Positions 1 through 64,000 of a DNA stretch of 64,000 nucleotides are shown one piece after another (positions within the stretch are counted from its first letter, which is position 1; each line of letters begins with the position of its first letter). Source of the stretch: Clostridia bacterium (GTDB taxonomy: Bacteria; Bacillota; Clostridia; Oscillospirales; CAG-272); contig JAGALA010000054.1 of the NCBI GenBank assembly GCA_017625935.1, positions 7,655-71,654 on the forward strand, in the 5' to 3' direction. A program made the translations under genes and the position numbers. The notes beneath the pieces are model-generated. The model ran no database searches. It was given only the letters and a program-made list of their open reading frames with translations, and had not been told where the DNA came from.

Positions 1-12
1 AAACAATGAACG

Positions 13-40
13 TAGGGGACGGCGCCCTCGACGTCCCGTA
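13..40. repeat. GC-rich hairpin element, copy A (TAGGGGACG-loop-CGTCCCGTA)
   Basis: Stem GGGACG 16-21 pairs with CGTCCC 32-37, with flanks GTAGG..CCGTA. Copy B at 26435-26459 has the same architecture and flanks, with a C:G to G:C swap in the stem. Confidence 0.4.
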
Positions 41-56
41 ATAAACGGAGGCAAAT

Positions 57-654
57 ATGATAAAAACATTTAGCGGAGGCTTGCTTGATTCAAACACGTA
101 TGTGTATTTTACCGACACAGGGTGCGCTATGATTATCGATTTTGGCGTACCGCTTGAAAGGGTAAAGCAGTACGTAGATGAAAACAAGCTGACGGTTGAA
201 TATCTCGTTTCAACCCACGGTCACTATGACCATATTAACTACGTGGGGGACTACAAAAAAGCTTTCCCAAATGCAAAAATCCTTTGCCACGTGGATGAAT
301 TAGAGGTAATTCGCGACCCCGAGGGTAATCTAAGCGTGTTTTTCGGGCTAAGCAATTCCTACGACATTGGCTATCAAGCACTTAACGACGGAGATGTGAT
401 TTCTCTTGAAAATTCCAAGGGGAGTGTCGATTTTACGGTGATTCACGCCCCCCGGGCATACCTCGGGCTGCATGTGCCTTTACGCGCCAGACGAGAAAAT
501 AATGTTCACAGGGGACGTGCTTTTTGCGTGCGGCTACGGCAGAGTTGACTTAAAATATGCAAGCCCACGAGATATGGCAGCCTCTCTTAAAAGGCTATAC
601 ACCTACAAGGGTGTAAAAATCTATCCCGGTCACGGCGGTAGTGCAACGATATAA
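57..654 (+). pseudogene. MBL-fold metallo-hydrolase (hydroxyacylglutathione hydrolase-like), frame broken in a C6 run
   Basis: ORFs 57-548 and 472-654 are the two halves of one MBL protein (THGHYDH motif, then TGDVLF and PGHG). Deleting one C from CCCCCC at 448-453 restores IHAPGHTSGCMCLY in a single frame. Confidence 0.8.
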
Positions 655-656
655 CA

Positions 657-686
657 GAAAAGAGCCACACAGAGTGGCTCTTTTTG
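657..686. terminator. bidirectional intrinsic terminator between convergent genes
   Basis: Stem AGAGCCAC 661-668 pairs with GTGGCTCT 674-681. An A-run lies upstream and TTTTT downstream. Confidence 0.75.
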
Positions 687-729
687 TATTTTTGAGTTAA
701 TCTTTAGGCAAAAACTAAGCTTTGTAACT

Positions 730-1575
730 TTATTGCTTGTAGCTTTTACGGTACAAGGTCGGTGTAATTCCAAGCTCGCCCTTGAACACCTTTGTGAAAA
801 AGTTATAGTCGTTGTAGCCGCATCTTGACGAAATCTCCTGTATTGACAAATCACTGTTGAGGAGCAAATCAACCGCAAGCTGCATTCTCAGTGTGATTAT
901 ATATTTCGTCGGCGTTGTGCCTACGTATTTTTTGAAATGTAAATTAAACGTGGTCATGCACATATTTTCCATTTTGGCAAGCTCTGTTGTTTTTATGCTC
1001 TCGTTAAAATGCTCGTTAAGATACCGTACGGATTTATGAAGCCTGCCAACGCCTGTGCCCTTGGTTGAAAGCACCCTGCCGATTTCAATTAGTAATCTGT
1101 CGAGCAAGGCGGAAAGGTCGCTGTCTCTGAACGAATCGTTCAAGGCAAAGCCGTCAAAAAGTGCTTTAAATCTTGTGTCAATATGGTTGCTTATCGATAT
1201 TTTATGTACGTGAGGAAAAAGTGAAAGCTTGTACTTATTTAGGACTTCTTCAACCTCGCTACCCGTAAAATGCGCCCAGTAAAACCGCACGTTTTCGCTT
1301 GATGCAATGCAGCTGTATCTATATGGAGTTTTCGGCGGATAGATAATTAAATCTCCCCTTGAAAGCTCGACCTTTGAGTCACCCTCTAAAAAATCTATTT
1401 TCCCCGAAACCAAATAAATAAGGTAGTAGTCAAGGCGCCCCGTAGGGTTTACGTTTATGTGGTTGTAGTTTGCGTCGACAAAGCCCGAGCAGTTAACAAC
1501 AAGCGGTGCGGACAAATCCTCGCGGCTTCCAAAATTTAATACGGGGCCGTCACGCCTTTTATCCATTGGCGTCAA
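730..1575 (-). CDS. AraC-family transcriptional regulator (N-terminal cupin sensor, C-terminal dual HTH)
   Basis: The C-terminal region (TTELAKMENMCMTTFNLHFKKYVGTTPTKYIITLRMQLAVDLL..SIQEISSRCGYNDYNFFTKVFK) is typical of AraC HTH domains. The 1575 start is TTG; an ATG at 1566 is the alternative start. Confidence 0.9.
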   Translation of the reverse strand: MTPMDKRRDGPVLNFGSREDLSAPLVVNCSGFVDANYNHINVNPTGRLDYYLIYLVSGKIDFLEGDSKVELSRGDLIIYPPKTPYRYSCIASSENVRFYWAHFTGSEVEEVLNKYKLSLFPHVHKISISNHIDTRFKALFDGFALNDSFRDSDLSALLDRLLIEIGRVLSTKGTGVGRLHKSVRYLNEHFNESIKTTELAKMENMCMTTFNLHFKKYVGTTPTKYIITLRMQLAVDLLLNSDLSIQEISSRCGYNDYNFFTKVFKGELGITPTLYRKSYKQ

Positions 1576-1697
1576 ATAGTAAGAAACAGTTTTCGTAAAA
1601 GCTCACCTCGCGTCAAATAATACTTAAACTCCGTCAAATTGTTCTATAAATCGTATACAATTTATTATACAATAAAAATGTAAAAATGTCAAATAGT
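1571..1697 (+). promoter_or_regulatory. four direct repeats sCGTCAAATAGT in the AraC / LRR-protein divergent intergenic region
   Basis: GTCAAATAGT at 1571, GTCAAATAAT at 1612, GTCAAATTGT at 1633 and GTCAAATAGT at 1688, all in the same orientation. Copy 3 abuts a TACAAT -10 candidate at 1656-1661 that has no good -35. Confidence 0.45.
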
Positions 1698-1714
1698 TTA
1701 CAAAGGAGAGAAAA

Positions 1715-3634
1715 ATGAAAAAGAAAATTTTATTTACGCTTTTGACGCTTGCGCTCTTTATCTGCTTATTCACAGTAGCAGTAAGCGCTGCAGCACAAAG
1801 CTATTCAAGCTATGAGGTTACGTTGACTGACGGTACAACCAAAACGGTGTACGCTGCAGGAGTTGACCAATGGGAGGGAAGGGTTTACCTCAATGCAAAG
1901 CTTTACGCAGAGGCGCCTCTTGATAGCGACGGAACATACGAGGAGGTTGATTGGACCACCGTTGAGGAGCTTGACTTCTCAAATGTAATGCTTTATGTGT
2001 ATGATTCAAACAAAAAAGTATGGAACGAGCGCGAGTACGGTTCAAACCAAGGCAATACGGCGCTTTGCTTGTACCCTAATGGACTTAACAAAAAGACACA
2101 GCTGACAAGCCTTAAAAAGGTAACAACCGGCAAGATTGTCACATTAAGAGAAGGTGCTTTTAATAGAGCACCGGCGCTTGAAACGCTTGTTATTTCAAGC
2201 AATCTTAAATATATCCAAAATAATGCTTTTTATTACTGCAACACTCTTAAAGAAATTAAATTTGACGGCGTTTCATCACTTGAAACCATCACTGACTCAT
2301 TCGTTGGCTGTACATCACTTACAGAGGTGTATTTGCCTGCAAGCTTAAAAAGCTTAAACAACACCTTTAACGGTTGCACATCGTTAAAAAACGTAGATCT
2401 TGGCGGTGTAACAAGCATTGGAAGTAGCACCTTTAATGGCTGCACATCCTTGGAAAGTATTTATATTCCAGCAAGCGTTACTTATATCGGCTCTGACTGC
2501 TGGCGTGGTTGTACAGGCGTAACAAAGATTACATTTGACCCCAATTGCCCTGTTACACACATCTACGCACATACCTTTGACGGCACAAGAGCAACCGAAA
2601 TTACACTTCCGAATTCAGTAACAAGCATAGGTCAAAATGCGTTTGCATCATCAACCTTAACAACGATAAACCTTGGTGCAAGCTTTAACAACTTCAATGC
2701 CAGCAATGCGAGTCAAGCACCGCTTAGCGGCAGAAACATAGAATATCTCTATCTATCCGATACCTTCACATCGGAGCAGTTAAGAAATAACATTTTCAAC
2801 TGGACGGATACAAATAACGCTAACGACCTAAAGGTCATTTGCTACAAGCTCGTTGTTTTCTATTCGGGCGATAAAGCGGCTGCAGAGGCTATTATAAACA
2901 AGGCGAAAACAGGTGGCGAAAACGGAGCAATGCTCAACGGCTTCTTTGCTTCTATGACACTTTTGACAGTCGAGGAGTATGAAAAAGCAGTAGCGGACGG
3001 CACACTTGTAATAGGCACAAATGGCGCACCCGCAAGATATATGGTTTACGGCTACAATAAGTGCGAAGCATTCTATGACGGCAATCACGCTATCTCTGAG
3101 GACGCAACCTTGAAGTTTGAGGGTGAGGACTACATTTCAAGATACATTTCCGTTTGTGCTTGCACACGCGGTTGCGGCAGTGATGCCGTAACTGAAATTT
3201 GCGGCCCGCTCTTTAAGAATAAGGGCTACTCGGTATATGAGGAAAATTCAAAGGGCAACATCACGTACGGTATATACGTTGACGAAGCAAACGTTGAAGC
3301 ATACGAAAAATTCACAGGAAATGACGTTTCCTTTGGCTTCGTTGTAGGAAACGTAAACGATGAGCTTGACGGCAAAATTATAGGTAATGACGGCACCTGC
3401 TTGCTTGCCGGTGCAATTGCTACCGATTTTGCGACAATTGATTTCAAGTCCTTCTCGGTTTACAATCTTAAGCTCACAGGCATTGAAACCGATGTTCAGA
3501 AAGCAAAGAGCATTTATTGCGGCACATACGTAGTTGACGGCGGCATCGTTTCATACATTGGCGACAACGTAACGGATAAATCAGTAGCCGTAAGCTACAA
3601 TGCGATTTACGAAGCTAAAAAAGACGAAGAATAA
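1715..3634 (+). CDS. secreted BspA-type leucine-rich-repeat protein with C-terminal Cys-headed domain
   Basis: Signal peptide MKKKILFTLLTLALFICLFTVAVSA. LRR units of about 23 aa (F.GCTSL..V.LP.S..SI). The C-terminal 160 aa is paralogous to domains in the 6693 and 20669 proteins. RBS AAAGGAGAG. Confidence 0.85.
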   Translation: MKKKILFTLLTLALFICLFTVAVSAAAQSYSSYEVTLTDGTTKTVYAAGVDQWEGRVYLNAKLYAEAPLDSDGTYEEVDWTTVEELDFSNVMLYVYDSNKKVWNEREYGSNQGNTALCLYPNGLNKKTQLTSLKKVTTGKIVTLREGAFNRAPALETLVISSNLKYIQNNAFYYCNTLKEIKFDGVSSLETITDSFVGCTSLTEVYLPASLKSLNNTFNGCTSLKNVDLGGVTSIGSSTFNGCTSLESIYIPASVTYIGSDCWRGCTGVTKITFDPNCPVTHIYAHTFDGTRATEITLPNSVTSIGQNAFASSTLTTINLGASFNNFNASNASQAPLSGRNIEYLYLSDTFTSEQLRNNIFNWTDTNNANDLKVICYKLVVFYSGDKAAAEAIINKAKTGGENGAMLNGFFASMTLLTVEEYEKAVADGTLVIGTNGAPARYMVYGYNKCEAFYDGNHAISEDATLKFEGEDYISRYISVCACTRGCGSDAVTEICGPLFKNKGYSVYEENSKGNITYGIYVDEANVEAYEKFTGNDVSFGFVVGNVNDELDGKIIGNDGTCLLAGAIATDFATIDFKSFSVYNLKLTGIETDVQKAKSIYCGTYVVDGGIVSYIGDNVTDKSVAVSYNAIYEAKKDEE

Positions 3635-3726
3635 CAAAAGTGAATGTTGCATAGGCACAGAGCAAAAACAGACACTTTCTCAATTAAAATTAAGTTTTTT
3701 CTCTAATTTTAGTGATATATAAGGTT

Positions 3727-3763
3727 GAGAACTTGCAATTTGTTGCAAGTTCTCTTCTTTTTT
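3727..3763 (+). terminator. intrinsic terminator
   Basis: 12-bp stem GAGAACTTGCAA 3727-3738 pairs with TTGCAAGTTCTC 3743-3754, followed by a T-rich tail. Confidence 0.8.
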
Positions 3764-3945
3764 GTGTCTGTTTTTTAGACGCGACCACGGGCTCTACCGT
3801 ACGCCAGTACGCATACGTGAACCCCCAAACCTCAATTCTTCGGTTTGAGGAACCCCTTTCACGTTTCCGTGTTCACGCCGCCCCAAGGATTCCTTGAAAT
3901 TGCGTGCAATTCCAAGGAGTGGGTCAACACTCATTTCACTATCCA

Positions 3946-3978
3946 CTAAAAAGGGGCGTCGCTTAAACGCGACAGCCC
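3946..3978 (-). terminator. intrinsic terminator of the XRE-membrane gene
   Basis: The minus strand reads AGGGGCTGTCGCG-TTTAA-GCGACGCCCCT followed by TTTTT, directly after the stop at 3981. Confidence 0.75.
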
Positions 3979-3980
3979 CT

Positions 3981-5375
3981 CTATTTTGTGTATTCAATTT
4001 CGTATTCAACAATTAGGAAACGGTCGTTATCGCCATCATATAGAATAGAAATAAAGTTCTGCGTGCCATCTTTTGACGGTAGCGTGTTTGACGTACCGTC
4101 ATTTATATTGTAAAAAATACAATAATCGTACGTTGTGCCAGCTGATATAGCATGATTTGGCGGAAGCAACCCTTGCATTGATGTAGGAACTCCCTTTAAC
4201 CAGCGTGTGTCATTTTCCAACCCCTCTTCAAAGGTGTCTGCGACGTTTTTGCCGAGATAAACATGCGTTTCTTCAGTTAATACAGTATATACCACGCGTG
4301 AATATTCGGGCAATTCAACTCCTGTTAACTCTTGCGCCTTCAAATAATATGTGTCGTCGTCTGTTTCCGGAAAGAAAAAGCCGAACATTCCGTAAATGCA
4401 AAGGAAAAATGTCATAATTGCGCCTGCAATTATATTTTTGATACCTTTGTGGCCGCTTGCCAACATTACAATACCAAAAATAAATGAAAAAATGGGAATT
4501 ATTGCTACGGGATAGAAAACCCACATATTAGAAAAAGTAGCATGGTTGATTTGGGAAAGAACGGCGACTAAGATGAGAGCAATTACAATTGAGGCAAAGG
4601 AAGCTATAAATAAAACTAAAGAGAGTATCGAAAGCACTGGACTTTTTTTGAGCTTTGAGCTTTTTCTCGGTTTAGTGTCAATAAATGTTTCAATTATTGA
4701 ATTATTTATAAGTATATTGCGCTTAATCACAAAGCGTTGAGAGTCGAAGTAAAAGGAAATAAAATTATTTGACGCTTTAACATTCTCTATAGCACCGTAA
4801 TCAATAAAATACGTTCTTACAAGTGTATCGTTCCTATAAATGTCAACATTCATTGCTTTGTCAAAAAGAGTATAATGATATTCCTTGGTGCTCATATTAT
4901 TGGCAAGATTTTTTATTACACGTTGCGATACTATAAGCGAAGCAATAAACATTGTTGGATATACCAAAAGCGAGATGAGCAAATATATAGCGACATCACT
5001 GCTTCCTTCCCCTGCTACAAAGGTAATGAGAGAATGAAGTGCTCCAAAAATCATAAACGGCATAGGAATATAAAAGCCGCGTTTTATGGCAGGAGAAACC
5101 GCACTTTTTGCTTCCTTTTTGTCAAATGAAAAGGAGTAGCTCTCCTTGGGTACTTCGGATTTTGTTTCTTGGCTTATCTCCTCGCTGTTTAAAAGCTCGT
5201 CGACGGAAACATTAAAAATTTCCTTTAATCTTATTAAATTGTCAACAGTTGGCACGGTTTTATCCATTTCCCAAAGGCTTACGGTTTGACGGCTGATTAG
5301 CAGCTTATTGCCAAGCTCCTCTTGGGAAAGACCTGAGCGCTTTCTGTAAAATTGAATTTTTTCACCTATTGTCAT
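3981..5375 (-). CDS. membrane-anchored XRE-family HTH protein
   Basis: The N-terminal HTH_3 (IGEKIQFYRKRSGLSQEELGNKLLISRQTVSLWE) is followed by several hydrophobic helices and a C-terminal soluble domain of about 110 aa. Confidence 0.8.
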   Translation of the reverse strand: MTIGEKIQFYRKRSGLSQEELGNKLLISRQTVSLWEMDKTVPTVDNLIRLKEIFNVSVDELLNSEEISQETKSEVPKESYSFSFDKKEAKSAVSPAIKRGFYIPMPFMIFGALHSLITFVAGEGSSDVAIYLLISLLVYPTMFIASLIVSQRVIKNLANNMSTKEYHYTLFDKAMNVDIYRNDTLVRTYFIDYGAIENVKASNNFISFYFDSQRFVIKRNILINNSIIETFIDTKPRKSSKLKKSPVLSILSLVLFIASFASIVIALILVAVLSQINHATFSNMWVFYPVAIIPIFSFIFGIVMLASGHKGIKNIIAGAIMTFFLCIYGMFGFFFPETDDDTYYLKAQELTGVELPEYSRVVYTVLTEETHVYLGKNVADTFEEGLENDTRWLKGVPTSMQGLLPPNHAISAGTTYDYCIFYNINDGTSNTLPSKDGTQNFISILYDGDNDRFLIVEYEIEYTK

Positions 5376-5404
5376 ATTACACCTCGATTAGTTTTTTCAA
5401 GGAT

Positions 5405-5432
5405 AGTATATCATAAATCCCAAAAATGTAAA
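5405..5432 (-). promoter_or_regulatory. candidate sigmaA promoter of the XRE-membrane gene
   Basis: The minus strand reads TTTACA, a 16-nt spacer, then TGaTATACT. Confidence 0.45.
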
Positions 5433-5445
5433 GCACATTGTGCTT
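5431..5445. promoter_or_regulatory. palindromic operator candidate AAGCAC-ATT-GTGCTT
   Basis: Perfect 6+6 palindrome overlapping the -35 of the XRE gene promoter. Confidence 0.4.
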
Positions 5446-5511
5446 GATTTTGTCAAGTGACACTTGCAATCCGTCAAATTCAGACACAGGGTGGGCATTT
5501 TTTGTTGTTGA

Positions 5512-6393
5512 TTAATTTGTTATATTGAGCTGTTTATTATTATCAAACCAAGCGTTAAGGTCTATTTTCTCAATAATAGGTCTTTCTTGTGGCGTTTCAT
5601 TCGGTGTATGATAAACAAAGCGGTCGTTGCCCTCGCGGTCGGTGAAAACCATACCGTGGCCTCCGCCGTTTTCGCAAATGAGCCTTTCGTCAATTGACCA
5701 TTTGCCGTGTATTGTGCCGCTATCGCTTCTTGCAATTGCTTCACAGTATTCGCCCTTATAAAAGCTTGACCAAATGGAAATCAGCTTGCCATCTCTCTTT
5801 ATAAGGAAAGGACCATCGGTTACGTACGCACCGTAGCCGCGAATATCGTGCTTCCAGGAGGCATCACCCGCCTGCCAAAGCAAAAACGGCTCACCCTGTG
5901 TCGCTTTTAAGTCCTTTGAAAGCTCAATTGCACATACCGCCCCGTTATCGATTTGCGTCCACTCGTGACAGAAAATCATATAAGGGGTACCGTTTTCCTC
6001 GTAAAACGTGCCGTCAAGACATTCCCAGCCCTCAGGGGTGATTGGCCCGTTTGAAAGTGTCACAAATTTTCCGTCGGGAGTGTCGCTGATTAAGATAGCT
6101 GTACCCTTTTTTGTATCGCTTACTCTGAACGTAGCGAACATATAAAATTTGCTGTTATATTTATGTACCTCGGGCGCCCAGAAATCGCGGATGCCGTAAA
6201 AACCGTCATAGTATTCAAAAACAGGAATTGCCTCGCTCCAATTTTCAAGATCGTCACTTATATAAACGTCAAAGCCGTAGTCGTATTTTGTGCCGTCTCC
6301 CCACGTGTATTTGGCGCGTGTCCCGTACATATAGTATTTTTCGCCCTCGCAAAGCACAAACGGGTCACGGATATTTATTTCGTTTAGTTTCAT
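5512..6393 (-). CDS. glycoside hydrolase family 43 (intracellular arabinanase/xylosidase-like)
   Basis: Starts RDPFVL..YYMYGT, with WAPEVHKYNSKFYMF and DGPF blocks typical of the GH43 five-bladed propeller. No signal peptide. Confidence 0.85.
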   Translation of the reverse strand: MKLNEINIRDPFVLCEGEKYYMYGTRAKYTWGDGTKYDYGFDVYISDDLENWSEAIPVFEYYDGFYGIRDFWAPEVHKYNSKFYMFATFRVSDTKKGTAILISDTPDGKFVTLSNGPITPEGWECLDGTFYEENGTPYMIFCHEWTQIDNGAVCAIELSKDLKATQGEPFLLWQAGDASWKHDIRGYGAYVTDGPFLIKRDGKLISIWSSFYKGEYCEAIARSDSGTIHGKWSIDERLICENGGGHGMVFTDREGNDRFVYHTPNETPQERPIIEKIDLNAWFDNNKQLNITN

Positions 6394-6545
6394 AATCTCA
6401 CCTCAGATAAATTCTACCACATTGAGGGGGCTTTTTCAAGAAGAAAGCGCTTTGGTTACTAAGGAATCATTAAATGTTCACGAAAAATTAACATATATAC
6501 ACTCATTGTTAAAAGTGTACAATTAGTGACCTTGCCAAGGAGTTT

Positions 6546-6577
6546 GTGAACAAACAATTTCGCAATTTTTTGTTCAC
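6546..6577. promoter_or_regulatory. inverted repeat GTGAACAAA-N14-TTTGTTCAC upstream of the 6693 gene promoter
   Basis: Perfect 9-bp arms at 6546-6554 and 6569-6577. A further TTGTTCA copy lies at 6611-6617, beside the -35. Confidence 0.35.
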
Positions 6578-6619
6578 TTTTCACAAAAACATTCTATTTT
6601 TTATTATTTTTTGTTCAAC

Positions 6620-6648
6620 TTGACAGTTTTTCACATATATGTTAATAT
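6620..6648 (+). promoter_or_regulatory. sigmaA promoter, TTGACA-17-TGtTAATAT
   Basis: -35 TTGACA at 6620-6625, 17-bp spacer ending in TGt, -10 TAATAT at 6643-6648. Confidence 0.7.
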
Positions 6649-6692
6649 TATTGTATCAACGTGCGCATGCACAAATATTTAAGGAGAAAGAT

Positions 6693-9620
6693 ATGAAAAA
6701 GAAGCTGATTTTTTCCATCGTTTTATGTATGCTTGCGATTTTTGCATTTTCATTTGCGGTAAGCGCTGAAGATGATGTTTGCGAGCATCAATATGACGGC
6801 TGGACAGTAGCTCTTGGTGAAAACGGATTTCTTGGCGAAATTACCGCAACTGCAAAATGTAGCGAATGCGGCGAAGCAACAACCGAGATAATACCGAAAA
6901 TCTTTATCACTAAGGGCTATTCAAATTCAAGCGACGGCATTATGCAGGATTACGGCGTAAACAGAGAAGCGCTCGCAAAATACGAGCAGCTTTCGGGTGA
7001 GGCGGTTAAATTCGGTGCGGTCGTTGCATTAAGAGAGTCAATAGGTGACAAAAACCCACTTGATAACAACGGTAAGCCGATAAGCTCAAAGGTGAAAAGC
7101 CTTGACTATACCGACAAAGAGTATAGCGTTATCAGCGTTTCAATTAAGGGTATTCCCGAAAACGTGAAGGAGTCAAGCGGGCTTATTTGCGCGCTTTACG
7201 TTAACGCAGGCGGCAGAACAACCTACCTTGACAACTGTGCGGAAAAGGTGAGCTGCGGCGCAAAAACCTTTACCGAGATTGAAGCAGTTCCCGAAAAGGA
7301 CACAGCCAAGCTCGATAAGGTGGAGGTTATTGACGGTCAAAGATATCACGAAATGACATATGAGGAAATGGGCTTGACTGCAAAAAAATATTGGAACAAT
7401 AAATCGAGCTACAACAGTGACGATACCTCCAAAAAATTCTTTGCAACAAAGAGCCTTACAAGCGAGGACTTGCCAAATGGCACAATAATTTATATTGAAA
7501 ACACCGAATGGCAATACCGTCCGCATAAATATCATTCTGGATCTTTCCAAAGACCTTCAACCACTAAAGATGAATACACAGTAATAGACGACAGCTGGTG
7601 GGCGGATTTAGACGGCTCAGGCACGTACACAAACGTTGGCTTTAACATCAGCTACTATAAGAACAGCTCAGCGACAAATGATATAAGCAAGCTTCCTTCT
7701 ATCTACGAAGCTTATACGGTAGAAGATATAGCCGAAATCTTTAAGATTTTCGTTCCTGTTACATATACAGAGGACAACACAGGCGGTAACGAGGGTGGAA
7801 ATGAAGGCGGCGGAGACGTTGGCGGTGATGACGTTATCGTTCCCGAGCTTCCAGACTACTCGGCAGAAAAGCAAAATTGGCAGGAAGACGGCGCGCTTAA
7901 AATTTTGGCAATCGGCAACAGCTTCTCTGATGACGCAATGGAACACGTATATCAGGTGGCAAAGGATGCAGGCGTAGAGAGCATCAAGCTTGGCAATATG
8001 TTCATTGGTGGATGCTCGCTTGCAACACATCTTAACAATGCACAAAATAACAAGGGCGCATATACTTATCGTACAAACACAAACGGCACATGGTCAAGTG
8101 TAAACAGTGTTTCAATTAAGACCGCCGTTGAAAGCGACGATTGGGACTTTATCACCTTCCAGCAGGTAAGCGGTAAGAGCGGTGTTGCAGACACCTATAA
8201 TGACCTTTACGAGCTTATTAAAATAGTTGAGCCGCTTAACCCGTCTGCGCGCCTTGCTTGGCATATGACGTGGGCGTACAAGGTTGGCTCAAGCCATTCC
8301 GATTTCCCAACCTACAACAGAGATCAAATGACAATGTATAACGCGATTGTCGATGCGGTTGAAGCAAAGATTTTGACCATCGACAATATCGAAATCGTAA
8401 TTCCTTCGGGAACTGCAATTCAAAACGTGAGAACGTCGTTTATCGGTGATACAACACGTGACGGCTATCACCTTTCATACGGTATCGGCAGATACATCGC
8501 GGCAATGACCTACGTAAAAGCACTCACAGGACTTTCAATCGATAATTCAATGATTTGTCCAAGCGACGTTGATGCAGGCGAGCTTCGAGCAATTATCGAA
8601 TGTGTAAACAACGCGTACAAAACACCGTTTGCAGTTACACAATCAGCGTATGAGGAAAGACCGGTAGAACCGACACCCGATCCCGACGAGCCAAGCGATA
8701 TCTTGGACGGCTTGGTAAGAGTTGAATATCTTGATTGGGTAGCAGGAGGATATTGGAATTCAAGTGACGCAAGTCAAGTAAACATCAGAATTACAACTGC
8801 ATCAAACTCACCAAACTTTTGGGCGACGAGACTGTTCACAAAGGAACAGCTTCCCGTTGGCTCCGTTATCGTGGTTGAAAGCGGTTGGCAATACCGCCCC
8901 GACGGTTGGGTGGATTTAAACACTAAAAACAATAACAGACCCAACAACGTTTCAACGTACTGTGTTGTAATTGACGAAGCGTGGTGGGGAAATTATACCG
9001 TGAGAGGCTTTAATATCTCCAACAGCTCTACTTCAAACATTGTCTCAAAGACCGAGGATGAAATAAACGCAATATTCAAAATCTACGTTCCCGAGTCAGC
9101 AGCAGATGCTAACAAGGCACCTGTAGTAGAGGAGCCCGAAGCACCTGAGACTCCCGAGCTGCCGAATGTCATGGTAAGCTCAAATGATTGCGTTTCAGAA
9201 ATCACTGTAATTGACGGCAAGGAATACCGTGCGCTTACACTTGAAGCAATGGGCTTTGAAAAGAACGCATACTATTATTCAAGCAACAAGGGTGCGGAGA
9301 TTTACGAGACAGGAACGTCAGGCACACCGTCACAGTTCTTCGCAACTAAAACGTTTACAAAGGACGACTTACCTATTGGCGCGGTTATTTGGGTTGAAAG
9401 CGGATGGCGCTATCGTCCTGAGGGCTGGACATATACCGGATCACGCCCAAATAACGTGACTACAACCTACGTAACAGCAAATGAAGCTTGGTGGGGTAGT
9501 CACACAATAAAAGGCTTTAACATTTCGAAAACGAATAGCGCTTCTTTGGTAGATGTAAGTGTAGAAACAATTTACGAAAACTTCAAAATCTACATTCCTG
9601 TAGAAAATATTGCAGAGTAA
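6693..9620 (+). CDS. 975-aa secreted multidomain protein: Cys-headed domain, repeat R1, SGNH-like hydrolase (DUF4886-like), repeats R2 and R3
   Basis: The ATG at 6693 follows AAGGAG at 6681-6686. Signal peptide MKKKLIFSIVLCMLAIFAFSFAVSA. The SGNH blocks GNSFS and DGYH lie within KILAIGNSFSDD...TRDGYHLS. The ORF-track start at 6639 lacks an RBS. Confidence 0.85.
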   Translation: MKKKLIFSIVLCMLAIFAFSFAVSAEDDVCEHQYDGWTVALGENGFLGEITATAKCSECGEATTEIIPKIFITKGYSNSSDGIMQDYGVNREALAKYEQLSGEAVKFGAVVALRESIGDKNPLDNNGKPISSKVKSLDYTDKEYSVISVSIKGIPENVKESSGLICALYVNAGGRTTYLDNCAEKVSCGAKTFTEIEAVPEKDTAKLDKVEVIDGQRYHEMTYEEMGLTAKKYWNNKSSYNSDDTSKKFFATKSLTSEDLPNGTIIYIENTEWQYRPHKYHSGSFQRPSTTKDEYTVIDDSWWADLDGSGTYTNVGFNISYYKNSSATNDISKLPSIYEAYTVEDIAEIFKIFVPVTYTEDNTGGNEGGNEGGGDVGGDDVIVPELPDYSAEKQNWQEDGALKILAIGNSFSDDAMEHVYQVAKDAGVESIKLGNMFIGGCSLATHLNNAQNNKGAYTYRTNTNGTWSSVNSVSIKTAVESDDWDFITFQQVSGKSGVADTYNDLYELIKIVEPLNPSARLAWHMTWAYKVGSSHSDFPTYNRDQMTMYNAIVDAVEAKILTIDNIEIVIPSGTAIQNVRTSFIGDTTRDGYHLSYGIGRYIAAMTYVKALTGLSIDNSMICPSDVDAGELRAIIECVNNAYKTPFAVTQSAYEERPVEPTPDPDEPSDILDGLVRVEYLDWVAGGYWNSSDASQVNIRITTASNSPNFWATRLFTKEQLPVGSVIVVESGWQYRPDGWVDLNTKNNNRPNNVSTYCVVIDEAWWGNYTVRGFNISNSSTSNIVSKTEDEINAIFKIYVPESAADANKAPVVEEPEAPETPELPNVMVSSNDCVSEITVIDGKEYRALTLEAMGFEKNAYYYSSNKGAEIYETGTSGTPSQFFATKTFTKDDLPIGAVIWVESGWRYRPEGWTYTGSRPNNVTTTYVTANEAWWGSHTIKGFNISKTNSASLVDVSVETIYENFKIYIPVENIAE
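7344..7760 (+). repeat. intragenic protein repeat R1 (about 130 aa)
   Basis: FFATKSLTSEDLPNGTIIYIENTEWQYRPH...WW...GFNIS...IFKIFVPV aligns with R2 and R3. Confidence 0.8.
8715..9092 (+). repeat. intragenic protein repeat R2
   Basis: FWATRLFTKEQLPVGSVIVVESGWQYRPDGW...WWGNYTVRGFNIS...IFKIYVP. Confidence 0.8.
9225..9602 (+). repeat. intragenic protein repeat R3
   Basis: FFATKTFTKDDLPIGAVIWVESGWRYRPEGW...WWGSHTIKGFNIS...NFKIYIPV. Confidence 0.8.
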
Positions 9621-9633
9621 GGAGGATGGTAAA

Positions 9634-9786
9634 ATGAAATATATTAAACCTACATTCGAGCTTGTTGAGCTTGAAATAGCAGACGTTATAGCCGCCTCCG
9701 GCGAGCAGGGCTCAATCACGGTTGACGACACAACCATAACGGGTCCAAAGGACAGCTTTTCGCAATATTTTGACGATTTATTATAA
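9634..9786 (+). CDS. 50-aa acidic small protein (MKYIKPTFELVELEIADVIAASGEQGSITVDDTTITGPKDSFSQYFDDLL), paralogue of 22210-22362
   Basis: Not in the ORF track because it is under 60 aa. GGAGGA RBS at 9621-9626, 7 nt before the ATG. It starts 13 nt after the stop of the 975-aa protein and is followed by the terminator at 9799-9826. It shares MKY[IV].P..E...LE..D[VI]I and a C-terminal S..FD.L with the second copy. Confidence 0.6.
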   Translation: MKYIKPTFELVELEIADVIAASGEQGSITVDDTTITGPKDSFSQYFDDLL

Positions 9787-9798
9787 ACCAAATAAAAA

Positions 9799-9826
9799 GA
9801 TGCAAGCCGCGGCTTGCATCTTTTTT
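9799..9826. terminator. bidirectional intrinsic terminator
   Basis: GATGCAAGCC-GC-GGCTTGCATC followed by TTTTTT, with an A-run upstream. It lies between convergent genes. Confidence 0.8.
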
Positions 9827-9838
9827 ATTTCACATTTT

Positions 9839-10966
9839 TTATTTTTTGCGTCTTTCTACAAAATCGGAAAAGATTTCGGGAATTCTAATATTTTGCGGGC
9901 ACACCGCTTGGCAAGCGCCGCAGCCTATGCAAGCGCTCGGTCTTTTGTCCTCGGGAAGCGAGCCGAGCGACATTGAAACGATAAAGCCGCCGCCCGAGAA
10001 AACCTGCTCGTTGTAAAGCGCAATGAGCTTCGGTATATCAAGCCCCTGAGGGCAGTATTCCGTGCAATATCTGCAAGAGGTGCAGGGCACGCACTCGGTC
10101 ATTTTTTTGCCAAGAGATAGAATTTTTTGCATTTCGTCCGCGTTAAAGGGCTTTGACTCCTTATATGTTTCGATATTTTCCTTCACCTGCTCAAAATTCG
10201 ACATACCCGAAAGCGTGACCGTTACCTCGGGGATTGACTGCACAAAGCGGAACGCAAGGGCGGGCGCACTCTCGTCATTTCTTATTTTATGTAGGTCGTT
10301 TAATTCACTCTCGCTCAAATTAGCCAAGCGGCCGCCGCGCACAGGCTCCATAACCCAAACAGGAATATTAAGCTCTCTTAAATATTCGATTTTCGCCTTG
10401 GCATCTTGGAATTCGTAGTCAAGGTAGTTTAATTGAATTTGGCAAAATTCCATAACCTCGCCGTACATATCAAGAAAACGCTTGAAATTTTCAAACGTTG
10501 CGTGCGTGGAGAAGCCAAGGTGCTTTATTCTGCCGTTTTTCTTTTCCTCAAGCAAATACTCAACGGTTTTGTACTTCGGGTCAAGATAGTATTCAATGTT
10601 TGCCTCGCATACATTATGAACAAGGTAAAAATCAAAATACTCAACCTGACATTTTTCAAGCTGGCGCGCAAAAATCTCGGGTGCCTTGCCCATATTGCTT
10701 ACATCATAGCCGGGGAACTTCGTTGCCAAATAAAATTCGTCGCGCCCATGTCGCTTGAGTGCTTCTCCAACTGAGATTTCACTCATTCCCGAGTGGTATC
10801 CCCAGGCGGTGTCAAAATAGTTCACGCCGTGTGCAATTGCATAGTCAAACATTTCGTTTACTTTTGCTTGGTCAATTTTTGCGTTATCCCCATCGACAGT
10901 TGGCAAGCGCATTGTGCCAAAGCCGAGCGCGGATATGCTTTTTCCCTTAAAATTATTATAAATCAT
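9839..10966 (-). CDS. aldo/keto reductase with C-terminal 2x[4Fe-4S] ferredoxin-type domain
   Basis: AKR N-terminus (LGFGTMRLP...YFDTAWGYH). C-terminal CTSCRYCTEYCP and CIGCGACQAVCP motifs. Confidence 0.85.
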   Translation of the reverse strand: MIYNNFKGKSISALGFGTMRLPTVDGDNAKIDQAKVNEMFDYAIAHGVNYFDTAWGYHSGMSEISVGEALKRHGRDEFYLATKFPGYDVSNMGKAPEIFARQLEKCQVEYFDFYLVHNVCEANIEYYLDPKYKTVEYLLEEKKNGRIKHLGFSTHATFENFKRFLDMYGEVMEFCQIQLNYLDYEFQDAKAKIEYLRELNIPVWVMEPVRGGRLANLSESELNDLHKIRNDESAPALAFRFVQSIPEVTVTLSGMSNFEQVKENIETYKESKPFNADEMQKILSLGKKMTECVPCTSCRYCTEYCPQGLDIPKLIALYNEQVFSGGGFIVSMSLGSLPEDKRPSACIGCGACQAVCPQNIRIPEIFSDFVERRKK

Positions 10967-11093
10967 ACTACACCTCGCAGCTTTTATATTATTATTTTAA
11001 CATCTTTTTCGTCTGTTTGCAACCGCGAAATATCATAAATGCACCGTGCGAAAAAAATTTTTGACAAATTAATATAAAAATCAAGCAAAGTAT

Positions 11094-11122
11094 TTGAATT
11101 TGCAATTTATATATGTTATACT
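11094..11122 (+). promoter_or_regulatory. sigmaA promoter, TTGAAT-17-TGtTATACT
   Basis: -35 at 11094-11099 and -10 at 11117-11122, with an extended TG. Confidence 0.6.
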
Positions 11123-11170
11123 ATATGATAACATACTATTATTATATTTTATTTTTCTACAAGGAGAAAT

Positions 11171-11530
11171 ATGGGAAAATACAGAAGAAACAGAATCAAC
11201 GATGCAGTCAAAGAGGAAATGGCTATGATTTTAAGGGACGTTAAGGACCCAAGAATTGCAGGCGCGCTTGTTTCCATAACGGGTGCAAGCGTTTCGGGAG
11301 ACTTAAAGTTTGCAAAGATATATTATTCCGTTTTGGGCTCTGACCGTGCCGAGGTCGCAAAAGCACTTAAAAGTGCGGCGGGCTTTTTCCGCTCCGAGCT
11401 TGCAAGGAGAATTAATTTGCGCGTAACGCCCGAATTGTATTTTGAATACGATTCCTCGTCTGAATACGGTGCGAACATTTCGTCAATCTTGAAAACCCTT
11501 GATATAAATGACGACGAGGACGAGGAATAA
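11171..11530 (+). CDS. rbfA: ribosome-binding factor A
   Basis: RINDAVKEEMAMILRDVKDPRI... is typical of RbfA. It has an acidic tail and sits upstream of truB. Confidence 0.9.
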   Translation: MGKYRRNRINDAVKEEMAMILRDVKDPRIAGALVSITGASVSGDLKFAKIYYSVLGSDRAEVAKALKSAAGFFRSELARRINLRVTPELYFEYDSSSEYGANISSILKTLDINDDEDEE

Positions 11531-11566
11531 GATGCTCGGCAAAGCAAATTAAAGCGAGGTCAAAAA

Positions 11567-12475
11567 ATGGAAAATGAAATTTCGGGGGTGCTCCTTGTAA
11601 ATAAGCATAAGGGAGTTACCTCACACGATATAGTTTTCAAAATCAGGCGTCTTTTCGGCACAAAAAAGGTTGGCCACACAGGCACGCTTGACCCACTTGC
11701 AACAGGTGTTTTGCCTGTTTTGATTGGCAGGAGCGCCAAGGCGGCGGAGTACCTTCTTTCCGAAAACAAAAAATATACAGCTGAAATAAAGCTCGGTATC
11801 ACAACTGACACCGAGGACACCACAGGCAATATTTTAACCGAGTGCGACACCTTGCCGACAAAGGATGAATTTTTCGCAGCCTGCAAGCGCTTTGTGGGTG
11901 AAATTTCGCAAATTCCGCCAATGTATAGCGCATTGAAGGTAAACGGCAAAAAGCTTGTTGACCTTGCAAGGCAGGGGATTGAAATTGAACGCCAAGCGCG
12001 CAAAATTACAATTTTTTCAATTGTCCCAAGCGCAATTTCGGAGGAAAACGGCATTTATAGAATAGAGGTTGCTTGCTCAAAGGGCACGTATATAAGGACG
12101 CTCTGTGCTGACATCGGTGCTTATCTTGGCTGCGGTGCTGCTATGAGTGCGCTTGAAAGGACACAAAGCGGTGACTTTTTAATTGAGAACGCGCACACAA
12201 TAGACGAGCTTGAAAATATGACAGAAAAAGAGCGCGAAGCGTTGCTTTTGCCACCTGAAAGCTTGTTCGAGGGCGCACCCTGTGTCCGTTTTAACGAGTT
12301 TTTCACACGCATTTTCAAAAGCGGATGCGAAATATATCAAAAGAAAATAAATACGAATTTCCCCGTTGGCACGTACGTGCGCGTTTACGAGGGCGATGAG
12401 TTTTTAGCGCTTGCCGAGGTTAAGGAATACGAGGGCGGAAGCGCAATAAAATCTAAAAAATTCTTTAAGATTTAA
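11567..12475 (+). CDS. truB: tRNA pseudouridine(55) synthase
   Basis: GVTSHDIVFKIRRLFGTKKVGHTGTLDPLATGVLPVLIG catalytic block. Confidence 0.95.
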   Translation: MENEISGVLLVNKHKGVTSHDIVFKIRRLFGTKKVGHTGTLDPLATGVLPVLIGRSAKAAEYLLSENKKYTAEIKLGITTDTEDTTGNILTECDTLPTKDEFFAACKRFVGEISQIPPMYSALKVNGKKLVDLARQGIEIERQARKITIFSIVPSAISEENGIYRIEVACSKGTYIRTLCADIGAYLGCGAAMSALERTQSGDFLIENAHTIDELENMTEKEREALLLPPESLFEGAPCVRFNEFFTRIFKSGCEIYQKKINTNFPVGTYVRVYEGDEFLALAEVKEYEGGSAIKSKKFFKI

Positions 12476-12485
12476 GGAGAGAATT

Positions 12486-13841
12486 ATGAAGCTTGTAAAA
12501 AATCCCGAAATGTTCCACGCGTGGGAGCATTATGCGGCGGAGATAAAAACAGAATATCAGCAAAGCTACGAGGAGGGACTTGATATAGAGCCCTATAAGC
12601 CGATTTTCGATGCGGCTGCCGCTTTACCGGATGGCGAATTCAAGGAGGAGATTGCGGATGCGATTTCCAAGCTTGTTTTGGAGCTTCCGATAAGAGAGGG
12701 CTACGAATATAACGAGCCAAGCGACCTTGATGGCATAAAAGCGCTTCGCAACCTTGAGTTATTAAAGGAGTCAAGCGCTGAAATTCCGCTTGAAAAGAAA
12801 ATTGCGGGCGCTTGGTACGGCAGAATTTCGGGCTGTCTGCTCGGCAAGCCTATTGAGTGCGCTTGGTCAAGGACGATAAAGGAGCTTCTTATCGGCTCGA
12901 ACAACTACCCAATGCACAGATATATGAAGCACAGCGAGCTTCCCGAGATTAAGGAGGCAAGCCAAAAATGGCTCACAAAGCACAACAGAAATTACATAGA
13001 CGAGGTTAAGTGCGCGCCAAGTGACGACGACACCAACTACACCGTTATGGCTCAGCATATGGTCGAGCGCTACGGTCTTGATTTCACACCGTTTAACGTG
13101 CTTGAAACCTGGATGGATTTCCAACCGAAGAATGCGTATTGCACCGCTGAGCGCGTGGCATATATGAATTTTCTAAAGAGCTTTGTTCCACCCTACACGG
13201 CATATCACAAAAACCCGTACAGAGAGTGGATTGGCGCACAAATCCGCGGTGACTACTACGGCTACGTTGCAAAAACACCGGCTCTTGCCGCTGAGCTTGC
13301 TTGGCGTGATGCTTCAATCTCACATATTAAAAACGGCATCTATGGCGAAATGTTCGTTTCCGCTATGCTCGCGTACGCAAAGACAAGCGAAAACGCGCTT
13401 GACGTAATTTACGCAGGTCTTTCACAAATTCCAAATACCTCTCGTTTATATAAGCAGGTATGTGAAATTATTGATTTATATAAGAGCGGCAAGCCGCAGA
13501 GCGATGCGTTTGCGCTTATTCATTCACGCTACAACAATGAAAACAGCCACGATTGGTGTCATACGATTTCAAATGCACTGATAGTTACTGCCGCGCTTCT
13601 TTACGGAGAGGGCAAGTTCGGCAAATCAATCTGTATGGCGGTTGAAACGGGCTTCGACACCGACTGTAACGGTGCAACCGTTGGCTCAATTGTCGGCATG
13701 ATGTTCGGCATTGACAACATTGAAAGAGAATGGATAGAGCCGTTAAACGGCGTTTTGGAAACTCAAATTCTCGGTCACGATAAATCAAACATAGATGACC
13801 TTGTTTCAAAAACGCTTGAGCATATCAAAAAATTTAACTAA
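12486..13841 (+). CDS. ADP-ribosylglycohydrolase-family protein (451 aa)
   Basis: DDDTNYT and GFDTDCNGATVGSIVG metal-site blocks of the ARH/DraG fold. It starts 10 nt after truB. Confidence 0.8.
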   Translation: MKLVKNPEMFHAWEHYAAEIKTEYQQSYEEGLDIEPYKPIFDAAAALPDGEFKEEIADAISKLVLELPIREGYEYNEPSDLDGIKALRNLELLKESSAEIPLEKKIAGAWYGRISGCLLGKPIECAWSRTIKELLIGSNNYPMHRYMKHSELPEIKEASQKWLTKHNRNYIDEVKCAPSDDDTNYTVMAQHMVERYGLDFTPFNVLETWMDFQPKNAYCTAERVAYMNFLKSFVPPYTAYHKNPYREWIGAQIRGDYYGYVAKTPALAAELAWRDASISHIKNGIYGEMFVSAMLAYAKTSENALDVIYAGLSQIPNTSRLYKQVCEIIDLYKSGKPQSDAFALIHSRYNNENSHDWCHTISNALIVTAALLYGEGKFGKSICMAVETGFDTDCNGATVGSIVGMMFGIDNIEREWIEPLNGVLETQILGHDKSNIDDLVSKTLEHIKKFN

Positions 13842-13910
13842 TTCCCGAAAAAAGCAGCAAAAGTCATTCGGGAGCATAGCATATTACTGACAAAGCAAAG
13901 GAGAATAGAT

Positions 13911-14765
13911 ATGACAGTAAATGAAAGAGCGACACAGGAAATGGTAAAATCATACGAGAATTCGGAGGTTACCACCTTTTCTTCATCGTTAAAGCTACCC
14001 GACAAGGCGGAAATTATTTCAATACTCAACGATATACAGGCGCTGTTTTTCCCTGCGTATTTTGCAAGCCCAACGCAATCAAGCGAGGATTTTGCAGGCG
14101 AGAAAATCAGCTCCGTCAGCTTCAGAATAAAAAAGCAAATCAAGCTTGCGCTTCTTGCAAAGGGAGTGGAAAACGCATCAAGCGAGGCGCAAAGAATCAC
14201 GGATGAGTTTGTCCTTGGTCTTCCACGCGTGCACGAGCTTCTTATAAAGGACGTAATAGCAACCTACGAGGGTGACCCTGCGGCTGAAAGCACCGAGGCA
14301 ATTGTATTTTCCTACCCCGGATTATACGCGATTTTCGTATACAGGGTGGCACATTTGCTTTATGAAAGCCACGTTCCGTTCGTTCCGAGAATAATGACAG
14401 AGCACGCGCACTCCAAAACGGGTATTGATATAAACCCGGGCGCAAAAATCGGTGAATATTTCTTTATCGACCACGGCACAGGCATAGTTATCGGTGAAAC
14501 AACGGAGATTGGCAACCGCGTTAAAATTTACCAAGGCGTTACTCTTGGCGCGCTTTCTCCAAGAAAGGGACAGATTCTTTCGGGCGTTAAAAGACATCCG
14601 ACGGTGTGCGATAACGTTACAATTTATTCGGGCGCGTCAATTTTAGGCGGCGAAACGGTAATAGGCGAGGGTGCGGTCATCGGCGGCAACTCCTTTATCA
14701 CCTCGTCAATTGCCAAGGGCGCAAGAGTCAGCGTTATTCAGCCCGAGCACATAATCAAAAGCTAA
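13911..14765 (+). CDS. cysE: serine O-acetyltransferase
   Basis: EGDPAA...YPGLYAIFVYRVAH...IDINPGAKIG..FFIDHGTGIVIGETTEIG hexapeptide-repeat core. Confidence 0.9.
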   Translation: MTVNERATQEMVKSYENSEVTTFSSSLKLPDKAEIISILNDIQALFFPAYFASPTQSSEDFAGEKISSVSFRIKKQIKLALLAKGVENASSEAQRITDEFVLGLPRVHELLIKDVIATYEGDPAAESTEAIVFSYPGLYAIFVYRVAHLLYESHVPFVPRIMTEHAHSKTGIDINPGAKIGEYFFIDHGTGIVIGETTEIGNRVKIYQGVTLGALSPRKGQILSGVKRHPTVCDNVTIYSGASILGGETVIGEGAVIGGNSFITSSIAKGARVSVIQPEHIIKS

Positions 14766-14778
14766 TTAAGAGGACAAA

Positions 14779-15261
14779 ATGAAGGCGAAAATAAAGATTA
14801 CGACATCACAAACCGAATATAGAGGAAAATCAATATTTGAGCGCGCGTGTGAGGAGCTTTTAATCAAGGAAACGTTTGACACCTTTCAGGGTGACGACAC
14901 CGTTGAAACAACGCTTTATGGCGAAATATCGACACGTGGCTCGACATTTTTTATAAAATACGAGGAAGAAAGCGAGGGAATGGGCGGCGTTTTCACCGAG
15001 GTTTCCTTCGACCTTGCAAAGCCAAAGGAAATTTCAATTTCACGCTCGGGCGCACTTGAAAGCTGTATGTATTTTGAAGAGGGCAAGCGCCATATTTGCG
15101 TTTACGACACGGGAATTATGCCGTTTGAAATTTGCATTTTTTCTCGCACGGTTGACAATCAGCTTGCCACAAGCGGCATACTTAACCTCGTATATTTAAT
15201 TGAAATTAAGGGCGCGTGCGCTCAAAAAACAGTATTTAAGATGGAAGTGGAAAAAATATGA
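14779..15261 (+). CDS. DUF1934 (YwiB-like) beta-barrel protein
   Basis: The size and alternating beta pattern (FFIKYEEE...ISISRSG...MYFEEGKRH) match my recollection of DUF1934. Its stop overlaps the holA start (ATGA). Confidence 0.55.
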   Translation: MKAKIKITTSQTEYRGKSIFERACEELLIKETFDTFQGDDTVETTLYGEISTRGSTFFIKYEEESEGMGGVFTEVSFDLAKPKEISISRSGALESCMYFEEGKRHICVYDTGIMPFEICIFSRTVDNQLATSGILNLVYLIEIKGACAQKTVFKMEVEKI

Positions 15262-16298
15262 CCGAGGCGGAATTCAAAACCGAGCTTAAGAACCCAACAG
15301 GCGGATACCTTTTGTTCGGCGGCGAGGACTACTTAAAATACAATTATTCGCGTCAAATTGCAAAAAGAGTCCTTGACGGCACCTTTGATGAATTTAACCA
15401 TATTATTTTGTACGGCGAGGAGTTTACCCCCGCCGCCCTTTCGCAAGCAATTTATGCGCTTCCTATGATGGCGGAAAAAAAGCTCGTTGAGGTGCGCGCG
15501 CTTGATTTTAACTCGATGAAAAGGGACACGTTGCTCGCACTTTCTGACGTTTTGTCAACGCTTGGGGAAAATGAGCATACGGTTTTGCTTATTCGCGCGG
15601 ATAATGACCTTTTCAACGCGGGAAAGCTTCCTAAAAATCCAAGCGAGGCATACCGTGAGCTGACTAAATTTATAAAGCCCGTTATGCTTGAATTTCCAAC
15701 ATCTTCACGCCTGAAGGCATGGATTTTAAGGCACTTTAACGACAACGGAGTCGATTTTCCACAGGAGCTGACGGAAAAGCTTGTTGAAATTGCAGGCCAC
15801 GATATGTGGACGCTTTCAAACGAAATAGACAAGCTTTCAGCTTATATTAAGGAAAGCGGAAAAACGAAAATTGATGCAAGCGACATTGAAAACGTCGTTT
15901 GCAAAACCGTAGAATATGACGATTTTCAGCTCACAAATGCGCTGCTTGAAAAGAACAAAAAGCTCGTTTTTGAGACACTCCACCGCCAAAAATCGTCATT
16001 TGAGCCACCGAACTCAATGCTTTCCTCGGTGGTGCGTCTTTATTCCGAGCTCTCAATGGTTGAGCTTCTTTCCCGTCAAGGAAAAACGAAAATGCAAATT
16101 GCCGAAGCAAGCGGAATCCACGAATATAAGGTCGGTAAATATTTAAAATCTATCTACGGCGAAAATCCAAAAAAATTCAAGCGCGCGCTTGAGCTTTGTT
16201 GCGAGGCGGATGTAAAATCAAAATCACAGTATATAGGCACCTCATACGTTACGGTTGAGCGCCTTGTCAGCGCAATTTGCGCGCTGTTTTGCAGGTGA
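15258..16298 (+). CDS. holA: DNA polymerase III subunit delta
   Basis: N-terminal YLLFGGEDYLK, size 346 aa, C-terminal helical domain. Confidence 0.8.
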   Translation: MTEAEFKTELKNPTGGYLLFGGEDYLKYNYSRQIAKRVLDGTFDEFNHIILYGEEFTPAALSQAIYALPMMAEKKLVEVRALDFNSMKRDTLLALSDVLSTLGENEHTVLLIRADNDLFNAGKLPKNPSEAYRELTKFIKPVMLEFPTSSRLKAWILRHFNDNGVDFPQELTEKLVEIAGHDMWTLSNEIDKLSAYIKESGKTKIDASDIENVVCKTVEYDDFQLTNALLEKNKKLVFETLHRQKSSFEPPNSMLSSVVRLYSELSMVELLSRQGKTKMQIAEASGIHEYKVGKYLKSIYGENPKKFKRALELCCEADVKSKSQYIGTSYVTVERLVSAICALFCR

Positions 16299-16301
16299 GA
16301 T

Positions 16302-16877
16302 ATGAAGCCGAGAATTAAATATCCTATAATTGTTGAGGGTAAGTACGATAAAATCAAGCTCGATTCGATTTTCGAGGCAAACGTAATTACCACAGGCGGC
16401 TTTGCAATCTTCACGGGTGAAGAAAAAATTCATCTAATCAAAAGACTTGCCGAAAAATCGAAAATAATAATTTTGACCGACTCAGACGGCGCGGGGCACT
16501 TAATTCGCTCACACATAAAGTGCGCCGTTTCCCCCAATAAGATTATAAATCTTTACGTGCCCGAAATCTTCGGCAAGGAGAAAAGAAAGAGGGAATACTC
16601 AAAGGAGGGGAAGCTTGGCGTCGAGGGTATAGAAGCCAAGAAGCTGACAGAAATTCTATCTCCCTATTTCGACACCGCCGAGGAAAAGGTAGTCGGCGGC
16701 ATTACAAAGGCAGATTTACACGCGTGCGGTCTTAGCGGCAGAGAGGACAGCGCGCAAAAGCGAGAAAAATTTCTTTCGCGCCTTGAATTGCCAACGGGTA
16801 TGAGCCCGAATTCAATGCTTGCCACACTAAATATGCTATACACAAGGGAAGAGTTTTTCAAGCTAACGGAACAATAA
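16302..16877 (+). CDS. Toprim-domain protein (RNase M5-like / DUF4093)
   Basis: IIVEGKYDKIKL and IIILTDSDGAGHLIR Toprim acidic motifs. Confidence 0.7.
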   Translation: MKPRIKYPIIVEGKYDKIKLDSIFEANVITTGGFAIFTGEEKIHLIKRLAEKSKIIILTDSDGAGHLIRSHIKCAVSPNKIINLYVPEIFGKEKRKREYSKEGKLGVEGIEAKKLTEILSPYFDTAEEKVVGGITKADLHACGLSGREDSAQKREKFLSRLELPTGMSPNSMLATLNMLYTREEFFKLTEQ

Positions 16878-16878
16878 A

Positions 16879-19140
16879 ATGGAGCTATTCAGATACAGAC
16901 ACTTAGCGCTCGGCTGTGCGGGATATATTGTAGGACTTTACGTTTCATATTATTATTTAGGTACGTTTTCGCGCTTGATTTTCCTTGCCTTAGCGGTTTT
17001 GTGCTTAGGTGCGCTTGCCTTATTATATTTTACAACCAAAAAGAGGAGTATGCTTGATAAATTTATCAAGTATGCTCCCTTATGCTTTTTTATTGCTCTT
17101 TCAATGATTATTTCGCTGATTTCCTTTGGCAGAGGCGAAAATATTCTGAAATACACGGGGGAAGAGCGCCAAATAACCACCGAGGTATCGGAGGAAACGT
17201 GGGAAAATGAGCACGGTGGAATTTACGTAATTAAAATAAGTGAAATTGACGGCGAAAAGGTAAAATGCGAAGCGGTGCTGGAGTCATACGGCAGAGCCCT
17301 TGATAAAGGCAACAAAATCTCTCTTTACGGAGAAATACGCGAATTAAGTGATAATAAATATGGCTTTAGCGAAAAGAGCGCATATCTTGACGACGGCATT
17401 TTCATTTCTGTTTCCTGTGAGGAAATTACATTAATAGACGGAGAAATTAAGGAAACGAGCTTCTTTAAGCGTGCAAACAAATTTCTCGACTCGCGCTTTG
17501 AAAAGAACCTAAACAGCGACACGTATGCGATGTTTTCTGCGCTTTTGCTCGGAAATAAGAACAACCTTGACCCAAGCGTCAGACGTGATTTCGGCCGTCT
17601 TGGCATCAGTCACGTTTTGTCACTCAGCGGTATGCATATAACTCTGCTTACAACGCTCCTTTCCCTGTGTCTTTCTATTTTCAAAATGCCAAAGCCGATA
17701 AAGCTCGTTTTGCTTATTTTCTCAATTGCGTTTTTCGTCGCGCTCACGGGCTTTAACGATTCATCAATTCGCGCAGGTCTTATGATGTCGATATATTACG
17801 CGCTTCGCCTTCTTGGCAGAGGCACGGACTCGATAACCTCGCTCTTTTTGTCGGTCACGGTAATTCTGATATTTTTGCCGTATCACATTTTTTCCTTGCC
17901 GCTTATTTTGTCATTTTTAAGCATGCTGGGCTGCCTCATTTCATCAAAAATTATTAAATATGCAAAATTAAGAGAGAAAATCAAAAGCCGCATACTCCGC
18001 TACGTAATTTACACGTTTATAACGTCCTTCACCGTGCTTGGCTTTACCTCGGTTGTAATTCTTGTCTATTTTGGTGAAATTTCAATTTTCTCACCGATTT
18101 CAAATCTTGTTTTAGTGCCTGTGTTCACGGGATTTATCTACTACGCGCCGTTTTTGCTGCTTCTTTGCGGCATACCGTATATTTCCGTCCCATTTGTGTT
18201 TGTGGCAGAGAGTGCAACGGAAATTATTGAGAAAATCATCAGCGCAATCTCCCATATACGCGGAATTTCCTTGCCAACCTACGGCTTTTGGCAAACGGCG
18301 GGAGTCGTTGGAATTTTGGGCGTTTTTGTCATAGCTATGATGGTGCGCCGTAAGTATCTATTTAAGGTGCTTGCCACGCTTTCTGTCTTTGCCGTTTTCT
18401 TTATGATTGGCACAACCGCGAACATAGTAGAGAAGCAAACAAGCACGTACGTGAGTGCCTTTGACTGCAAAGACGGTGACTACTTAATGATAGAGGACGA
18501 GGGAAAACTGAGCATAATTGACACATCAAAAGTAAAATACGGCGACAAGGATTTTGCTTCATCCTTGGCGAGTGCGTTTTGCTATGCCGAGATAGAAAGC
18601 TACGTCCTGTGTAATTACTCAAAGGATGCACCCGAGTATATAAGCTCAGTTCTTTCTTGGAATATAGTCAGGGAGCTGTACCTGCCGAAGCCGATGGGTG
18701 ACGAGGAGTCAATTTATTTCACCGAAATTGCGGAAATCGCCCAAAATCAAGGGACACGTGTCGCGATTTTAGGGGAAAGCTTGACTCTTGGAGATAATAC
18801 ATTTGAGATAAACCGCGTAAAATTTGACCGTTCTGCTTACGATTCGGTGAGCATATCGGGCAAGATAAACGGAACAACGGTTGCGTATTTCGGTGCAAGC
18901 TCATACGAAGCATTCGATTACTTCACCGAAAAGCACGCACCGAATGCCGATATTATAATTTTCGGGGGAAGCGGCCCGAAATACAAGCTTGAATATTCAT
19001 ATTCGCTTGACAGCGTTGATTATGCAATTTATATGAGAGATAGCTATGACTATGCAAGCGAAAAGGTCAAAAACGCGACACAGGGCAAGGAATTTTTGCT
19101 TAAAAACGATTATGCAAGAATAAAAATCCAAGATGCTTGA
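16879..19140 (+). CDS. comEC: ComEC/Rec2-family DNA internalisation channel with degenerate C-terminal MBL domain
   Basis: Competence-domain signature DFGRLGISHVLSLSGMHITLL and many TM helices. The C-terminal 230 aa contains only one His and no HxHxDH motif. Confidence 0.85.
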   Translation: MELFRYRHLALGCAGYIVGLYVSYYYLGTFSRLIFLALAVLCLGALALLYFTTKKRSMLDKFIKYAPLCFFIALSMIISLISFGRGENILKYTGEERQITTEVSEETWENEHGGIYVIKISEIDGEKVKCEAVLESYGRALDKGNKISLYGEIRELSDNKYGFSEKSAYLDDGIFISVSCEEITLIDGEIKETSFFKRANKFLDSRFEKNLNSDTYAMFSALLLGNKNNLDPSVRRDFGRLGISHVLSLSGMHITLLTTLLSLCLSIFKMPKPIKLVLLIFSIAFFVALTGFNDSSIRAGLMMSIYYALRLLGRGTDSITSLFLSVTVILIFLPYHIFSLPLILSFLSMLGCLISSKIIKYAKLREKIKSRILRYVIYTFITSFTVLGFTSVVILVYFGEISIFSPISNLVLVPVFTGFIYYAPFLLLLCGIPYISVPFVFVAESATEIIEKIISAISHIRGISLPTYGFWQTAGVVGILGVFVIAMMVRRKYLFKVLATLSVFAVFFMIGTTANIVEKQTSTYVSAFDCKDGDYLMIEDEGKLSIIDTSKVKYGDKDFASSLASAFCYAEIESYVLCNYSKDAPEYISSVLSWNIVRELYLPKPMGDEESIYFTEIAEIAQNQGTRVAILGESLTLGDNTFEINRVKFDRSAYDSVSISGKINGTTVAYFGASSYEAFDYFTEKHAPNADIIIFGGSGPKYKLEYSYSLDSVDYAIYMRDSYDYASEKVKNATQGKEFLLKNDYARIKIQDA

Positions 19141-19197
19141 CTTTTTTGGAAAATAATTATAAAATATAAATAGAAAAAAGCCAAAAGGAGATTTATT

Positions 19198-20400
19198 ATG
19201 CAATCTTTACGCGAGCTTTATAAAATTGGCAGAGGTCCGTCAAGCTCACACACAATGGGTCCTGAAAGAGCAATATTAACGGTTAAGGAAAAATACCCAA
19301 GCGCGAGCCTTTTTAAGGTTGTGCTTTACGGCTCACTTGCTTTAACAGGCAAGGGGCACGGCACAGACAGAATAATTATGGAAACCTCGCAGCCCATAAA
19401 ATGCGAGATTACCTTTGACAAAAAAACGCCCTGTGACGTTCACCCGAACACAATGGAGATTTTTGTGTACGAGGGAGATACGCTTCTTGGCAAGGAAACT
19501 CTATATAGCGTTGGCGGCGGCACAATCCTTTTTGAAAACGAAAAGGAAGCGGCGAAAAGGGACGTATATCCGCACAATTCCTTTAAGGAAATTTGTGAGT
19601 ATTGCGCATCTAAAAATATTAGGATATGGCAGTACGTAAAGGAATTTGAGGGTGAGGAAATATTTTCTCATCTTGCATCTGTATGGGAGACGATGAAAAA
19701 CGCAATAAGAGAAGGACTCACCACCACGGGCGAATTGCCGGGCGGTCTTGGAACAAAGCGCCGCGCACAGCTCCTTTACAACCAAAGACATATTGACGAA
19801 AGTGCGCAAACAAGAGAAAACCGCCTCGTTTGCTCATACGCATTTGCAGTAAGTGAGCATAATGCGTCGGGCGGCACGATAGCTACAGCACCAACCTGTG
19901 GCTCCTGCGGCGTTGTTCCGTCTGTTTTGATGTATTATCAGGAAAAGAACTCGTTTGACGATGAAAAAATCATAAAAGCACTTGCAACGGGCGGAATTAT
20001 CGGAAATTTAATTAAGAAAAACGCTTCGATCAGCGGTGCGGAATGCGGCTGTCAAGCGGAGATAGGCTCTGCCTGTTCAATGGCGGCGGCAGCCCTTGGC
20101 GAGCTTTTTGAAATGGGTCTTTCGCAAATTGAATACGCCGCTGAGGTTGCAATGGAGCATCACCTCGGCCTTACCTGCGACCCGATAGGCGGTCTTGTGC
20201 AAATCCCCTGCATTGAAAGAAATGCGGTTGCCGCAATGCGCGCAATAAACGCTCTTTCCTTGGCAAACTTCTTAGCGGATTCAAGCAAAATCAGCTTCGA
20301 TATGGTGGTTAAGGTTATGTACGAAACGGGCAAAAATCTTTTAAGCGACTACCGCGAAACCGCATCGGGCGGACTTGCAAAGCATTACAAAAATCATTGA
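19198..20400 (+). CDS. sdaA: L-serine ammonia-lyase, Fe-S dependent, single-chain
   Basis: ELYKIGRGPSSSHTMGP N-terminus. Cys ligands in CGSCGV, CGCQAE and PCIERNA. Confidence 0.85.
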   Translation: MQSLRELYKIGRGPSSSHTMGPERAILTVKEKYPSASLFKVVLYGSLALTGKGHGTDRIIMETSQPIKCEITFDKKTPCDVHPNTMEIFVYEGDTLLGKETLYSVGGGTILFENEKEAAKRDVYPHNSFKEICEYCASKNIRIWQYVKEFEGEEIFSHLASVWETMKNAIREGLTTTGELPGGLGTKRRAQLLYNQRHIDESAQTRENRLVCSYAFAVSEHNASGGTIATAPTCGSCGVVPSVLMYYQEKNSFDDEKIIKALATGGIIGNLIKKNASISGAECGCQAEIGSACSMAAAALGELFEMGLSQIEYAAEVAMEHHLGLTCDPIGGLVQIPCIERNAVAAMRAINALSLANFLADSSKISFDMVVKVMYETGKNLLSDYRETASGGLAKHYKNH

Positions 20401-20444
20401 GGCTTGATGTCTGGAAATGATAACCAAAGATAGCATATCCCCTC

Positions 20445-20473
20445 TTGATTTTTTTATATTATTACGTTATAAT
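20445..20473 (+). promoter_or_regulatory. candidate sigmaA promoter, TTGATT-17-TATAAT (would give a 5' UTR of about 190 nt)
   Basis: -35 at 20445-20450 and -10 at 20468-20473. Confidence 0.4.
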
Positions 20474-20668
20474 ATTAGCGCAATATAAAATGCAATAAAA
20501 GGTTGCGCAAATGAAAAAAATTGCGATAATCTCTTGACAATATAGAGCGTCGTCTTGTTTTTTGCGTACAATTTTACAGTTAAATTTGCCATTTGATATA
20601 GCGGTTTTCCGTGTCCTCTTATTAAGTGGCTTTTTTAATACTAAAACAAAATTACGAAAGGAAAAATT

Positions 20669-22213
20669 ATGAAAAAGAAAATCTTTTTAGTGCTGGCACT
20701 TGTCGTAATGCTGGTATGCGTTTTTGCTATTTCAGTAAGTGCAAAAGAAGCATATTTAGAGCCAATTCCCGAAAATTTACTTTGGGAAAATGACACGGTA
20801 ACCCACTTTATAGTATTTGATGACGAAAAATACTATACCGGTAGCGGTTCCACGCTAAATCAACTCAATGTAGAGAAAATTGAAGAATCTCTCGCTTCTC
20901 TTGGCATATCCTCAGCAGATATCGGCAAAACTTATTTAACAAAATTTGTTTTCCCTGCATATCTTAACGGAACACTACTTACCTATATAGATGTAAACTC
21001 ATCTATAAAAACAAATAAATATTTTAAACATGTATGTGGCTATGTTTCGTTCCCCGGCACAATGACAAAAACCCACGATATGAATGACTGTGTCAATCAA
21101 TTAAGAGGAATTGACTTTGGCGAAAACAGTCAATTAACCGTTATTCCTTATTGCTTTGCAAACAAAGCAACCAAATTAAAAGAGGTTAAAAACTTCCCAA
21201 CTGCAAAGCTTGTAACAATTGAAGGCGATGCTTTTAACGGTGCAAAACAAGCATTTCGCGGTGAATTAGTCATAAACGCAAAAACAATAAAACAAAGCGC
21301 ATTTAACAACGCCACAACCTTTGTTACAAGTCTTATTTTTGGCGAAAACGTTGAAAGAATTGAAACTCAAGCGTTTAGTGTAAAATCAAGCGAAACAGGT
21401 TTAGGCAATCCCCATCTTGAATATATCGAGTTCAAAAGTGACGTTTCAAAAATTGCAACTACCTCTTACGGTCCATTCTATTTTGAGCTTGGCGGTAGCT
21501 CAAGAAGTGAATATACAAGTCTGAAATGCATTGTTCTTTCAAATGAGGAAAACAAGAATGCAATATCAAACGGAGCAACAATTTTTAATGACATTGCACC
21601 AAACTCATATATTAGATTTTTCCTTGATGAAACAAAGGAAATCATTCATTCCTCACACGAAATAGACTACGAAAATGCAACAATTTCCTATGAGAGCTTT
21701 CTTGAAAACGGCACTCTTACAAGCTATTGCACAAGATGTAATAAGGCGGAAACAGTAAGCACAGACCCACTCTTTGTAAACCTCGGCTTCTCGGCGGCTG
21801 AATACGCAGGCGGCGGAATGTCAATAGGCTTTAAGGTGGATAAGAAGGCTATTGAAAAATACGAAGAAATCACAGGCGAGACCGTTAACTACGGCGTATT
21901 CGCGGTTTTGGCAGAGAAGATAGGAGCAAACGATATATTTGATTCCGAGGGCAAAGCACTTGCAGGCGTTATTGCCGCAGACATCACGGATACAGATTTT
22001 GATATTTTCAACCTTAAAATAGTAGGCTTTACGGGCGATCAGGTTGACACTAAGCTTGCAATGGGTGCGTACGTTGGCACAACCAAGGACGGCACAACAG
22101 AATATGCATACTTGCAGGGCGGTACACCCGAAACGGGCGCAAAATATTTCTTTGCTTCATATAATGACGTAAAAGCAATAGTTGATAACAAAAATGGGGT
22201 GAGCGCACAATGA
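20669..22213 (+). CDS. secreted BspA-type LRR protein with C-terminal Cys-headed domain
   Basis: Signal peptide MKKKIFLVLALVVMLVCVFAISVSA and degenerate LRR units. The C-terminal CTRCNKAE..PLFVNLGFS...AIEKYEEITGETVNYGVF is paralogous to the 1715 and 6693 proteins. Confidence 0.8.
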   Translation: MKKKIFLVLALVVMLVCVFAISVSAKEAYLEPIPENLLWENDTVTHFIVFDDEKYYTGSGSTLNQLNVEKIEESLASLGISSADIGKTYLTKFVFPAYLNGTLLTYIDVNSSIKTNKYFKHVCGYVSFPGTMTKTHDMNDCVNQLRGIDFGENSQLTVIPYCFANKATKLKEVKNFPTAKLVTIEGDAFNGAKQAFRGELVINAKTIKQSAFNNATTFVTSLIFGENVERIETQAFSVKSSETGLGNPHLEYIEFKSDVSKIATTSYGPFYFELGGSSRSEYTSLKCIVLSNEENKNAISNGATIFNDIAPNSYIRFFLDETKEIIHSSHEIDYENATISYESFLENGTLTSYCTRCNKAETVSTDPLFVNLGFSAAEYAGGGMSIGFKVDKKAIEKYEEITGETVNYGVFAVLAEKIGANDIFDSEGKALAGVIAADITDTDFDIFNLKIVGFTGDQVDTKLAMGAYVGTTKDGTTEYAYLQGGTPETGAKYFFASYNDVKAIVDNKNGVSAQ

Positions 22214-22362
22214 AATACGTTTCTCCTATGTACGAAAAATTCTTGCTTGAAGCCTGCGACATTATAATGTCGGGAGAGAATTACACCATCGAGGAAACTA
22301 AGGACGAAAGCGGAAGCTCGGTCGGAAACGTAATAATGAGCGCGTTTGACTTATTCAAATAA
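22210..22362 (+). CDS. 50-aa acidic small protein (MKYVSPMYEKFLLEACDIIMSGENYTIEETKDESGSSVGNVIMSAFDLFK), paralogue of 9634-9786
   Basis: Not in the ORF track. Its ATG overlaps the upstream TGA (ATGA at 22210-22213). It is the same length as the first copy and shares its N- and C-terminal motifs. A terminator follows. Confidence 0.6.
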   Translation: MKYVSPMYEKFLLEACDIIMSGENYTIEETKDESGSSVGNVIMSAFDLFK

Positions 22363-22371
22363 AAAACAAAA

Positions 22372-22404
22372 AACAGAATTTCGTCGCCGAAATTCTGTTT
22401 TTTT
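22372..22404. terminator. bidirectional intrinsic terminator
   Basis: AACAGAATTTCG-TCGC-CGAAATTCTGTT followed by a T-run, with an A-run upstream. Confidence 0.8.
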
Positions 22405-22405
22405 G

Positions 22406-23248
22406 TTATTCTAATCCTCTCATCATATCAACAAGCTCGGGTATGCACTCCTCAAACTTCGTGCCGTATGAGTGATTTATTCTGTCGGGCAAGGTTTTTT
22501 CAATGCAAAGCACGGTGAAGTCAACCGCTATTTTAATTGCATTTTCGTAAGTGTAGCCCTTGGTGAGCGCTGCACACAAAACGCTTGAGAACGTGTCGCC
22601 CGTTCCGTGGAATGCGGCATCTATCGTTTCGCGGCAGTAATAGTATGTTTTTCCGCTCTCGCTATCGTAAAAATACGCACCCTGTGTCTCATTTCCAAAG
22701 TGAATGCCTGTTAAAATCACCTTTTTTGCACCGAGCGCACAAAGCCTTTTGCAAACGTCCTTTATGTATTCCTCGTCGTATTCCTCAGTGTATGGAATAT
22801 CGAGCAAAAACGATGCCTCTGTGATGTTTGGAACAATAATATCGGCAATTTGGCAAAGGCGCGCCATATGTGAGGGAAATTCCTTGTCAAAGCCTGCATA
22901 AAGCTTGCCCTTATCTGCCATAGCAGGGTCAACGAAAACTAAAGTGTTTTCCCCTCTGAACTTGGAGATGAAGTCAATAACGTAGTTTATTTGCTTCTCG
23001 TTTCCAAGATAGCCCGTGTAAATCGAGTCAAATTTTATATCGTATTCCTGCCAATGCTTTGCGATTTTCGGAATATCCTCGTTCAAATCCGTGAATGTGA
23101 AATTTTTGAAGCCCCCGGTGTGTGTTGACAAAATTGAGGTCGGGATAATAGCGCACTCAACGCCCATAGCGCTAACAAGCGGAAGCGCAACGGTTATCGA
23201 GCATTTTCCAAAGCAGGAAATGTCCTGCACGGTTACAATTCTTTTCAT
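22406..23248 (-). CDS. pdxK: pyridoxal/pyridoxamine kinase
   Basis: MKRIVTVQDISCFGKCSITVALPLVSAMG, with GTGDTF near the C-terminus. The ATG at 23248 is preceded by AGAGG; the 23290 start lacks an RBS. Confidence 0.8.
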   Translation of the reverse strand: MKRIVTVQDISCFGKCSITVALPLVSAMGVECAIIPTSILSTHTGGFKNFTFTDLNEDIPKIAKHWQEYDIKFDSIYTGYLGNEKQINYVIDFISKFRGENTLVFVDPAMADKGKLYAGFDKEFPSHMARLCQIADIIVPNITEASFLLDIPYTEEYDEEYIKDVCKRLCALGAKKVILTGIHFGNETQGAYFYDSESGKTYYYCRETIDAAFHGTGDTFSSVLCAALTKGYTYENAIKIAVDFTVLCIEKTLPDRINHSYGTKFEECIPELVDMMRGLE

Positions 23249-23359
23249 AATATACCTCTTTTGCTTGGAATAAAATATAGATATTTCCAATTATACTCCT
23301 TGGTTTTTTTCTTGTCAATATAAAATATGCTAATAATTCAAAAAAATTCGACGAAATTA

Positions 23360-23388
23360 TTGACAGTACAAATAATTATTGTTATAAT
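23360..23388 (+). promoter_or_regulatory. sigmaA promoter, TTGACA-17-TGtTATAAT
   Basis: Consensus -35 at 23360-23365 and -10 at 23383-23388. Confidence 0.7.
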
Positions 23389-23458
23389 AATTTATATTCA
23401 TTTACTTTACTTAACTAAAGTAAAATGAGTTAAAATTATATTAAGGCAGGTGCTTATT

Positions 23459-24349
23459 ATGAAAAAGACATTGTTTGAGGGCGTTGCGACAGCCCTTGTT
23501 ACACCTATGAATAGTGACGGCAGCGTTGACTACGCGGCTCTTGATAAATTAGTTGATTGGCAGATTAAAGAGGGAGTTAGTGCCCTTGTTGCCTGCGGCA
23601 CAACGGGTGAGGCATCAACACTTACCGACGAGGAGCATAGAGGCGTTATTGCAAGAGTGGTTGAAAAGGCGGACAAGCGTGTTCCCGTTATTGCGGGCAC
23701 AGGCTCAAATGACCTTGACTACGCGCTTTCCTTGACAAAATATGCTTGCGATGCAGGTGCGGACGCGGTGCTCACAGTTACACCGTACTACAATAAGGCG
23801 ACACAGGCGGGACTTATCAAGATGTATAACATCTTGGCTGACGCAAGCCGCGCTCCCGTGATTCTTTATAACGTTCCGTCACGTACAGGCGTTAACATCG
23901 AGCCTTCAACCTATAAGGCTTTAGCCGACCACGAAAACATTATCGCAATTAAGGAAGCAAACGGAAATATCAGCAAAATTGTTGAAACTATGTCATACGT
24001 CAACGGAAAGCTCGACCTATATAGCGGTAACGACGATCAAATTGTTCCGCTTATGTCACTTGGCGGCAAGGGCGTTATCTCCGTTGTTTCAAACATTTTG
24101 CCAAGAAAAACCTCCGAGCTTTGCGCTAAGTTCTTAAGCGGTGATATCAAGGGTGCGGCTGATATTCAGTACAATCTCCACGCGGTTATCGACAGCCTGT
24201 TCAGCGAGGTTAACCCGATTCCCGTAAAGGCGGCTATGGCAAAAATGGGCTTCGGCACAAACACACTCCGTCTGCCGCTTACACCAATGAGCGAGGCAAA
24301 ATATGAGGTTATGCTCAGCCTTATGAGAGAGCAGGGTCTTGACGTATGA
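23459..24349 (+). CDS. dapA: 4-hydroxy-tetrahydrodipicolinate synthase
   Basis: GVATALVTPM...VACGTTGE...YNVPSRTG... is classic DapA. Confidence 0.95.
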   Translation: MKKTLFEGVATALVTPMNSDGSVDYAALDKLVDWQIKEGVSALVACGTTGEASTLTDEEHRGVIARVVEKADKRVPVIAGTGSNDLDYALSLTKYACDAGADAVLTVTPYYNKATQAGLIKMYNILADASRAPVILYNVPSRTGVNIEPSTYKALADHENIIAIKEANGNISKIVETMSYVNGKLDLYSGNDDQIVPLMSLGGKGVISVVSNILPRKTSELCAKFLSGDIKGAADIQYNLHAVIDSLFSEVNPIPVKAAMAKMGFGTNTLRLPLTPMSEAKYEVMLSLMREQGLDV

Positions 24350-25089
24350 TTAAGGTTTTAGTTCACGGCTCGAACGGAAAAATGGGCGGTCACGTAATGG
24401 CGGAAATTGCAAAGAGCGATGACCTTGAGTTTTTCTGCGGCGTTGACCCAAAATCAACAGGAAATGAAAGCTATAAGTATTACGATAGCTTTGATAAGGT
24501 AGAGGGCAAAGCAGATGTAATTATCGACTTTTCCTTCCACACACTTGTAAAAAGCGTGCTTGACTACGCGGTAAAAAGCGAAACACCCGTGCTTATCGCA
24601 ACAACCGCGCTTGACGATGAGGACAAAAAGGCGGTTGCAAGAGCATCACAGAAAATTCCTGTGTTCCTCGCTGCCAATATGAGCGTTGGCGTTGCGCTCC
24701 TTGCTGATTTTGCAAAGCGCGCGGCAGCTATGTTCCCTGACGCCGATATTGAAATAGTAGAAGCACACCACAACCGTAAGGTTGACGCGCCAAGCGGCAC
24801 CGCGGTTATGCTTGCAAACTCTATAAAAGAGGTTCGCCCAAATGCTGAGTACGTTTACGGACGCGGCGGCGAGGCGAAAAGAAATAAAAACGAAATCGGT
24901 ATTCACGCTCTCCGTATGGCAAATATTGTCGGTGAGCACGAGGTTTATATCACAACGGAGTCCCAGCAGCTTGTGCTTCGCCACAACGCCTATGACCGTG
25001 CGCTCTTTGCGGACGGAGCAATTAAGGCGGCGCGCTTCTTAATAGAAAAGGAAGCAGGACTTTACACAATGCAGGATATGTTCAAGTAA
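24346..25089 (+). CDS. dapB: 4-hydroxy-tetrahydrodipicolinate reductase
   Basis: GSNGKMG N-terminus and EAHHNRKVDAPSGTA catalytic block. ATGA overlap with dapA. Confidence 0.95.
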   Translation: MIKVLVHGSNGKMGGHVMAEIAKSDDLEFFCGVDPKSTGNESYKYYDSFDKVEGKADVIIDFSFHTLVKSVLDYAVKSETPVLIATTALDDEDKKAVARASQKIPVFLAANMSVGVALLADFAKRAAAMFPDADIEIVEAHHNRKVDAPSGTAVMLANSIKEVRPNAEYVYGRGGEAKRNKNEIGIHALRMANIVGEHEVYITTESQQLVLRHNAYDRALFADGAIKAARFLIEKEAGLYTMQDMFK

Positions 25090-25110
25090 AATTTACGGAA
25101 GGAGAAGTAT

Positions 25111-26427
25111 ATGAACTGTCAAAAAACAAAATTACTCCACGACAATTTAAGCGTAAAGGACGGCGTATTATACTTCGCCGACTATAACACAAGTGAGCTT
25201 GCAAAGAAATACGGCACACCCCTTATGCTCCTTGAAGAAAAGAGAATCAGGGAAAGAATGCGCACGTACAAAAACGCAATGGAAACGTATTTTGGCGTTG
25301 GCTCAAAGCCGCTTTTTGCATCAAAGGCACTTTCCTTTGTGGGCATTTACCAAATTGCCAAGGAGGAGGGCATAAACACGGATATTGTGTCGGTTGGTGA
25401 GCTTTATACCGCTATGAAGGCGGGCTTCCCACTTGAAAACGCATTCTTCCACGGAAACGCAAAGAGCGATAGCGACATTAAATTCGCAGTTGAAAATGGC
25501 ATCGGATATTTTATCGTAGATACCTATGACGAGCTTTATGCAATTGACAAAATAGCGGGAGAGCTTGGCATAGTTCAAAAAATTCTTTTGCGCTTAACCC
25601 CCGGAATTGACACACACACCCACGCGGCAATTGCAACAGGCAAGGTGGACAGTAAGTTCGGCACGTCAATTGAAACGGGACAAGCGTATGAAATAGTCAA
25701 GGAAGCAATTTCGCTCCCGAACATCAGCCTTCGCGGCTTTCACGCGCATATCGGCTCGCAGATTTTTGATATTAAGCCGTTTTGCGACTCCGCCGACATT
25801 ATGATTAGATTTGTCGGAGAGGTTAAGGAGTCCCTTGGCTTTGATACCGAAATATTAAACCTTGGCGGCGGCTTTGGCGTAAGATACGTGGAGTCCGACC
25901 CCGAAATTGACTACGTTGAAAACATTCGCTTAATTTCCGATCATATAAACAGCTACTGTGATGAAAACAGCCTACCCAAGCCCACAATTTTGATGGAGCC
26001 GGGCAGAAGCATCGTTGCAGATAGCGGTATGACTCTCTATACCGCGCTTTCCGTAAAGGAAATCACGGGCTATAAGAACTATGTGGCAATTGACGGCGGT
26101 ATGACCGATAACCCACGCTACGCACTCTATGGGTCAAGCTACACCGTGCTTGCGTCAAACAGAATGGATGAGGAAGCAAGTTATGAATGCACAATAGCAG
26201 GCAGAAACTGCGAAAGCGGCGACTTAATCCAAGAAAACGTAAAAATCCCAAGGGTCGAGCGCGGCGACAATATAGCAGTTTTGGTAACAGGCGCGTATAA
26301 CTACTCAATGGCATCAAACTACAACCGTGTCCCACGCCCCGCAGTTGTCCTGCTCGGCGACACCGACAGAGTTGTAATCAAGCGCGAAACCCCCGAGGAC
26401 GTGTCGCGTTTAGACATAATTTTATAA
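25111..26427 (+). CDS. lysA: diaminopimelate decarboxylase
   Basis: Fold-III PLP decarboxylase (FASKA..., HAHIGSQ, EPGRSIVA, CESGD). Confidence 0.93.
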   Translation: MNCQKTKLLHDNLSVKDGVLYFADYNTSELAKKYGTPLMLLEEKRIRERMRTYKNAMETYFGVGSKPLFASKALSFVGIYQIAKEEGINTDIVSVGELYTAMKAGFPLENAFFHGNAKSDSDIKFAVENGIGYFIVDTYDELYAIDKIAGELGIVQKILLRLTPGIDTHTHAAIATGKVDSKFGTSIETGQAYEIVKEAISLPNISLRGFHAHIGSQIFDIKPFCDSADIMIRFVGEVKESLGFDTEILNLGGGFGVRYVESDPEIDYVENIRLISDHINSYCDENSLPKPTILMEPGRSIVADSGMTLYTALSVKEITGYKNYVAIDGGMTDNPRYALYGSSYTVLASNRMDEEASYECTIAGRNCESGDLIQENVKIPRVERGDNIAVLVTGAYNYSMASNYNRVPRPAVVLLGDTDRVVIKRETPEDVSRLDIIL

Positions 26428-26434
26428 AATATTG

Positions 26435-26459
26435 TAGGGGAGGGGCTTGCTCCTCCCGT
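26435..26459. repeat. GC-rich hairpin element, copy B (TAGGGGAGG-loop-CCTCCCGT)
   Basis: Stem GGGAGG 26438-26443 pairs with CCTCCC 26452-26457. The flanks match copy A at 13-40. Confidence 0.4.
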
Positions 26460-26470
26460 TCGATTTATAA

Positions 26471-26500
26471 AAAACAGGGCGGTTTTATCCGCCCTGTTTT
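26471..26500. terminator. bidirectional intrinsic terminator
   Basis: AAAACAGGGCGG-TTTTAT-CCGCCCTGTTTT. Confidence 0.85.
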
Positions 26501-26527
26501 GTCGTCCTGTAGCAACGCGATAGAATC

Positions 26528-27667
26528 TTACTCCCAAACAACAACCTCACCGTTAACATAGTGCCAATAATTGCCACTTGTCGTCGGCTCGTTCTCGCTG
26601 TACCAATACACGGGTCTGGAATTATTCCAGTCCGAATCCCAACCACTCGGCGTGCTTGTTGCTTCGCAATAAAATGTTAACGAATTACATTGTAGAAATG
26701 CCAACCAATCTATGCTTTCGACACTAATAGGTATTACAATGCTTGTTAAGCTGGAACAATAATAAAATGCAGAGAATCCTATACTCGTAACACTGTTTGG
26801 TATTACTATGCTTGTCAAGCTTTTGCACCCTTTAAAAGCATCTGTTGATATAATTTTAATGTTGTCAGACAATTCTACATTTGTTAAGTTGTCGCAATAT
26901 CCAAATGCATTATCGCCTATGCTTATAACGCTATTTGGTATTACTATACTTGTTAAGCTTTCACAATGATAAAATGCGGAAGCGCCAATGCTTTTAATAC
27001 TATCTGGTATTGTTATACTTTTCAAGTTTCTGCAATGATAAAATGCGTAATCGCCAATGCTTGTAACACTGTTTGGTATTGTTATACTTGTCAAGCTTGT
27101 ACCGCCCCAAAAAGCAGAGCTTCCTATACTTGTTACAGGTTTATCATTGTAGGTGCTTGGTATAACAACATCGGTGCCTTCGTATGTGTCAAGACTAATT
27201 ACACAATAGGTATTTGTTGTTTCATCAAGAGCATACATAAGATCTTTTCGCGAAACGTATTGACATATGTCACATCTATTGCTATCTGTATATGTATGTG
27301 GAAGCGTTGGGGCAATTTCCTCTTGCTTTACAAGTGTTTCATTGCAAATTGAGCACTTCTTACCCTCTGTCAAACCGGGTTTACAGGTTGGAGCAACTTT
27401 GGGAATGGTTTCCTCTGTGTGTCCCAAGGCTAGAATTACCTCTTGTTCAATTTCAAATTCTCCACAAACCACACATACCTTGGATGCAGTGTAGCCATTT
27501 TCCGTGCAGGTTGGTGCTATCTCTGGAAGAACATTCCATGCATGCTTATGGTCACCTAAGTTGCTATTTGTTTCTGTATTGGTGTTATCTGTGCACGAGG
27601 CGAAAGAGAAGCACATCGCAACACAAAGCGACAATAGAATAATAGATAGTAATAGCTTTTTCTTCAT
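26528..27667 (-). CDS. BspA-type LRR lipoprotein with N-terminal Cys-rich repeats
   Basis: Lipobox FASC in MKKKLLLSIILLSLCVAMCFSFASC. Two H..APTC....G......C..C units, then seven 23-aa LRRs (SLTSIVIPNSVTSIG..AF..C). Confidence 0.85.
   Translation of the reverse strand: MKKKLLLSIILLSLCVAMCFSFASCTDNTNTETNSNLGDHKHAWNVLPEIAPTCTENGYTASKVCVVCGEFEIEQEVILALGHTEETIPKVAPTCKPGLTEGKKCSICNETLVKQEEIAPTLPHTYTDSNRCDICQYVSRKDLMYALDETTNTYCVISLDTYEGTDVVIPSTYNDKPVTSIGSSAFWGGTSLTSITIPNSVTSIGDYAFYHCRNLKSITIPDSIKSIGASAFYHCESLTSIVIPNSVISIGDNAFGYCDNLTNVELSDNIKIISTDAFKGCKSLTSIVIPNSVTSIGFSAFYYCSSLTSIVIPISVESIDWLAFLQCNSLTFYCEATSTPSGWDSDWNNSRPVYWYSENEPTTSGNYWHYVNGEVVVWE
26690..27140. repeat. tandem repeats of about 69 bp encoding the LRR units
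   Basis: Recurrent GTAACACTGTTTGGTATTAC/GTTATGCTTGTCAAGC-like blocks with a 69-bp period. Confidence 0.8.
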
Positions 27668-27803
27668 TTTTTCCTCCTACAAACAAAAAGCATCGCATCT
27701 TTATTTTATCATCGATTTGTTTCTATGTCAATATTTTACTAAATAAACATAATGTAGCCACCAAATCAAGATTAGAAATTTTTGCCGAATTTTGTATTTT
27801 ATG

Positions 27804-27832
27804 TTTACATTTTACTAAAAGTGTGCTAATAT
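27804..27832 (+). promoter_or_regulatory. sigmaA promoter, TTTACA-17-TGcTAATAT
   Basis: -35 at 27804-27809 and -10 at 27827-27832. Confidence 0.6.
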
Positions 27833-27865
27833 ATATACGAAAAAATTAAAAGGAGATTATTTATT

Positions 27866-28438
27866 ATGAACAACAAGGTTTTAGTTGAAACAAGCGCACG
27901 CCACGTGCATCTTTCACGTGAGCACATCGATATCCTTTTCGGTGCTGGCTATCAGCTCACAAACATTAAGGACTTAAGCCAACCGGGTCAGTTTGCTTGC
28001 CAAGAGAGAGTAACTGTTGTTGGACCTAAGAAGTCAATTGAGAGAGTTAGCATTCTCGGTCCTGAAAGAAAAGCATCACAGGTTGAGGTTTCCTTTACAG
28101 ACGCTCGTACACTCGGTGTAGTTGCTCCTGTAAGAGAGAGCGGCGACGTTGCAAACTCAGCTCCATGTAAGCTCGTTGGTCCATGCGGCGAGGTTGAGCT
28201 TTCAGAGGGCGTTATCATCGCAAAGAGACACATTCACTTCACTCCTGCCGAGGCAGAGGAAGCGGGTGTTAGCGACAAGGAAATCGTTAAGGTAAAGGTT
28301 AATTCTGACAGAACAACAATCTTTGACGATGTTGTAGTTAGAGTTCATCCAAACTTCTCAGCTGCTATGCACATCGACACAGACGAAGCAAATGCTTCCT
28401 GCGCATTCGGCACGGTTTACGGCGAAATCATTAAATAA
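27866..28438 (+). CDS. pduL: PduL-type phosphate acyltransferase
   Basis: VETSARHVHLSREHIDILFG...LSQPGQFAC, plus a second RHIH repeat. Confidence 0.9.
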   Translation: MNNKVLVETSARHVHLSREHIDILFGAGYQLTNIKDLSQPGQFACQERVTVVGPKKSIERVSILGPERKASQVEVSFTDARTLGVVAPVRESGDVANSAPCKLVGPCGEVELSEGVIIAKRHIHFTPAEAEEAGVSDKEIVKVKVNSDRTTIFDDVVVRVHPNFSAAMHIDTDEANASCAFGTVYGEIIK

Positions 28439-28451
28439 TTAAGCTACATAG

Positions 28452-28478
28452 AAAAGAGTCCTTCGGGGCTCTTTTTTG
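28452..28478 (+). terminator. intrinsic terminator
   Basis: AAGAGTCC-TTCG-GGGCTCTT followed by TTTTT. Confidence 0.8.
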
Positions 28479-28646
28479 TTGCGAAAAGATGCGCAAATGG
28501 CTCCTTTGAGGAGAAAGCTCCCGACGTTGTCGGGCGAGGGAGAATGCAAATTGATAAAAATAATAGAAATATTTTTTGAAAACATTCCAAAATTTCAAAA
28601 AATTACCGACTTAATTAGTGAAGGGACAAAAAGGAGGTAATTTATA

Positions 28647-29417
28647 ATGAAAATAAAAAACGATAAAACAACAAAGATGTTAGTACGTATTATAGTATCT
28701 CTTTTGTTAACTCTTACATTATGCTCCTCATCCTCTTGTGTTAGTGATAATGCTGAGCGAAATTCAGACACAGGTGCGCCAAATTTCAGACTTGCAGGCA
28801 CGAAAGAGTATAACGGCTTTTATCTTGACTCCTATCTATATGAGGATATCATAAACGCCGAGGACACGGTAAGCTTCAAGGTGCAGGTTTTGCCTGTGCA
28901 AGAGACGCCAAGCGGCTTTATTTATAACGGAAAAAGCTACGCGCAATACAAAGAGGAGCATTTGGAAAGCAAAAATCTTGTTGAAAAGCTAAAAAGCTTG
29001 CTAACGGAAGGCGAGGCGCTAAAATACGGCGAATCACTTTACACTACGGGCACACCCGAGGATGAGCTTTGGTCGTATGAAAGATATAACTATAAAATTC
29101 AAAAATATTATGGCGAGCAAATGCTTGATATCTATATAGTAAACGGAGAATTTTTGAAGGAAAAATTAGAAAGCGACCTTGCATATGCTAAGGAAGAAAC
29201 GAACAAGAAAAACAGCTTGGCAAACGAAGCATATCTGGCTGGGGCAAAAAAGCAGCTTGAGGATGCGCTCGCGGTATTTAAGACGGTAGATAAGGATGCC
29301 GTGATAGAGAACGGAGTGATAAATCTTACCGTGACGAAAAGCTCTCTTGTGGGGTTAGGTAATAAATATGATAATTGTTATATCATAAGGTATCCTCTTT
29401 ACGTATCAAACGATTGA
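28647..29417 (+). CDS. secreted (lipoprotein-like) protein, paralogue 1 of the anti-sigma extracytoplasmic domain
   Basis: AAGGAGG RBS and signal peptide MLVRIIVSLLLTLTLCSSSSC. The mature part aligns over about 190 aa with the 29451 and 30975 proteins. Confidence 0.75.
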   Translation: MKIKNDKTTKMLVRIIVSLLLTLTLCSSSSCVSDNAERNSDTGAPNFRLAGTKEYNGFYLDSYLYEDIINAEDTVSFKVQVLPVQETPSGFIYNGKSYAQYKEEHLESKNLVEKLKSLLTEGEALKYGESLYTTGTPEDELWSYERYNYKIQKYYGEQMLDIYIVNGEFLKEKLESDLAYAKEETNKKNSLANEAYLAGAKKQLEDALAVFKTVDKDAVIENGVINLTVTKSSLVGLGNKYDNCYIIRYPLYVSND

Positions 29418-29450
29418 ATTAACTAAGCAGTGATTAAAAGGAGAAATAAT

Positions 29451-30323
29451 ATGAAAAAAGCTATTGTATTCGGATTAACTGTTCTTTTGACAGCTATAGC
29501 GCTCGCGTCCTGCACCTCGATTAAGCACGAACATATCTTTGGTGATTACGTGTCAAACGGTCAGTATCACCATAAACCCTTTATCGAGTGCACGTGGGAC
29601 AGGTGCTTAGTTGACCCTGTGATTTCAAAATGCACGGACGGAAACGGCGACACAATTTGCGACGTTTGCAAGCATCCAATTTATTATGTTCTGCCCGACT
29701 GGTATTCGTCAGAGTGGAGAGAGGGCATTGAGGTCTCCCCTGAGCTGGAAAGCGAACTAAAAAGCGCCAAGGACGATGACGTAATTTATATGTACGCCTT
29801 TTATGACGGTAATCCAAGTGATGATTTTGTTTACCGCGAGCTTACATATCTTGAATGGAAAAATGACCTAAACGAGCAAAGGATGCTTTCAACAAAGCTC
29901 GTTTCATTACTAAAGGACGGCGAATACCTAAAGCACGGCGAAGCACTATATAGAGAGGGCGTTAACGGAGAAAAATGGGCGAAGGAGCTTTACGAAGCAA
30001 CGCGCGAGTATTACGGAGAGGAGCTGCTTTCAAGATACATCGTCGACGGTGAGCTTTTGATAAACGAGATAAACGTGCAAATTGCAAGCTGTGCGGTAGC
30101 AATAGAAAATATACAAGACACCCTTATTGAGCTTGGCGCTCAATACCGAATTTACCTTGCAGAAGCCGAGCTTGAAAAATTCAAGGAAATTGCGCCCGAT
30201 GCCGAAATAAAGCACGAAAGCATTCATTTTTCAATGACAAAGGAAGAGTTTTCAAATCTTGCGCTTGATAGCAAGGAAATGTACCTATTTTGCCTTGACT
30301 CCTCTTATTATCAAAAATACTAA
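29451..30323 (+). CDS. lipoprotein, paralogue 2 of the anti-sigma extracytoplasmic domain (extra Cys-rich N-terminal segment)
   Basis: ATG at 29451 after AAAGGAG. Lipobox LASC. LVSLLKDGEYLKHGEALY...YYGEELLSRYIVDGELL is shared with the paralogues. Confidence 0.75.
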   Translation: MKKAIVFGLTVLLTAIALASCTSIKHEHIFGDYVSNGQYHHKPFIECTWDRCLVDPVISKCTDGNGDTICDVCKHPIYYVLPDWYSSEWREGIEVSPELESELKSAKDDDVIYMYAFYDGNPSDDFVYRELTYLEWKNDLNEQRMLSTKLVSLLKDGEYLKHGEALYREGVNGEKWAKELYEATREYYGEELLSRYIVDGELLINEINVQIASCAVAIENIQDTLIELGAQYRIYLAEAELEKFKEIAPDAEIKHESIHFSMTKEEFSNLALDSKEMYLFCLDSSYYQKY

Positions 30324-30326
30324 TAT

Positions 30327-30355
30327 TTGCATATTGGAAAAGCTTATGGTATAAT
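30327..30355 (+). promoter_or_regulatory. sigmaA promoter, TTGCAT-17-TGgTATAAT
   Basis: -35 at 30327-30332 and -10 at 30350-30355, upstream of the sigma gene. Confidence 0.65.
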
Positions 30356-30387
30356 GAAAATAGAACTATAGGAAGGGAGGGATTTTT

Positions 30388-30978
30388 ATGCAGATAGCTA
30401 TGGAGACGTGCGCGAGCTTAAGCGACGATGAAATTATCGAGCTGTATTTTCAAAGGAGCGAAAGCGCAATTGATGAAACGGACAAAAAATACGGTGAGCT
30501 TGTTTTCAGAATTGCCTACAATATACTAAATGATAAAAGCGATAGCGAGGAGTGTCAAAACGACACCTATCTTGACGTGTGGAAAGCCATTCCGCCGACA
30601 CGTCCACGCGTTTTTGGCGCATTTATCGCAAAAATAGCGCGCAGAATTTCCATTGACTTATATAGGCACAAAGCAAGGAAAAGGAGCGTGCCGAGCGAGC
30701 TTGTTTCATCAATTGACGAGCTTGAATTTTGCTTAACCGACGAAAAAAACGTGCTTGAAAGCATAGAGGTAAAGGAGCTGGCACGCGCGCTGAACACCTT
30801 TTTAAAAACGCTTTCCCAAAAGCAACAGTATATTTTCATCAGCCGCTTTTATTTTTCATACTCGGTTGAGCAAATTGCAAGAGAAATGGGAAGCACGCCA
30901 TCAAGCGTTTATAAAGCGCTCGAAAAAATCAAGCGCGCCCTTGGCGAGTATCTAAAAAAGGAAGGGGTGGACGTATGA
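30388..30978 (+). CDS. sigma-70-family (ECF-like) RNA polymerase sigma factor
   Basis: Region-2-like YGELVFRIAYNIL..SEECQNDTYLDVWKAI. Region-4 HTH YSVEQIAREMGSTPSSVYKALEKIKRAL. 196 aa. Confidence 0.8.
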   Translation: MQIAMETCASLSDDEIIELYFQRSESAIDETDKKYGELVFRIAYNILNDKSDSEECQNDTYLDVWKAIPPTRPRVFGAFIAKIARRISIDLYRHKARKRSVPSELVSSIDELEFCLTDEKNVLESIEVKELARALNTFLKTLSQKQQYIFISRFYFSYSVEQIAREMGSTPSSVYKALEKIKRALGEYLKKEGVDV

Positions 30979-31832
30979 ATGAAAAGCTTTTGGATGCAGT
31001 CGGCTCACTTGATGACGAGCTGCTCGAAAATTACTTCAAGACGAAAGCGGAATTTGATAAAAACAAGACACGTCCCCGCTTATCTTTGCAAAAATACATC
31101 TCCTTAGCTGCTTGCTTTGTTTTGGTTTTTGCAGTTGCTATAACCGCTATAATAATAGAATTTGGCGGTCCACGCGGCGGCAGCATAGGTGACGTTGGGG
31201 CTGACGGTAACGTAACACCCGATACAAGCGTTGACGAGGGGCTTGGAAACGGGCTTTCGGTTTCACCCGAGCTATATGAGGCGATGAAAAAAGCGCAGGA
31301 CGTGGATGTTTTGGCGGTTATTGTCAATTCTCAAATTATCGCGCCAAACGATTTTAACTATAACGGAAAAGCCTTCAGCGAATATAACAGCGCGTATATA
31401 GAGCTTGGCAAGGTGTTAAAAAAGCTGAACGAGCTTTTAGTTGACGGTGAATACTTAAAATACGGCGAAGCACTTTACAAGGATGGTGCGCCCGATGGCA
31501 CAAAATGGACGCGTGAGGTGTACGAAAAGACGGTAGCCTACTACGGTGACTTGTTTGATAAGTACATCAAAAACGGTGAGCTTCTTGAAAATGAGCTTTT
31601 AGGCGAGATAAAAGCAGTGGAAAACGCAAGGGCGGAGCTTGATAGGACCTTTGACGAAATAGCCAGCGCATACGGCTCTATATTTGCCGAGGAAAACCTG
31701 CCGTTTTTTGAAAAAATCAGCGAAAAGGCGGAAGTCAATGATGGAAAAATCCATCTTGAAATCACCAAGGCGGAGCTACAGAAAATCGCATCAAGCGGCG
31801 ACGGTAAATACTATTTTACCTTGGCAGAATAA
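30975..31832 (+). CDS. putative single-pass anti-sigma factor with paralogous extracytoplasmic domain
   Basis: ATGA overlap with the sigma gene. N-terminus MNEKLLDAVGSLDDELLENYF, TM helix ISLAACFVLVFAVAITAIIIEF, then the domain shared with the 28647 and 29451 proteins. Confidence 0.6.
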   Translation: MNEKLLDAVGSLDDELLENYFKTKAEFDKNKTRPRLSLQKYISLAACFVLVFAVAITAIIIEFGGPRGGSIGDVGADGNVTPDTSVDEGLGNGLSVSPELYEAMKKAQDVDVLAVIVNSQIIAPNDFNYNGKAFSEYNSAYIELGKVLKKLNELLVDGEYLKYGEALYKDGAPDGTKWTREVYEKTVAYYGDLFDKYIKNGELLENELLGEIKAVENARAELDRTFDEIASAYGSIFAEENLPFFEKISEKAEVNDGKIHLEITKAELQKIASSGDGKYYFTLAE

Positions 31833-31843
31833 AAAATCATATG

Positions 31844-31873
31844 GAAAGGAGTCCGATTTGGGCTCCTTTCTTT
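31844..31873 (+). terminator. intrinsic terminator
   Basis: GAAAGGAGTCC-loop-GGCTCCTTTC followed by TTTG. Confidence 0.7.
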
Positions 31874-31925
31874 GTGCAATCGCGTTCCGAAAGCCCACCT
31901 AAAAACCCAGCAATGCGCCCATAGG

Positions 31926-31954
31926 TTGACAAATGGAAAAAAATGTGGTATAAT
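31926..31954 (+). promoter_or_regulatory. sigmaA promoter, TTGACA-17-TGgTATAAT (full consensus)
   Basis: -35 at 31926-31931 and -10 at 31949-31954. Confidence 0.75.
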
Positions 31955-32009
31955 GAATACGTATTGCTATATTTTCAATGCACACAAATAATCCCAAAGG
32001 CGAAAAAAT

Positions 32010-32672
32010 ATGATTAAGTATGAAAAAAGTGTTTCCTTTGATATTCAAGCGAAGCAGTTAAATTACATTCTTACCGCACCGAATGATATAAAAGAGGGGG
32101 AGAAGCTTCCGCTTATTGTTTTCCTTCACGGTGCAGGTGAGCGCGGCGACAATGTCGATGCGTTAAAGGTTTATTGCATACCAAAGCTCTTTACAAAAAA
32201 TGAGGAGCATGACGGTGTGCGCGCATATACCTTGAGCCCGCAATGTCCGTCACATCCGTTTACCTGGTACGATTTCAAAAACGAGGTAATGGCGTTGATT
32301 GACAAAACGGTTGAGGAAAACCAAATTGACCCTCAAAGGGTTTCTCTTTGCGGAATCAGTATGGGTGGCTTTGGCACCTGGGAGCTTGCACTTACATACC
32401 CCGAGCGCTTTATGAAAATAGCACCGCTTTGCTCGGGCGGAATGAGCTGGCGCGCTTGGGCAATTAAGATGCCCGTGCGTGCTTACCACGGCAAGCTTGA
32501 TGATGTTGTCCCCTATGCTTATTCAACCTTGATGGTTGACGCGGTGAATGCGTGCGGCGGAAATGCCGAGCTTATTACCTTCGACGATCTTAAACACAAC
32601 TGCTGGGATAGAGCATTTGAACAAACCGATCTTATAAAATGGCTTGTAGAAGCGCCAACTAAGGAGCAGTAA
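32010..32672 (+). CDS. alpha/beta-hydrolase (carboxylesterase/phospholipase family)
   Basis: PLIVFLHGAGERGDN, a nucleophile elbow GISMGG, and a C-terminal HGKLDDVVP...H. Confidence 0.75.
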   Translation: MIKYEKSVSFDIQAKQLNYILTAPNDIKEGEKLPLIVFLHGAGERGDNVDALKVYCIPKLFTKNEEHDGVRAYTLSPQCPSHPFTWYDFKNEVMALIDKTVEENQIDPQRVSLCGISMGGFGTWELALTYPERFMKIAPLCSGGMSWRAWAIKMPVRAYHGKLDDVVPYAYSTLMVDAVNACGGNAELITFDDLKHNCWDRAFEQTDLIKWLVEAPTKEQ

Positions 32673-33595
32673 TGGAAATTATTAAAACAAAATTCGGACG
32701 CGAAATAAAGCGTATCTTGCACATTCTCAACCCCTTAGCGGGACACGGAATGGCAAGGAAAATCAAAAAGCATATAAAGGACACGGACGAAACGTATATG
32801 TCGGAGTCCCCTGCCGCAACAAGCAGATTCATTAAGGAGTCCTGCCAGGTTGAGCCTGACACCTGCTTTACCGTTTACGGCGGTGACGGTACCGTGCACA
32901 GAGCCGTAAATGCGGTTATGGCAAGCGGCTGCAACAAGGAAGCAATGCTTAAAATTGTGCCAATCGGCTCGGGAAATGACTTCATTCGCTCGTTTGACGA
33001 TATGCCTGACGAGTTCTGCGCGGATATTATGAAATTCAACGAAAAATATGCCGCAAATATTGTAAATATGGGCTTTGACTGCAACGTTGTTAAGCGTGCG
33101 GATAAGGTGAAAAAGCTTCCCTTGATTAACGGTCCGTTTGCCTATATTCTTGGCGTGATTGGAGAGCTTTTCCACAAAAAGCCGCTTAAGGCAAGAGTAG
33201 TGCTTACCTACGAGGACGGCACAACCGAGGAAATTAACGAGGAGCTTTTGCTTATTGCTATCGGCAACGGCAGATGGTACGGCGGCGGCTTCAAGGCAAT
33301 CCCCGGTGCTAAGCTTGACTCGGGTACTCTTGACGTTACGATAATCAGAAACGTCAGTGTTGCACGTTTTCTTTCCCTTGTCGGCGCGTTTAAGAAGGGA
33401 ACTCACGTTTTAGACCCCGAAAACGCAATAATAAAGCCAAAATTTGAAAAACATCTTATCTACAAAAGATGCGTCGGCGTTCACGTTGACGGCGTTGATT
33501 GCGTTTGCGCAGACGGCGAAATTTACAAGCGTAACGAGGTTAACGTAGAGGTTGTGCCGAAGGCGATTAGCATCATTCAACATAAAATACAATAA
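32672..33595 (+). CDS. diacylglycerol/lipid kinase-family protein (YegS/BmrU type)
   Basis: VYGGDGTVHRAVN and IVPIGSGNDF motifs. Confidence 0.85.
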   Translation: MEIIKTKFGREIKRILHILNPLAGHGMARKIKKHIKDTDETYMSESPAATSRFIKESCQVEPDTCFTVYGGDGTVHRAVNAVMASGCNKEAMLKIVPIGSGNDFIRSFDDMPDEFCADIMKFNEKYAANIVNMGFDCNVVKRADKVKKLPLINGPFAYILGVIGELFHKKPLKARVVLTYEDGTTEEINEELLLIAIGNGRWYGGGFKAIPGAKLDSGTLDVTIIRNVSVARFLSLVGAFKKGTHVLDPENAIIKPKFEKHLIYKRCVGVHVDGVDCVCADGEIYKRNEVNVEVVPKAISIIQHKIQ

Positions 33596-33616
33596 AGAGG
33601 GCATCTCATTAAGAAT

Positions 33617-33652
33617 AAAAAGCAGAATTTCGTTCACGAAATTCTGCTTTTT
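33617..33652. terminator. bidirectional intrinsic terminator
   Basis: AAAAGCAGAATTTCG-TTCA-CGAAATTCTGCTTTT. The stem core is identical to that of the terminator at 22372-22404. Confidence 0.85.
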
Positions 33653-33712
33653 GCTTATATTTTAATTTGCTTGACTTTGCCGGATTCTTAATTAGCCGGC
33701 CTCTTTTTGTAT

Positions 33713-35407
33713 TTATTCAACTTCAATATAAAAAGTAAATGAATCCTTGGGTTCTTTAACCTCGATATTCAAAAGGTAAATATCAACGCTCTTTTTGAGT
33801 GAGCCGTCGATGTTAAGATCTTGCGCATGCACGTCCTTTTCATACGAAGCGGTAGCTAAGCTCGGATCAAATTTTATTTTGAGCTTACCGTAGTCAACTA
33901 CTCCGCCATCAATTTTCGGCTCAACGTAGGAAACAAGTCTTTCCGTAAAGCTTGCTTCGCCCTCAATTACAAAATTGTCGCAAACAGTCACCCCTGTGTC
34001 GCTAAATGAGTAATTTCTTACTAATTTTTTTAGCTCGGGAATATCGTATGCGCTTTTGAAATCAACGGAGAACACGCCGTTTTCAAACGAGGTTGTCGAG
34101 TGCGCCCCCGGTATGTTTGCTTGATACTTGCCGTTGATTATCGGCACGTTGTGTCCGCGTGATGAGGTTTCAAGATAGGTGTATCTTGTTCCGTGCTCAA
34201 AATACTGTCTTGTATAGGGTCTGCCGCCCATATCGATAAGCACCTGCGCGTTGTCAACCGACAAAATGAACGAGCCAACGTCGTTATGGTTGTGGCTCTC
34301 ACCGTTTGAGCCGCCGCGCGCACCAATGCCGTATTTCGGTGTCCTCTTGACAAACCAGCCGCAATCCGACATATAGTATTCTTCGCTATTTGAAATATCA
34401 GCCGCAGCAAACGAGGGGTCGAAGTACGTAAATGCTCTTAAGCAACCTGGGAAGTAGTGTGGCCCTATGGTGAGCTTATCCTTTGGCGGCAATTGCACGT
34501 CATTTGGATAAAGCGTTTTAAGACCGTACATAAAGCCCGCAGGTACAGTTACGTCTGCACCGCAGTCACCGTAGTTGACAACAACGCTCTTATCAAGAAA
34601 GAGCTTTTGCAAAAACGCTGAAATCTTTTTGATTTTTTCATTACTCAAAAGGTCATATTTACCGTTTGTAAACGCTCTTTGCATTTCTGCATATTCAATA
34701 AAGTAGCTAAAGCCGTAGCTCCAATAGCCTGGACCCTCAACGCAAACGCCGTCCTCGCGGTATGAGCGCAGATAATCCTGCATATCCTCGTTTAATCTGT
34801 CGCGCACAAGCTCGAAAAGCTCGGGGCGGTTAAGCATAATTGTGCAGCCGACCGCACCTGTGCAAACAGACGTCCAGTTGTTCTGGCGGTATTCCCAATG
34901 CCAACGCTTCTCAAAAAACGGTTTAATTACGCGCCTGTCAATTTCATAGTCAATTCTTGATTTGATAAGCGGATGCAGACGATCGCCTAAGGTGGTTTTG
35001 ATTATTGAAAGCGCCATAGCCATCGTGGTTGCATCAAGGTCAAGCTCACAGTTGTCGTTCACCTCAATGTTTTCAATGTGAGCAGGGAGTGCCCATACGT
35101 ATTGGTCGCAAATCTCCCAGATAGTATCCTGTAAAAGCTCCAAATACTTTTCATTTTCGGGATAAATCAAGCACATAAACGCCATAGTGTACATTCTGTG
35201 CTGACGCTTAAAGAAATCCTCCTGATATGAGGTTCTGTCACCAACGTCCTTGAAAAGACGGAACTTTGAAAACTTAGTCGTTTCGATTTCGCCTATGCAG
35301 CATTCGTCATATGCGCGCAAAATCGCATCAAGCGCATCCTTATGGTCGGGGTTGTCCTTTACCTGCGCCCAAAAATTTTTATCGGTTGCCTTACCTAACA
35401 AATTCAT
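33713..35407 (-). CDS. heparinase II/III-like family protein, cytoplasmic
   Basis: C-terminal GESHNHNDVGSFIL block typical of the heparinase II/III domain, with an alpha/alpha-toroid-like N-terminal half. No signal peptide. Confidence 0.65.
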   Translation of the reverse strand: MNLLGKATDKNFWAQVKDNPDHKDALDAILRAYDECCIGEIETTKFSKFRLFKDVGDRTSYQEDFFKRQHRMYTMAFMCLIYPENEKYLELLQDTIWEICDQYVWALPAHIENIEVNDNCELDLDATTMAMALSIIKTTLGDRLHPLIKSRIDYEIDRRVIKPFFEKRWHWEYRQNNWTSVCTGAVGCTIMLNRPELFELVRDRLNEDMQDYLRSYREDGVCVEGPGYWSYGFSYFIEYAEMQRAFTNGKYDLLSNEKIKKISAFLQKLFLDKSVVVNYGDCGADVTVPAGFMYGLKTLYPNDVQLPPKDKLTIGPHYFPGCLRAFTYFDPSFAAADISNSEEYYMSDCGWFVKRTPKYGIGARGGSNGESHNHNDVGSFILSVDNAQVLIDMGGRPYTRQYFEHGTRYTYLETSSRGHNVPIINGKYQANIPGAHSTTSFENGVFSVDFKSAYDIPELKKLVRNYSFSDTGVTVCDNFVIEGEASFTERLVSYVEPKIDGGVVDYGKLKIKFDPSLATASYEKDVHAQDLNIDGSLKKSVDIYLLNIEVKEPKDSFTFYIEVE

Positions 35408-36201
35408 TGATTGATTCCTCCCAAAAGCTTGTTTAATTCCTTTGCCTCGCAGGGAAGAGAGGCAAGCTCGCCGTCGGGCATAAATTCAAGAAAACAGACA
35501 CGTTCCTCGGCGTTTTCATCATTTAAGACCTCTAAATACTGCTTCCATTGACATTCGCCGTCACAAAGAGGATGCTTGTTTGCAGAGCAGTCCCAGTTGA
35601 AAACGTGTACGTTTGTTACGTATGGCAAAAGAGCCTTAAGTGCTTCTAAATTGTATTCAAAGCTCTTTGAATGGTTGGGCTGCCAATAGAGCTTTAGGTT
35701 GTCAGCGCCAACATCGTTTAGGAAACGAAGCGTATCGTGATAATCATCGGTAAGCGTTGCAAAATGGCACTCGATTGAAAGGGTCAAGCCGTATTTCTTT
35801 GCTTGATTGCACAAGCTTTTTGTGATACTAACCGTACGTGCATACCCCTTTTCACAAACGTAATGCTCGTGTCCCTTTTTGCAGCCGCACCTTGGCCAGC
35901 CGAGCCAAACACGTACAGTTTTTGCGCCAAGTGATTTTGCGGTTTTTAGAACCTTTTTAAACGGCAAGGGAAAATGCTCTCCGCAATGGTACATAAGTCC
36001 GAAATAAGAGCCGTAGGACGCAGATTTCAGTCCCGCACCGTGCATAAGACGGCGCACCTCGCGTGCTAATTTTACGTTCCCCATAGGAATGTGAACGTCA
36101 CCGCCCCATTCAATGTATTCAAGTCCGCTTTCCTTAGCTGCTTTTATAAGCTCCTTTATTCCTTTTTTTCTGAAGGAAATGGAAACAAGTCCGCTTTTCA
36201 T
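35404..36201 (-). CDS. sugar-phosphate isomerase/epimerase (xylose-isomerase-like TIM barrel)
   Basis: Size and pattern (LEYIEWGGD...VRVW...IECH...) fit this fold. ATGA overlap with the downstream gene. Confidence 0.65.
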   Translation of the reverse strand: MKSGLVSISFRKKGIKELIKAAKESGLEYIEWGGDVHIPMGNVKLAREVRRLMHGAGLKSASYGSYFGLMYHCGEHFPLPFKKVLKTAKSLGAKTVRVWLGWPRCGCKKGHEHYVCEKGYARTVSITKSLCNQAKKYGLTLSIECHFATLTDDYHDTLRFLNDVGADNLKLYWQPNHSKSFEYNLEALKALLPYVTNVHVFNWDCSANKHPLCDGECQWKQYLEVLNDENAEERVCFLEFMPDGELASLPCEAKELNKLLGGINQ

Positions 36202-36277
36202 AAACTCTCCTTAAAATGCGTTATTTGTAAAATACCGCACCCTGTGGCTGAAAATGCCACGTAAAATGTGAATAATA

Positions 36278-38233
36278 CTAATAAATGTTCTTTGTTTCGC
36301 GGTAATCGCGCCAAACGTTTTCAAAGAAGCCGCCGCCCTCGGGCAGAGGTCTGACAAGACGCTCGCCACTTGTAAATGTGCCTTCTTCAAATGTGATTTC
36401 AAAAATTTTGTCATTGAGCGCACCGTCATCAAGCTCAAAGCGGAACACGTCCTCCATCTTTTCGGGTGCTGTGCCGCTATTTGATGTGTAAATTGCAGAG
36501 CCGCGTGATTTTCCGCCCGCTTTTATATAAACCTTCATAGCCTCAATATACATCATTTCGCCTATTAAAGCATCGCGCAAGCGGTATGCAAGCCACAGAC
36601 GGCTTTCCTTGTTTATTTTAACAAGCTCGTCAAAGCTGTCAAATGCAGATAAAAATTCCTTTTGCGCCTCGTCAAATTTTGATGCATTGCGTATAGGTCC
36701 CGCAACCTCATCCATCAGTCTTTGATATTTTTCGGTAAGTGCTAATACATTATCGTCATTTCCGAGAATTGCGCGTGTGAGGCTTAGGTGCTTTTCAAGC
36801 GCTTTTTTAGACACTTGGTCGAAGATTTCGCCGTCTGCCTTATCGTTTTCACCGTGCTTTGAGATGAACTGTGCGCATCTTGTAGAGCCAACCTGACCCG
36901 CATTCAGCGCGCTTCCGCCCGGGCGGTAAACGCCGTGGCTTGCCGCAACCTCACCGCAAGCAAAGAGATTTGGCACATTTGTCTGCCACCACATATCAAT
37001 ATCAAGTCCGCCGTTGTTATGCTGAGCGCAAAGCGCAATTTCAAGCATTTCCTTCTCAAGATCAACGCCCTTGGAAAGATATAGGTCGTAAGCAGGCATA
37101 TTCATAAACTGTAAGCGCTCAAGTGGGGTGCCGAAGCAAGCGTGCGCGTTTTCAAGATACTCGCGCGCCTCAGCCTCAAGCTCGTTATAGGGAAGCTCAT
37201 CAAGACCGTAAGGATTTTTTCTGAAGTCAAGATATACGCGCCTGCATTTCATTACACTTTCACGGAAAACGAGCAAATCGATAATCGATGAGCCCGAGAG
37301 CACCTTTTTGCAGTCAAACGGCCACTCGTAGCCCTTCTTAAACACCTTTGAAAGGCACTCGCCAAGCGATGAAAAATAATCGTTCAAAAATTCGTACTCG
37401 TTGCCCTCGCTATCAACCGAAACAAAGCGCGGTAATACCTGCATATAAGTGCCCGAAACGTTCCAACGCGGAGATGTTGATGCAAGTCCGTATTGCCATT
37501 CGGTTAGGTTTTTACCCTTAACTCCTGCTTCAAATGCAATGCCCGAGGCACCGTGGTGACCTATTGGGTAAACAGTATTGGAATAAATTCCAGCAGGGCC
37601 GCCTGTTGCCAAAACCGTGTTCTTGGAGTTGAAAAGCACAAAGCGCTCGTTTTCGCTCCTTGATGCTTTGTTTAAGCACAAAACACCGACACAGGTGTCG
37701 CCATTTTTGATAAATTCAATAATTTGAAGCTGGTCGAAAACTTTAATTTTGCGCTTGTTTACCTCTTTTTCAAGACACTCTGTCATCATTTTTGAGGTAA
37801 GCGGACCTACGCTCGTTGCGCGAGCGCGTGGGTCGTGGTCGGTTTTGTAGCCAACGTACTCGCCGTATCTGTTAACAGGAAATTCAACGCCAAGCTCGCA
37901 AAGATGCAAAAACGACATAACGGAAAGCGCCGCCTCCGCATATGCAATGTCGCCGTCAACGCACTTGCCGTTGAAAAAGTCCTGTGCCATTGCTTTGGGC
38001 GAGTCGGGATAGTCTGCGCAAAGATTCATTTTGTAGTATGTTTGCTTATCTGACCCCGTGTTTCTCGACGTGCCCATTTTTATGCCCTCGGTAACGATAG
38101 CAACGTCGCAAACGCCGTAGTCGTCAAGGCGGAGCGCCGCGTTGTAGCCCGCCGCACCCGTGCCGATAACAAGTGCGTCAAGTGTAATCTTTTTTACGCT
38201 GACGCCATTATAAATAATTGTTGTTTCGTTCAT
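36278..38233 (-). CDS. FAD-dependent oxidoreductase (fumarate reductase / succinate dehydrogenase flavoprotein-like)
   Basis: N-terminal LVIGTGAAGYNAA dinucleotide fold. LFACGEVAASHGVYRPGGSALNAGQV C-terminal FAD block. Confidence 0.75.
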   Translation of the reverse strand: MNETTIIYNGVSVKKITLDALVIGTGAAGYNAALRLDDYGVCDVAIVTEGIKMGTSRNTGSDKQTYYKMNLCADYPDSPKAMAQDFFNGKCVDGDIAYAEAALSVMSFLHLCELGVEFPVNRYGEYVGYKTDHDPRARATSVGPLTSKMMTECLEKEVNKRKIKVFDQLQIIEFIKNGDTCVGVLCLNKASRSENERFVLFNSKNTVLATGGPAGIYSNTVYPIGHHGASGIAFEAGVKGKNLTEWQYGLASTSPRWNVSGTYMQVLPRFVSVDSEGNEYEFLNDYFSSLGECLSKVFKKGYEWPFDCKKVLSGSSIIDLLVFRESVMKCRRVYLDFRKNPYGLDELPYNELEAEAREYLENAHACFGTPLERLQFMNMPAYDLYLSKGVDLEKEMLEIALCAQHNNGGLDIDMWWQTNVPNLFACGEVAASHGVYRPGGSALNAGQVGSTRCAQFISKHGENDKADGEIFDQVSKKALEKHLSLTRAILGNDDNVLALTEKYQRLMDEVAGPIRNASKFDEAQKEFLSAFDSFDELVKINKESRLWLAYRLRDALIGEMMYIEAMKVYIKAGGKSRGSAIYTSNSGTAPEKMEDVFRFELDDGALNDKIFEITFEEGTFTSGERLVRPLPEGGGFFENVWRDYRETKNIY

Positions 38234-38255
38234 TTCTTAATCCTTTTTGGGTTAA

Positions 38256-39008
38256 TTAAAGTCTTTGAATGTGCATACCGCCGTCAACAATAATTGACTG
38301 ACCTGTTGTATAGCCGAGCATACCGCTTGTAAGCGTATAAATTGCATTAGCGCAGTCCTCGGGCAGACCCCATCTGCCAAGCGGAACCAAGCCGCCCGCG
38401 ATAAGCTTATCGTATTTTTCCTTAACCTTTTCGGTCATACCCGTGGCTATAATTCCGGGGCAAATTTCGTTAACCGTGATGCCGTATTCTGAAAGCCTGT
38501 CAGCAAAAAGCTTTGTCATCATAGTAGCGCCTGCCTTAGACATACAGTATTCGCCGCGGTTTGTTGAGGACGTATAAGCAGAGCATGAGGACACGTTTGC
38601 AATAAAGCCGCGAGTACCCTCGTTTTCATATTGCTTTATCATTTGATTTGCAATCAATTGGGTAAGGAAGAACGTTCCCTTAAGGTTGATATCCATAACG
38701 AAATCGTAGCTTTCCTCGCTCATTTCAAGAATATCGGCTCTTACCTTTGGAGCAACGCCTGCCACGTTAACAAGAACGTCTATCTTGCCGTATTTATTAA
38801 TAGCCGCTATAACGGCATTTTGTCTGTCCTCAGCGCTTGCAAGATTGCCGCTGATATAAATACATTCCTTGATTTTCGCGAATTTATCGCCTATTTTGTC
38901 GTTCGGAACAATATCCATAGCTACGATAGCGTAGCCCTCTTTGTCAAATTTTTCAACGCAGGCATAGCCAATGCCGCCTGCCGCACATGTAATAAATGCA
39001 ACCTTCAT
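38256..39008 (-). CDS. short-chain dehydrogenase/reductase (SDR)
   Basis: TCAAGGIG cofactor motif, NVAG, catalytic YCMSK. Confidence 0.88.
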   Translation of the reverse strand: MKVAFITCAAGGIGYACVEKFDKEGYAIVAMDIVPNDKIGDKFAKIKECIYISGNLASAEDRQNAVIAAINKYGKIDVLVNVAGVAPKVRADILEMSEESYDFVMDINLKGTFFLTQLIANQMIKQYENEGTRGFIANVSSCSAYTSSTNRGEYCMSKAGATMMTKLFADRLSEYGITVNEICPGIIATGMTEKVKEKYDKLIAGGLVPLGRWGLPEDCANAIYTLTSGMLGYTTGQSIIVDGGMHIQRL

Positions 39009-39014
39009 TTCTTA

Positions 39015-40340
39015 TTATTCCTTTCCAAGAACTAATTTTTTGTAAAGAGGCATATATACCTCGCCGTCACGGATAACACAGCCCGGTGTGCCGCCTGGGC
39101 GACGCATAATTTCCGTGCATTTGCCGCAGCAGATGCAAAGCTTCTTCGGATCTAAGTTTTCGCCCGATGTAATAGCGTTTGCATAGGATGGGTATGCAAG
39201 CGTTTCACGGCCGTAGCCCGCGAAATCAAACTTGCCCTCGTTAATATAGCCCGCGCATACGTTCGCGCTGACACCGCCGAGGAATGAAATACCCGATGAG
39301 ATAACGGGTGTACCCTTAATCTCGCTTGCAATCTCGGAAATTCCGTCAAGCATTCTTTGTACACCCTGCATCGGATGCTCAGGCGGATCGTATGTGCCGC
39401 TTGCAAACGGACGGTTAACGTGTGGGTTGAAGTATGGGTTGCCCATTGTCATATCAATCATATCTATACCGTTTGCGACCAATTGCTTAACAAGCATTTT
39501 CGACTCGGTAAAGTCGGGGGTAATGCCGCAGCCTTCCTTAACCGCAAAGCCGTACGGATATTCAAAGCCGTCGTATACGTTTAAGCGCGAGGTGATGATA
39601 AAGTCCTTGCCTGTAAGGATTTTTGCTTCCTTAACAGCACCTGTGAGCAAGCGGGTGCGGTTTTCAAAGCTTCCGCCGTATCTGCCCTCGCGATTGTATG
39701 CGGAGAGAAGCTCGCTTAAAAGATATCTGTGACAGCTCTTAATATCGGCACCGTCAAAGCCGAGCTTTTTCGACCATACCGCGCCGTTTATCAGCTTTTC
39801 TTGGAGCAAATCAAGATAGTCGTCGCTAACGATTCTTGACTTGTCAATTGGGTTATCCTTTTCAAAAATCGGATTGTTGTAGGCGATAAGAGGCGCAGGC
39901 GTGCCCTCGGGCTTTGAATATCTGCCCGAATGGGTCAGCTGAACTATAACAACAGGCTCAAAGCCGTTTTCCTTAATGCCTGTTTCCTTGATATCGCAAA
40001 CTATCTTCTTTAGCTCGTTCTCTGTCTTTTCACTGAGGTACATCTGTCGCGGGTTTGCACGTCCCTCGGGGAGCACAGCGGTTGCCTCGAACCAAATGAT
40101 TCCCGCGCCGCCTCTTGCGAAGCGAAGGTATCTTCTGTATGTAAGCTCGTCAGGTGCGCCGTCATACGTGCCGTCACAGCCCTCCATTGCTTGATATACT
40201 ATTCTGTTGTTGATTTTTTTGCCCGCTACGGTGATTTCCTTTGCTAAGCAGGAAATATCGTCGGAGTACGGAAACGATGTGCCCGACTCACTGCATAGCT
40301 TCAAAAAAGAATCCTTATTTTGTGGAATACTGTATGCCAT
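39015..40340 (-). CDS. Old-Yellow-Enzyme-family NADH:flavin oxidoreductase with C-terminal Cys cluster
   Basis: VIVQLTHSGRY and HRYLLSELLS blocks. CICCGKCTEIMRRPGGTPGC at the C-terminus. It lacks the extra FAD/NAD domain found in 2,4-dienoyl-CoA reductase-type enzymes. Confidence 0.8.
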   Translation of the reverse strand: MAYSIPQNKDSFLKLCSESGTSFPYSDDISCLAKEITVAGKKINNRIVYQAMEGCDGTYDGAPDELTYRRYLRFARGGAGIIWFEATAVLPEGRANPRQMYLSEKTENELKKIVCDIKETGIKENGFEPVVIVQLTHSGRYSKPEGTPAPLIAYNNPIFEKDNPIDKSRIVSDDYLDLLQEKLINGAVWSKKLGFDGADIKSCHRYLLSELLSAYNREGRYGGSFENRTRLLTGAVKEAKILTGKDFIITSRLNVYDGFEYPYGFAVKEGCGITPDFTESKMLVKQLVANGIDMIDMTMGNPYFNPHVNRPFASGTYDPPEHPMQGVQRMLDGISEIASEIKGTPVISSGISFLGGVSANVCAGYINEGKFDFAGYGRETLAYPSYANAITSGENLDPKKLCICCGKCTEIMRRPGGTPGCVIRDGEVYMPLYKKLVLGKE

Positions 40341-40372
40341 AAAAAGCTCCTTAATATAATATTACTATTAAA

Positions 40373-40401
40373 ATAGTACCACAACGCACGGCTTTTGTCA
40401 A
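40373..40401 (-). promoter_or_regulatory. sigmaA promoter of the five-gene minus-strand operon, TTGACA-17-TGgTACTAT
   Basis: The minus-strand -35 is the reverse complement of 40396-40401. The -10 is the reverse complement of 40373-40378. Confidence 0.6.
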
Positions 40402-40491
40402 GGAAAAAGGGGAGGAAGCGCGCCAAAAATCGAGAGAAATTTTAACGAAGTTAAAAAAGCAGAATAAAATGAACAAAATGCCCCAAAATGC

Positions 40492-40520
40492 TTGACAAAG
40501 CAGTCAATTTGTGAGAAAAT
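40492..40520 (+). promoter_or_regulatory. sigmaA promoter, TTGACA-17-TGaGAAAAT
   Basis: -35 at 40492-40497 and -10 at 40515-40520. The hairpin CCGAGG-TTGCGC-CCTCGG follows in the 5' UTR. Confidence 0.55.
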
Positions 40521-40574
40521 ACAGATGTACGCCGAGGTTGCGCCCTCGGTGATATGAACCAAGGAGAAAATACA

Positions 40575-41585
40575 ATGAAGGCAATTTTTTTAGCTAACAG
40601 AAAGCAAAGCGTGGATTACGTTTATTCCGAGGAGGCGAAGGCGCGCCTTCGTTCACTTGTTGATATTGATACCGACAGGGTTTATTCTCAGGAGGATCTT
40701 GAAAATAACCCCGATGGCTTTGGAGATGTTGATTTTATTTTTTCAACGTGGTCAATGCCCGGCGGAACAGAGGAAAAGGATAATTTTGCAAAATATTTTC
40801 CTAACCTTAAGGCACTCTTTTATGCGGCAGGCTCTGTAAAATACTTCGGTCAGCATTATCTTGACAGAGGTGTGCGTCTTTTCAGTGCATTCGCGGCGAA
40901 TGCAATTCCTGTTGCCGAGTTTACAATGGCACAGATTCTGCTTGCAAACAAGGGATATTTCCAATCAATGCGTATGGTAAGACGCGGTCATTACGACAGG
41001 GCAAGTGAGTATTCAAAGTCCCACACAGGCAACTATAATTCCAAAATCGGCATTATCGGTGCGGGAATGATAGGCAGAAACGTAATTAAGCTGCTGAAAA
41101 AATTCAAGCTCAACCTTTACGTTTACGATGAGTTTTTGCCGCGCAGTGCTATCAAGGCACTCGGTGCGAAAAAGGCAACGCTTGAGGAGATATTCTCGGA
41201 GTGTGACGTTGTTTCCAACCATCTTGCAAACGTGCCTGCAACCGTTGGAATTTTCAGAGAAGCACATTTTCGCTTGATGAAGCCGAATACCGTATTTATA
41301 AACACAGGTAGAGGTGCACAGGTTGATGAGCCTGGTATGCTTAAGGTGCTTCGCGAAAGACGTGATATTTGCGCGCTCCTTGACGTTACGATTGATGAGC
41401 CTCCGATGGAGGGCAGCGACTTCTACAAGCTTGACAATATATTCCTAACACCTCATATTGCAGGTAGCCAAGCAAACGAGGTTGAAAGAATGGCGGAATA
41501 CATTATTGACGAGCTTGAACGCTTCTTGCAAGGCAAACCGACACAGTATGAAATCACACAGGAAAAATTTGAAAGAATGGCGTAA
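40575..41585 (+). CDS. D-isomer-specific 2-hydroxyacid dehydrogenase family, NAD-binding
   Basis: GIIGAGMIGRNV Rossmann motif and the NTGRG...D / TPHIAGS catalytic region. The ATG at 40575 lies 8 nt after AAGGAG. Confidence 0.85.
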   Translation: MKAIFLANRKQSVDYVYSEEAKARLRSLVDIDTDRVYSQEDLENNPDGFGDVDFIFSTWSMPGGTEEKDNFAKYFPNLKALFYAAGSVKYFGQHYLDRGVRLFSAFAANAIPVAEFTMAQILLANKGYFQSMRMVRRGHYDRASEYSKSHTGNYNSKIGIIGAGMIGRNVIKLLKKFKLNLYVYDEFLPRSAIKALGAKKATLEEIFSECDVVSNHLANVPATVGIFREAHFRLMKPNTVFINTGRGAQVDEPGMLKVLRERRDICALLDVTIDEPPMEGSDFYKLDNIFLTPHIAGSQANEVERMAEYIIDELERFLQGKPTQYEITQEKFERMA

Positions 41586-41691
41586 TTTAGACACAGGGCG
41601 CGGATTTTTTGAAAAAATGATATCAAATTATCCGCGTATCTTTAAGCTGTGCGGTACTTTACACGGCGGCTGATGCTCTTGAAAATATAAC

Positions 41692-41722
41692 AAAACGGAC
41701 TTCACGAATGAAGTCCGCTTTT
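41692..41722 (+). terminator. intrinsic terminator
   Basis: CGGACTTCA-CGAA-TGAAGTCCG followed by CTTTT. Confidence 0.75.
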
Positions 41723-41830
41723 ATGTTTGATTTTTTTGGTAAAATGAGCAAAATACAGATACGTGTCACGGTGTTTTTGCGAATTTGATACGTTTTGCTC
41801 ACTTTTGCGGTGATAAGTGCTGAAGACAGC

Positions 41831-42805
41831 TTACTCAGCTGTGTCGGTGCTTTCCTTGGCTGCGTTTTCCGTGCTTGCGTTTCTCTTTTCAGCTTCCAAG
41901 GCTGACTTTCTTTCCTCAAATTTAGCATCCTCTTCCTCTTGGAGCTTTTTTGCCTTGAGCGCCTTTTTCTCAAGACGCTTTTGAGATTCAACAACTACGT
42001 ATTCAACGGTCTTTTTTACTGCTAAAACCTTGGAAAGCGCGTAAATGCCAAGTGTACAAACGAATATCATTTCAAAAATGCTGACTGTTATTTGTGACTG
42101 AACGAAATCACCGTTTCTGAAGATGTAGCCCGCAACTGAAGCAAGTGAAATGATAACGGGTAGGGTGAACGCCATTGTCGAAATCGCTGTGTACGCCTTT
42201 GCGTTTGTTGGAACGAGGCGCCACTTGAAATCGTAAAGGAAAAACAGGGTCAAAATTGAATATGCAATTGTATATAAAATCTTAAAATATTCAGGAATGT
42301 ACGTCGGGCTAAAATAAAGTGTCAAGATTGAAAGCGCCGTATATACGGGTGCACATCCGTTTACAACGTTCTTTATAAATGGTGAAACCTTAGTTTTTGA
42401 CGGCAAAATTTCGATCACGGCAAATATCATAACGAGGACCGAAACCAATGCTCTGAAAAATCTCCAAACCTGGAACGAGCTTGCGGTCATATAAATCATA
42501 TCGGAGATTGTATATGCAAAAAGCGAAATCAAAACAAGCGTGGATGCGATTTTACCAAACAAAAGGTCGCGCTTTGTTCTTGTAATCTTCAAATCCTTGA
42601 ACGCAACAACGAAAAGAATTGGAGCAACAAGTGCGATAAGAATCGTAGTAACGAAGAAAATGGCGTGAGCCGACTTCATATCTATGTTTCCGTGATCGGG
42701 AGTGTATGTCAAGCAAAGTGCAAGAGAAGCAAAGAGGACGGCGATGGCCGTTGCTCCAAGCATAACCGGGATTAAAATTTTGAATAATTCATTAGTCTTT
42801 TTCAT
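41831..42805 (-). CDS. polytopic membrane protein with C-terminal Lys/Glu-rich coiled-coil tail (unknown function)
   Basis: About 8 hydrophobic helices, then KRLEKKALKAKKLQEEEDAKFEERKSALEAEKR. The probable start is MKKTNELF at 42805. Confidence 0.6.
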   Translation of the reverse strand: MKKTNELFKILIPVMLGATAIAVLFASLALCLTYTPDHGNIDMKSAHAIFFVTTILIALVAPILFVVAFKDLKITRTKRDLLFGKIASTLVLISLFAYTISDMIYMTASSFQVWRFFRALVSVLVMIFAVIEILPSKTKVSPFIKNVVNGCAPVYTALSILTLYFSPTYIPEYFKILYTIAYSILTLFFLYDFKWRLVPTNAKAYTAISTMAFTLPVIISLASVAGYIFRNGDFVQSQITVSIFEMIFVCTLGIYALSKVLAVKKTVEYVVVESQKRLEKKALKAKKLQEEEDAKFEERKSALEAEKRNASTENAAKESTDTAE

Positions 42806-42965
42806 TAGTGATGCCCTTTCATTTAAGCTCCGCTGATTTTGATGCGGAAAATATAAAGGTGGATTAAAGCCGAGCGGCAATTAATCCATACATTGTAAGT
42901 TTACCACAATACTTTTAAAAAATCAAGCATTTTAACAAAAAGTTGGCGAAAATGCAAAAATAGTA

Positions 42966-42994
42966 TTGACTCGGCAAATTTTTTTTGATAGTAT
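42966..42994 (+). promoter_or_regulatory. sigmaA promoter, TTGACT-17-TGaTAGTAT
   Basis: -35 at 42966-42971 and -10 at 42989-42994. Confidence 0.5.
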
Positions 42995-43024
42995 AAGTTT
43001 GAAATCATCAAAAGGAGAATTGAA

Positions 43025-43729
43025 ATGTTAGAAAAATTAAAAAAAGAAGTATATGAAGCAAATATGATGCTTGTAAAATACAACCTTATCACATTTACTT
43101 GGGGAAACGTTAGCGGAATAGACAGAGAAAGCGGACTTGTGGTTATCAAGCCGTCGGGCGTTGAGTATGACGAATTAACGCCTGATATGCTCCCTGTTAT
43201 CGACCTTGAGGGTAACGTTATTGAGGGCACGCTTAAGCCATCGTCCGATACACCGACTCATTTGGAGCTTTATAAGGCGTATCCCGAAATCGGCGGTGTT
43301 ACTCATACTCATTCACCTTGGGCAACTATCTACGCGCAGGCGGGCAGAGGCATCACTCCTTACGGTACAACTCACGCTGACTATTTCGGCACGACAATTC
43401 CTTGCACAAGAAAAATGACTGAGGCAGAAATTAAGGGTCAGTACGAAAAGGAAACAGGCACGGTGATTTTGGAAGCACTTAAGGAGACGGGCGTTTCACA
43501 AATGCACGCAGCTCTTGTTCATTCTCACGGTCCGTTCACCTGGGGAGATAATGCGAAGGCATCGGTTGAGGCAGCTGTTGTTCTTGAACAGGTTGCAATG
43601 ATGTCCTACAATACCGAGCTTTTGATGCTTGGTGCAAACGGAAAAACAGAAAGAATGCAGGAGGCGCTCCTTCGCAAGCATTACGACAGAAAGCACGGTC
43701 CAAACGCATATTACGGACAAAAGAAATGA
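43025..43729 (+). CDS. araD: L-ribulose-5-phosphate 4-epimerase
   Basis: WGNVSGIDRESGLVVIKPSGV...SSDTPTHLELY...THTHS, class II aldolase fold. Confidence 0.9.
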   Translation: MLEKLKKEVYEANMMLVKYNLITFTWGNVSGIDRESGLVVIKPSGVEYDELTPDMLPVIDLEGNVIEGTLKPSSDTPTHLELYKAYPEIGGVTHTHSPWATIYAQAGRGITPYGTTHADYFGTTIPCTRKMTEAEIKGQYEKETGTVILEALKETGVSQMHAALVHSHGPFTWGDNAKASVEAAVVLEQVAMMSYNTELLMLGANGKTERMQEALLRKHYDRKHGPNAYYGQKK

Positions 43730-43802
43730 TTGAAAAGCGATATAATAGTATCTATATATAAATAAGGAAGAAAAAACATTTTTTCTGAAAATGTACGATT
43801 TG

Positions 43803-43895
43803 TGCAATCATACGAAATTTTGCTTGAAAAAGCGGCAAAAACGACCGAAAACGCTCGAAAAGCCGCCCAAAAAGGCTCGTATGATTGCATTTTTT
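43803..43895. promoter_or_regulatory. 13-bp perfect inverted repeat enclosing five helically phased A-tracts, followed by T6
   Basis: TGCAATCATACGA at 43803-43815 pairs with TCGTATGATTGCA at 43877-43889. A-tracts start at 43827, 43837, 43848, 43858 and 43869. TTTTTT lies at 43890-43895. Confidence 0.6.
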
Positions 43896-43969
43896 CGTCA
43901 TTGTGCACAAAAACAGCGCTGTTTTTTACATTTGACAAAAATAATTTTTTCCAAAAAATCAAAAAAATG

Positions 43970-43998
43970 TTGACAATTCCCTATATATATGATAAAAT
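43970..43998 (+). promoter_or_regulatory. S10-operon sigmaA promoter, TTGACA-17-TGaTAAAAT, with A/T-rich UP-like region
   Basis: -35 at 43970-43975 and -10 at 43993-43998. A- and T-runs span 43935-43968 upstream. Confidence 0.75.
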
Positions 43999-44004
43999 AT
44001 CTAC

Positions 44005-44265
44005 GCTTAGTGCGCGAAGAAGCGAAAGGTTGCTTCAAATGTCCGACTGCTATGGCGTTTGAGGGGAATTTTCGTGGAGTGCATTCGATTCACAAAGCGC
44101 TAAATGCAGCAAAGTGTATCTCCTGTCAGCAAAGGTCTGACGCCACTTGCTTGCATCCTACCGAACCGCTCACGGTTCGGATTTGTTAAGCAGGTGAAGG
44201 AAACACACGGGACGGTGTAAGAGCAAAAAAGTCCCCGTAATATTTCTAATAAGGAGGAAAGCAAC
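44005..44265 (+). promoter_or_regulatory. structured 5' leader of about 260 nt before rpsJ, with an attenuator-like hairpin
   Basis: CCGAACCG-CTCA-CGGTTCGG at 44161-44180, followed by ATTTGTT. No ORF with an RBS lies in the leader. Confidence 0.5.
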
Positions 44266-44577
44266 ATGGCAGTAAATGAAAAGATCAAAGTAAGAATTAA
44301 GGGTTACGACCACAAGCTCGTTGACTCTGCAGCTGAAAAGATCGTTGATGCAGCTAAGAGAAACGGCGCACAGGTATCAGGTCCTATTCCGCTTCCAACC
44401 GAAAAGGAGATTATCACAATTCTCCGTGCGGTTCACAAGTACAAGGACAGCCGTGAGCAGTTCGAACAGCGCACACACAAGAGACTCATTGAAATCGTTA
44501 AGCCATCTAAGAAGGCTCTCGACGCTATCATGACTCTCGAACTTCCTGCAGGCGTTGAGATTGAAGTAAAGCTTTAA
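44266..44577 (+). CDS. rpsJ: 30S ribosomal protein S10
   Basis: [14 protein letters not shown]..., AAGGAGG RBS, first gene of the cluster. Confidence 0.97.
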
Positions 44578-44733
44578 TCCGCGCAAGCAAACCAGCCAAA
44601 CCCCACCGAGCAGTAGCAGCTTACAGTTACTCACAAGCGTAAGTCTATGATGACGGTACGGTCAAGTTAGCGCGTCGGCGGCTCCGACTAAATCAAAGCG
44701 TTAACCAATAACCATAATATGGAGGAAAGCAAA

Positions 44734-45366
44734 ATGAAAAAGGGAATTATCGGTAAGAAACTCGGTATGACACAGATCTTCGCTGAAAACGGCGCAGTTA
44801 TTCCTGTAACAGTTATCGAGGCCGGTCCTTGTGTGGTTACACAAAAGAAGACCACAGAAACAGATGGATACGACGCTATCCAGGTTGGATACGAGGATGT
44901 ATCCGCAAAGCACGTAAACAAGCCAGCTAAGGGACACTTCGAAAAAGCAGGTGTTCAAGCTAAGAAGCACCTCAAGGAGTTCAGACTTGAGAATGCAGCT
45001 GACTACAACGTAGGCGATGTAATAGCAGCCGATACCTTCGCAGCAGGCGAAAAGGTCGACATTACAGGCATTACAAAGGGCCACGGTTACTCAGGTGCAG
45101 TTAAGAGATGGGGTCACCACATGCTTCAAGCAACTCACGGTACAGGTCCTATCCACCGTCAGGTTGGTTCAATGGGTGCTAACTCAACACCATCAAGAGT
45201 TTTCAAGAACAAGAAGATGGCAGGTCAGTACGGTAACGAGCAAGTTACAATACTTAACCTCGAAGTAGTAAAAGTTGACGCAGAAAAGAACCTTATCGCT
45301 GTTAAGGGCGCAGTTCCAGGCGCTAAGAACAGCATCGTAGTTCTTCGCAACAGCGTAAAAGCATAA
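44734..45366 (+). CDS. rplC: 50S ribosomal protein L3
   Basis: [21 protein letters not shown] at 44721-44725. The 44719 start is an upstream in-frame ATG that overlaps the RBS. Confidence 0.97.
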
Positions 45367-45384
45367 TCAAAGGAGGAATAAACA

Positions 45385-46008
45385 ATGCCAAGTATTAAAG
45401 TTGTAAATATGACTGGCGCAGAGGTTGGAGAAATCGCATTATCCGACGTAATCTTCGGCGCAGAAGTTAACGAGGCTGTCCTCCATGCTGCAGTGAGAAC
45501 ATACCTTCTCAACCAAAGACAGGGTACACAGTCAACACTTACAAGAAGTGAGGTTTCAGGTGGCGGTAAAAAGCCATGGAGACAAAAGGGAACAGGTAGA
45601 GCAAGACAAGGCTCAACACGTTCACCACAATGGACACACGGCGGTATCGCACTCGGTCCAAAGCCACGTTCATATACAAAGAAGCTTAATAAGAAGGTTA
45701 AGCAAATCGCTATGTTCAGCGCACTCAGCGCTAAGGTAGCAAACAACGAAATGGTAGTTGTAGATGCAATTGTAGCAGAGAGCTACAAGACAAAGGTAAT
45801 GGCAAGCATGCTTTCAGCAATCGGCTGCGGCAAAAAGGCACTCGTTGTTCTTGATGCTAAGAACGATATGGTTGTTAAGTCACTTGCAAACATTCCTGGC
45901 GTTAAGGTTGCTTACACAAACACACTTAACGTTTACGACATCCTCAACTGCAACACAATAGTATTTGCACAAGCTGCAGTACAGAAATTAGAGGAGGTAT
46001 ATGCGTAA
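45385..46008 (+). CDS. rplD: 50S ribosomal protein L4
   Basis: GGGKKPWRQKGTGRARQGS block. Confidence 0.97.
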   Translation: MPSIKVVNMTGAEVGEIALSDVIFGAEVNEAVLHAAVRTYLLNQRQGTQSTLTRSEVSGGGKKPWRQKGTGRARQGSTRSPQWTHGGIALGPKPRSYTKKLNKKVKQIAMFSALSAKVANNEMVVVDAIVAESYKTKVMASMLSAIGCGKKALVVLDAKNDMVVKSLANIPGVKVAYTNTLNVYDILNCNTIVFAQAAVQKLEEVYA

Positions 46009-46301
46009 TGAAATTCGCTCAGGATATAATCCTCAAACCAATAATCACTGAAAAATCTATGGATGGTATCACAAGCAAGAGATACACATTCAAGGTTGCA
46101 ACTGACGCAACAAAGCCGGAAATCGCTAAGGCGGTTGAAGAGCTTTTCGGCGTTGAGGTTGCAAAGGTTAATACAATTAATATGAAGAAAAAGCCAAAGA
46201 GACTTGGATACCACTTCGGTTATACATCCGAATGGAAGAAAGCTATCGTAACACTTACAGCTTCTTCAAAGGAAATCGAGTTCTTCAACGGCTTGAACTA
46301 A
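46008..46301 (+). CDS. rplW: 50S ribosomal protein L23
   Basis: IILKPIITEKS... in the conserved position. Confidence 0.96.
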   Translation: MKFAQDIILKPIITEKSMDGITSKRYTFKVATDATKPEIAKAVEELFGVEVAKVNTINMKKKPKRLGYHFGYTSEWKKAIVTLTASSKEIEFFNGLN

Positions 46302-46319
46302 TGTGGGAGGTAAGCTAAA

Positions 46320-47147
46320 ATGGCAACAATGAAATATAAGCCCACGACACCGTCAAGAAGAAATATGTCAGTTGCTTCCTTTGACGAGGTTACAAAGTTC
46401 ACACCTGAAAAGAGCTTAATCGAAACAAAGAAGAAGCACGCAGGTCGTAACAGCTACGGCAAGATCACAGTTCGTCATCACGGTGGCGGAAACAAGCAAA
46501 AGTACAGACTTATCGACTTCAAGAGAGAAGAGGGTAAGGCAACTGTTATCGGTATCGAGTACGACCCTAACAGAACATCCTACATCGCACTTCTCCAAAA
46601 TGAAGAAGGCAAGAAGAGCTATGTAATCGCTCCTCTCGGCGTAACAGACGGCGACGTTCTTTACTCCGGTGCGGATGCAGATATCAAGCCGGGTAACACA
46701 CTTCCTATCGAAAACATCCCGGTAGGTACAATTATCCACAATATCGAGCTTTACCCCGGTAAGGGCGGTCAGCTCGCTCGTACAGCAGGTGCACAAGCAC
46801 AGCTTATGGCTAAGGAAAACGGCATGGCACAGGTTCGTCTCCCATCAGGTGAGGTTAGACTTGTTCGTCTTGACTGCAAGGCTACAATCGGTCAGATCGG
46901 TAACATCGAGCATGATACCATTAAGATCGGTAAGGCTGGTAAGACACGTCATATGGGTATCCGTCCAACAGTTCGCGGTTCTGTAATGAACCCATGCGAT
47001 CACCCTCACGGTGGTGGTGAAGGTAAGTCACCGGTTGGTCGTCCGGGCCCTGTTACTCCTTGGGGTAAACCTGCACTTGGTTACAAGACCAGAAACAAGA
47101 AGGCAAGAACCAACAAATACATCGTTAAGAGAAGAAACGGTAGATAA
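46320..47147 (+). CDS. rplB: 50S ribosomal protein L2
   Basis: [16 protein letters not shown]...HPHGGGEGK. Confidence 0.98.
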
Positions 47148-47161
47148 GGGAGGAAGACAAA

Positions 47162-47443
47162 ATGAGCAGAAGTTCGAAAAAGATGCCTTATGTAGAAGAA
47201 AAGCTCTTCACACGTGTAGAAGCTATGAACGCAAAAGGCGAAAAGAAAGTTTTGAAGACCTGGTCACGTTCTTCAACAATTTTCCCAGAGTTTGTTGGAC
47301 ACACAATTGCTGTTCACGACGGTAGAAAGCATGTTCCGGTATATGTAACCGAAGATATGGTAGGCCACAAGCTCGGTGAGTTTGCGCTTACAAGAACATT
47401 CAAGGGTCACGCAGGATCAAAAACATCTAATAACGGTAAATAA
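47162..47443 (+). CDS. rpsS: 30S ribosomal protein S19
   Basis: [30 protein letters not shown]. Confidence 0.98.
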
Positions 47444-47460
47444 TAGGAGGCTAACATCTA

Positions 47461-47799
47461 ATGGAAGCAAAAGCATACCTTTATGATGTTCGCATCGCTC
47501 CTCGCAAAGTTCAAATCGTTCTTGACCTCGTTCGTGGCAAGGATGTAGAAATGGCGGCAGCTATTCTTAAGAACACACCAAAAAGAGGTGCTGAGATTCT
47601 TGAGAAGGTTCTCGCAAGTGCAGTAGCGAATGCTGAAAACAATCATAACATGGACAAATCAAAACTTTATGTTTCAAAGTGCTTTGTAACACCAGGCAGC
47701 CATATGCTCAAGAGAGTAATGCCAAGAGGTAAGGGAAGCGCTAACAGAATATTAAAAAGAACAAGCCACATCACAGTAGCTGTGGCAGAGAAAGAGTAA
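47461..47799 (+). CDS. rplV: 50S ribosomal protein L22
   Basis: [17 protein letters not shown]. Confidence 0.97.
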
Positions 47800-47812
47800 A
47801 GGAGAGTCGACT

Positions 47813-48577
47813 ATGGGACAGAAAGTAAATCCTCATGGATTGCGCGTTGGCGTAATTAAGAATTGGGATTCAAGATGGTACGCTTCTGACGAAAAGTTCG
47901 GCGATATCCTTGTATCTGACTATAACTTGAGAGAGCATCTCAAGAACAAGCTTTTATCAGCTGGTATTTCAAAGATCGAAATCGAAAGAGACGCTAAGGA
48001 AACCGTAAAGGTATTCATTCACTGCGCAAAGCCGGGTATGATTATCGGTAAGGGCGGCTCTGAAATCGACAAGATCAGAGAAGACGTTGAAAAGCAAACA
48101 GGCAAAAAGGCCGTTGTAAATGTTGTTGAGGTTAAACCTGTTGACCTCGACGCTCAGCTCGTTGCAGAGAGCATCTGCAGCCAGCTCGAAAGACGTATCG
48201 CATTCCGCCGTGCAATGAAGCAAGCAATCGGCAGAACAATGCGTCTCGGCGCTAAGGGTATCAAGATCGCTTGTAGCGGTCGTCTCGCAGGCGCTGAAAT
48301 CGCTCGTACAGAGCACTACCACGAGGGTACAATTCCGCTTCAAACAATCAGAGCCGACATCGACTACGGTTTTTGGGAAGCAAATACAACATACGGTAAG
48401 ATAGGCGTTAAGGTTTGGATCTACAAGGGCGAAATCCTTTCTGAGGTTAACAAGACCACTGAGGAAAAGAAGGATAGACCAAGAAGAAGATTCAACAGAG
48501 ACGCTAAGGATGGCCGTAACAACAATGCACGCAGAGCACCACGTGCTCCTAAGAATACCGAAGGAGGCGAGCACTAA
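47813..48577 (+). CDS. rpsC: 30S ribosomal protein S3 (basic C-terminal extension of about 40 aa)
   Basis: [13 protein letters not shown]... with a KH domain and a tail [26 protein letters not shown]. Confidence 0.97.
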
Positions 48578-49005
48578 TGTTAATGCCAAAGAGAGTTAAA
48601 TACAGACGTGTACAAAGAGGCCGCCTTAAGGGTAAAGCTTTACGCGGAAACACGGTTACAAACGGTCAATACGGTCTCGTTGCTTGCGAGCCAGCATGGA
48701 TCACTGCTAACCAAATTGAAGCAGCACGTATTGCTATGACAAGATATATTCGTCGTGGCGGTCAGGTTTGGATTAAGATATTCCCTGACAAACCAATCAC
48801 AGAAAAGCCAGCCGAAACTCGTATGGGTTCAGGTAAAGGTTCACCTGAGTATTGGGTAGCCGTTGTTAAGCCGGGCAGAGTATTGTTCGAGATGGACGGC
48901 GTTTCCGAGGAAATTGCAAGAGAGGCTATGCGTCTCGCTATGCACAAGCTCCCTATCAAATGTAAGTTTGTAGCTAAGGAGCAAAACGAGGCAGAGGAGG
49001 AATAA
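48577..49005 (+). CDS. rplP: 50S ribosomal protein L16
   Basis: [19 protein letters not shown]. Confidence 0.97.
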
Positions 49006-49009
49006 GGCT

Positions 49010-49198
49010 GTGAAAACAACTGAAATTAGAAATTTGAGTGTAGCTGAGCTTGAAAAGAAACTTAAAGAACTCAAAGAAGAACTCTTTAATCTTCGTTTCC
49101 AACACGCAATTAACCAGCTTGAAAATCCTCACAAGATAGCTGATGTTAAGAAGGACATCGCTCGCGTAAAAACCATTCTCAACGAGAAGAATGCGTAA
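49010..49198 (+). CDS. rpmC: 50S ribosomal protein L29
   Basis: GTG start. [14 protein letters not shown]. Confidence 0.93.
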
Positions 49199-49214
49199 TG
49201 GAGGAAAATGAGTT

Positions 49215-49475
49215 ATGACAGAAACACGTAACCTCAGAAAGACAAGAGTTGGTATTGTTGTTAGCAACAAGATGGACAAGACAATTGTTGTTGCTGTAAG
49301 AGATAACGTAAAGCATCCTGTTTACAGCAAGATCATCAAGAGAACAACAAAGATTCACGCTCATGACGAAAACAACGAGTGCTCAATCGGCGACATCGTT
49401 GAAGTAATGGAAACAAGACCTCTCTCAAAGACAAAGAGATGGAGACTTGTTCAAATCATTGAAAAAGTAAAATAA
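49215..49475 (+). CDS. rpsQ: 30S ribosomal protein S17
   Basis: [19 protein letters not shown]...[11 protein letters not shown]. Confidence 0.96.
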
Positions 49476-49553
49476 TCTAATCCTTTATGAGGGTACATTA
49501 GTAAAATAGAATGTGCCGAAGTTTAGGGAAACCTTATTAGGAGGATAAAGAAA

Positions 49554-49922
49554 GTGATTCAGCAAGAAAGCAGAATGAAGGTTGCCGATAACACAGGCGC
49601 TAAGGAGCTTCTTTGCATCAGAGTACTCGGCGGTACCGGTAGAAGATATGCTAACATCGGTGACGTTGTAGTTTGCTCTGTTAAAAAGGCAGCACCGGGC
49701 GGCATTGTTAAGAAGGGCGACGTTGTAAAGGCTGTAATCGTAAGAAGCGCAAAGGGCGTACGTCGTGCAGACGGTTCTTACATTAAGTTCGATGAGAACG
49801 CAGCTGTTATTATTAAAGAAGATAAAACACCAAGAGGAACACGTATCTTTGGCCCGGTGGCTAGAGAGCTTCGTGAAAAGGAATACACAAAGATTCTTTC
49901 TCTTGCACCGGAAGTACTTTAA
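49554..49922 (+). CDS. rplN: 50S ribosomal protein L14
   Basis: GTG start. [18 protein letters not shown]. Confidence 0.97.
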
Positions 49923-49938
49923 TTGGAGGTAAATGATA

Positions 49939-50268
49939 ATGAAGAAAATGCACGTAAGACGTGACGACACAGTTATCGTTATCTCAGGTGACGATAAGGG
50001 TGTTAAGGGTAAGGTAATCGCTGTTAGCCCTGAAGAAGGCAAGGTTATCGTTGAGGGAGCAAACATTGTTTCCAAGCACCAAAAGCCAAGAAGACAAGGC
50101 GAAACAGGCGGTATTCTCAAGGTAGAAGGCGCTATGTACGCATCAAAGGTACAATTAGTATGCCAAAACTCAAAGTGCGACAAGTACAACAAGGGCACAA
50201 GAGTTAAGCACGCCGTTATTGACGGCAAAAAGGTTCGCGTTTGCGCAAAATGCGGCAAAGAGCTTTAA
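49939..50268 (+). CDS. rplX: 50S ribosomal protein L24 (Cys4 variant)
   Basis: MHVRRDDTVIVISGDDKG KOW motif. The ATG at 49939 lies 9 nt after GGAGG at 49925-49929. The C-terminus carries CQNSKC...CAKC. Confidence 0.95.
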   Translation: MKKMHVRRDDTVIVISGDDKGVKGKVIAVSPEEGKVIVEGANIVSKHQKPRRQGETGGILKVEGAMYASKVQLVCQNSKCDKYNKGTRVKHAVIDGKKVRVCAKCGKEL

Positions 50269-50284
50269 TGGGAGGTAACTGATA

Positions 50285-50824
50285 ATGTCAAGAATGAAAG
50301 ATTTATACAATAATGAAGTTGCTCCTGCTCTTATGGCTAAGTTCGCATACAAGAGCTCAATGCAAATTCCTCGCTTCAACAAGATTGTTATCAACGTTGG
50401 CGCAGGTGATGCAAAAGACAACGCAAAGGTAATCGATAAGATTATTGAAGAAATTTCACTCATCGCAGGTCAAAAGGCAGTTCCGACATACGCAAGAAAG
50501 AGCGTTGCTAACTTTAAGCTCCGTGAGGGCGTAAAGATTGGTGCAAAGGTTACACTCCGTGGCGAGAGAATGTACGAATTTATGGACAGACTCTTCACAT
50601 TTGCACTTCCAAGAGTACGTGACTTCAAGGGTATCAACGGAAACGGCTTTGACGGACGCGGTAACTACTCAATGGGTCTTAAGGAACAGCTCATATTCCC
50701 TGAAATCGAATATGATAAGGTTGACAAGATCCGCGGTATGGATATCACATTCGTTACAACTGCTACAACAGATGAAGAAGCAAAAGAGCTCCTCACACTT
50801 ATGGGCGCTCCATTTGCGAAATAA
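50285..50824 (+). CDS. rplE: 50S ribosomal protein L5
   Basis: LKDLYNNEV-type N-terminus. [20 protein letters not shown]. Confidence 0.97.
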
Positions 50825-50842
50825 TTAGGAGGTTGACTGAAG

Positions 50843-51028
50843 ATGGCTAAGAAAGCTATGGTGCTTAAACAGCAAAAAACACAAAAGTATTCTACAAGAG
50901 AATACAACCGTTGCAAAATCTGCGGCAGACCTCACGGTTATCTCCGTAAGTACGGCGTTTGCCGTATCTGCTTCCGCGAGCTCGCTTATGCCGGTGAAAT
51001 CCCAGGCGTAAGAAAGGCAAGCTGGTAA
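50843..51028 (+). CDS. rpsN: 30S ribosomal protein S14, type Z (zinc form)
   Basis: 61 aa, [10 protein letters not shown]...CRICFRE. Confidence 0.96.
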
Positions 51029-51166
51029 TTTAAAATAAAAATAACGAATACAAAGAGTATTCACTCCAATCTAACCGAAAGGAAACGTAAGTTTAACCAT
51101 CGGTAAGCGGCCGACTTTAAGTCGGCAGCAAAGCTTGGTGCCTTGCATAATTAGGAGGAAAATAAA

Positions 51167-51562
51167 ATGCAAATTTCAGACGTAATTGCAGATATGCTTA
51201 CAAGAATCAGAAATGCAAGCAATGCAAAACACGAAACAGTTGATGTTCCTGCTTCAAATATGAAGAAGGCAATCGCTGACATCCTTCTCGAAGAGGGATA
51301 CATTAAAGCAGTTTCCGTTATCGAAGACGGCAAACAGGGCGTAATCAGAATCACACTTAAGTATGATGGAAAAGCAAAGGTTATTCACGGTATTAAGAGA
51401 GTTTCTAAGCCGGGTCTTAGAATTTACTCAAACTGTGAGGATATGCCAAAGGTTATGAACGGCCTCGGCATTGCTATTGTTTCCACATCAAAGGGAATTA
51501 TGACAGACAAAACAGCAAGACGTGAAAACGTTGGCGGCGAAGTTCTCGCATTTGTTTGGTAA
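51167..51562 (+). CDS. rpsH: 30S ribosomal protein S8
   Basis: [13 protein letters not shown]. Confidence 0.97.
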
Positions 51563-51579
51563 TACGGGAGGTAACGAAT

Positions 51580-52122
51580 ATGTCAAGAATAGGAAGAGCT
51601 CCAATAAATGTTCCTGCAGGCGTTACTGTAACAATCGATGCTGAAAACAGCGTTATTACCGTAAAGGGCCCAAAGGGTGAGCTTACACAAAAATATCACG
51701 CAAGAATGAATGTTGCTTGCGAAAACAACGTAATTTCCGTTACTCGTCCAAGCGACGATAAGGAAGACCGCGCACTTCACGGTCTTACAAGAACTCTTAT
51801 CTACAATATGGTTGTAGGTGTAACTGAGGGCTATTCAAAGAAGCTCGAGGTTAACGGTGTTGGTTACAGAGTTGCAATGCAGGGCAAAGCACTCAACTTA
51901 ACACTCGGCTATTCACACCCGGTTGTTGTTGACGCACCTGAGGGAATCACATTTGAAACTCCCGATGCAAACACAATCATCATTAAGGGTATCAACAAGC
52001 AGGTTGTTGGTGAAACAGCAGCTTATGTTCGTTCAAGAAGAGCTCCTGAACCATACAAGGGCAAGGGTATTAAGTACGAAGGCGAAAAGATTCGCCGTAA
52101 ATCCGGTAAGACCGGCAAATAA
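51580..52122 (+). CDS. rplF: 50S ribosomal protein L6
   Basis: [24 protein letters not shown] at 51566-51571. Confidence 0.97.
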
Positions 52123-52140
52123 TGAAAGGAGAGGAAAAAG

Positions 52141-52500
52141 ATGGTATCAAGAAAAGATAGCAACGTACAAAGACTTAAGAGACACGCAAGAGTTCGCGGT
52201 AAGATTTCCGGAACAGCTGATCGTCCACGTCTTTGCGTATATCGCTCAAACAAGAACATTTCTTGCCAAATCATTGATGACGTGGCAGGCGTAACCCTCG
52301 TTTCCGCTTCTACAATGGAGGCCGGATTTGAAGGTATCGGCAGCAACAAGGAGGCAGCTAAGAAGGTTGGTCTCATGATTGCTGAGAAAGCACTCGCAAA
52401 GGGAATCGACACAGTTGTATTTGACCGTGGCGGTTATGTATATCACGGACGTGTATCAGAGCTTGCAGAAGGCGCAAGAGAAGGCGGCTTGAAGTTCTAA
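52141..52500 (+). CDS. rplR: 50S ribosomal protein L18
   Basis: [27 protein letters not shown]. Confidence 0.97.
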
Positions 52501-52570
52501 TTGAACTTTTCGCAAGAATTCTGGTTTGTACACTGTTTAAGTTAATTAAACAAATAGAGGAGAAATTAAA

Positions 52571-53074
52571 ATGTCTACAAAAATTGACGCAGCTACTCTT
52601 GATCTTCAAGAGAAAATGGTTGCACTCAACCGTGTATCAAAGACAGTAAAGGGTGGTCGTATCGCTCGTTTCACAGCTCTTATGGTTGTTGGCGACGGTA
52701 ACGGACACGTTGGTTACGGTCTTGGTAAGGCAGCCGAGGTTCCCGACGCAATCCGTAAGGGTATTGAGGATGCTAAAAAGAATATGATCGAGGTATCACT
52801 TAAGGATACAACAATTCCTCACGAGGTTATCGGTAAGTTTGGTGCAGGTACTGTACTTCTTAAGCCGGCTTCACTCGGTACAGGAATTATCGCAGGCCAA
52901 ACAGTTCGTGCTGTTCTTGAGCTTGCAGGAATTAAAAACATCAGAGCTAAGAGCCTCCGTTCAAACAACAAGACAAACGTTGTTAAGGCAACATTTGAAG
53001 GTTTGAAGCAGCTCCGTAGCGTTGAAGAAGTTGCTAAGACTCGTGGCATCGCCGCTGAGAAGGTTTTAGGTTAA
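52571..53074 (+). CDS. rpsE: 30S ribosomal protein S5
   Basis: [34 protein letters not shown]. Confidence 0.97.
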
Positions 53075-53087
53075 GGAGGTCTATAAG

Positions 53088-53267
53088 ATGGAAAACGTAA
53101 AGGTTACTTTAATTAAGAGTCTTATAGCTTGCAAGCCTAACCAAATTGCAACTGCAAAATCTCTTGGCCTTACCAAGATTGGTAACAGCATCGTTTGTGC
53201 AAACGATCAGGTTTTGGCAGGCAAAATCAAGGTTATTTCACACCTCGTAAAGGTAGAAAACGTATAA
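53088..53267 (+). CDS. rpmD: 50S ribosomal protein L30
   Basis: 59-aa ORF absent from the track ([32 protein letters not shown]...). AAGGAGG RBS. Canonical position between rpsE and rplO. Confidence 0.9.
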
Positions 53268-53343
53268 CCGAGGGCTGCCAAAGGGCAGAAATTGGTTGAA
53301 AACAATCAATCCTAAAAATCAATTTCAAAAGGAGGAAAAAAAT

Positions 53344-53784
53344 ATGAAGCTCCACGAACTTTCACCAGCTGCAGGCTCAGCTAAGGCAGCATGGCGTAAG
53401 GGTAGAGGTCCGGGCTCTGGTAACGGTAAGACAGCAGGCAAGGGTCACAAAGGTCAGAACGCGCGTTCAGGCGGAGGAGTAAGACCGGGATTTGAAGGCG
53501 GTCAGCTCCCACTTTACAGAAAACTTCCAAAAAGAGGATTTAACAATAAATTTGCAAAGGAATATGCAACAGTTAATGTTAGCGATCTTAACAAATTTGA
53601 AAATGGCGCGACAGTAAATCTTGAAATACTTGTTAACTGCGGTATCGTTCGTAAGGAATACGACGGACTTAAAGTGCTTGGTAACGGCGAGCTCACAAAG
53701 AAGCTCAACGTTGAAGCTAAGGTTTTCACAGCGACAGCTAAAGAGAAAATCGAAGCAGCCGGCGGAAATGCTGAGGTGAAATAA
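53344..53784 (+). CDS. rplO: 50S ribosomal protein L15
   Basis: [31 protein letters not shown]. The ATG at 53344 follows AGGAGG. Confidence 0.97.
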
Positions 53785-53786
53785 TT

Positions 53787-55268
53787 ATGTTTAAAACCTT
53801 AGCTAACGCTTGGAAAATTGCTGATTTAAGACAAAAGCTCTTATTCACAATTCTTATCATTCTTTTATATAGAATAGGTGCGGCTATTCCTGTTCCGTTT
53901 GTAAGCGCTATTACAATCGAATCAGGTACAACATTCGAATTCCTTAACACCTTATCGGGTGGTGCATTCGAACAAGCCTCACTCTTTGCACTTGGTGTTT
54001 CCCCATACATCACTGCATCAATCGTTATTCAGCTTTTAACAGTTGCAATCCCTGCACTTGAAAGACTCTCAAAAGAGGGTGAGGAAGGCAAGAAGAAGAT
54101 TACACAAATCACAAGATACATCACAATTGCAATCTCACTTGTTACAGCTCTTGGCTACTACTTCCTTCTCAAGTACAACGGCGCTCTCGGCTCATTCATT
54201 TCAGTTGAAAATGAGGGCTGGCAAAAGGTACTTAACTGGGTACTCGGCATTGTAATTGTTGCTTGCTACTGCGCTGGCTCATCCATCACTATGTGGCTCG
54301 CAGAAAGAATTAACGATAAGGGTATCGGCAACGGTATTTCTGTTATCCTTTTTGCAAACATTGTATCACGTGCATTGCCACTCTTCACAAGATTTGTAAA
54401 TATGTTCCAAACAGAAATCGGCAAGCTCGGCATCCCATCAACAGGTCTTGGCCAGACTGTTAACCCAGACGGTACAATCAAGCCACTTCCGGGTACTGAG
54501 ATTGCAACAAATGCATTCCCATTCGGCTCTATAATCTTTACAGTATTTGTACTTGTTGGTCTTCTCGCTATGATGTGGTTCATTATCTTCATCTCCGATA
54601 GTGAAAGAAAAATCCCTGTACAATACGCAAAGAGAGTAGTTGGCAGAAAGATGTACGGAGGACAAAACTCCAACATTCCACTTAAGCTTAACATGGCAGG
54701 CGTTATGCCTATCATCTTCGCAAATGCTATCATTACAATCCCTGCAATGATTTCACAGTTCATCCCAACAACAAAGGTTGATGAGGTAACAGGTGACACA
54801 CTTGCAAGACAGCCTTGGTTCCAGATCGTTAAGGTATTCTCAAGCGGTCACTGGTTCTACTGCTTGCTCACATTCGTATTGATTCTTGCGTTTGCATATT
54901 TCTACGTGGCTATTTCCTTCAACCCAACTGAGGTTGCAGGTAATATCCAAAAGAACGGTGGTGCTATCCCTGGTATCCGTCCGGGTAAGGCAACATCAAC
55001 ATTTATCCAAAAGGTTCTTTCAAAGATTACCTTTATCGGTGCTCTTGCACTTTCAGTAATTTCAGTAATTCCGCTCTTAATCCACGTTGTATTGACAATT
55101 GTCAGAAACAATTTCGAAGTGAACATTGCATTCTGGGCATTCAGCTACCTTGGTGAGCTTGCTACAATAGGTACGTCAATAATCATCGTTGTGGGCGTTG
55201 TTCTTGAAATCGTAAGAGAGATGGAAGCACAAATGACAATGCGTCATTACAAGGGATTCCTTGGTTAA
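53787..55268 (+). CDS. secY: preprotein translocase subunit SecY (493 aa, longer than usual)
   Basis: LRQKLLFTILII..YRIG..IPVP. ERKIPVQYAKR. 10-TM pattern. Confidence 0.97.
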   Translation: MFKTLANAWKIADLRQKLLFTILIILLYRIGAAIPVPFVSAITIESGTTFEFLNTLSGGAFEQASLFALGVSPYITASIVIQLLTVAIPALERLSKEGEEGKKKITQITRYITIAISLVTALGYYFLLKYNGALGSFISVENEGWQKVLNWVLGIVIVACYCAGSSITMWLAERINDKGIGNGISVILFANIVSRALPLFTRFVNMFQTEIGKLGIPSTGLGQTVNPDGTIKPLPGTEIATNAFPFGSIIFTVFVLVGLLAMMWFIIFISDSERKIPVQYAKRVVGRKMYGGQNSNIPLKLNMAGVMPIIFANAIITIPAMISQFIPTTKVDEVTGDTLARQPWFQIVKVFSSGHWFYCLLTFVLILAFAYFYVAISFNPTEVAGNIQKNGGAIPGIRPGKATSTFIQKVLSKITFIGALALSVISVIPLLIHVVLTIVRNNFEVNIAFWAFSYLGELATIGTSIIIVVGVVLEIVREMEAQMTMRHYKGFLG

Positions 55269-55280
55269 TAAGGAGAAATT

Positions 55281-55934
55281 ATGACAAAGAATCTTAAGAT
55301 GATTTTCCTTGGCGCCCCCGGGGCAGGTAAGGGAACACAATCAGACATAGTCGCCCAGCAATATGGTATTCCTACCATATCAACAGGCGTTATGATTAGA
55401 GAAGCAATTAAAAACAATACTGAAATGGGTATCGCTGCTAAGGCATACACCGAAAAGGGCGCACTTGTGCCTGATGAGGTTGTTATCGGCATTATAGCTG
55501 AGCGCTTAGCAAAGGATGACTGCCAAAACGGCTTTATCCTTGACGGCTTCCCAAGAACAGTTCCACAGGCTGAAGCACTTGACAAAATGGGAGTTGGTAT
55601 CAACTGCGTTGTTAGTCTTGAGGTTGCGGACGAAAAGATTGTTGAGCGTATGAGCGGCAGACGTGTCTGCGCAAAGTGCGGTGCTTCTTACCACATCTTA
55701 TATAATCCATCCGCGAATGGCACAAGCTGCGATAAATGCGGCGAGGCGCTCTCAATTCGTAAGGATGACGCTCCCGAGGTTGTTCTTGATAGACTTAACG
55801 TATATCACAACCAAACAGAGCCACTAAAGGATTTCTACGGCAAAAAGGGCGTGCTTGTGCTTGTAGAGGGTCAAGAGGAAGTTAAAGATACAACTGCTCT
55901 TACACTTCAAGCAATCGAGAACGCAATTAAGTAA
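55281..55934 (+). CDS. adk: adenylate kinase (zinc-lid form)
   Basis: LGAPGAGKGTQ P-loop. CAKCGASYH...CDKCGE lid. Confidence 0.97.
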   Translation: MTKNLKMIFLGAPGAGKGTQSDIVAQQYGIPTISTGVMIREAIKNNTEMGIAAKAYTEKGALVPDEVVIGIIAERLAKDDCQNGFILDGFPRTVPQAEALDKMGVGINCVVSLEVADEKIVERMSGRRVCAKCGASYHILYNPSANGTSCDKCGEALSIRKDDAPEVVLDRLNVYHNQTEPLKDFYGKKGVLVLVEGQEEVKDTTALTLQAIENAIK

Positions 55935-55936
55935 TT

Positions 55937-56695
55937 ATGATTCAGTTGAAAACACCTGAGCAAATTGAGATAATGAAGGTCGCAGGTAGAATTACAGGCG
56001 AAGCATTGCTCGTTGCAAAGGAACTTATCAAAGAAGGCGTAACAACCAAGCAAATAGATGATAAAATCCGTATGTATATCAAGAAATGTGGCGCTAAGCC
56101 AACATTTCTTGGTTACGGTGGATTCCCGGGCAGTGCGTGCATAAGCATCAATGAGGAGGTAATACACGGTATTCCCTCACATTCAAGGGTGCTTAAAAAC
56201 GGCGACATCGTAAAAATCGACGTCGGCGCACAGTGGAAGGGCTTTACCGGGGACAGTGCAGCAACCTTTGCAGTCGGTGAAATATCCGAGGAAGCAAAAA
56301 AGCTCATTAAAACAACCGAGGAATGCTTCTTTAAGGGCATTGAAGCAATTGAAAAGGCTGAAACTCCAAGAATCGGGGATTTGGGCTTTGCGATTGCAAG
56401 CCACGCTCACGCAAACGGTTTTTCCGTTGTTGAGCAATACACCGGACACGGTGTGGGAAGCGAGCTTCACGAGGACCCAAGTATTCCAAACTATGGAACG
56501 TCTGGGCGCGGAGTTCGTATTTACCCCGGTATGACCTTAGCTATTGAGCCTATGATTAACGAGGGCACAAAATCAGTCAAGGTTTTAAAGGACGGTTGGA
56601 CAGTTGTTACCGCAGACGGAAAGCTCTCTGCTCACTACGAGCATAGCGTAGCCGTTACAAATAACGGTATCATTCTTTTGACAAAGGTTGATTAA
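55937..56695 (+). CDS. map: type I methionine aminopeptidase
   Basis: ACISINEEVIHGIP...DVGA...GHGVG..HE...EPM. Confidence 0.96.
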   Translation: MIQLKTPEQIEIMKVAGRITGEALLVAKELIKEGVTTKQIDDKIRMYIKKCGAKPTFLGYGGFPGSACISINEEVIHGIPSHSRVLKNGDIVKIDVGAQWKGFTGDSAATFAVGEISEEAKKLIKTTEECFFKGIEAIEKAETPRIGDLGFAIASHAHANGFSVVEQYTGHGVGSELHEDPSIPNYGTSGRGVRIYPGMTLAIEPMINEGTKSVKVLKDGWTVVTADGKLSAHYEHSVAVTNNGIILLTKVD

Positions 56696-56817
56696 ACCTA
56701 AATAAAAGCTCGTCATCGCGGCTGATTTATGATGGGCTGAATTATTTCCGACGGCTCGCCCGTTACTTCGAGCCACGGACTGAACCAAAATACCCGAGAA
56801 ATTTTTGAGAGGATTAT

Positions 56818-57036
56818 ATGGGAAAAGAAAATGTAATGGAATTTGAAGGCATCGTAACGGAAGCACTTCCTAATGCGACCTTCAAGGTTAAACTGCCGAA
56901 TGGGCACATTATTACAGCCCATATTTCAGGCAAATTAAGATTAAATTATATAAGAATATTGCCAGGTGACAAGGTTACCGTAGAGGTTTCAGTATATGAC
57001 CTCACAAAGGGACGTATCACATGGCGCGCTAAATAA
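56818..57036 (+). CDS. infA: translation initiation factor IF-1
   Basis: [35 protein letters not shown]. Confidence 0.97.
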
Positions 57037-57052
57037 GAAAGGTGGTTTTATA

Positions 57053-57166
57053 ATGAAAGTAAAGCCTTCCGTAAAGAAAATCTGTGATAAGTGCAAGATT
57101 ATTAAGAGAAAAGGTACCGTTATGGTTATCTGCGAAAATCCTAAGCACAAACAGAGACAGGGCTAA
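57053..57166 (+). CDS. rpmJ: 50S ribosomal protein L36 (zinc form)
   Basis: 37-aa ORF absent from the track: [37 protein letters not shown]. Confidence 0.93.
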
Positions 57167-57195
57167 TTCTAACCAAACCGAAAAGGAGAAAACAA

Positions 57196-57564
57196 ATGGC
57201 TCGTATAGCTGGTGTTGACATTCCGAACGCAAAGCGTGTTGAAGTTGCTTTAACATACATTTACGGTATCGGATTAAAGAGCGCACAGGACATTCTTGCT
57301 AAGACAGGTATCAATCCTGACACACGCGCTAAAGATTTGACTGAAGATGAAATCGCGAAGCTTCGTGAGGAAATCGAAACAAATTACAAGGTAGAAGGTG
57401 AACTCCGCCGTGAGGTTGCCCTCAACATTAAGCGTCTGGTTGAAATCAACTGCTACCGCGGTACCAGACACAGAAAAGGTCTTCCTGTAAGAGGACAAAG
57501 AACAAAGACAAACGCAAGAACTCGTAAGGGTCCTGCAAAGACAATAGCTAACAAGAAGAAATAA
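57196..57564 (+). CDS. rpsM: 30S ribosomal protein S13
   Basis: [26 protein letters not shown]. Confidence 0.98.
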
Positions 57565-57577
57565 GGAGTGTAGCTAA

Positions 57578-57967
57578 ATGGCAGAAAAGAGAGTAACTAA
57601 AAAACGCCGTGAGCGCAAAAATATTGAAAAAGGCGCTGCACACATCTGCTCAACCTTTAATAACACAATAGTTACCATCACAGACGTAGCAGGAAACGCT
57701 GTTTCTTGGGCATCTGCTGGTGAGCTTGGTTACAAGGGTTCCAGAAAGTCTACACCATTTGCTGCACAAATGGCTGCTGAAGCTGCAGCTAAGGCCGCAA
57801 TGGAACACGGCATGAAAACTGTAGAAGTTTATGTAAAGGGCCCAGGTCAGGGTCGTGAATCTGCAATCCGCGCGCTTTCCACAGCAGGACTTCAGGTTAC
57901 TATGATTAAAGACGTAACTCCAATCCCACACAACGGTTGCAGACCACCAAAACGCAGACGCGTTTAA
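57578..57967 (+). CDS. rpsK: 30S ribosomal protein S11
   Basis: [18 protein letters not shown]...[14 protein letters not shown]. Confidence 0.98.
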
Positions 57968-57987
57968 TCTAATAGGAGGAACTTAAG

Positions 57988-58608
57988 ATGGCAAGATATA
58001 CAGGACCTTCATGCAAGCTTTGCCGTAGAGAAGGCACAAAGCTTTACCTTAAGGGTGAGCGTTGCCTTTCCGACAAGTGTGCACTTAATAGAAGAACATC
58101 TGCTCCCGGTCAGCACGGTGCTGCAAAGAAGAAGATGACTGAGTACGGTATGCAGCTTCGTGAAAAGCAGAAGGCAAAAAGATATTATGGCGTTCTTGAA
58201 AAGCAATTCAAGAACTACTATGTAAAGGCCGACAACCAAGAGGGCATCGCTGGTGAAAACCTTCTCCGCCTTCTTGAAAGAAGACTTGATAACGTTGTAT
58301 TTAGAATGGGACTTGCTGCCAGCCACAAGGAAGCTCGTCAGCTCGTGCTTCACGGTCACTTCACATTGAATGGCCACAAGGCTAACATCCCTTCAATACT
58401 CGTTAAGGTTGGTGACGTTGTTGCCGTAAAGGAAACAGACTCATCAAAGATCAAAGAACTCGTTGAAGCTATGGGCGAAAAGATTTCACCAAAGTGGCTT
58501 GAGATTGACAAGAACGCAGGAGTTGCTAAGGTTGTAGCAATGCCTGAGCGTGACGATATCGATTTCGAATTCAACGAGCAGCTCATCATCGAGCTTTACT
58601 CGAAATAA
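57988..58608 (+). CDS. rpsD: 30S ribosomal protein S4
   Basis: [16 protein letters not shown]...[13 protein letters not shown]. Confidence 0.98.
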
Positions 58609-58777
58609 TAACTCTTTGTCGACTGTACGCCTCCAAATTTGCATATGCACACTTGGGGGTGTAGAGATCGCATCGGGCGTATCTACAAGTATGGTTGACA
58701 TCAATGTTATGTACGACACTTCCCATACGGCGGGAAAAAACCAATGCATATATTGAATATAGGAGGGTTATTTAATC

Positions 58778-59749
58778 ATGATGATAGAAATCGAAAAGCC
58801 GAACATTACAATCGTTAGCGAAAGTGAAGACGGCAAAAAGGGTAAATTTGTCATTGAACCGCTTGAAAGAGGCTTTGGTACAACTCTTGGTAACTCACTA
58901 AGACGCGTGCTTTTAAGCTCCCTTCCCGGATATGCTGTTTCATCAATCAAGATTGACGGTGTTTTACACGAAATCTCAAGTCTTGACGGTGTAACAGAGG
59001 ACGTTACTGAAATTGTGCTCAATGTTAAGGGCATTGTTTCAAAAATTCATGGCACAGACAGCGTAAAGACAGTTTGCATCGACAAGGTTGGTCCTTGTGA
59101 GGTAACTGCAGGTGATATCACTCCTGACGCTGATCTTGAAATTTTCAACCCTGAGCTTCACATCGCTACGCTTAGCGAGGGAACTCGTTTCTATATGGAG
59201 CTTACATTTGAGCGTGGCCGCGGCTACGTTTCACAGGAAAAGAATAAGAATGACCACATAAAGAGCCAAATTCCGGTTGCTATCGGAACAATCTTTACTG
59301 ACTCAATCTACACACCTGTTTACAATGTTAGCTACAACGTAGAAAACACAAGAGTTGGAAGCATCGCCGATTTTGATAAATTGACAGTAGAAGTAGAGAC
59401 AAACGGCACCATTGGGGCAACTGATGCAATTTCATTAGCAGCCAAGGTACTCAACGATCATTTCACTTTGTTTGTTGACCTCTCAGAGGAGGCAAGAAAC
59501 GCTGAAACTATGGTTGAACGCGAGGAAACCAAGAAAGAAAAATATCTTGAAATGTCCGTTGATGATCTTGAGTTGTCTGTACGTTCATTTAACTGCTTGA
59601 AGCGTGCAGGCATCGACACCGTAGAGGACCTCATCAACCGCACAGAAGAGGATATGATGAAGTTTAAGAATCTCGGTAAGAAATCCCTCGATGAAGTAAA
59701 GAACAAACTTGAATCACTTGGCTTGTCCTTGAGAAAAGAAGAGGACTAA
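58778..59749 (+). CDS. rpoA: DNA-directed RNA polymerase subunit alpha
   Basis: [20 protein letters not shown]. The C-terminal domain reads [16 protein letters not shown]. Confidence 0.98.
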
Positions 59750-59825
59750 GACCAATCGCCCATAAAAGGGCAAACAGACGATGAACAAGCATCGGTAAAA
59801 AGAATCGGCAAAGGAGGACAAATCA

Positions 59826-60167
59826 ATGCCAACAAGAAAGCTCGGCAGAACATCTGAACACAGAGTTGCAATGCTCCGTGGAATGGTTACCTTGCTTCTC
59901 GAGAAGGGCTCAATCGAGACCACACTTCCAAGAGCAAAGGAACTTAGCAGTGTTGCTGATAAAATGATTACACTCGGCAAGAAGAATACACTTGCTGCTC
60001 GCAGAGAGGCTCTTGCTTACATCACAAAGGAAGATGTAGTTAAGAAGCTCTTTGATGTGATAGCTCCAAAATATGCTGATCGCGTAGGTGGCTATACACA
60101 AGTATATAAGCTCGGTCCAAGACGTGGAGACGCCGCTGAAATGGCTCTCATTAAGCTTGCTGACTAA
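59826..60167 (+). CDS. rplQ: 50S ribosomal protein L17
   Basis: [18 protein letters not shown]...[15 protein letters not shown]. Confidence 0.97.
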
Positions 60168-60175
60168 TAGCAAAC

Positions 60176-60210
60176 AAAAATAGGCGCTACGAAAGTAGCG
60201 CCTTATTTTT
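60176..60210 (+). terminator. intrinsic terminator ending the ribosomal supercluster
   Basis: AGGCGCTAC-GAAA-GTAGCGCCT followed by TATTTTT. Confidence 0.85.
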
Positions 60211-60261
60211 AATATATCATATGAACATATGTGCATAACATAAAATAACAAAAAAGCAAAC

Positions 60262-60305
60262 AAAAAGCCCCGAAATTTACCGTTTTACGGTAAATCGGGG
60301 CTTTA
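60262..60305 (-). terminator. intrinsic terminator of pfkA
   Basis: The minus strand reads AAAGCCCCGATTTACCG-TAAAA-CGGTAAATTTCGGGGCTTT followed by a T-rich run. Confidence 0.8.
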
Positions 60306-60317
60306 ATATTCAATTAA

Positions 60318-61385
60318 TTAGCAGCCAACGCCGTTTACAATCTCGTACATATCGTCGAAATACTCGGCTCTTTCCTTGCAAATTGCTTTCATTTCTGCAA
60401 TTTGTTCATCGGTGAAGTTGTCAAGGTCGCCGTCCTTTAACTTACCCTTGTACATTCTGTCAAGAATAAGCGCGTACTTAATTTCCATAGATGTTATTTT
60501 GTCGTGACGTGAAATTACAACAACGTCGCTAACACCTTGAAGCAAAAGCTCTGCTGCCTTGAAGCCGCATTTTGAAGCAAAGTTTCTGTCAGCAAGCGTC
60601 GGAATACCGCCGCGAACAATGTGACCCGGGCGAACGAATCTTGCTTCGATGCCTGTTCTTTCCTCTATCTCCTTGGTAAGACCCTCACTGAATGCACCGC
60701 CCAAGCCCTCGGCAACAACAACTGTAAAGCTGCGTCTGCCGTTTTTGCGCGCGTGGGTCATTTTTGCAAAGAGAGCTTCCTTGTCAAATTCCTTTTCTTG
60801 AACGGCAACGCCTATTGCATTAAGTGCAAGACCTGTTTCGATAGCGATATAGCCCGCGTTTCTGCCCATAACCTCGATAACCATACAACGTGCGTGCGAT
60901 TCGCAGGTATCACGAAGTGAGTCACCGATGTGCATTACCGTGTTCATTGCCGTGTCGTAGCCAACTGTAATGTCGGATGCGGTAATATCGTTGTCTATTG
61001 TACCTGTAACGCCGATGCAGGGAATGCCGCGAATGCTAAGATCTGTCGCGCCTCTGAACGTGCCGTCGCCGCCGATTGCTACAATTCCGTCGATATTGTG
61101 CCTTTTGCAGGTCGCAATTGCCTTTTGCATGCCCTCCTCATACTTAAACTCGTCGCAACGGTCAGAGTAGAGGAACGTGCCGCCCCTTGCTTCGATGTCG
61201 CAAACGTCGTTCTTAGTGAGAGGACGGATTTTATCGTTTATAAGACCCGAATAGCCGCCTAAAATACCAACAACCTCAACACCGCGATTAATTGCCGCAC
61301 AGGTAACGCTTTTGATAGCGGCGTTCATACCGGGTGCATCTCCGCCTGAGGTTAAAATACCAATCTTTCTAAACTTCTTTTCCAT
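60318..61385 (-). CDS. pfkA: ATP-dependent 6-phosphofructokinase
   Basis: IGILTSGGDAPGMNAAI...GGDGT...TIDND. Confidence 0.95.
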   Translation of the reverse strand: MEKKFRKIGILTSGGDAPGMNAAIKSVTCAAINRGVEVVGILGGYSGLINDKIRPLTKNDVCDIEARGGTFLYSDRCDEFKYEEGMQKAIATCKRHNIDGIVAIGGDGTFRGATDLSIRGIPCIGVTGTIDNDITASDITVGYDTAMNTVMHIGDSLRDTCESHARCMVIEVMGRNAGYIAIETGLALNAIGVAVQEKEFDKEALFAKMTHARKNGRRSFTVVVAEGLGGAFSEGLTKEIEERTGIEARFVRPGHIVRGGIPTLADRNFASKCGFKAAELLLQGVSDVVVISRHDKITSMEIKYALILDRMYKGKLKDGDLDNFTDEQIAEMKAICKERAEYFDDMYEIVNGVGC

Positions 61386-61606
61386 TTTTTATCTCCTTGA
61401 AATACATATCTAAATGGAATTTTGATATGAATTATCTATAATTATTACGCTTGGCAACCGTCCAAGCATAAGCCACAAGTATTTTAACATAATAATATTA
61501 TAAAATCAATACCTTTAGGTAAATTTAGGAAATCTTCTGACATTTTTATTTTCCTATGAATAGAATAGCCTTTTTGGGCAAATTATAAACAAAATAGGAG
61601 GTTTTT

Positions 61607-62209
61607 ATGTTAAGAGTTATATCAACGGTACTAATCTCGGTGGCAACGTTTTTTACGTTAAATGCCTTAATTCCAACCGCATCCGAGGTTGAAATATACG
61701 ATAGCTGCGTGCGCTTGCACGTCATTGCAAATTCAAATAGCGAGAGTGACCAGGAGCTTAAATTAAAGGTCAGGGATGCGCTTCTTGAAAAGATAAATTC
61801 ATATGAGGTAGATAGCAAGGGTGAGGCGCTTGAAGCTATTGAAAACGACAGGGACAAGCTTATAGAGGCGGCAAATCAAGTGATCGAGGAAAACGGCTAC
61901 GATTACGGTGTGACAATCGAAACAGGGCTTGAAAGCTACCCTACGCGCCATTATGAGGATTTTTCCCTGCCTGCAGGCAAATATACCTCGGTAAGAGTAA
62001 AAATAGGTGAAGCAAAGGGTGAAAATTGGTGGTGCGTGCTTTACCCACCGCTTTGCAACGCAGGGGCGGTAGCATACGAGGACGGCGCGTACACGGACGT
62101 GGGACTGACGAAGGACCAATATAGCCTGATAACGGGCGCAAGCGGAGAATATAAGGTGAAATTCAAGCTTATCGAGGTTGCCTCAAGGCTTGCAGGCTTT
62201 GAATATTAA
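61607..62209 (+). CDS. spoIIR: stage II sporulation protein R
   Basis: VRLHVIANSNSESDQELKLKVRD...NWWCVLYPPLC. Confidence 0.92.
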   Translation: MLRVISTVLISVATFFTLNALIPTASEVEIYDSCVRLHVIANSNSESDQELKLKVRDALLEKINSYEVDSKGEALEAIENDRDKLIEAANQVIEENGYDYGVTIETGLESYPTRHYEDFSLPAGKYTSVRVKIGEAKGENWWCVLYPPLCNAGAVAYEDGAYTDVGLTKDQYSLITGASGEYKVKFKLIEVASRLAGFEY

Positions 62210-62285
62210 AGCTTGTTAAACCGCTCAGTGGGCGCGTTATCGCAAGCACCGCTGACTAAGGTCAAGCTTACAAAGCAAAAGAAAC

Positions 62286-62322
62286 ACGGGGTGCTAAATT
62301 TTCATAGCACTCCGTTATTTTT
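62286..62322 (+). terminator. intrinsic terminator
   Basis: ACGGGGTGCTA-8 nt-TAGCACTCCGT followed by TATTTTT. Confidence 0.7.
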
Positions 62323-62331
62323 ATATTTCTC

Positions 62332-62360
62332 TTGAAAAAAGAGCACAAAAGTAGTACAAT
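62332..62360 (+). promoter_or_regulatory. sigmaA promoter, TTGAAA-17-TACAAT
   Basis: -35 at 62332-62337 and -10 at 62355-62360. Confidence 0.55.
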
Positions 62361-62405
62361 ATAATGGTACAAATAGATATAAGCATTTTTAAAGGAGGAG
62401 AAAAT

Positions 62406-63293
62406 ATGTTCGGTTACGTGCGCCCATATACACCCGAGCTTTTAGTTAAAGATAATGAGCTTTACCGCGCCACGTATTGCGGCCTTTGTCGCACAATGGG
62501 TAAAACGACAGGCAAGCTTTCCAAGCTCGCACTAAGCTACGATTTTGTTTTTCTTGCTCTTTTGAGATTTGCAGTAAGAGGAGAAAAGGTAGAGGTCAAG
62601 CTTCACCGCTGTCCTGTCCATCCCTTCAAAAAACGCCCTATGCTTGAGGTTAATGACGACCTCGTTTATAGCGCACGCACATCTACAATTTTGACACGTC
62701 TGAAGCTCAAGGATAACGTAAATGACAGCCACGGAATTTCACGCATAAAAGCAAAAATAGCGGGGGGAGTGTCTGTTTTCTTCAAAAAAACCGATGCTTC
62801 GCTAAAAGAACTCGAAGAAAAAATGGTAGCTTCAATCGATGAATTGACCGCACTTGAAAATCAAAGCTCCGACTCTATTGACAAAACCTCGTCAACGTTT
62901 GGCACGCTCCTTGGCAATCTTGCTTCACACGGAATAGATGGGGCAAATGCGCGAATATTATATGATGTGGGCTATCATCTTGGAAGACTCATATACGTCC
63001 TTGACGCGATTGACGATTTTGAAAAGGACAAGAAAAGTGGCTCGTTCAACGTAATTAAAAACGCGTACGGTGAATCACTTGATGAAAATATGCGAGAAAG
63101 CATAAAATGCTCAATGCTTATAGAGCTTGAAAAAATTTCGCGCGGAGTGGAGCTTATCGACTTTTTCTCGGCTCAAGACGTTGAAAGAATAATAAAAAAC
63201 ATAGTCTACATAGGACTGCCAAACGAGATAAAACGCGTAATTTCAGGTGAAAAACGCAAAAAAGAGCCAAAGCATCCACGTGCTCATGTCTGA
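62406..63293 (+). CDS. conserved Clostridial protein of unknown function (DUF5685-like)
   Basis: MFGYVRPYTPELLVKDNELYRATYCGLCRTMGK matches my recollection of the DUF5685 N-terminus. The ATG at 62406 follows AAAGGAGGAG. Confidence 0.6.
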   Translation: MFGYVRPYTPELLVKDNELYRATYCGLCRTMGKTTGKLSKLALSYDFVFLALLRFAVRGEKVEVKLHRCPVHPFKKRPMLEVNDDLVYSARTSTILTRLKLKDNVNDSHGISRIKAKIAGGVSVFFKKTDASLKELEEKMVASIDELTALENQSSDSIDKTSSTFGTLLGNLASHGIDGANARILYDVGYHLGRLIYVLDAIDDFEKDKKSGSFNVIKNAYGESLDENMRESIKCSMLIELEKISRGVELIDFFSAQDVERIIKNIVYIGLPNEIKRVISGEKRKKEPKHPRAHV

Positions 63294-63341
63294 TCCTTTG
63301 TGTTCACTAAAATACTTATAAGAAAAGTAACAAAAAATTCA

Positions 63342-63370
63342 TTTACAAACAAGAAAAGCTATGGTAAAAT
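63342..63370 (+). promoter_or_regulatory. sigmaA promoter, TTTACA-17-TGgTAAAAT
   Basis: -35 at 63342-63347 and -10 at 63365-63370. Confidence 0.55.
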
Positions 63371-63423
63371 ATCACTAAGCAGAAAATCTGCACTTAAATA
63401 GCACACACAAAGGAGGTGCACAA

Positions 63424-64000
63424 ATGAAAAATCCATACGAGGTGCTTGGCATTTCACCCGATGCAACAAATGAAGAGGTTAGAGATGCGTATAGAGCACT
63501 TGCAAAAAAATACCATCCCGATAACTACGTTGACAATCCCCTTGCCGATATGGCAGAGGAAAAAATGAAGGAAATTAACTCCGCATATGACGAAATTCTG
63601 CGCCAAAGAGCAGAGGCGAAAAATAGTGCAAACCATCAAAATAGCGACACAGGTCGGGCAAAATACAACTACGGCACGTCAAATAACCCACATTACGCAA
63701 GGGTTAGACACGCAATAAACGGTGGCGATATGGCAACGGCGGAATCACTCCTTAACGAGGTTGAGGAAAACGCACGCGATGCCGAGTGGTACTTTTTAAA
63801 GGGCTGTATCCTTCTGCAAGGCGGTTACGTTTTCGACGCAGTAAGATACATCAACAAGGCATGTACGCTTGACCCCGATAACGAGGAGTACAAAACCCTT
63901 CTTGCAACAATTCAAGCAAATTCAAACGCACGTGCACAACGTGCACCGCGTCAAGGCGTTGGCTGCAGTATTTGCGATATTTGCTCGGCTATAATTTGCA
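63424..64000 (+). CDS. J-domain (DnaJ-like) protein, 3' end beyond the window
   Basis: Not in the track because it has no stop in the window. [32 protein letters not shown]-domain, then a TPR-like segment and a Cys-rich stretch [24 protein letters not shown]. Confidence 0.85.

Follow-up and report, generated by a model that had tools for sequence, protein, structure and literature searches.

The window, a 64,000-nucleotide stretch of a Clostridia bacterium contig, contains a small open reading frame (P0001) directly behind the gene of a large secreted protein. The features of this locus are as follows, with positions counted from the first letter of the window.

6693..9620, + strand: gene of the 975-aa Sec-signal protein, partner of P0001; the protein starts with MKKK and the ORF is open from 6639 (993 aa)
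6780..7301, + strand: CxxC-headed domain of this protein, N-terminal, residues 48-221 of the 993-aa ORF (jackhmmer i-E 1.3e-44; BLASTP to paralogues)
9621..9626, + strand: ribosome-binding site GGAGGA, 7 nt 5' of the P0001 ATG, kept in both orthologous loci (L005, L006)
9634..9786, + strand: peptide gene P0001, a precursor-type micro-protein of 50 aa (ATG at 9634, stop at 9784-9786)
9634..9687, + strand: predicted leader MKYIKPTFELVELEIADV, residues 1-18, with the motif Y3-x-x-P6-x-F8 and D17 at -2
9688..9783, + strand: predicted acidic core, residues 19-50 (architecture from the co-fold of a paralogue)
9697..9699, + strand: Ser22, candidate phospho-acceptor at Y+19 (Y+18 in paralogues), in a position analogous to LppA S3
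9794..9831, no strand assigned: intrinsic terminator, a 14-bp hairpin (9794-9825) with T-runs on both sides, common to P0001 and the convergent aldo-keto reductase gene

An earlier note on this DNA had described a 153-nt ORF beginning 13 nt past the stop of the secreted protein, with GGAGGA 7 nt before its ATG and a terminator behind it. Each of these elements was found: the TAA of the 975-aa gene ends at 9620, which leaves a 13-nt gap to the ATG of the 50-aa frame, and the two signals lie at 9621-9626 and 9794-9831. The terminator hairpin is preserved in two orthologous loci, one of them L006, through compensatory changes. The product is acidic, Cys-free and without a signal peptide, again in agreement with the note (net charge -7; 10 D/E against 3 K; zero Cys).

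The 21 orthologues of P0001 are 65-94% identical to it and, three longer calls excepted, 49-53 aa long. In their alignment G26-V30, T34-K39, F42, S43, F46 and L49 are nearly invariant. The note had proposed looking for homologues with conserved synteny and at codon-level substitution. The gene order GH43, DUF4886 protein, peptide, aldo-keto reductase (AKR), rbfA, truB is identical in two other assemblies (L005 and L006), and the orthologues are under purifying selection, with dN/dS 0.20-0.21 at dS 0.3-0.8. A profile search of public data returned 414 clusters of the peptide family, all 36-77 aa long and matching from residue 1, and among these 414 clusters there was no fusion of a family peptide to a larger protein. 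The frame is short and unannotated and is overlapped on the opposite strand by an ORF of 116 codons, so we considered a chance ORF or a non-coding element of the 3' UTR. The dN/dS of 0.2, the conserved ribosome-binding site, and the preservation of length and frame across the 414 clusters speak against this explanation, as does a search of the whole window against Rfam, which gave no match; we regard it as scarcely credible. The ORF at 9634-9786 is a real gene under purifying selection.

The window holds a second peptide gene and two further proteins with the CxxC-headed domain.

1715..3634, + strand: third domain protein, 639 aa, domain at residues 448-637 (C-terminal), no peptide gene behind it
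20669..22213, + strand: 514-aa secreted LRR-type protein P0004; its stop overlaps the P0002 start
21611..22210, + strand: CxxC-headed domain of P0004, C-terminal, residues 315-514 (jackhmmer E 1e-88)
22210..22362, + strand: peptide gene P0002, 50 aa, ATGA-coupled, with leader residues 1-18, Ser21 at Y+18 and a type A core
22372..22404, no strand assigned: terminator hairpin behind P0002, read from the sequence by eye

The ATG of P0002 shares bases with the TGA that ends the 514-aa gene, and the coupling distance varies accordingly within the family, from 13 nt at P0001 to ATGA overlaps at other copies. A second ORF of the same length with a related head had been recognized before, and BLASTP bears this out (46% identity across the first 28 residues of P0001 and P0002, E 3e-6). 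The family was then taken to have two members. This is correct inside the window; genome-wide, the host assembly (2.08 Mb, 95% complete) contains about 21-23 copies. The claim that both upstream proteins share one Cys-headed domain was likewise confirmed (BLASTP E 3e-13; jackhmmer E 1e-44 and 1e-88). In the 975-aa protein this domain is N-terminal and is followed by a central DUF4886 (PF16227, E 7e-77) and three repeats. It is about 190 aa long, unclassified, and present in about 44 proteins, which corresponds to about 2% of the genes of this 2-Mb genome. AlphaFold2 gave a confident model of the P0004 domain (pLDDT 89.8, pTM 0.82). Foldseek searches of the PDB with this model and with a domain-peptide model found DUF3823 (4fxt) as the best match, at a TM of 0.31 for the P0004 domain and of 0.25-0.31 across the two models, with no functional hint. 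We define a new extracellular domain that folds confidently in the model; it is non-catalytic as far as visible.

Pfam and NCBIfam returned nothing at E <= 1 for P0001 and P0002, and when the peptide profile was run against PDB sequences, no match fell below E 0.2. The conserved part of the peptides is the head, which reads Y-x-x-P-x-hydrophobic-E ... D-[IV]-[IL]-x-[AT]-S. When 148 family representatives are anchored on the tyrosine, Y and P+3 are found in 100%, E+6 in 84%, E+11 in 82%, D+14 in 90% (an acid at Y+14 in 94%) and [IV]+15 in 97%, and all but one (147/148) have a Ser at Y+18 or Y+19. The first residues form an RRE-type motif with an invariant Y3 and P6, while F, L, Y or I occupies position 8. 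The earlier note could not assign the peptide to a known family; the two family databases are indeed silent, but the "linear polyphosphorylated peptide" (LPP) family of RiPPs, described in 2026 (PMC13381572), fits best. LPP leaders follow the consensus YxxPxVLxHQxIxFET|xxS, are cleaved after T-1 and carry polyphosphate on S+3, which is Y+18 (PMC13381572). The criteria for the family include a [Y/W]xxPx[L/V/I/F/A] RRE motif, a discrete RRE, a SipW-like signal peptidase I and an HprK-like kinase, and the cluster also contains an NTP transferase together with an MsbA-like exporter (PMC13381572). The LPPs studied come from Bacilli, whose clusters each contain one to three precursors; secreted or surface proteins and Clostridia are absent from the text of the paper (PMC13381572).

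The peptides described here resemble LPP precursors in being short, with a conserved head, a variable tail and a YxxPx-hydrophobic RRE motif, and the family lies within the limits given for LPPs (35-200 aa, conserved N-terminal region, highly variable C terminus). An acidic residue occupies the place of E-2 in LPP, and the near-invariant Ser resembles the phospho-acceptor S+3. The match to the consensus is partial, since the VL, HQ, I and F positions in the middle of the leader are not retained and the Ser of P0001 is at Y+19 instead of Y+18. By analogy with LppA, the P0001 leader would end after residue 18, although the boundary could instead fall after S22. We infer that P0001 is processed like an LPP precursor at these cleavage and phosphorylation sites.

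Candidate genes for such processing are present in relatives. In a 200-genome sample of the order, a stand-alone PqqD-type RRE was found in 22/22 other peptide-bearing genomes as against 63/178 peptide-free ones (Fisher p 1e-9, uncorrected for kinship; 14 genera), an association that is not exclusive because 42% of the order's genomes have such RREs. The RRE also occurs in 5/5 close MAGs with multi-copy peptides and in two of four fragmentary MAGs; it was not found in the other two fragmentary peptide-bearing MAGs. In the loci inspected the RRE stands between a gene for an HprK-like P-loop protein and one for a SipW-like peptidase. RRE and peptidase are together in 7/7 of these loci and the kinase-like gene is adjacent in 6/7, the exception being G052, where it is missing next to the RRE. 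The RRE matches PF05402 (E 1e-15 to 1e-17) and, in the PDB, TbiB1 and LppB (9x8z). The peptidase scores below the curated cut-off (TIGR02228, E 8e-9 to 3e-4; SipW, 1e-4), has SEC11C as its best PDB match and keeps the invariant GxSMxP, H and GDN. The kinase-like protein (about 240 aa) is also below the curated cut-offs (TIGR04249/ScmC, 5e-7; TIGR04352/HprK_rel_A, 0.006-0.03), and its best PDB match is the P-loop of PEPCK (0.017). The relatives share with LPP clusters a discrete RRE beside an archaeal-type signal peptidase of the Ser/His/Asp kind and an HprK-like P-loop protein. Polysaccharide genes nearby are a further common feature. In G177 the likeness extends to an ABC exporter and NTP_transf_5. 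The genes of G177 run from the giant secreted protein and the 35-aa family peptide through an SLH protein to the kinase-like protein, RRE, peptidase, ABC exporter and NTP_transf_5, so that a member of the peptide family lies inside a full cluster of the LPP type. G165 has an ABC exporter as well, and exporter and NTP transferase are absent beside the cassette in G201 and G204.

Paeninodin-type lasso systems of Bacillota (PadeA/B1/B2/C/K) are also comparable, in that a discrete RRE, B1, recognizes the leader motif and an HprK-like kinase modifies a Ser. They differ from the present system, which has neither B2 protease nor macrolactam cyclase and whose putative leader peptidase is of the signal-peptidase type. 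For P0001 itself, a lasso precursor would have its leader cut by a B2 protease and its core cyclized via Gly23 and Asp31. The YxxPx[LF] leader, the Gly after the Ser and, in many copies, an acidic residue 7-9 positions further on are compatible with this, but the spacing is uninformative given how common acidic residues are in these peptides, and some orthologues (P0025) have none at 7-9. The transglutaminase-type B2 (PF13471) is absent from the host genome, the single Asn synthase there is of housekeeping size (612 aa) and encoded elsewhere, no cyclase is found in the seven cassette loci, and the cassettes of relatives contain a SipW-like peptidase instead. A lasso product is accordingly very improbable.

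The host assembly, which is 95% complete, yielded no RRE, no second HprK-like copy and no archaeal-type signal peptidase in searches with Pfam and NCBIfam and by tblastn with the proteins of relatives; its one HprK is the housekeeping copy. Contig C58 (3,859 bp) ends inside a methyltransferase gene, the homologue of the one flanking the cassette in G201 and G204. P0017, an orthologue of P0001 with 72% identity, comes from assembly JAZREL (L006), which is genome G201 and carries the cassette. There is strong but indirect evidence that the cassette is missing through an assembly gap at the end of C58. Exact words from the C58 end had no match among JGI metagenome contigs. A homologue of NTP_transf_5 is encoded in the host genome (G000) at C7:13110-14312 (E 6e-55). 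Other routes of maturation or export were rejected: PF03412, the C39 peptidase domain of ABC transporters that export double-glycine leader peptides, is absent from the host genome; there is no YcaO; and the sole SPASM enzyme is the SCIFF maturase beside its own six-Cys peptide, P0001 being Cys-free.

The note had also proposed checking whether homologues always lie 3' of a gene for the Cys-headed domain. In related loci this is so wherever upstream sequence is available (28/28), and in the host genome at least 18 of the 21 peptide copies are directly 3' of a secreted protein with the domain. The related loci, 37 in total, were collected with the type-A subset of the peptides as query and are therefore biased towards type A. 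The reverse does not hold. About 25 domain proteins of the host genome have no peptide gene, two of them carrying truncated peptide relics; the peptide is therefore no obligate chaperone. We modelled a paralogous pair as a single AlphaFold chain (domain, TAA read as Q, peptide), with the alignment extended by four more natural in-frame read-through pairs. This one model had a pLDDT of 88.6 and a pTM of 0.81; peptide residues 1-22 scored around 45, leaving the leader disordered, and residues 23-51 formed a folded core (81-95). In the model the core is probably docked on the CxxC-headed domain. Projected from this paralogue, SITVDD-TTIT in the core of P0001 is predicted to form a beta-hairpin, and FSQYFDDLL a short C-terminal helix. 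MAFFT aligned the C-terminal KYFFASYNDV of the domain under the MKY..P.YE..DI of the peptide, which we took as a sum-of-pairs artefact. In a mirror-tree (Mantel) comparison the peptide distances track those of the domain at rho 0.64 for the leader and 0.51 for the core; with both parts following the domain, the test reflects unit inheritance of the cassette and is no evidence for binding.

Of the two readings in the note, a dedicated partner of the domain and a peptide with a leader, the second is the better supported, by the RRE motif, the Ser of 147/148 representatives and the cassette, while the adjacency and the co-fold continue to support a partner. If the peptide were an unmodified partner, the full 50-mer would bind the nascent domain in the cytoplasm before export, as a chaperone, folding brake or inhibitor, and the head would serve a general cellular partner, not a RiPP enzyme. 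Barnase-barstar and staphopain-staphostatin are pairs in which a small leaderless cytoplasmic binder is encoded just downstream of a secreted protein, and P0001 resembles them as a small, acidic, signal-less protein directly behind the gene of a Sec-exported one. Barstar and staphostatin are folded active-site inhibitors and are not known to have an RRE-type leader; the domain here seems non-catalytic and often occurs without a peptide. The tight translational coupling (13 nt or ATGA), the missing signal peptide, the strict synteny with the domain, the ordered core in the co-fold and the host assembly without processing genes all fit an unmodified partner. However, more than half of the domain proteins are peptide-free and some peptide copies have decayed; the head has an exact RRE motif and an invariant Ser, with RRE co-occurrence in 22/22 genomes; the G177 member lies in a full LPP cluster; and the absence of the cassette from the host coincides with a contig end. 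We consider an unmodified partner improbable.

The leader and cassette evidence would equally suit a RiPP precursor whose product is unrelated to the upstream protein and acts as an antimicrobial, as a signal outside the cell or as a peptide that modifies the envelope, the position of the gene serving only its expression or reflecting duplication of the cassette. Core types A and B are both found behind near-identical domains, as if swapped, with no extra core-domain covariation, and the giant protein of G177 does not match the CxxC-headed domain; these observations favour such a product. Expression alone hardly accounts for the adjacency to one domain family in 28/28 and at least 18/21 cases and for the coupled translation, and AlphaFold orders the core only in the tested context, at the whole-chain pTM of 0.81. 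An unrelated product therefore seems unlikely to us.

The explanation that we favour, with modest confidence, is that P0001 is an LPP-type RiPP precursor that is freed of its leader and phosphorylated, and whose core docks on the domain of the upstream protein. The Y3-x-x-P6-x-F8 motif of the leader (residues 1-18 or 1-22) would be recognized by one stand-alone PqqD-type RRE whose gene lies elsewhere in the genome. The RRE would present the peptide to the HprK-like P-loop kinase, probably for phosphorylation of Ser22, and also to the SipW-like (archaeal-type) signal peptidase I, which would remove the leader. The acidic core of about 30 residues is predicted to fold, and its predicted docking site is the CxxC-headed domain in the protein encoded upstream. 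Core and domain may meet inside the cell or after export, the peptide being signal-less whereas the domain is Sec-exported. The synthesis of each surface protein would in this way be accompanied by that of a small modified peptide as its own partner.

Such an arrangement departs from the LPP systems of Bacilli in several respects. The precursors lie outside the cluster, dispersed in about 20 copies, and translational coupling ties each of them to the 3' end of a gene for a secreted protein with one shared domain. The middle part of the leader consensus is not the same, the cassette of the closest relatives has only three genes, and the hosts are uncultured Clostridia from gut and rumen. Dispersed precursors served by one enzyme are familiar from the prochlorosins and ProcM. 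The system proposed here resembles theirs in having one trans-acting machinery for scattered precursors with a common leader and diverse cores; the leader family and chemistry of the prochlorosins are different, and their precursors are not known to be tied to particular protein genes.

LPP-type systems would then include a different arrangement, found in uncultured Clostridia of gut and rumen, in which up to about 20 dispersed precursors are processed by one minimal cassette acting in trans. This offers a testable idea for what LPP-type peptides do, namely that they are partners of surface proteins, and would account for a class of micro-ORFs that recur, unannotated, in gut metagenomes. More speculatively, and as a tentative suggestion, the phosphorylated, processed cores could be non-covalent adaptors for surface display, the CxxC-headed tail domain gripping its own exported phospho-peptide and so tying the protein to the envelope or polysaccharide. 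If true, this would be a RiPP-based system of protein sorting or anchoring and the first biological role of LPP-type peptides.

The 50-aa ORF is a conserved micro-protein gene. Re-reading of the sequence bore out the features listed in the earlier note: the ORF position, a 13-nt gap between the TAA of the large upstream gene and the ATG, a GGAGGA motif 7 nt 5' of that ATG, a product (P0001) with a net charge of -7 and no Cys, and a terminator directly behind. P0001 is also without a signal peptide. The equal-length second ORF reported behind another secreted-protein gene (product P0002) is likewise present. P0001 and P0002 share 46% identity across their first 28 residues (pairwise E 3e-6), and sequence comparison confirmed the Cys-headed domain, termed here the CxxC-headed domain, as common to the two upstream proteins.

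9634-9786: P0001 ORF, 50 aa, ATG at 9634, stop at 9784-9786
9794-9831: terminator-type hairpin 3' of P0001, 14 bp, G+C-rich, with T-runs
22210-22362: P0002 ORF, 50 aa, ATG overlapping the TGA of a 514-aa gene

Among 5.8 billion proteins searched, 21 orthologues of P0001 were found at 65-94% identity, mostly of 49-53 aa and in every case from Clostridia MAGs. Two of the checks proposed earlier, conserved synteny and codon-level conservation, gave positive results. Two orthologues lie in identical gene order (GH43, DUF4886 protein, 13-nt gap, peptide, convergent aldo-keto reductase, rbfA, truB), and dN/dS was 0.20-0.21 at dS 0.32-0.83, consistent with coding. The orthologous loci retain the RBS, and compensatory changes preserve the terminator. 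Rfam gave no match in the window.

The supposed two-copy family proved to be larger, with about 21-23 copies in the source genome (2.08 Mb, 61 contigs, 95% complete): a regex scan followed by an HMM across all ORFs gave about 21 copies of 41-81 aa, and a six-frame search gave 23 matches. All share the head M-[KR]-Y-x-[ST/K]-P-x-[YFIL]-E-x3-[LVI]-E-x2-D-[IV]-[IL]-x(1,2)-S-[GS]; the second half varies, with a few types, and usually ends in [GA][ND][VF]I[IM]xAxx[LI]F. With a peptide profile, 414 clusters were retrieved from 1.84 billion representative proteins at E <= 0.001. Since the best 150 of these are 36-77 aa each and match almost always from residue 1, the peptide is not seen inside any larger protein among them. 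One divergent 81-aa member outside the window (C51:107258-107503 (+), E 5e-14 in the six-frame search) lies 3' of two apparent ABC sugar-permease genes and two large secreted proteins, with no recognisable CxxC-headed domain in front.

In the source genome a large ORF immediately precedes nearly all copies, and the Sec signal peptides of these ORFs are very uniform (MKKK..L....L.C.FA.SVSA); the gaps are -4 to +2 nt or, in a few cases, 11-28 nt. Common to these ORFs is a ~190-aa domain opening with C/H pairs (CxxC ... CxxC), mostly C-terminal and found at the N-terminus in the protein upstream of P0001 and its paralogue. jackhmmer detected it in about 44 ORFs of the source genome, and a 1233-aa upstream ORF below the threshold contains a recognisable internal copy. 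The domain is unnamed in Pfam and NCBIfam searches. The remaining parts of the proteins differ: DUF4886, the only one assigned by search; BspA-type LRR (LRR_5 is recorded at an orthologous locus); and CotH-like and metallo-beta-lactamase-like parts, read from the sequences. Behind about 25 of the about 44 domain proteins there is a terminator alone and no peptide gene, and behind two we found truncated peptide-gene relics (MKYASSKY and MKYISPKYERTVK, each ending in a stop).

1715-3634: third domain protein of the window, 639 aa, secreted, C-terminal CxxC-headed domain, no peptide gene behind
C24:43114-44853 (-) and C1:36551-38113 (-): loci of the two relics, source genome, outside the window

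The relics indicate that peptide copies degenerate behind upstream genes that remain open. Together with the domain proteins that have no peptide, they argue that the peptide is tied to the domain and the domain is independent of the peptide. In related genomes, the domain was present in all 28 loci having upstream sequence (E 1e-44 to 1e-68), out of 37 loci from gut and rumen MAGs, a sample biased because the query was the type-A subset. An AlphaFold2 model of the domain (alignment of 35 paralogues; pLDDT 89.8, pTM 0.82) predicts a beta-sandwich body with a small beta head and a C-terminal helix; Foldseek against the PDB gave no close relative (top match DUF3823, TM 0.31). MAFFT repeatedly places the C-terminal KYFFASYNDV of the domain (e.g. 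window 22130-22160) under the MKY..P.YE..DI head of the peptide, which is probably a sum-of-pairs artefact.

The peptide family travels with a cassette encoding a stand-alone PqqD-type recognition protein (RRE), a SipW-like peptidase and an HprK-like P-loop protein. In a sample of 200 genomes drawn evenly from the order, the peptide was present in 22 besides the source genome. A stand-alone RRE (86-125 aa) was found in 22/22 genomes with the peptide vs 63/178 without it (Fisher p 1e-9, uncorrected for kinship; the 22 represent 14 genera and 9 families). Each of the five close MAGs in which type-A peptides are multi-copy has one strong stand-alone RRE, and a stand-alone RRE is present in two of four fragmentary MAGs. 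At all seven loci inspected, the gene after the RRE encodes a 144-181-aa signal-peptidase-like protein with invariant GxSMxP, His and GDN; among families it best matches TIGR02228 (archaeal-type signal peptidase I, E 8e-9 to 3e-4) and SipW, and its top PDB match is SEC11C. A ~240-aa GTGKST P-loop protein, with ScmC (5e-7) and HprK-related kinase A as top matches, precedes the RRE in 6/7. In the PDB the RRE is closest to TbiB1, a lasso B1 protein, and to LppB (9x8z), from the linear polyphosphorylated peptide (LPP) family (PMC13381572).

A family peptide and the cassette are 7 kb apart in two genomes (G136, G082). Transcription in a third, G177, runs from the gene for a 1577-aa secreted protein, across a gap of 13 nt, to a family member of 35 aa (MKKQYEKPEIEITEFEIEDITCSS...), then through an SLH protein, a kinase-like protein, the RRE, the peptidase and an ABC exporter to NTP_transf_5. 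This cluster corresponds to the complete LPP core set of SpI, discrete RRE, HprK-like kinase, NTP transferase and MsbA-like transporter (PMC13381572). In G165 (C74; L052 12517-15001) the RRE cassette and an ABC exporter adjoin apparent capsule-type genes (Wzz-like, tyrosine-kinase-like and PHP phosphatase-like, judged by sequence only); LPP gene sets of Bacilli have the same kind of neighbourhood (PMC13381572).

Genome-wide searches of the source genome found no C39 peptidase, PqqD, lasso B2, YcaO or archaeal-type signal peptidase; HprK is present as the housekeeping copy only and there is a single Asn synthase. Its only SPASM enzyme was rejected as a modifier of the peptide because it is the SCIFF maturase, beside its own six-Cys peptide (C7:30457-32050, L045 240-1833; 49-aa peptide, 458-aa radical-SAM/SPASM maturase), an ordinary Clostridial pair with no relation to P0001. 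In G201, the assembly containing the 72%-identical syntenic orthologue of P0001 (P0017), and in G204, the cassette lies beside genes for a 271-aa methyltransferase and a 429-aa RumA-like protein. Their homologues in the source genome are on contig C58 (3,859 bp), the 3' end of which falls within the methyltransferase homologue (aligned residues 1-235 of 271), and the genes beyond the cassette in G201 (RadC-like, GT2) are likewise missing from the assembly. The lack of the cassette is therefore most simply explained by an assembly gap. An NTP_transf_5 homologue is present (C7:13110-14312 (-), E 6e-55, 33% identity to that of G177) and could be an LppN-like member of the pathway. Its locus appears to be of polysaccharide/teichoic type, to judge from neighbours resembling a TagD-like cytidylyltransferase, a LicD-like protein, a flippase and glycosyltransferases.

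The LPP leader has the consensus YxxPxVLxHQxIxFET|xxS; it is cut after T-1 and polyphosphate goes on S+3, i.e. Y+18 (PMC13381572). When 148 family representatives were anchored on Y, Y and P+3 were invariant, D/E was found at +14 in 94%, [IV] at +15 in 97%, and Ser at +18 or +19 in 147/148 (Y+18 in P0002, Y+19 in P0001). The middle of the family consensus differs from that of LPP. The earlier note had left two readings side by side, a leader-bearing peptide and a dedicated partner of the domain. The leader-bearing reading gained support from the RRE-type head and the cassette; the partner reading has synteny and a predicted docking in its favour. About half of the domain proteins have no peptide.

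The docking prediction comes from a tethered construct. In one peptide copy of the source genome (contig C3) and four G201 loci the peptide ATG is in frame after the upstream TAA, and reading the TAA as Q gave natural single chains of domain and peptide. The AlphaFold2 co-fold (5 paired rows plus unpaired domain rows and peptide rows, cleanly aligned; pLDDT 88.6, pTM 0.81) has the domain modelled as when alone. Scores are about 45 for residues 207-231, which comprise the final three of the domain, the Q read for TAA and the first 22 of the peptide, and reach 81-95 for peptide residues 23-51, which form two strands and a short helix. The high pLDDT of this 29-residue piece and the undiminished whole-chain pTM suggest that the core docks on the domain. 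In the model disorder gives way to order at Ser22|Gly23, near the leader/core boundary (after residue 18) deduced from the LPP precursor LppA. Domain distances are followed by both leader (rho 0.64) and core (rho 0.51) distances, as expected of a unit duplicating together and so not decisive for contact; core types A and B are both found behind near-identical domains.

Among known systems the LPP family comes closest; PMC13381572 leaves its final product and function open and makes no mention of secreted or surface proteins, or of Clostridia. Unlike LPP, the precursors here are dispersed and present in many copies, the cassette is reduced, the leader consensus has diverged, and each precursor is translationally coupled to a surface-protein gene. 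In the mechanism we propose, the RRE would bind Y3..P6..F8 of the leader, the kinase would phosphorylate Ser22 and the peptidase would take off the leader. The ABC exporter may then export the core, the acidic hairpin of which is predicted by the co-fold to bind the CxxC-headed domain.

Follow-up and report, generated by a model that had tools for sequence, protein, structure and literature searches.

A candidate feedback circuit of a Clostridia ECF sigma factor whose putative anti-sigma shares its sensor domain with two neighbouring predicted lipoproteins

Why should an ECF sigma factor and its putative anti-sigma be encoded together with two further proteins that carry, as free copies, the sensor domain of the anti-sigma itself? 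The question is raised by a locus of a gut Clostridia bacterium, where four co-directional genes (the lipoproteins g1 and g2, an ECF sigma factor and the membrane protein g4) lie between two terminator hairpins in the window, i.e. the whole 64-kb stretch of DNA analysed; all features given below are on the + strand. Bacteria rely on ECF sigma/anti-sigma pairs as one of their most widespread means of signalling, and for most of these pairs we know of neither the cue nor the output logic. An earlier note on this DNA had described the four genes, the sigma-70 region-2 and region-4 features of the third and a promoter before it, an ATGA overlap between the third and the fourth, the topology of g4 (short cytoplasmic N-terminus, one TM helix, outside domain) and a clean LASC lipobox in g2 as against a weak one in g1. 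The four genes were reproduced at 28647-31832, as were these and its other sequence-level statements; Pfam and TIGR02937 scores, conservation of the promoter in relatives and an AlphaFold full-length model of g4 bear them out, as detailed below.

The unit is framed on both sides. An intrinsic-terminator hairpin followed by a T-run (28448..28479; RNA fold dG -17.8 kcal/mol, z = -4.5), which is kept in the related loci L005 and L001, ends the upstream PTAC gene and makes the 5' boundary, and a second hairpin followed by a T-rich tail (31838..31876; dG -23.1 kcal/mol, z = -4.4) makes the 3' boundary. Terminators were found at these two ends only, RNA folding giving no structure in the g1-g2 and g2-sigma spacers. 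We read the locus as a four-gene envelope-signalling unit bounded by terminators, with a confidence slightly better than even that applies jointly to the whole explanation developed here.

The product of the third gene (30388..30978, 196 aa) can be placed firmly among the ECF (group 4) sigma factors: it has regions 2 and 4 only, matches Sigma70_r2 (2.3e-11) and Sigma70_r4_2 (4.4e-9) in Pfam, and scores 82.7 bits against the ECF model TIGR02937, whose cut-off is 42.9. No equivalog- or subfamily-level model of NCBIfam scored above its cut-off with this protein; the numbered ECF groups are those of Casas-Pastor et al. 2021 (PMC7826278). The gene is preceded by a promoter of the housekeeping (sigma-A) type at 30327..30355, TTGCAT (30327-30332) followed by a 17-nt spacer and TGgTATAAT ending at 30355. 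This TTGCAT-17-TGgTATAAT promoter is kept in L005 and L001 and has equivalents in L006, L007, L141, L144 and L146.

The start of gene g4 (30975..31832, 285 aa) overlaps the stop of the sigma gene in the ATGA at 30975-30978. In the AlphaFold full-length model, residues 1-36 (30975-31082) are cytoplasmic and form two short helices at residues 3-29, residues 37-63 (31083-31163) are a TM helix, residues 64-91 (31164-31247) a disordered linker, and residues 92-285 (31248-31829) a confidently modelled sensor domain; a K/R-rich stretch at residues 27-36 precedes the TM, and the topology is N-in and single-pass, with the domain outside. Class I anti-sigma domains (zf-HC2 / RsrA-like) are cytoplasmic helical bundles that span about 80-90 aa and frequently contain an HxxxCxxC motif, whereas the cytoplasmic part of g4 has about 36 aa and no Cys or His motif; the N-terminus had no match in Pfam at E <= 1, the known anti-sigma domain families included. 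Its first 24 aa show strong conservation among relatives with 35-76% overall identity, much stronger than that of the linker. Besides, the domain is carried by an N-in TM protein in 18 distinct related loci, and in 16 of these the gene for that protein immediately follows a sigma gene, mostly with an overlap. By gene order, stop/start overlap and topology g4 is thus a putative anti-sigma factor, which would bind the adjacent sigma.

All three non-sigma proteins of the unit share one domain of about 194 aa. The earlier note had proposed that the outside domain of g4 is paralogous to both upstream proteins, and the similarity is far beyond chance: by BLASTP, E = 5e-21 for g1/g4 (32% identity over 190 aa), 7e-29 for g2/g4 (37% over 219 aa) and 2e-17 for g1/g2 (34% over 152 aa), each protein matching the domain profile at E = 2e-76 to 6e-85. 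The note had also found no named family for it and called for profile searches; its statement still holds after those run against Pfam and NCBIfam, where nothing was above threshold, and against PDB sequences, where nothing was significant (the best match being an anti-CRISPR protein, E = 0.021). DUF7834 (PF25202) was considered for the g4 domain and set aside as a chance match: 16.6-17.5 bits for a gathering threshold of 27, E = 0.004-0.007, in one of 124 members. In an exhaustive search of 1.84e9 proteins the family counts about 363 clusters at E <= 1e-3, 320 of them at E <= 1e-10, and is restricted to Clostridia, those of gut and rumen, including Ruminococcus flavefaciens. It is marked by the motif LKYGExLY-x-G-x-P-x-G-x-x-W...Y...YYG...YIxNG, is predicted to be extracellular, and 190 of the 246 members examined (~77%) have the anti-sigma-like arrangement of a cytoplasmic N-terminus and a TM. 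The domain is also found fused to dockerins on secreted proteins and once to LRR, so it has roles outside signalling, which proteins with two or three tandem copies likewise point to.

In the domain-only AlphaFold model (pLDDT 94.8) the N- and C-terminal strands form a small beta-sheet as base, from which a long two-helix hairpin is distinct; the segment that joins its long helices is conserved and aromatic-rich (LKYGExLY...W...YYG...YIxNGE). From the order of secondary structures we read this segment as placed at the end of the hairpin far from the base, and from helix residue counts we estimate the hairpin at roughly 40-60 Å. Foldseek gave no match to this model at E <= 1e-3 in PDB and BFVD; the best matches were coiled-coil hairpins (Rad50 hook, AcrA) with a TM of about 0.27. 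Gly, Pro and aromatics make up most of the conserved residues, none of which is of catalytic type; these residues could be structural rather than ligand-binding.

The free copies themselves look like intact, exported proteins. In g1 (28647..29417, 256 aa), recognised by its ORF and its paralogy, the domain covers residues 56-250; g2 (29451..30323, 290 aa) has a Cys/His-rich insert of about 60 aa ahead of its domain copy. The g2 ORF called mechanically is 29430-30323, with a GTG start at 29430; the likely start is the ATG at 29451, preceded by AAAGGAG, which gives MKKAIVF...IALASC. Taking as lipobox a signal peptide ending in [LVI][ASTVI][GAS]C, that of g2 is canonical (...IALASC) and that of g1 weak (SSSC, in CSSSSC, at Cys31), its orthologues having LSSC, MSSC or TVSC; both proteins carry a signal peptide and lipobox of the bacterial lipoprotein type and are predicted to be lipidated. 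The ORFs of the domain copies are intact throughout, and g1 departs from the 18 invariant or near-invariant positions of the family at one, g2 at two. The Cys/His-rich insert of g2 was also compared with the neighbouring LRR lipoprotein, and the similarity is not significant (E = 0.37).

Is this arrangement peculiar to one genome? The earlier note had held that its idea would fall if no relative had the paralogues so placed. Related loci were gathered by a search with an alignment of closer domain sequences, and the survey removes this objection, the layout being conserved: it found the pair and free copies together in the window, L005, L006, L001, L007, L008, L141/L142, L144, L145 and L146/L147, with ORFs, lipoboxes and synteny conserved down to 33-43% anti-sigma identity. 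The neighbourhood is not obligatory, since no free copy was found within 5 kb in L002, L009 and L010. A neighbour-joining tree of 24 domain copies separates three lineages of free copies, each with a bootstrap of 100: the g1-type, the g2-type, and the copies of L008 and L145, which group with their own anti-sigmas. On this tree free copies have at least three separate origins. Moreover, a g1-type copy and g2 are fused as one lipoprotein in P0123/L146, at the same syntenic site. In L143 a g1-type copy stands at the syntenic site without sigma/anti-sigma there, and its upstream region has AAC-N17-CGTC in place of the motif described below; therefore a free copy can exist and be expressed independently of the pair. 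Together with the dockerin fusions, this suggests that the free module does something in its own right, beyond modulating a neighbouring sensor.

The link between the sigma factor and the free copies comes from a candidate ECF-type promoter (28585..28613) that is separated from the g1 ATG downstream by 34 nt and consists of a -35 TTCCAA (28585-28590), a 16-nt A-rich spacer and a -10 CGACTTA (28607-28613). It follows the motif cATTCCAA-N16-CGACwTA and is the only exact match in the 64-kb window. TTCCAA-N16-CGAC occurs once in the window, before g1, and again a single time, before the free copy, in each of L001, L005, L006, L007, L141, L144 and L146; it occurs twice each in L008 and L145, before sigma and before the free copy, with no further match elsewhere in these nine loci; the chance expectation, computed for L146 alone, is 0.01 matches per locus. 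Variants of the motif lie upstream of sigma in L009 and L010. Relatives whose sigma gene itself follows the motif have no free copy ahead of that gene. Thus every free copy adjoining a sigma/anti-sigma pair, g1 included, has the motif upstream, and across loci the two hexamers and the distance between them are conserved but not the sequence of the spacer. In every locus where a free copy lies between the motif and sigma, the sigma gene has acquired its own sigma-A-type promoter. A motif directly before a sigma gene is the classic signature of ECF autoregulation, and from its placement among relatives we infer that this one is the presumed autoregulatory promoter of the sigma gene, recognised by its product. 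Because the motif is common to the sigma gene's own upstream region and to every pair-adjacent free copy, the free copies are probably conserved targets of the sigma factor. Peptidase_S8 (subtilase) appears as a further member of the regulon in L144, L145 and L010; the N-terminal region of the co-operonic Peptidase_S8, considered as a homologue of the domain, gave no match with the profile. A motif with one mismatch at 43949, considered as a second target in the window, is the TTGACA-17-TAAAAT housekeeping promoter of a ribosomal-protein operon.

The following circuit would account for these observations. The ECF sigma factor would be held at the membrane by single-pass g4, until an extracellular cue acts on the outside domain and sigma is released, probably, by analogy with other single-pass anti-sigmas, through proteolysis involving the disordered linker and the TM helix. 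Sigma would then transcribe from the cATTCCAA-N16-CGACwTA promoter upstream of g1, so that g1 and g2 are made as lipid-anchored free copies of the sensor domain; since no terminator follows g2, read-through past it would be expected to give more sigma and anti-sigma too, the separate housekeeping promoter providing for their basal expression. As g1 and g2 keep the signature residues of the family, they most likely recognise the same ligand as the sensor, and being under the presumed sigma promoter they would be outputs of the pathway, which makes a feedback on the sensor plausible: placed at the membrane surface where the sensor also is, the free copies would deal with the inducing cue or titrate it. 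We favour by a small measure this explanation taken whole, a sigma/g4 switch inducing g1 and g2 as cue-binding feedback copies. The proposal of the earlier note, in which the copies would compete or pair with the sensor, is plausible. A bolder version, which we put forward tentatively and regard as possible but rather doubtful, would be a self-titrating ECF circuit: the dedicated and conserved output of the sigma factor would be membrane-anchored decoys of its own anti-sigma's sensor domain, of a fold without solved relative, that buffer the cue or bind the sensor, and this wiring would have evolved on three or more independent occasions within a single Clostridia lineage. Such decoys would set the gain and adaptation of the pathway.

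Other readings of the free copies must be weighed. They might bind the g4 sensor domain itself, for instance through the helical hairpin, as co-sensors or as protectors against the initiating protease, so that induction of g1 and g2 re-silences the pathway; RseB shields RseA from its initiating protease in this way. The three proteins share the predicted hairpin architecture, would be anchored at one membrane face and would be co-regulated through the shared motif; the g1-g2 fusion of a relative, as well as the proteins with two or three tandem copies, indicates that the domains tolerate or prefer to be placed side by side. However, the L143 copy has no neighbouring anti-sigma, the dockerin-linked copies act away from any anti-sigma, and the pairs of L002, L009 and L010 do without any free copy close by, so that we consider this possibility unlikely. 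Alternatively g1 and g2 could simply be useful products, e.g. envelope or substrate-binding proteins, the module of which g4 reuses to detect the need for them, with no meaningful feedback on the sensor; BlaR1 with beta-lactamase and RsgI with cellulosomal modules are parallels. The persistence of the L143 copy without sigma/anti-sigma is in keeping with this, as are the dockerin and LRR fusions, where the module functions autonomously outside the cell, and the Peptidase_S8 genes, which indicate that outputs are not limited to sensor copies. On the other hand, with ~77% of the examined members being anti-sigma-like, it looks as if sensors gave rise to the free forms and not free forms to the sensors, and an induced binder of the same ligand at the same surface competes with the sensor to some degree; this reading, in our opinion improbable, differs from the favoured one mainly in emphasis. 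Lastly, g1 and g2 might be leftovers of local duplication, tandem duplication being common, with a motif that belongs to another regulator or another sigma factor and a sigma/g4 pair controlling unrelated genes elsewhere, and a metagenome-wide scan with TTCCAA-N8-AAAA-N4-CGACWTA indeed gave background only (among the at least 120 loci listed, none had the domain or a related sigma downstream), but the motif directly precedes sigma in L008 and L145 (in L009 and L010 variants of it do so), all three independent duplications came to lie under it, and ORFs, lipoboxes and synteny are kept down to 33-43% anti-sigma identity, all of which makes such a coincidence very hard to believe.

Returning to the proposed cue-binding feedback copies, what is new here is the shared motif that makes them probable targets of sigma, and their repeated independent origin. 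From comparative data alone come candidates for the target promoter and for the targets, and the hypothesis of a feedback in which the sensor's own module is the output; the small size of the parts puts the circuit within reach of simple genetics and biochemistry. The extracytoplasmic family of the sensor, ~360 clusters in size, has no name, and its AlphaFold model is confident and without solved relative. Should the feedback exist, it would offer a general means of building adaptation into one-component transmembrane signalling.

Parts of this design have counterparts in known systems. In BlaR1/MecR1 the extracellular sensor domain is paralogous to the adjacent induced effector, BlaZ/PBP2a, and the output lowers the signal. 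The likeness is one of design, a sensor whose extracellular domain is paralogous to an induced neighbour and recognises, as we propose here, the same molecule; there, however, transduction runs through cleavage of a repressor by a zinc protease and not through a sigma/anti-sigma switch, the domain families are unrelated, and the family found here has no conserved residues of catalytic type. SigK-RskA of Mycobacterium tuberculosis has as adjacent main targets mpt70/mpt83, which encode paralogous exported proteins, one a lipoprotein. Here also an ECF pair adjoins paralogous exported proteins as candidate targets, but Mpt70 and Mpt83 are paralogous to each other and not to the RskA sensor domain. 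Accessory extracytoplasmic partners of ECF systems, which act on the signalling from the outer side of the membrane, include RseB (E. coli RpoE-RseA), CnrX (CnrYXH) and the lipoprotein CseA (Streptomyces SigE). As in these cases (see PMC6767563 for the CseA/SigE context), an extra secreted or lipid-anchored protein is encoded with the sigma/anti-sigma pair, its modulating role being proposed for g1 and g2; unlike those partners, which are not paralogues of the anti-sigma's sensor domain, g1 and g2 are duplicated copies of that of g4. The polysaccharide-sensing sigma-I/RsgI pairs of Clostridium thermocellum (PMC6582324, PMC10328401) share with the present system their occurrence in Clostridia, a single-pass anti-sigma with an outside module homologous to modules of secreted dockerin-bearing proteins, and a sigma factor that induces, here by inference, genes for extracellular proteins. 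The differences are that our sigma factor is a canonical ECF with Sigma70_r4_2 and not of the sigma-I type, that g4 has no RsgI_N by Pfam scan, that its sensor is an unnamed alpha/beta-hairpin domain and not a known CBM, GH or PA14 module, and that the genes proposed to be induced encode stand-alone copies of the sensor module within the same unit. The presence of the domain on dockerin-bearing proteins of the cellulosome type would thus extend RsgI-like sensing, by means of a copy of a secreted module, to canonical ECF sigma factors.

The earlier note had taken the two lipoprotein-like paralogues, g1 and g2, for competitors or partners of the sensor domain carried by the putative anti-sigma g4. 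This interpretation is partly supported, and it is sharpened by the placement of a conserved promoter motif, which probably makes g1 and g2 conserved targets of the sigma factor encoded beside them.

The cluster itself is as the note had described it. The ORF listing gives four co-directional genes on the + strand: g1 (28647-29417, 256 aa), g2 (ORF 29430-30323, with a likely start at ATG 29451, just after AAAGGAG, giving MKKAIVF...IALASC), the sigma gene (30388-30978, 196 aa) and g4 (30975-31832, 285 aa), the last two overlapping by the stop/start ATGA at 30975-30978. The promoter read before the sigma gene is present and kept in relatives: TTGCAT (30327-30332) is separated by 17 nt from TGgTATAAT, whose last base is at 30355. 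Strong terminator hairpins stand on the same strand at both ends (28448-28479, z = -4.5, and 31838-31876, z = -4.4) and no RNA structure was found in the two internal spacers, so that the four genes can be transcribed as a single unit containing an internal promoter. The third gene indeed encodes sigma-70 regions 2 and 4 (Pfam Sigma70_r2 2.3e-11, Sigma70_r4_2 4.4e-9), region 3 being absent in the Pfam scan, and scores 82.7 bits against a cut-off of 42.9 for TIGR02937, the NCBIfam ECF superfamily. The paralogy of the three other products is real: pairwise BLASTP gives 32% identity over 190 aa for g1/g4 (E = 5e-21), 37% over 219 aa for g2/g4 (E = 7e-29) and 34% over 152 aa for g1/g2 (E = 2e-17).

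Some local features deserve mention. Between its lipobox and the domain, g2 carries a Cys/His-rich insert (residues ~22-87, 29514-29711; HEHIFGDY...HHKPFIECTWDRC...CTDGNGDTICDVCKH), which may bind metal and is missing from g1, g4 and the g2-type half of a natural g1-g2 fusion, P0123. The insert has no significant similarity (E = 0.37) to the Cys-rich N-terminus of a leucine-rich-repeat lipoprotein encoded nearby. This BspA-type neighbour (26528-27667, - strand, Pfam LRR_5 2.5e-91) is divergent, upstream of the PTAC gene; in the related locus L146 the equivalent place is taken by a 727-aa version, and in another family member, P0151, LRR_5 is fused to the sensor domain. DNA identity with L005, the closest long relative, is ~90% across the region and falls to 64-69% in two stretches: 28616-28915, which covers the start of g1 (signal peptide and first ~90 codons), and 31166-31315, in the g4 linker. 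The last third of g1, at its 3' end, reaches 99% identity. These differences suggest segments that are mosaic or evolve fast.

The shared domain lies, as had been supposed, outside any named family: Pfam and NCBIfam did not place it, and a profile search of PDB sequences found nothing. A weak match to DUF7834, found in 1 of 124 family members, was discarded as chance. Exhaustive HMMER searching of 1.84 billion representative proteins delimits a family of 363 clusters at E <= 1e-3 (320 at E <= 1e-10), whose named sources are all Clostridia of gut or rumen (Eubacteriales, Oscillospiraceae and Lachnospiraceae MAGs, and Ruminococcus flavefaciens 007c), and whose members from these sources are annotated as hypothetical without exception. 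Most of the 246 members examined (190) are anti-sigma-like, in that a TM helix comes after 20 or more cytoplasmic residues at the N-terminus. A signal peptide or lipobox is present in ~27, and some members carry two or three domain copies in tandem. A regular-expression screen detected a dockerin-like motif in 7 of the 246, and Pfam Dockerin_1 matched six scanned members, four above the gathering threshold and two just below.

The AlphaFold model of the domain, built on a 124-sequence alignment, is confident (pLDDT 94.8, pTM 0.81). It has N- and C-terminal strands with short helices, and long helices at domain residues 43-70 and 114-155, between which lies the stretch that varies least across the family. 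From the order of these elements, the terminal strands would make up one sheet lobe and the conserved segment would sit at the opposite tip of the hairpin. Foldseek with this model found no relative in PDB or BFVD. The invariant or near-invariant positions of the family are Gly, Pro, Leu/Ile, Lys71 and the aromatics Y72, Y77, W87, Y92 and Y106, with no catalytic-type residue among them, so that the module would more likely serve in binding or structure than as an enzyme.

The full-length model of g4 agrees with the topology proposed for it, a short cytoplasmic N-terminus, one TM helix and an outside domain: residues 3-29 form two short helices (pLDDT about 50-60), residues 37-63 the TM helix and residues 64-91 a disordered linker that leads to the domain. 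The cytoplasmic part matches no Pfam anti-sigma family and is not long enough to hold a class I anti-sigma domain. Genomic context nevertheless gives strong support to g4 as a putative anti-sigma: in 16 of 18 distinct related loci encoding the domain on an N-in TM protein, the sigma gene is immediately upstream and mostly overlapping, and the first 24 residues of g4-type proteins are nearly invariant, for an overall identity among relatives of 35-76%.

Aligning the upstream regions of g1 from three genomes revealed the footprint cATTCCAA-N16-CGAC(A/T)TA, whose hexamers and spacing are kept while the spacer sequence diverges. Its single exact occurrence in the 64-kb window is at 28585-28610, 34-37 nt upstream of the g1 ATG. 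The free copy has the motif before it in L005, L006, L001, L007, L141, L144, L146, L008 and L145. In L008 and L145 so does the sigma gene itself, and in L009 and L010 the sigma gene has close variants (TGAC, TTAC) there, these four loci having no free copy upstream of sigma. No further occurrence was found in these related loci. A conserved promoter before the sigma's own gene is the hallmark of ECF autoregulation; on the simplest reading, the motif would be the promoter that this clade of sigma factors recognises, with the free copies as conserved targets. Where a free copy lies between motif and sigma, the sigma gene always has its own housekeeping-type promoter, and in L007 and L144 a terminator is interposed too. 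There is no terminator between g1/g2 and sigma in the window, thus read-through should add positive autoregulation. A one-mismatch match was rejected as an ECF target, as it belongs to an unrelated, strong housekeeping promoter, TTGACA-17-TAAAAT (43939-43996), which drives the S10 ribosomal-protein operon (rpsJ at 44266) through a long structured leader.

The co-occurrence of sigma, anti-sigma and lipoprotein paralogues is conserved at loci syntenic with the window (PTAC, cluster, esterase, DAGK). L005 has the same four genes; before the sigma/anti-sigma pair, L006 has g2 alone, L001, L007 and L141/L142 have g1 alone, L144 has g1 and a Peptidase_S8 gene, and L146/L147 a natural g1-g2 fusion; in L008 and L145 the free copy is downstream of the pair. 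The more distant pairs of L002, L009 and L010 have no free copy nearby, and their anti-sigmas bear a C-terminal extension in its place. In L002 (146-7326) the pair (30% identity, 441-aa anti-sigma) adjoins a second sigma/anti-sigma-like pair, with MobL and HTH_17 genes near, hence such modules may travel on mobile elements. In a NJ tree of 24 domain copies, the free copies fall into three lineages, all supported by a bootstrap of 100: one is g1-type, one is g2-type, and the third consists of the copies downstream of the pair in L008/L145, which cluster with the anti-sigmas of their own loci. Free copies thus arose independently at least three times. The fusion, P0123 (L146:5001-6368), unites g1-type and g2-type domains in one 455-aa lipoprotein at the syntenic position, under the same motif (4938-4963), and is Rosetta-stone-type evidence for g1 and g2 acting together.

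The best-supported model is that a cue acting on the g4 domain would release sigma, which would recognise the motif and begin transcription at the g1 promoter; the cell would then make lipid-anchored free copies of the sensor module, with extra sigma and anti-sigma, and these copies would bind the sensor's ligand at the same surface, so that the output handles or titrates the cue. Gene structure, paralogy and conserved motif placement are direct observations; the release of sigma, its recognition of the motif and the handling of a shared ligand are inferred from the family signature that g1 and g2 keep and from the fact that free copies came under this promoter repeatedly and independently. 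A rival view takes the free copies for pure effectors without feedback, after the logic of BlaR1; another has them heteromerise with the sensor, in the manner of RseB. A secreted subtilase (Pfam Peptidase_S8), whose orthologues share 45-60% identity, lies in one operon with this sigma/anti-sigma clade in three relatives, so that the outputs are not sensor copies alone: in L144 (1416-3278) it follows the free lipoprotein under TTCCAA-N16-CGAC, and in L145 (2605-4518) and L010 (6255-8207) it comes directly after the anti-sigma. The window lacks this subtilase, which may belong to the regulon or act as the protease initiating cleavage of the anti-sigma. The idea of a partner of the neighbouring sensor is tempered by the subtilase, by the dockerin-linked copies and by L143 (4844-5777, GCA_045660785.1), where a free g1-type copy stands among syntenic PTAC, esterase and DAGK genes with no sigma or anti-sigma there; this copy has a TM anchor in place of a lipobox, and GTAACC-N-CGTC / AAC-N17-CGTC-like sequences upstream, resembling a different ECF-type promoter. 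That g1 and g2 are coincidental paralogues sits poorly with the conserved motif placement.

Other ECF systems have accessory exported proteins, RseB, CnrX and CseA; to our knowledge, no such protein is paralogous to the sensor of its anti-sigma. The SigE/CseA context is given in PMC6767563. Full-text searches of a limited library gave no description of an anti-sigma with a lipoprotein paralogue of its sensor, which is absence of evidence only. The closest analogy is with clostridial sigma-I/RsgI, where the sensor modules of the anti-sigma are homologous to cellulosomal modules (PMC6582324, PMC10328401), as module homologues here also occur dockerin-linked. However, our sigma is a canonical ECF, g4 has no RsgI_N and the sensor module belongs to a new family. 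What is new here is an ECF signalling variant built on a domain family without an earlier name.
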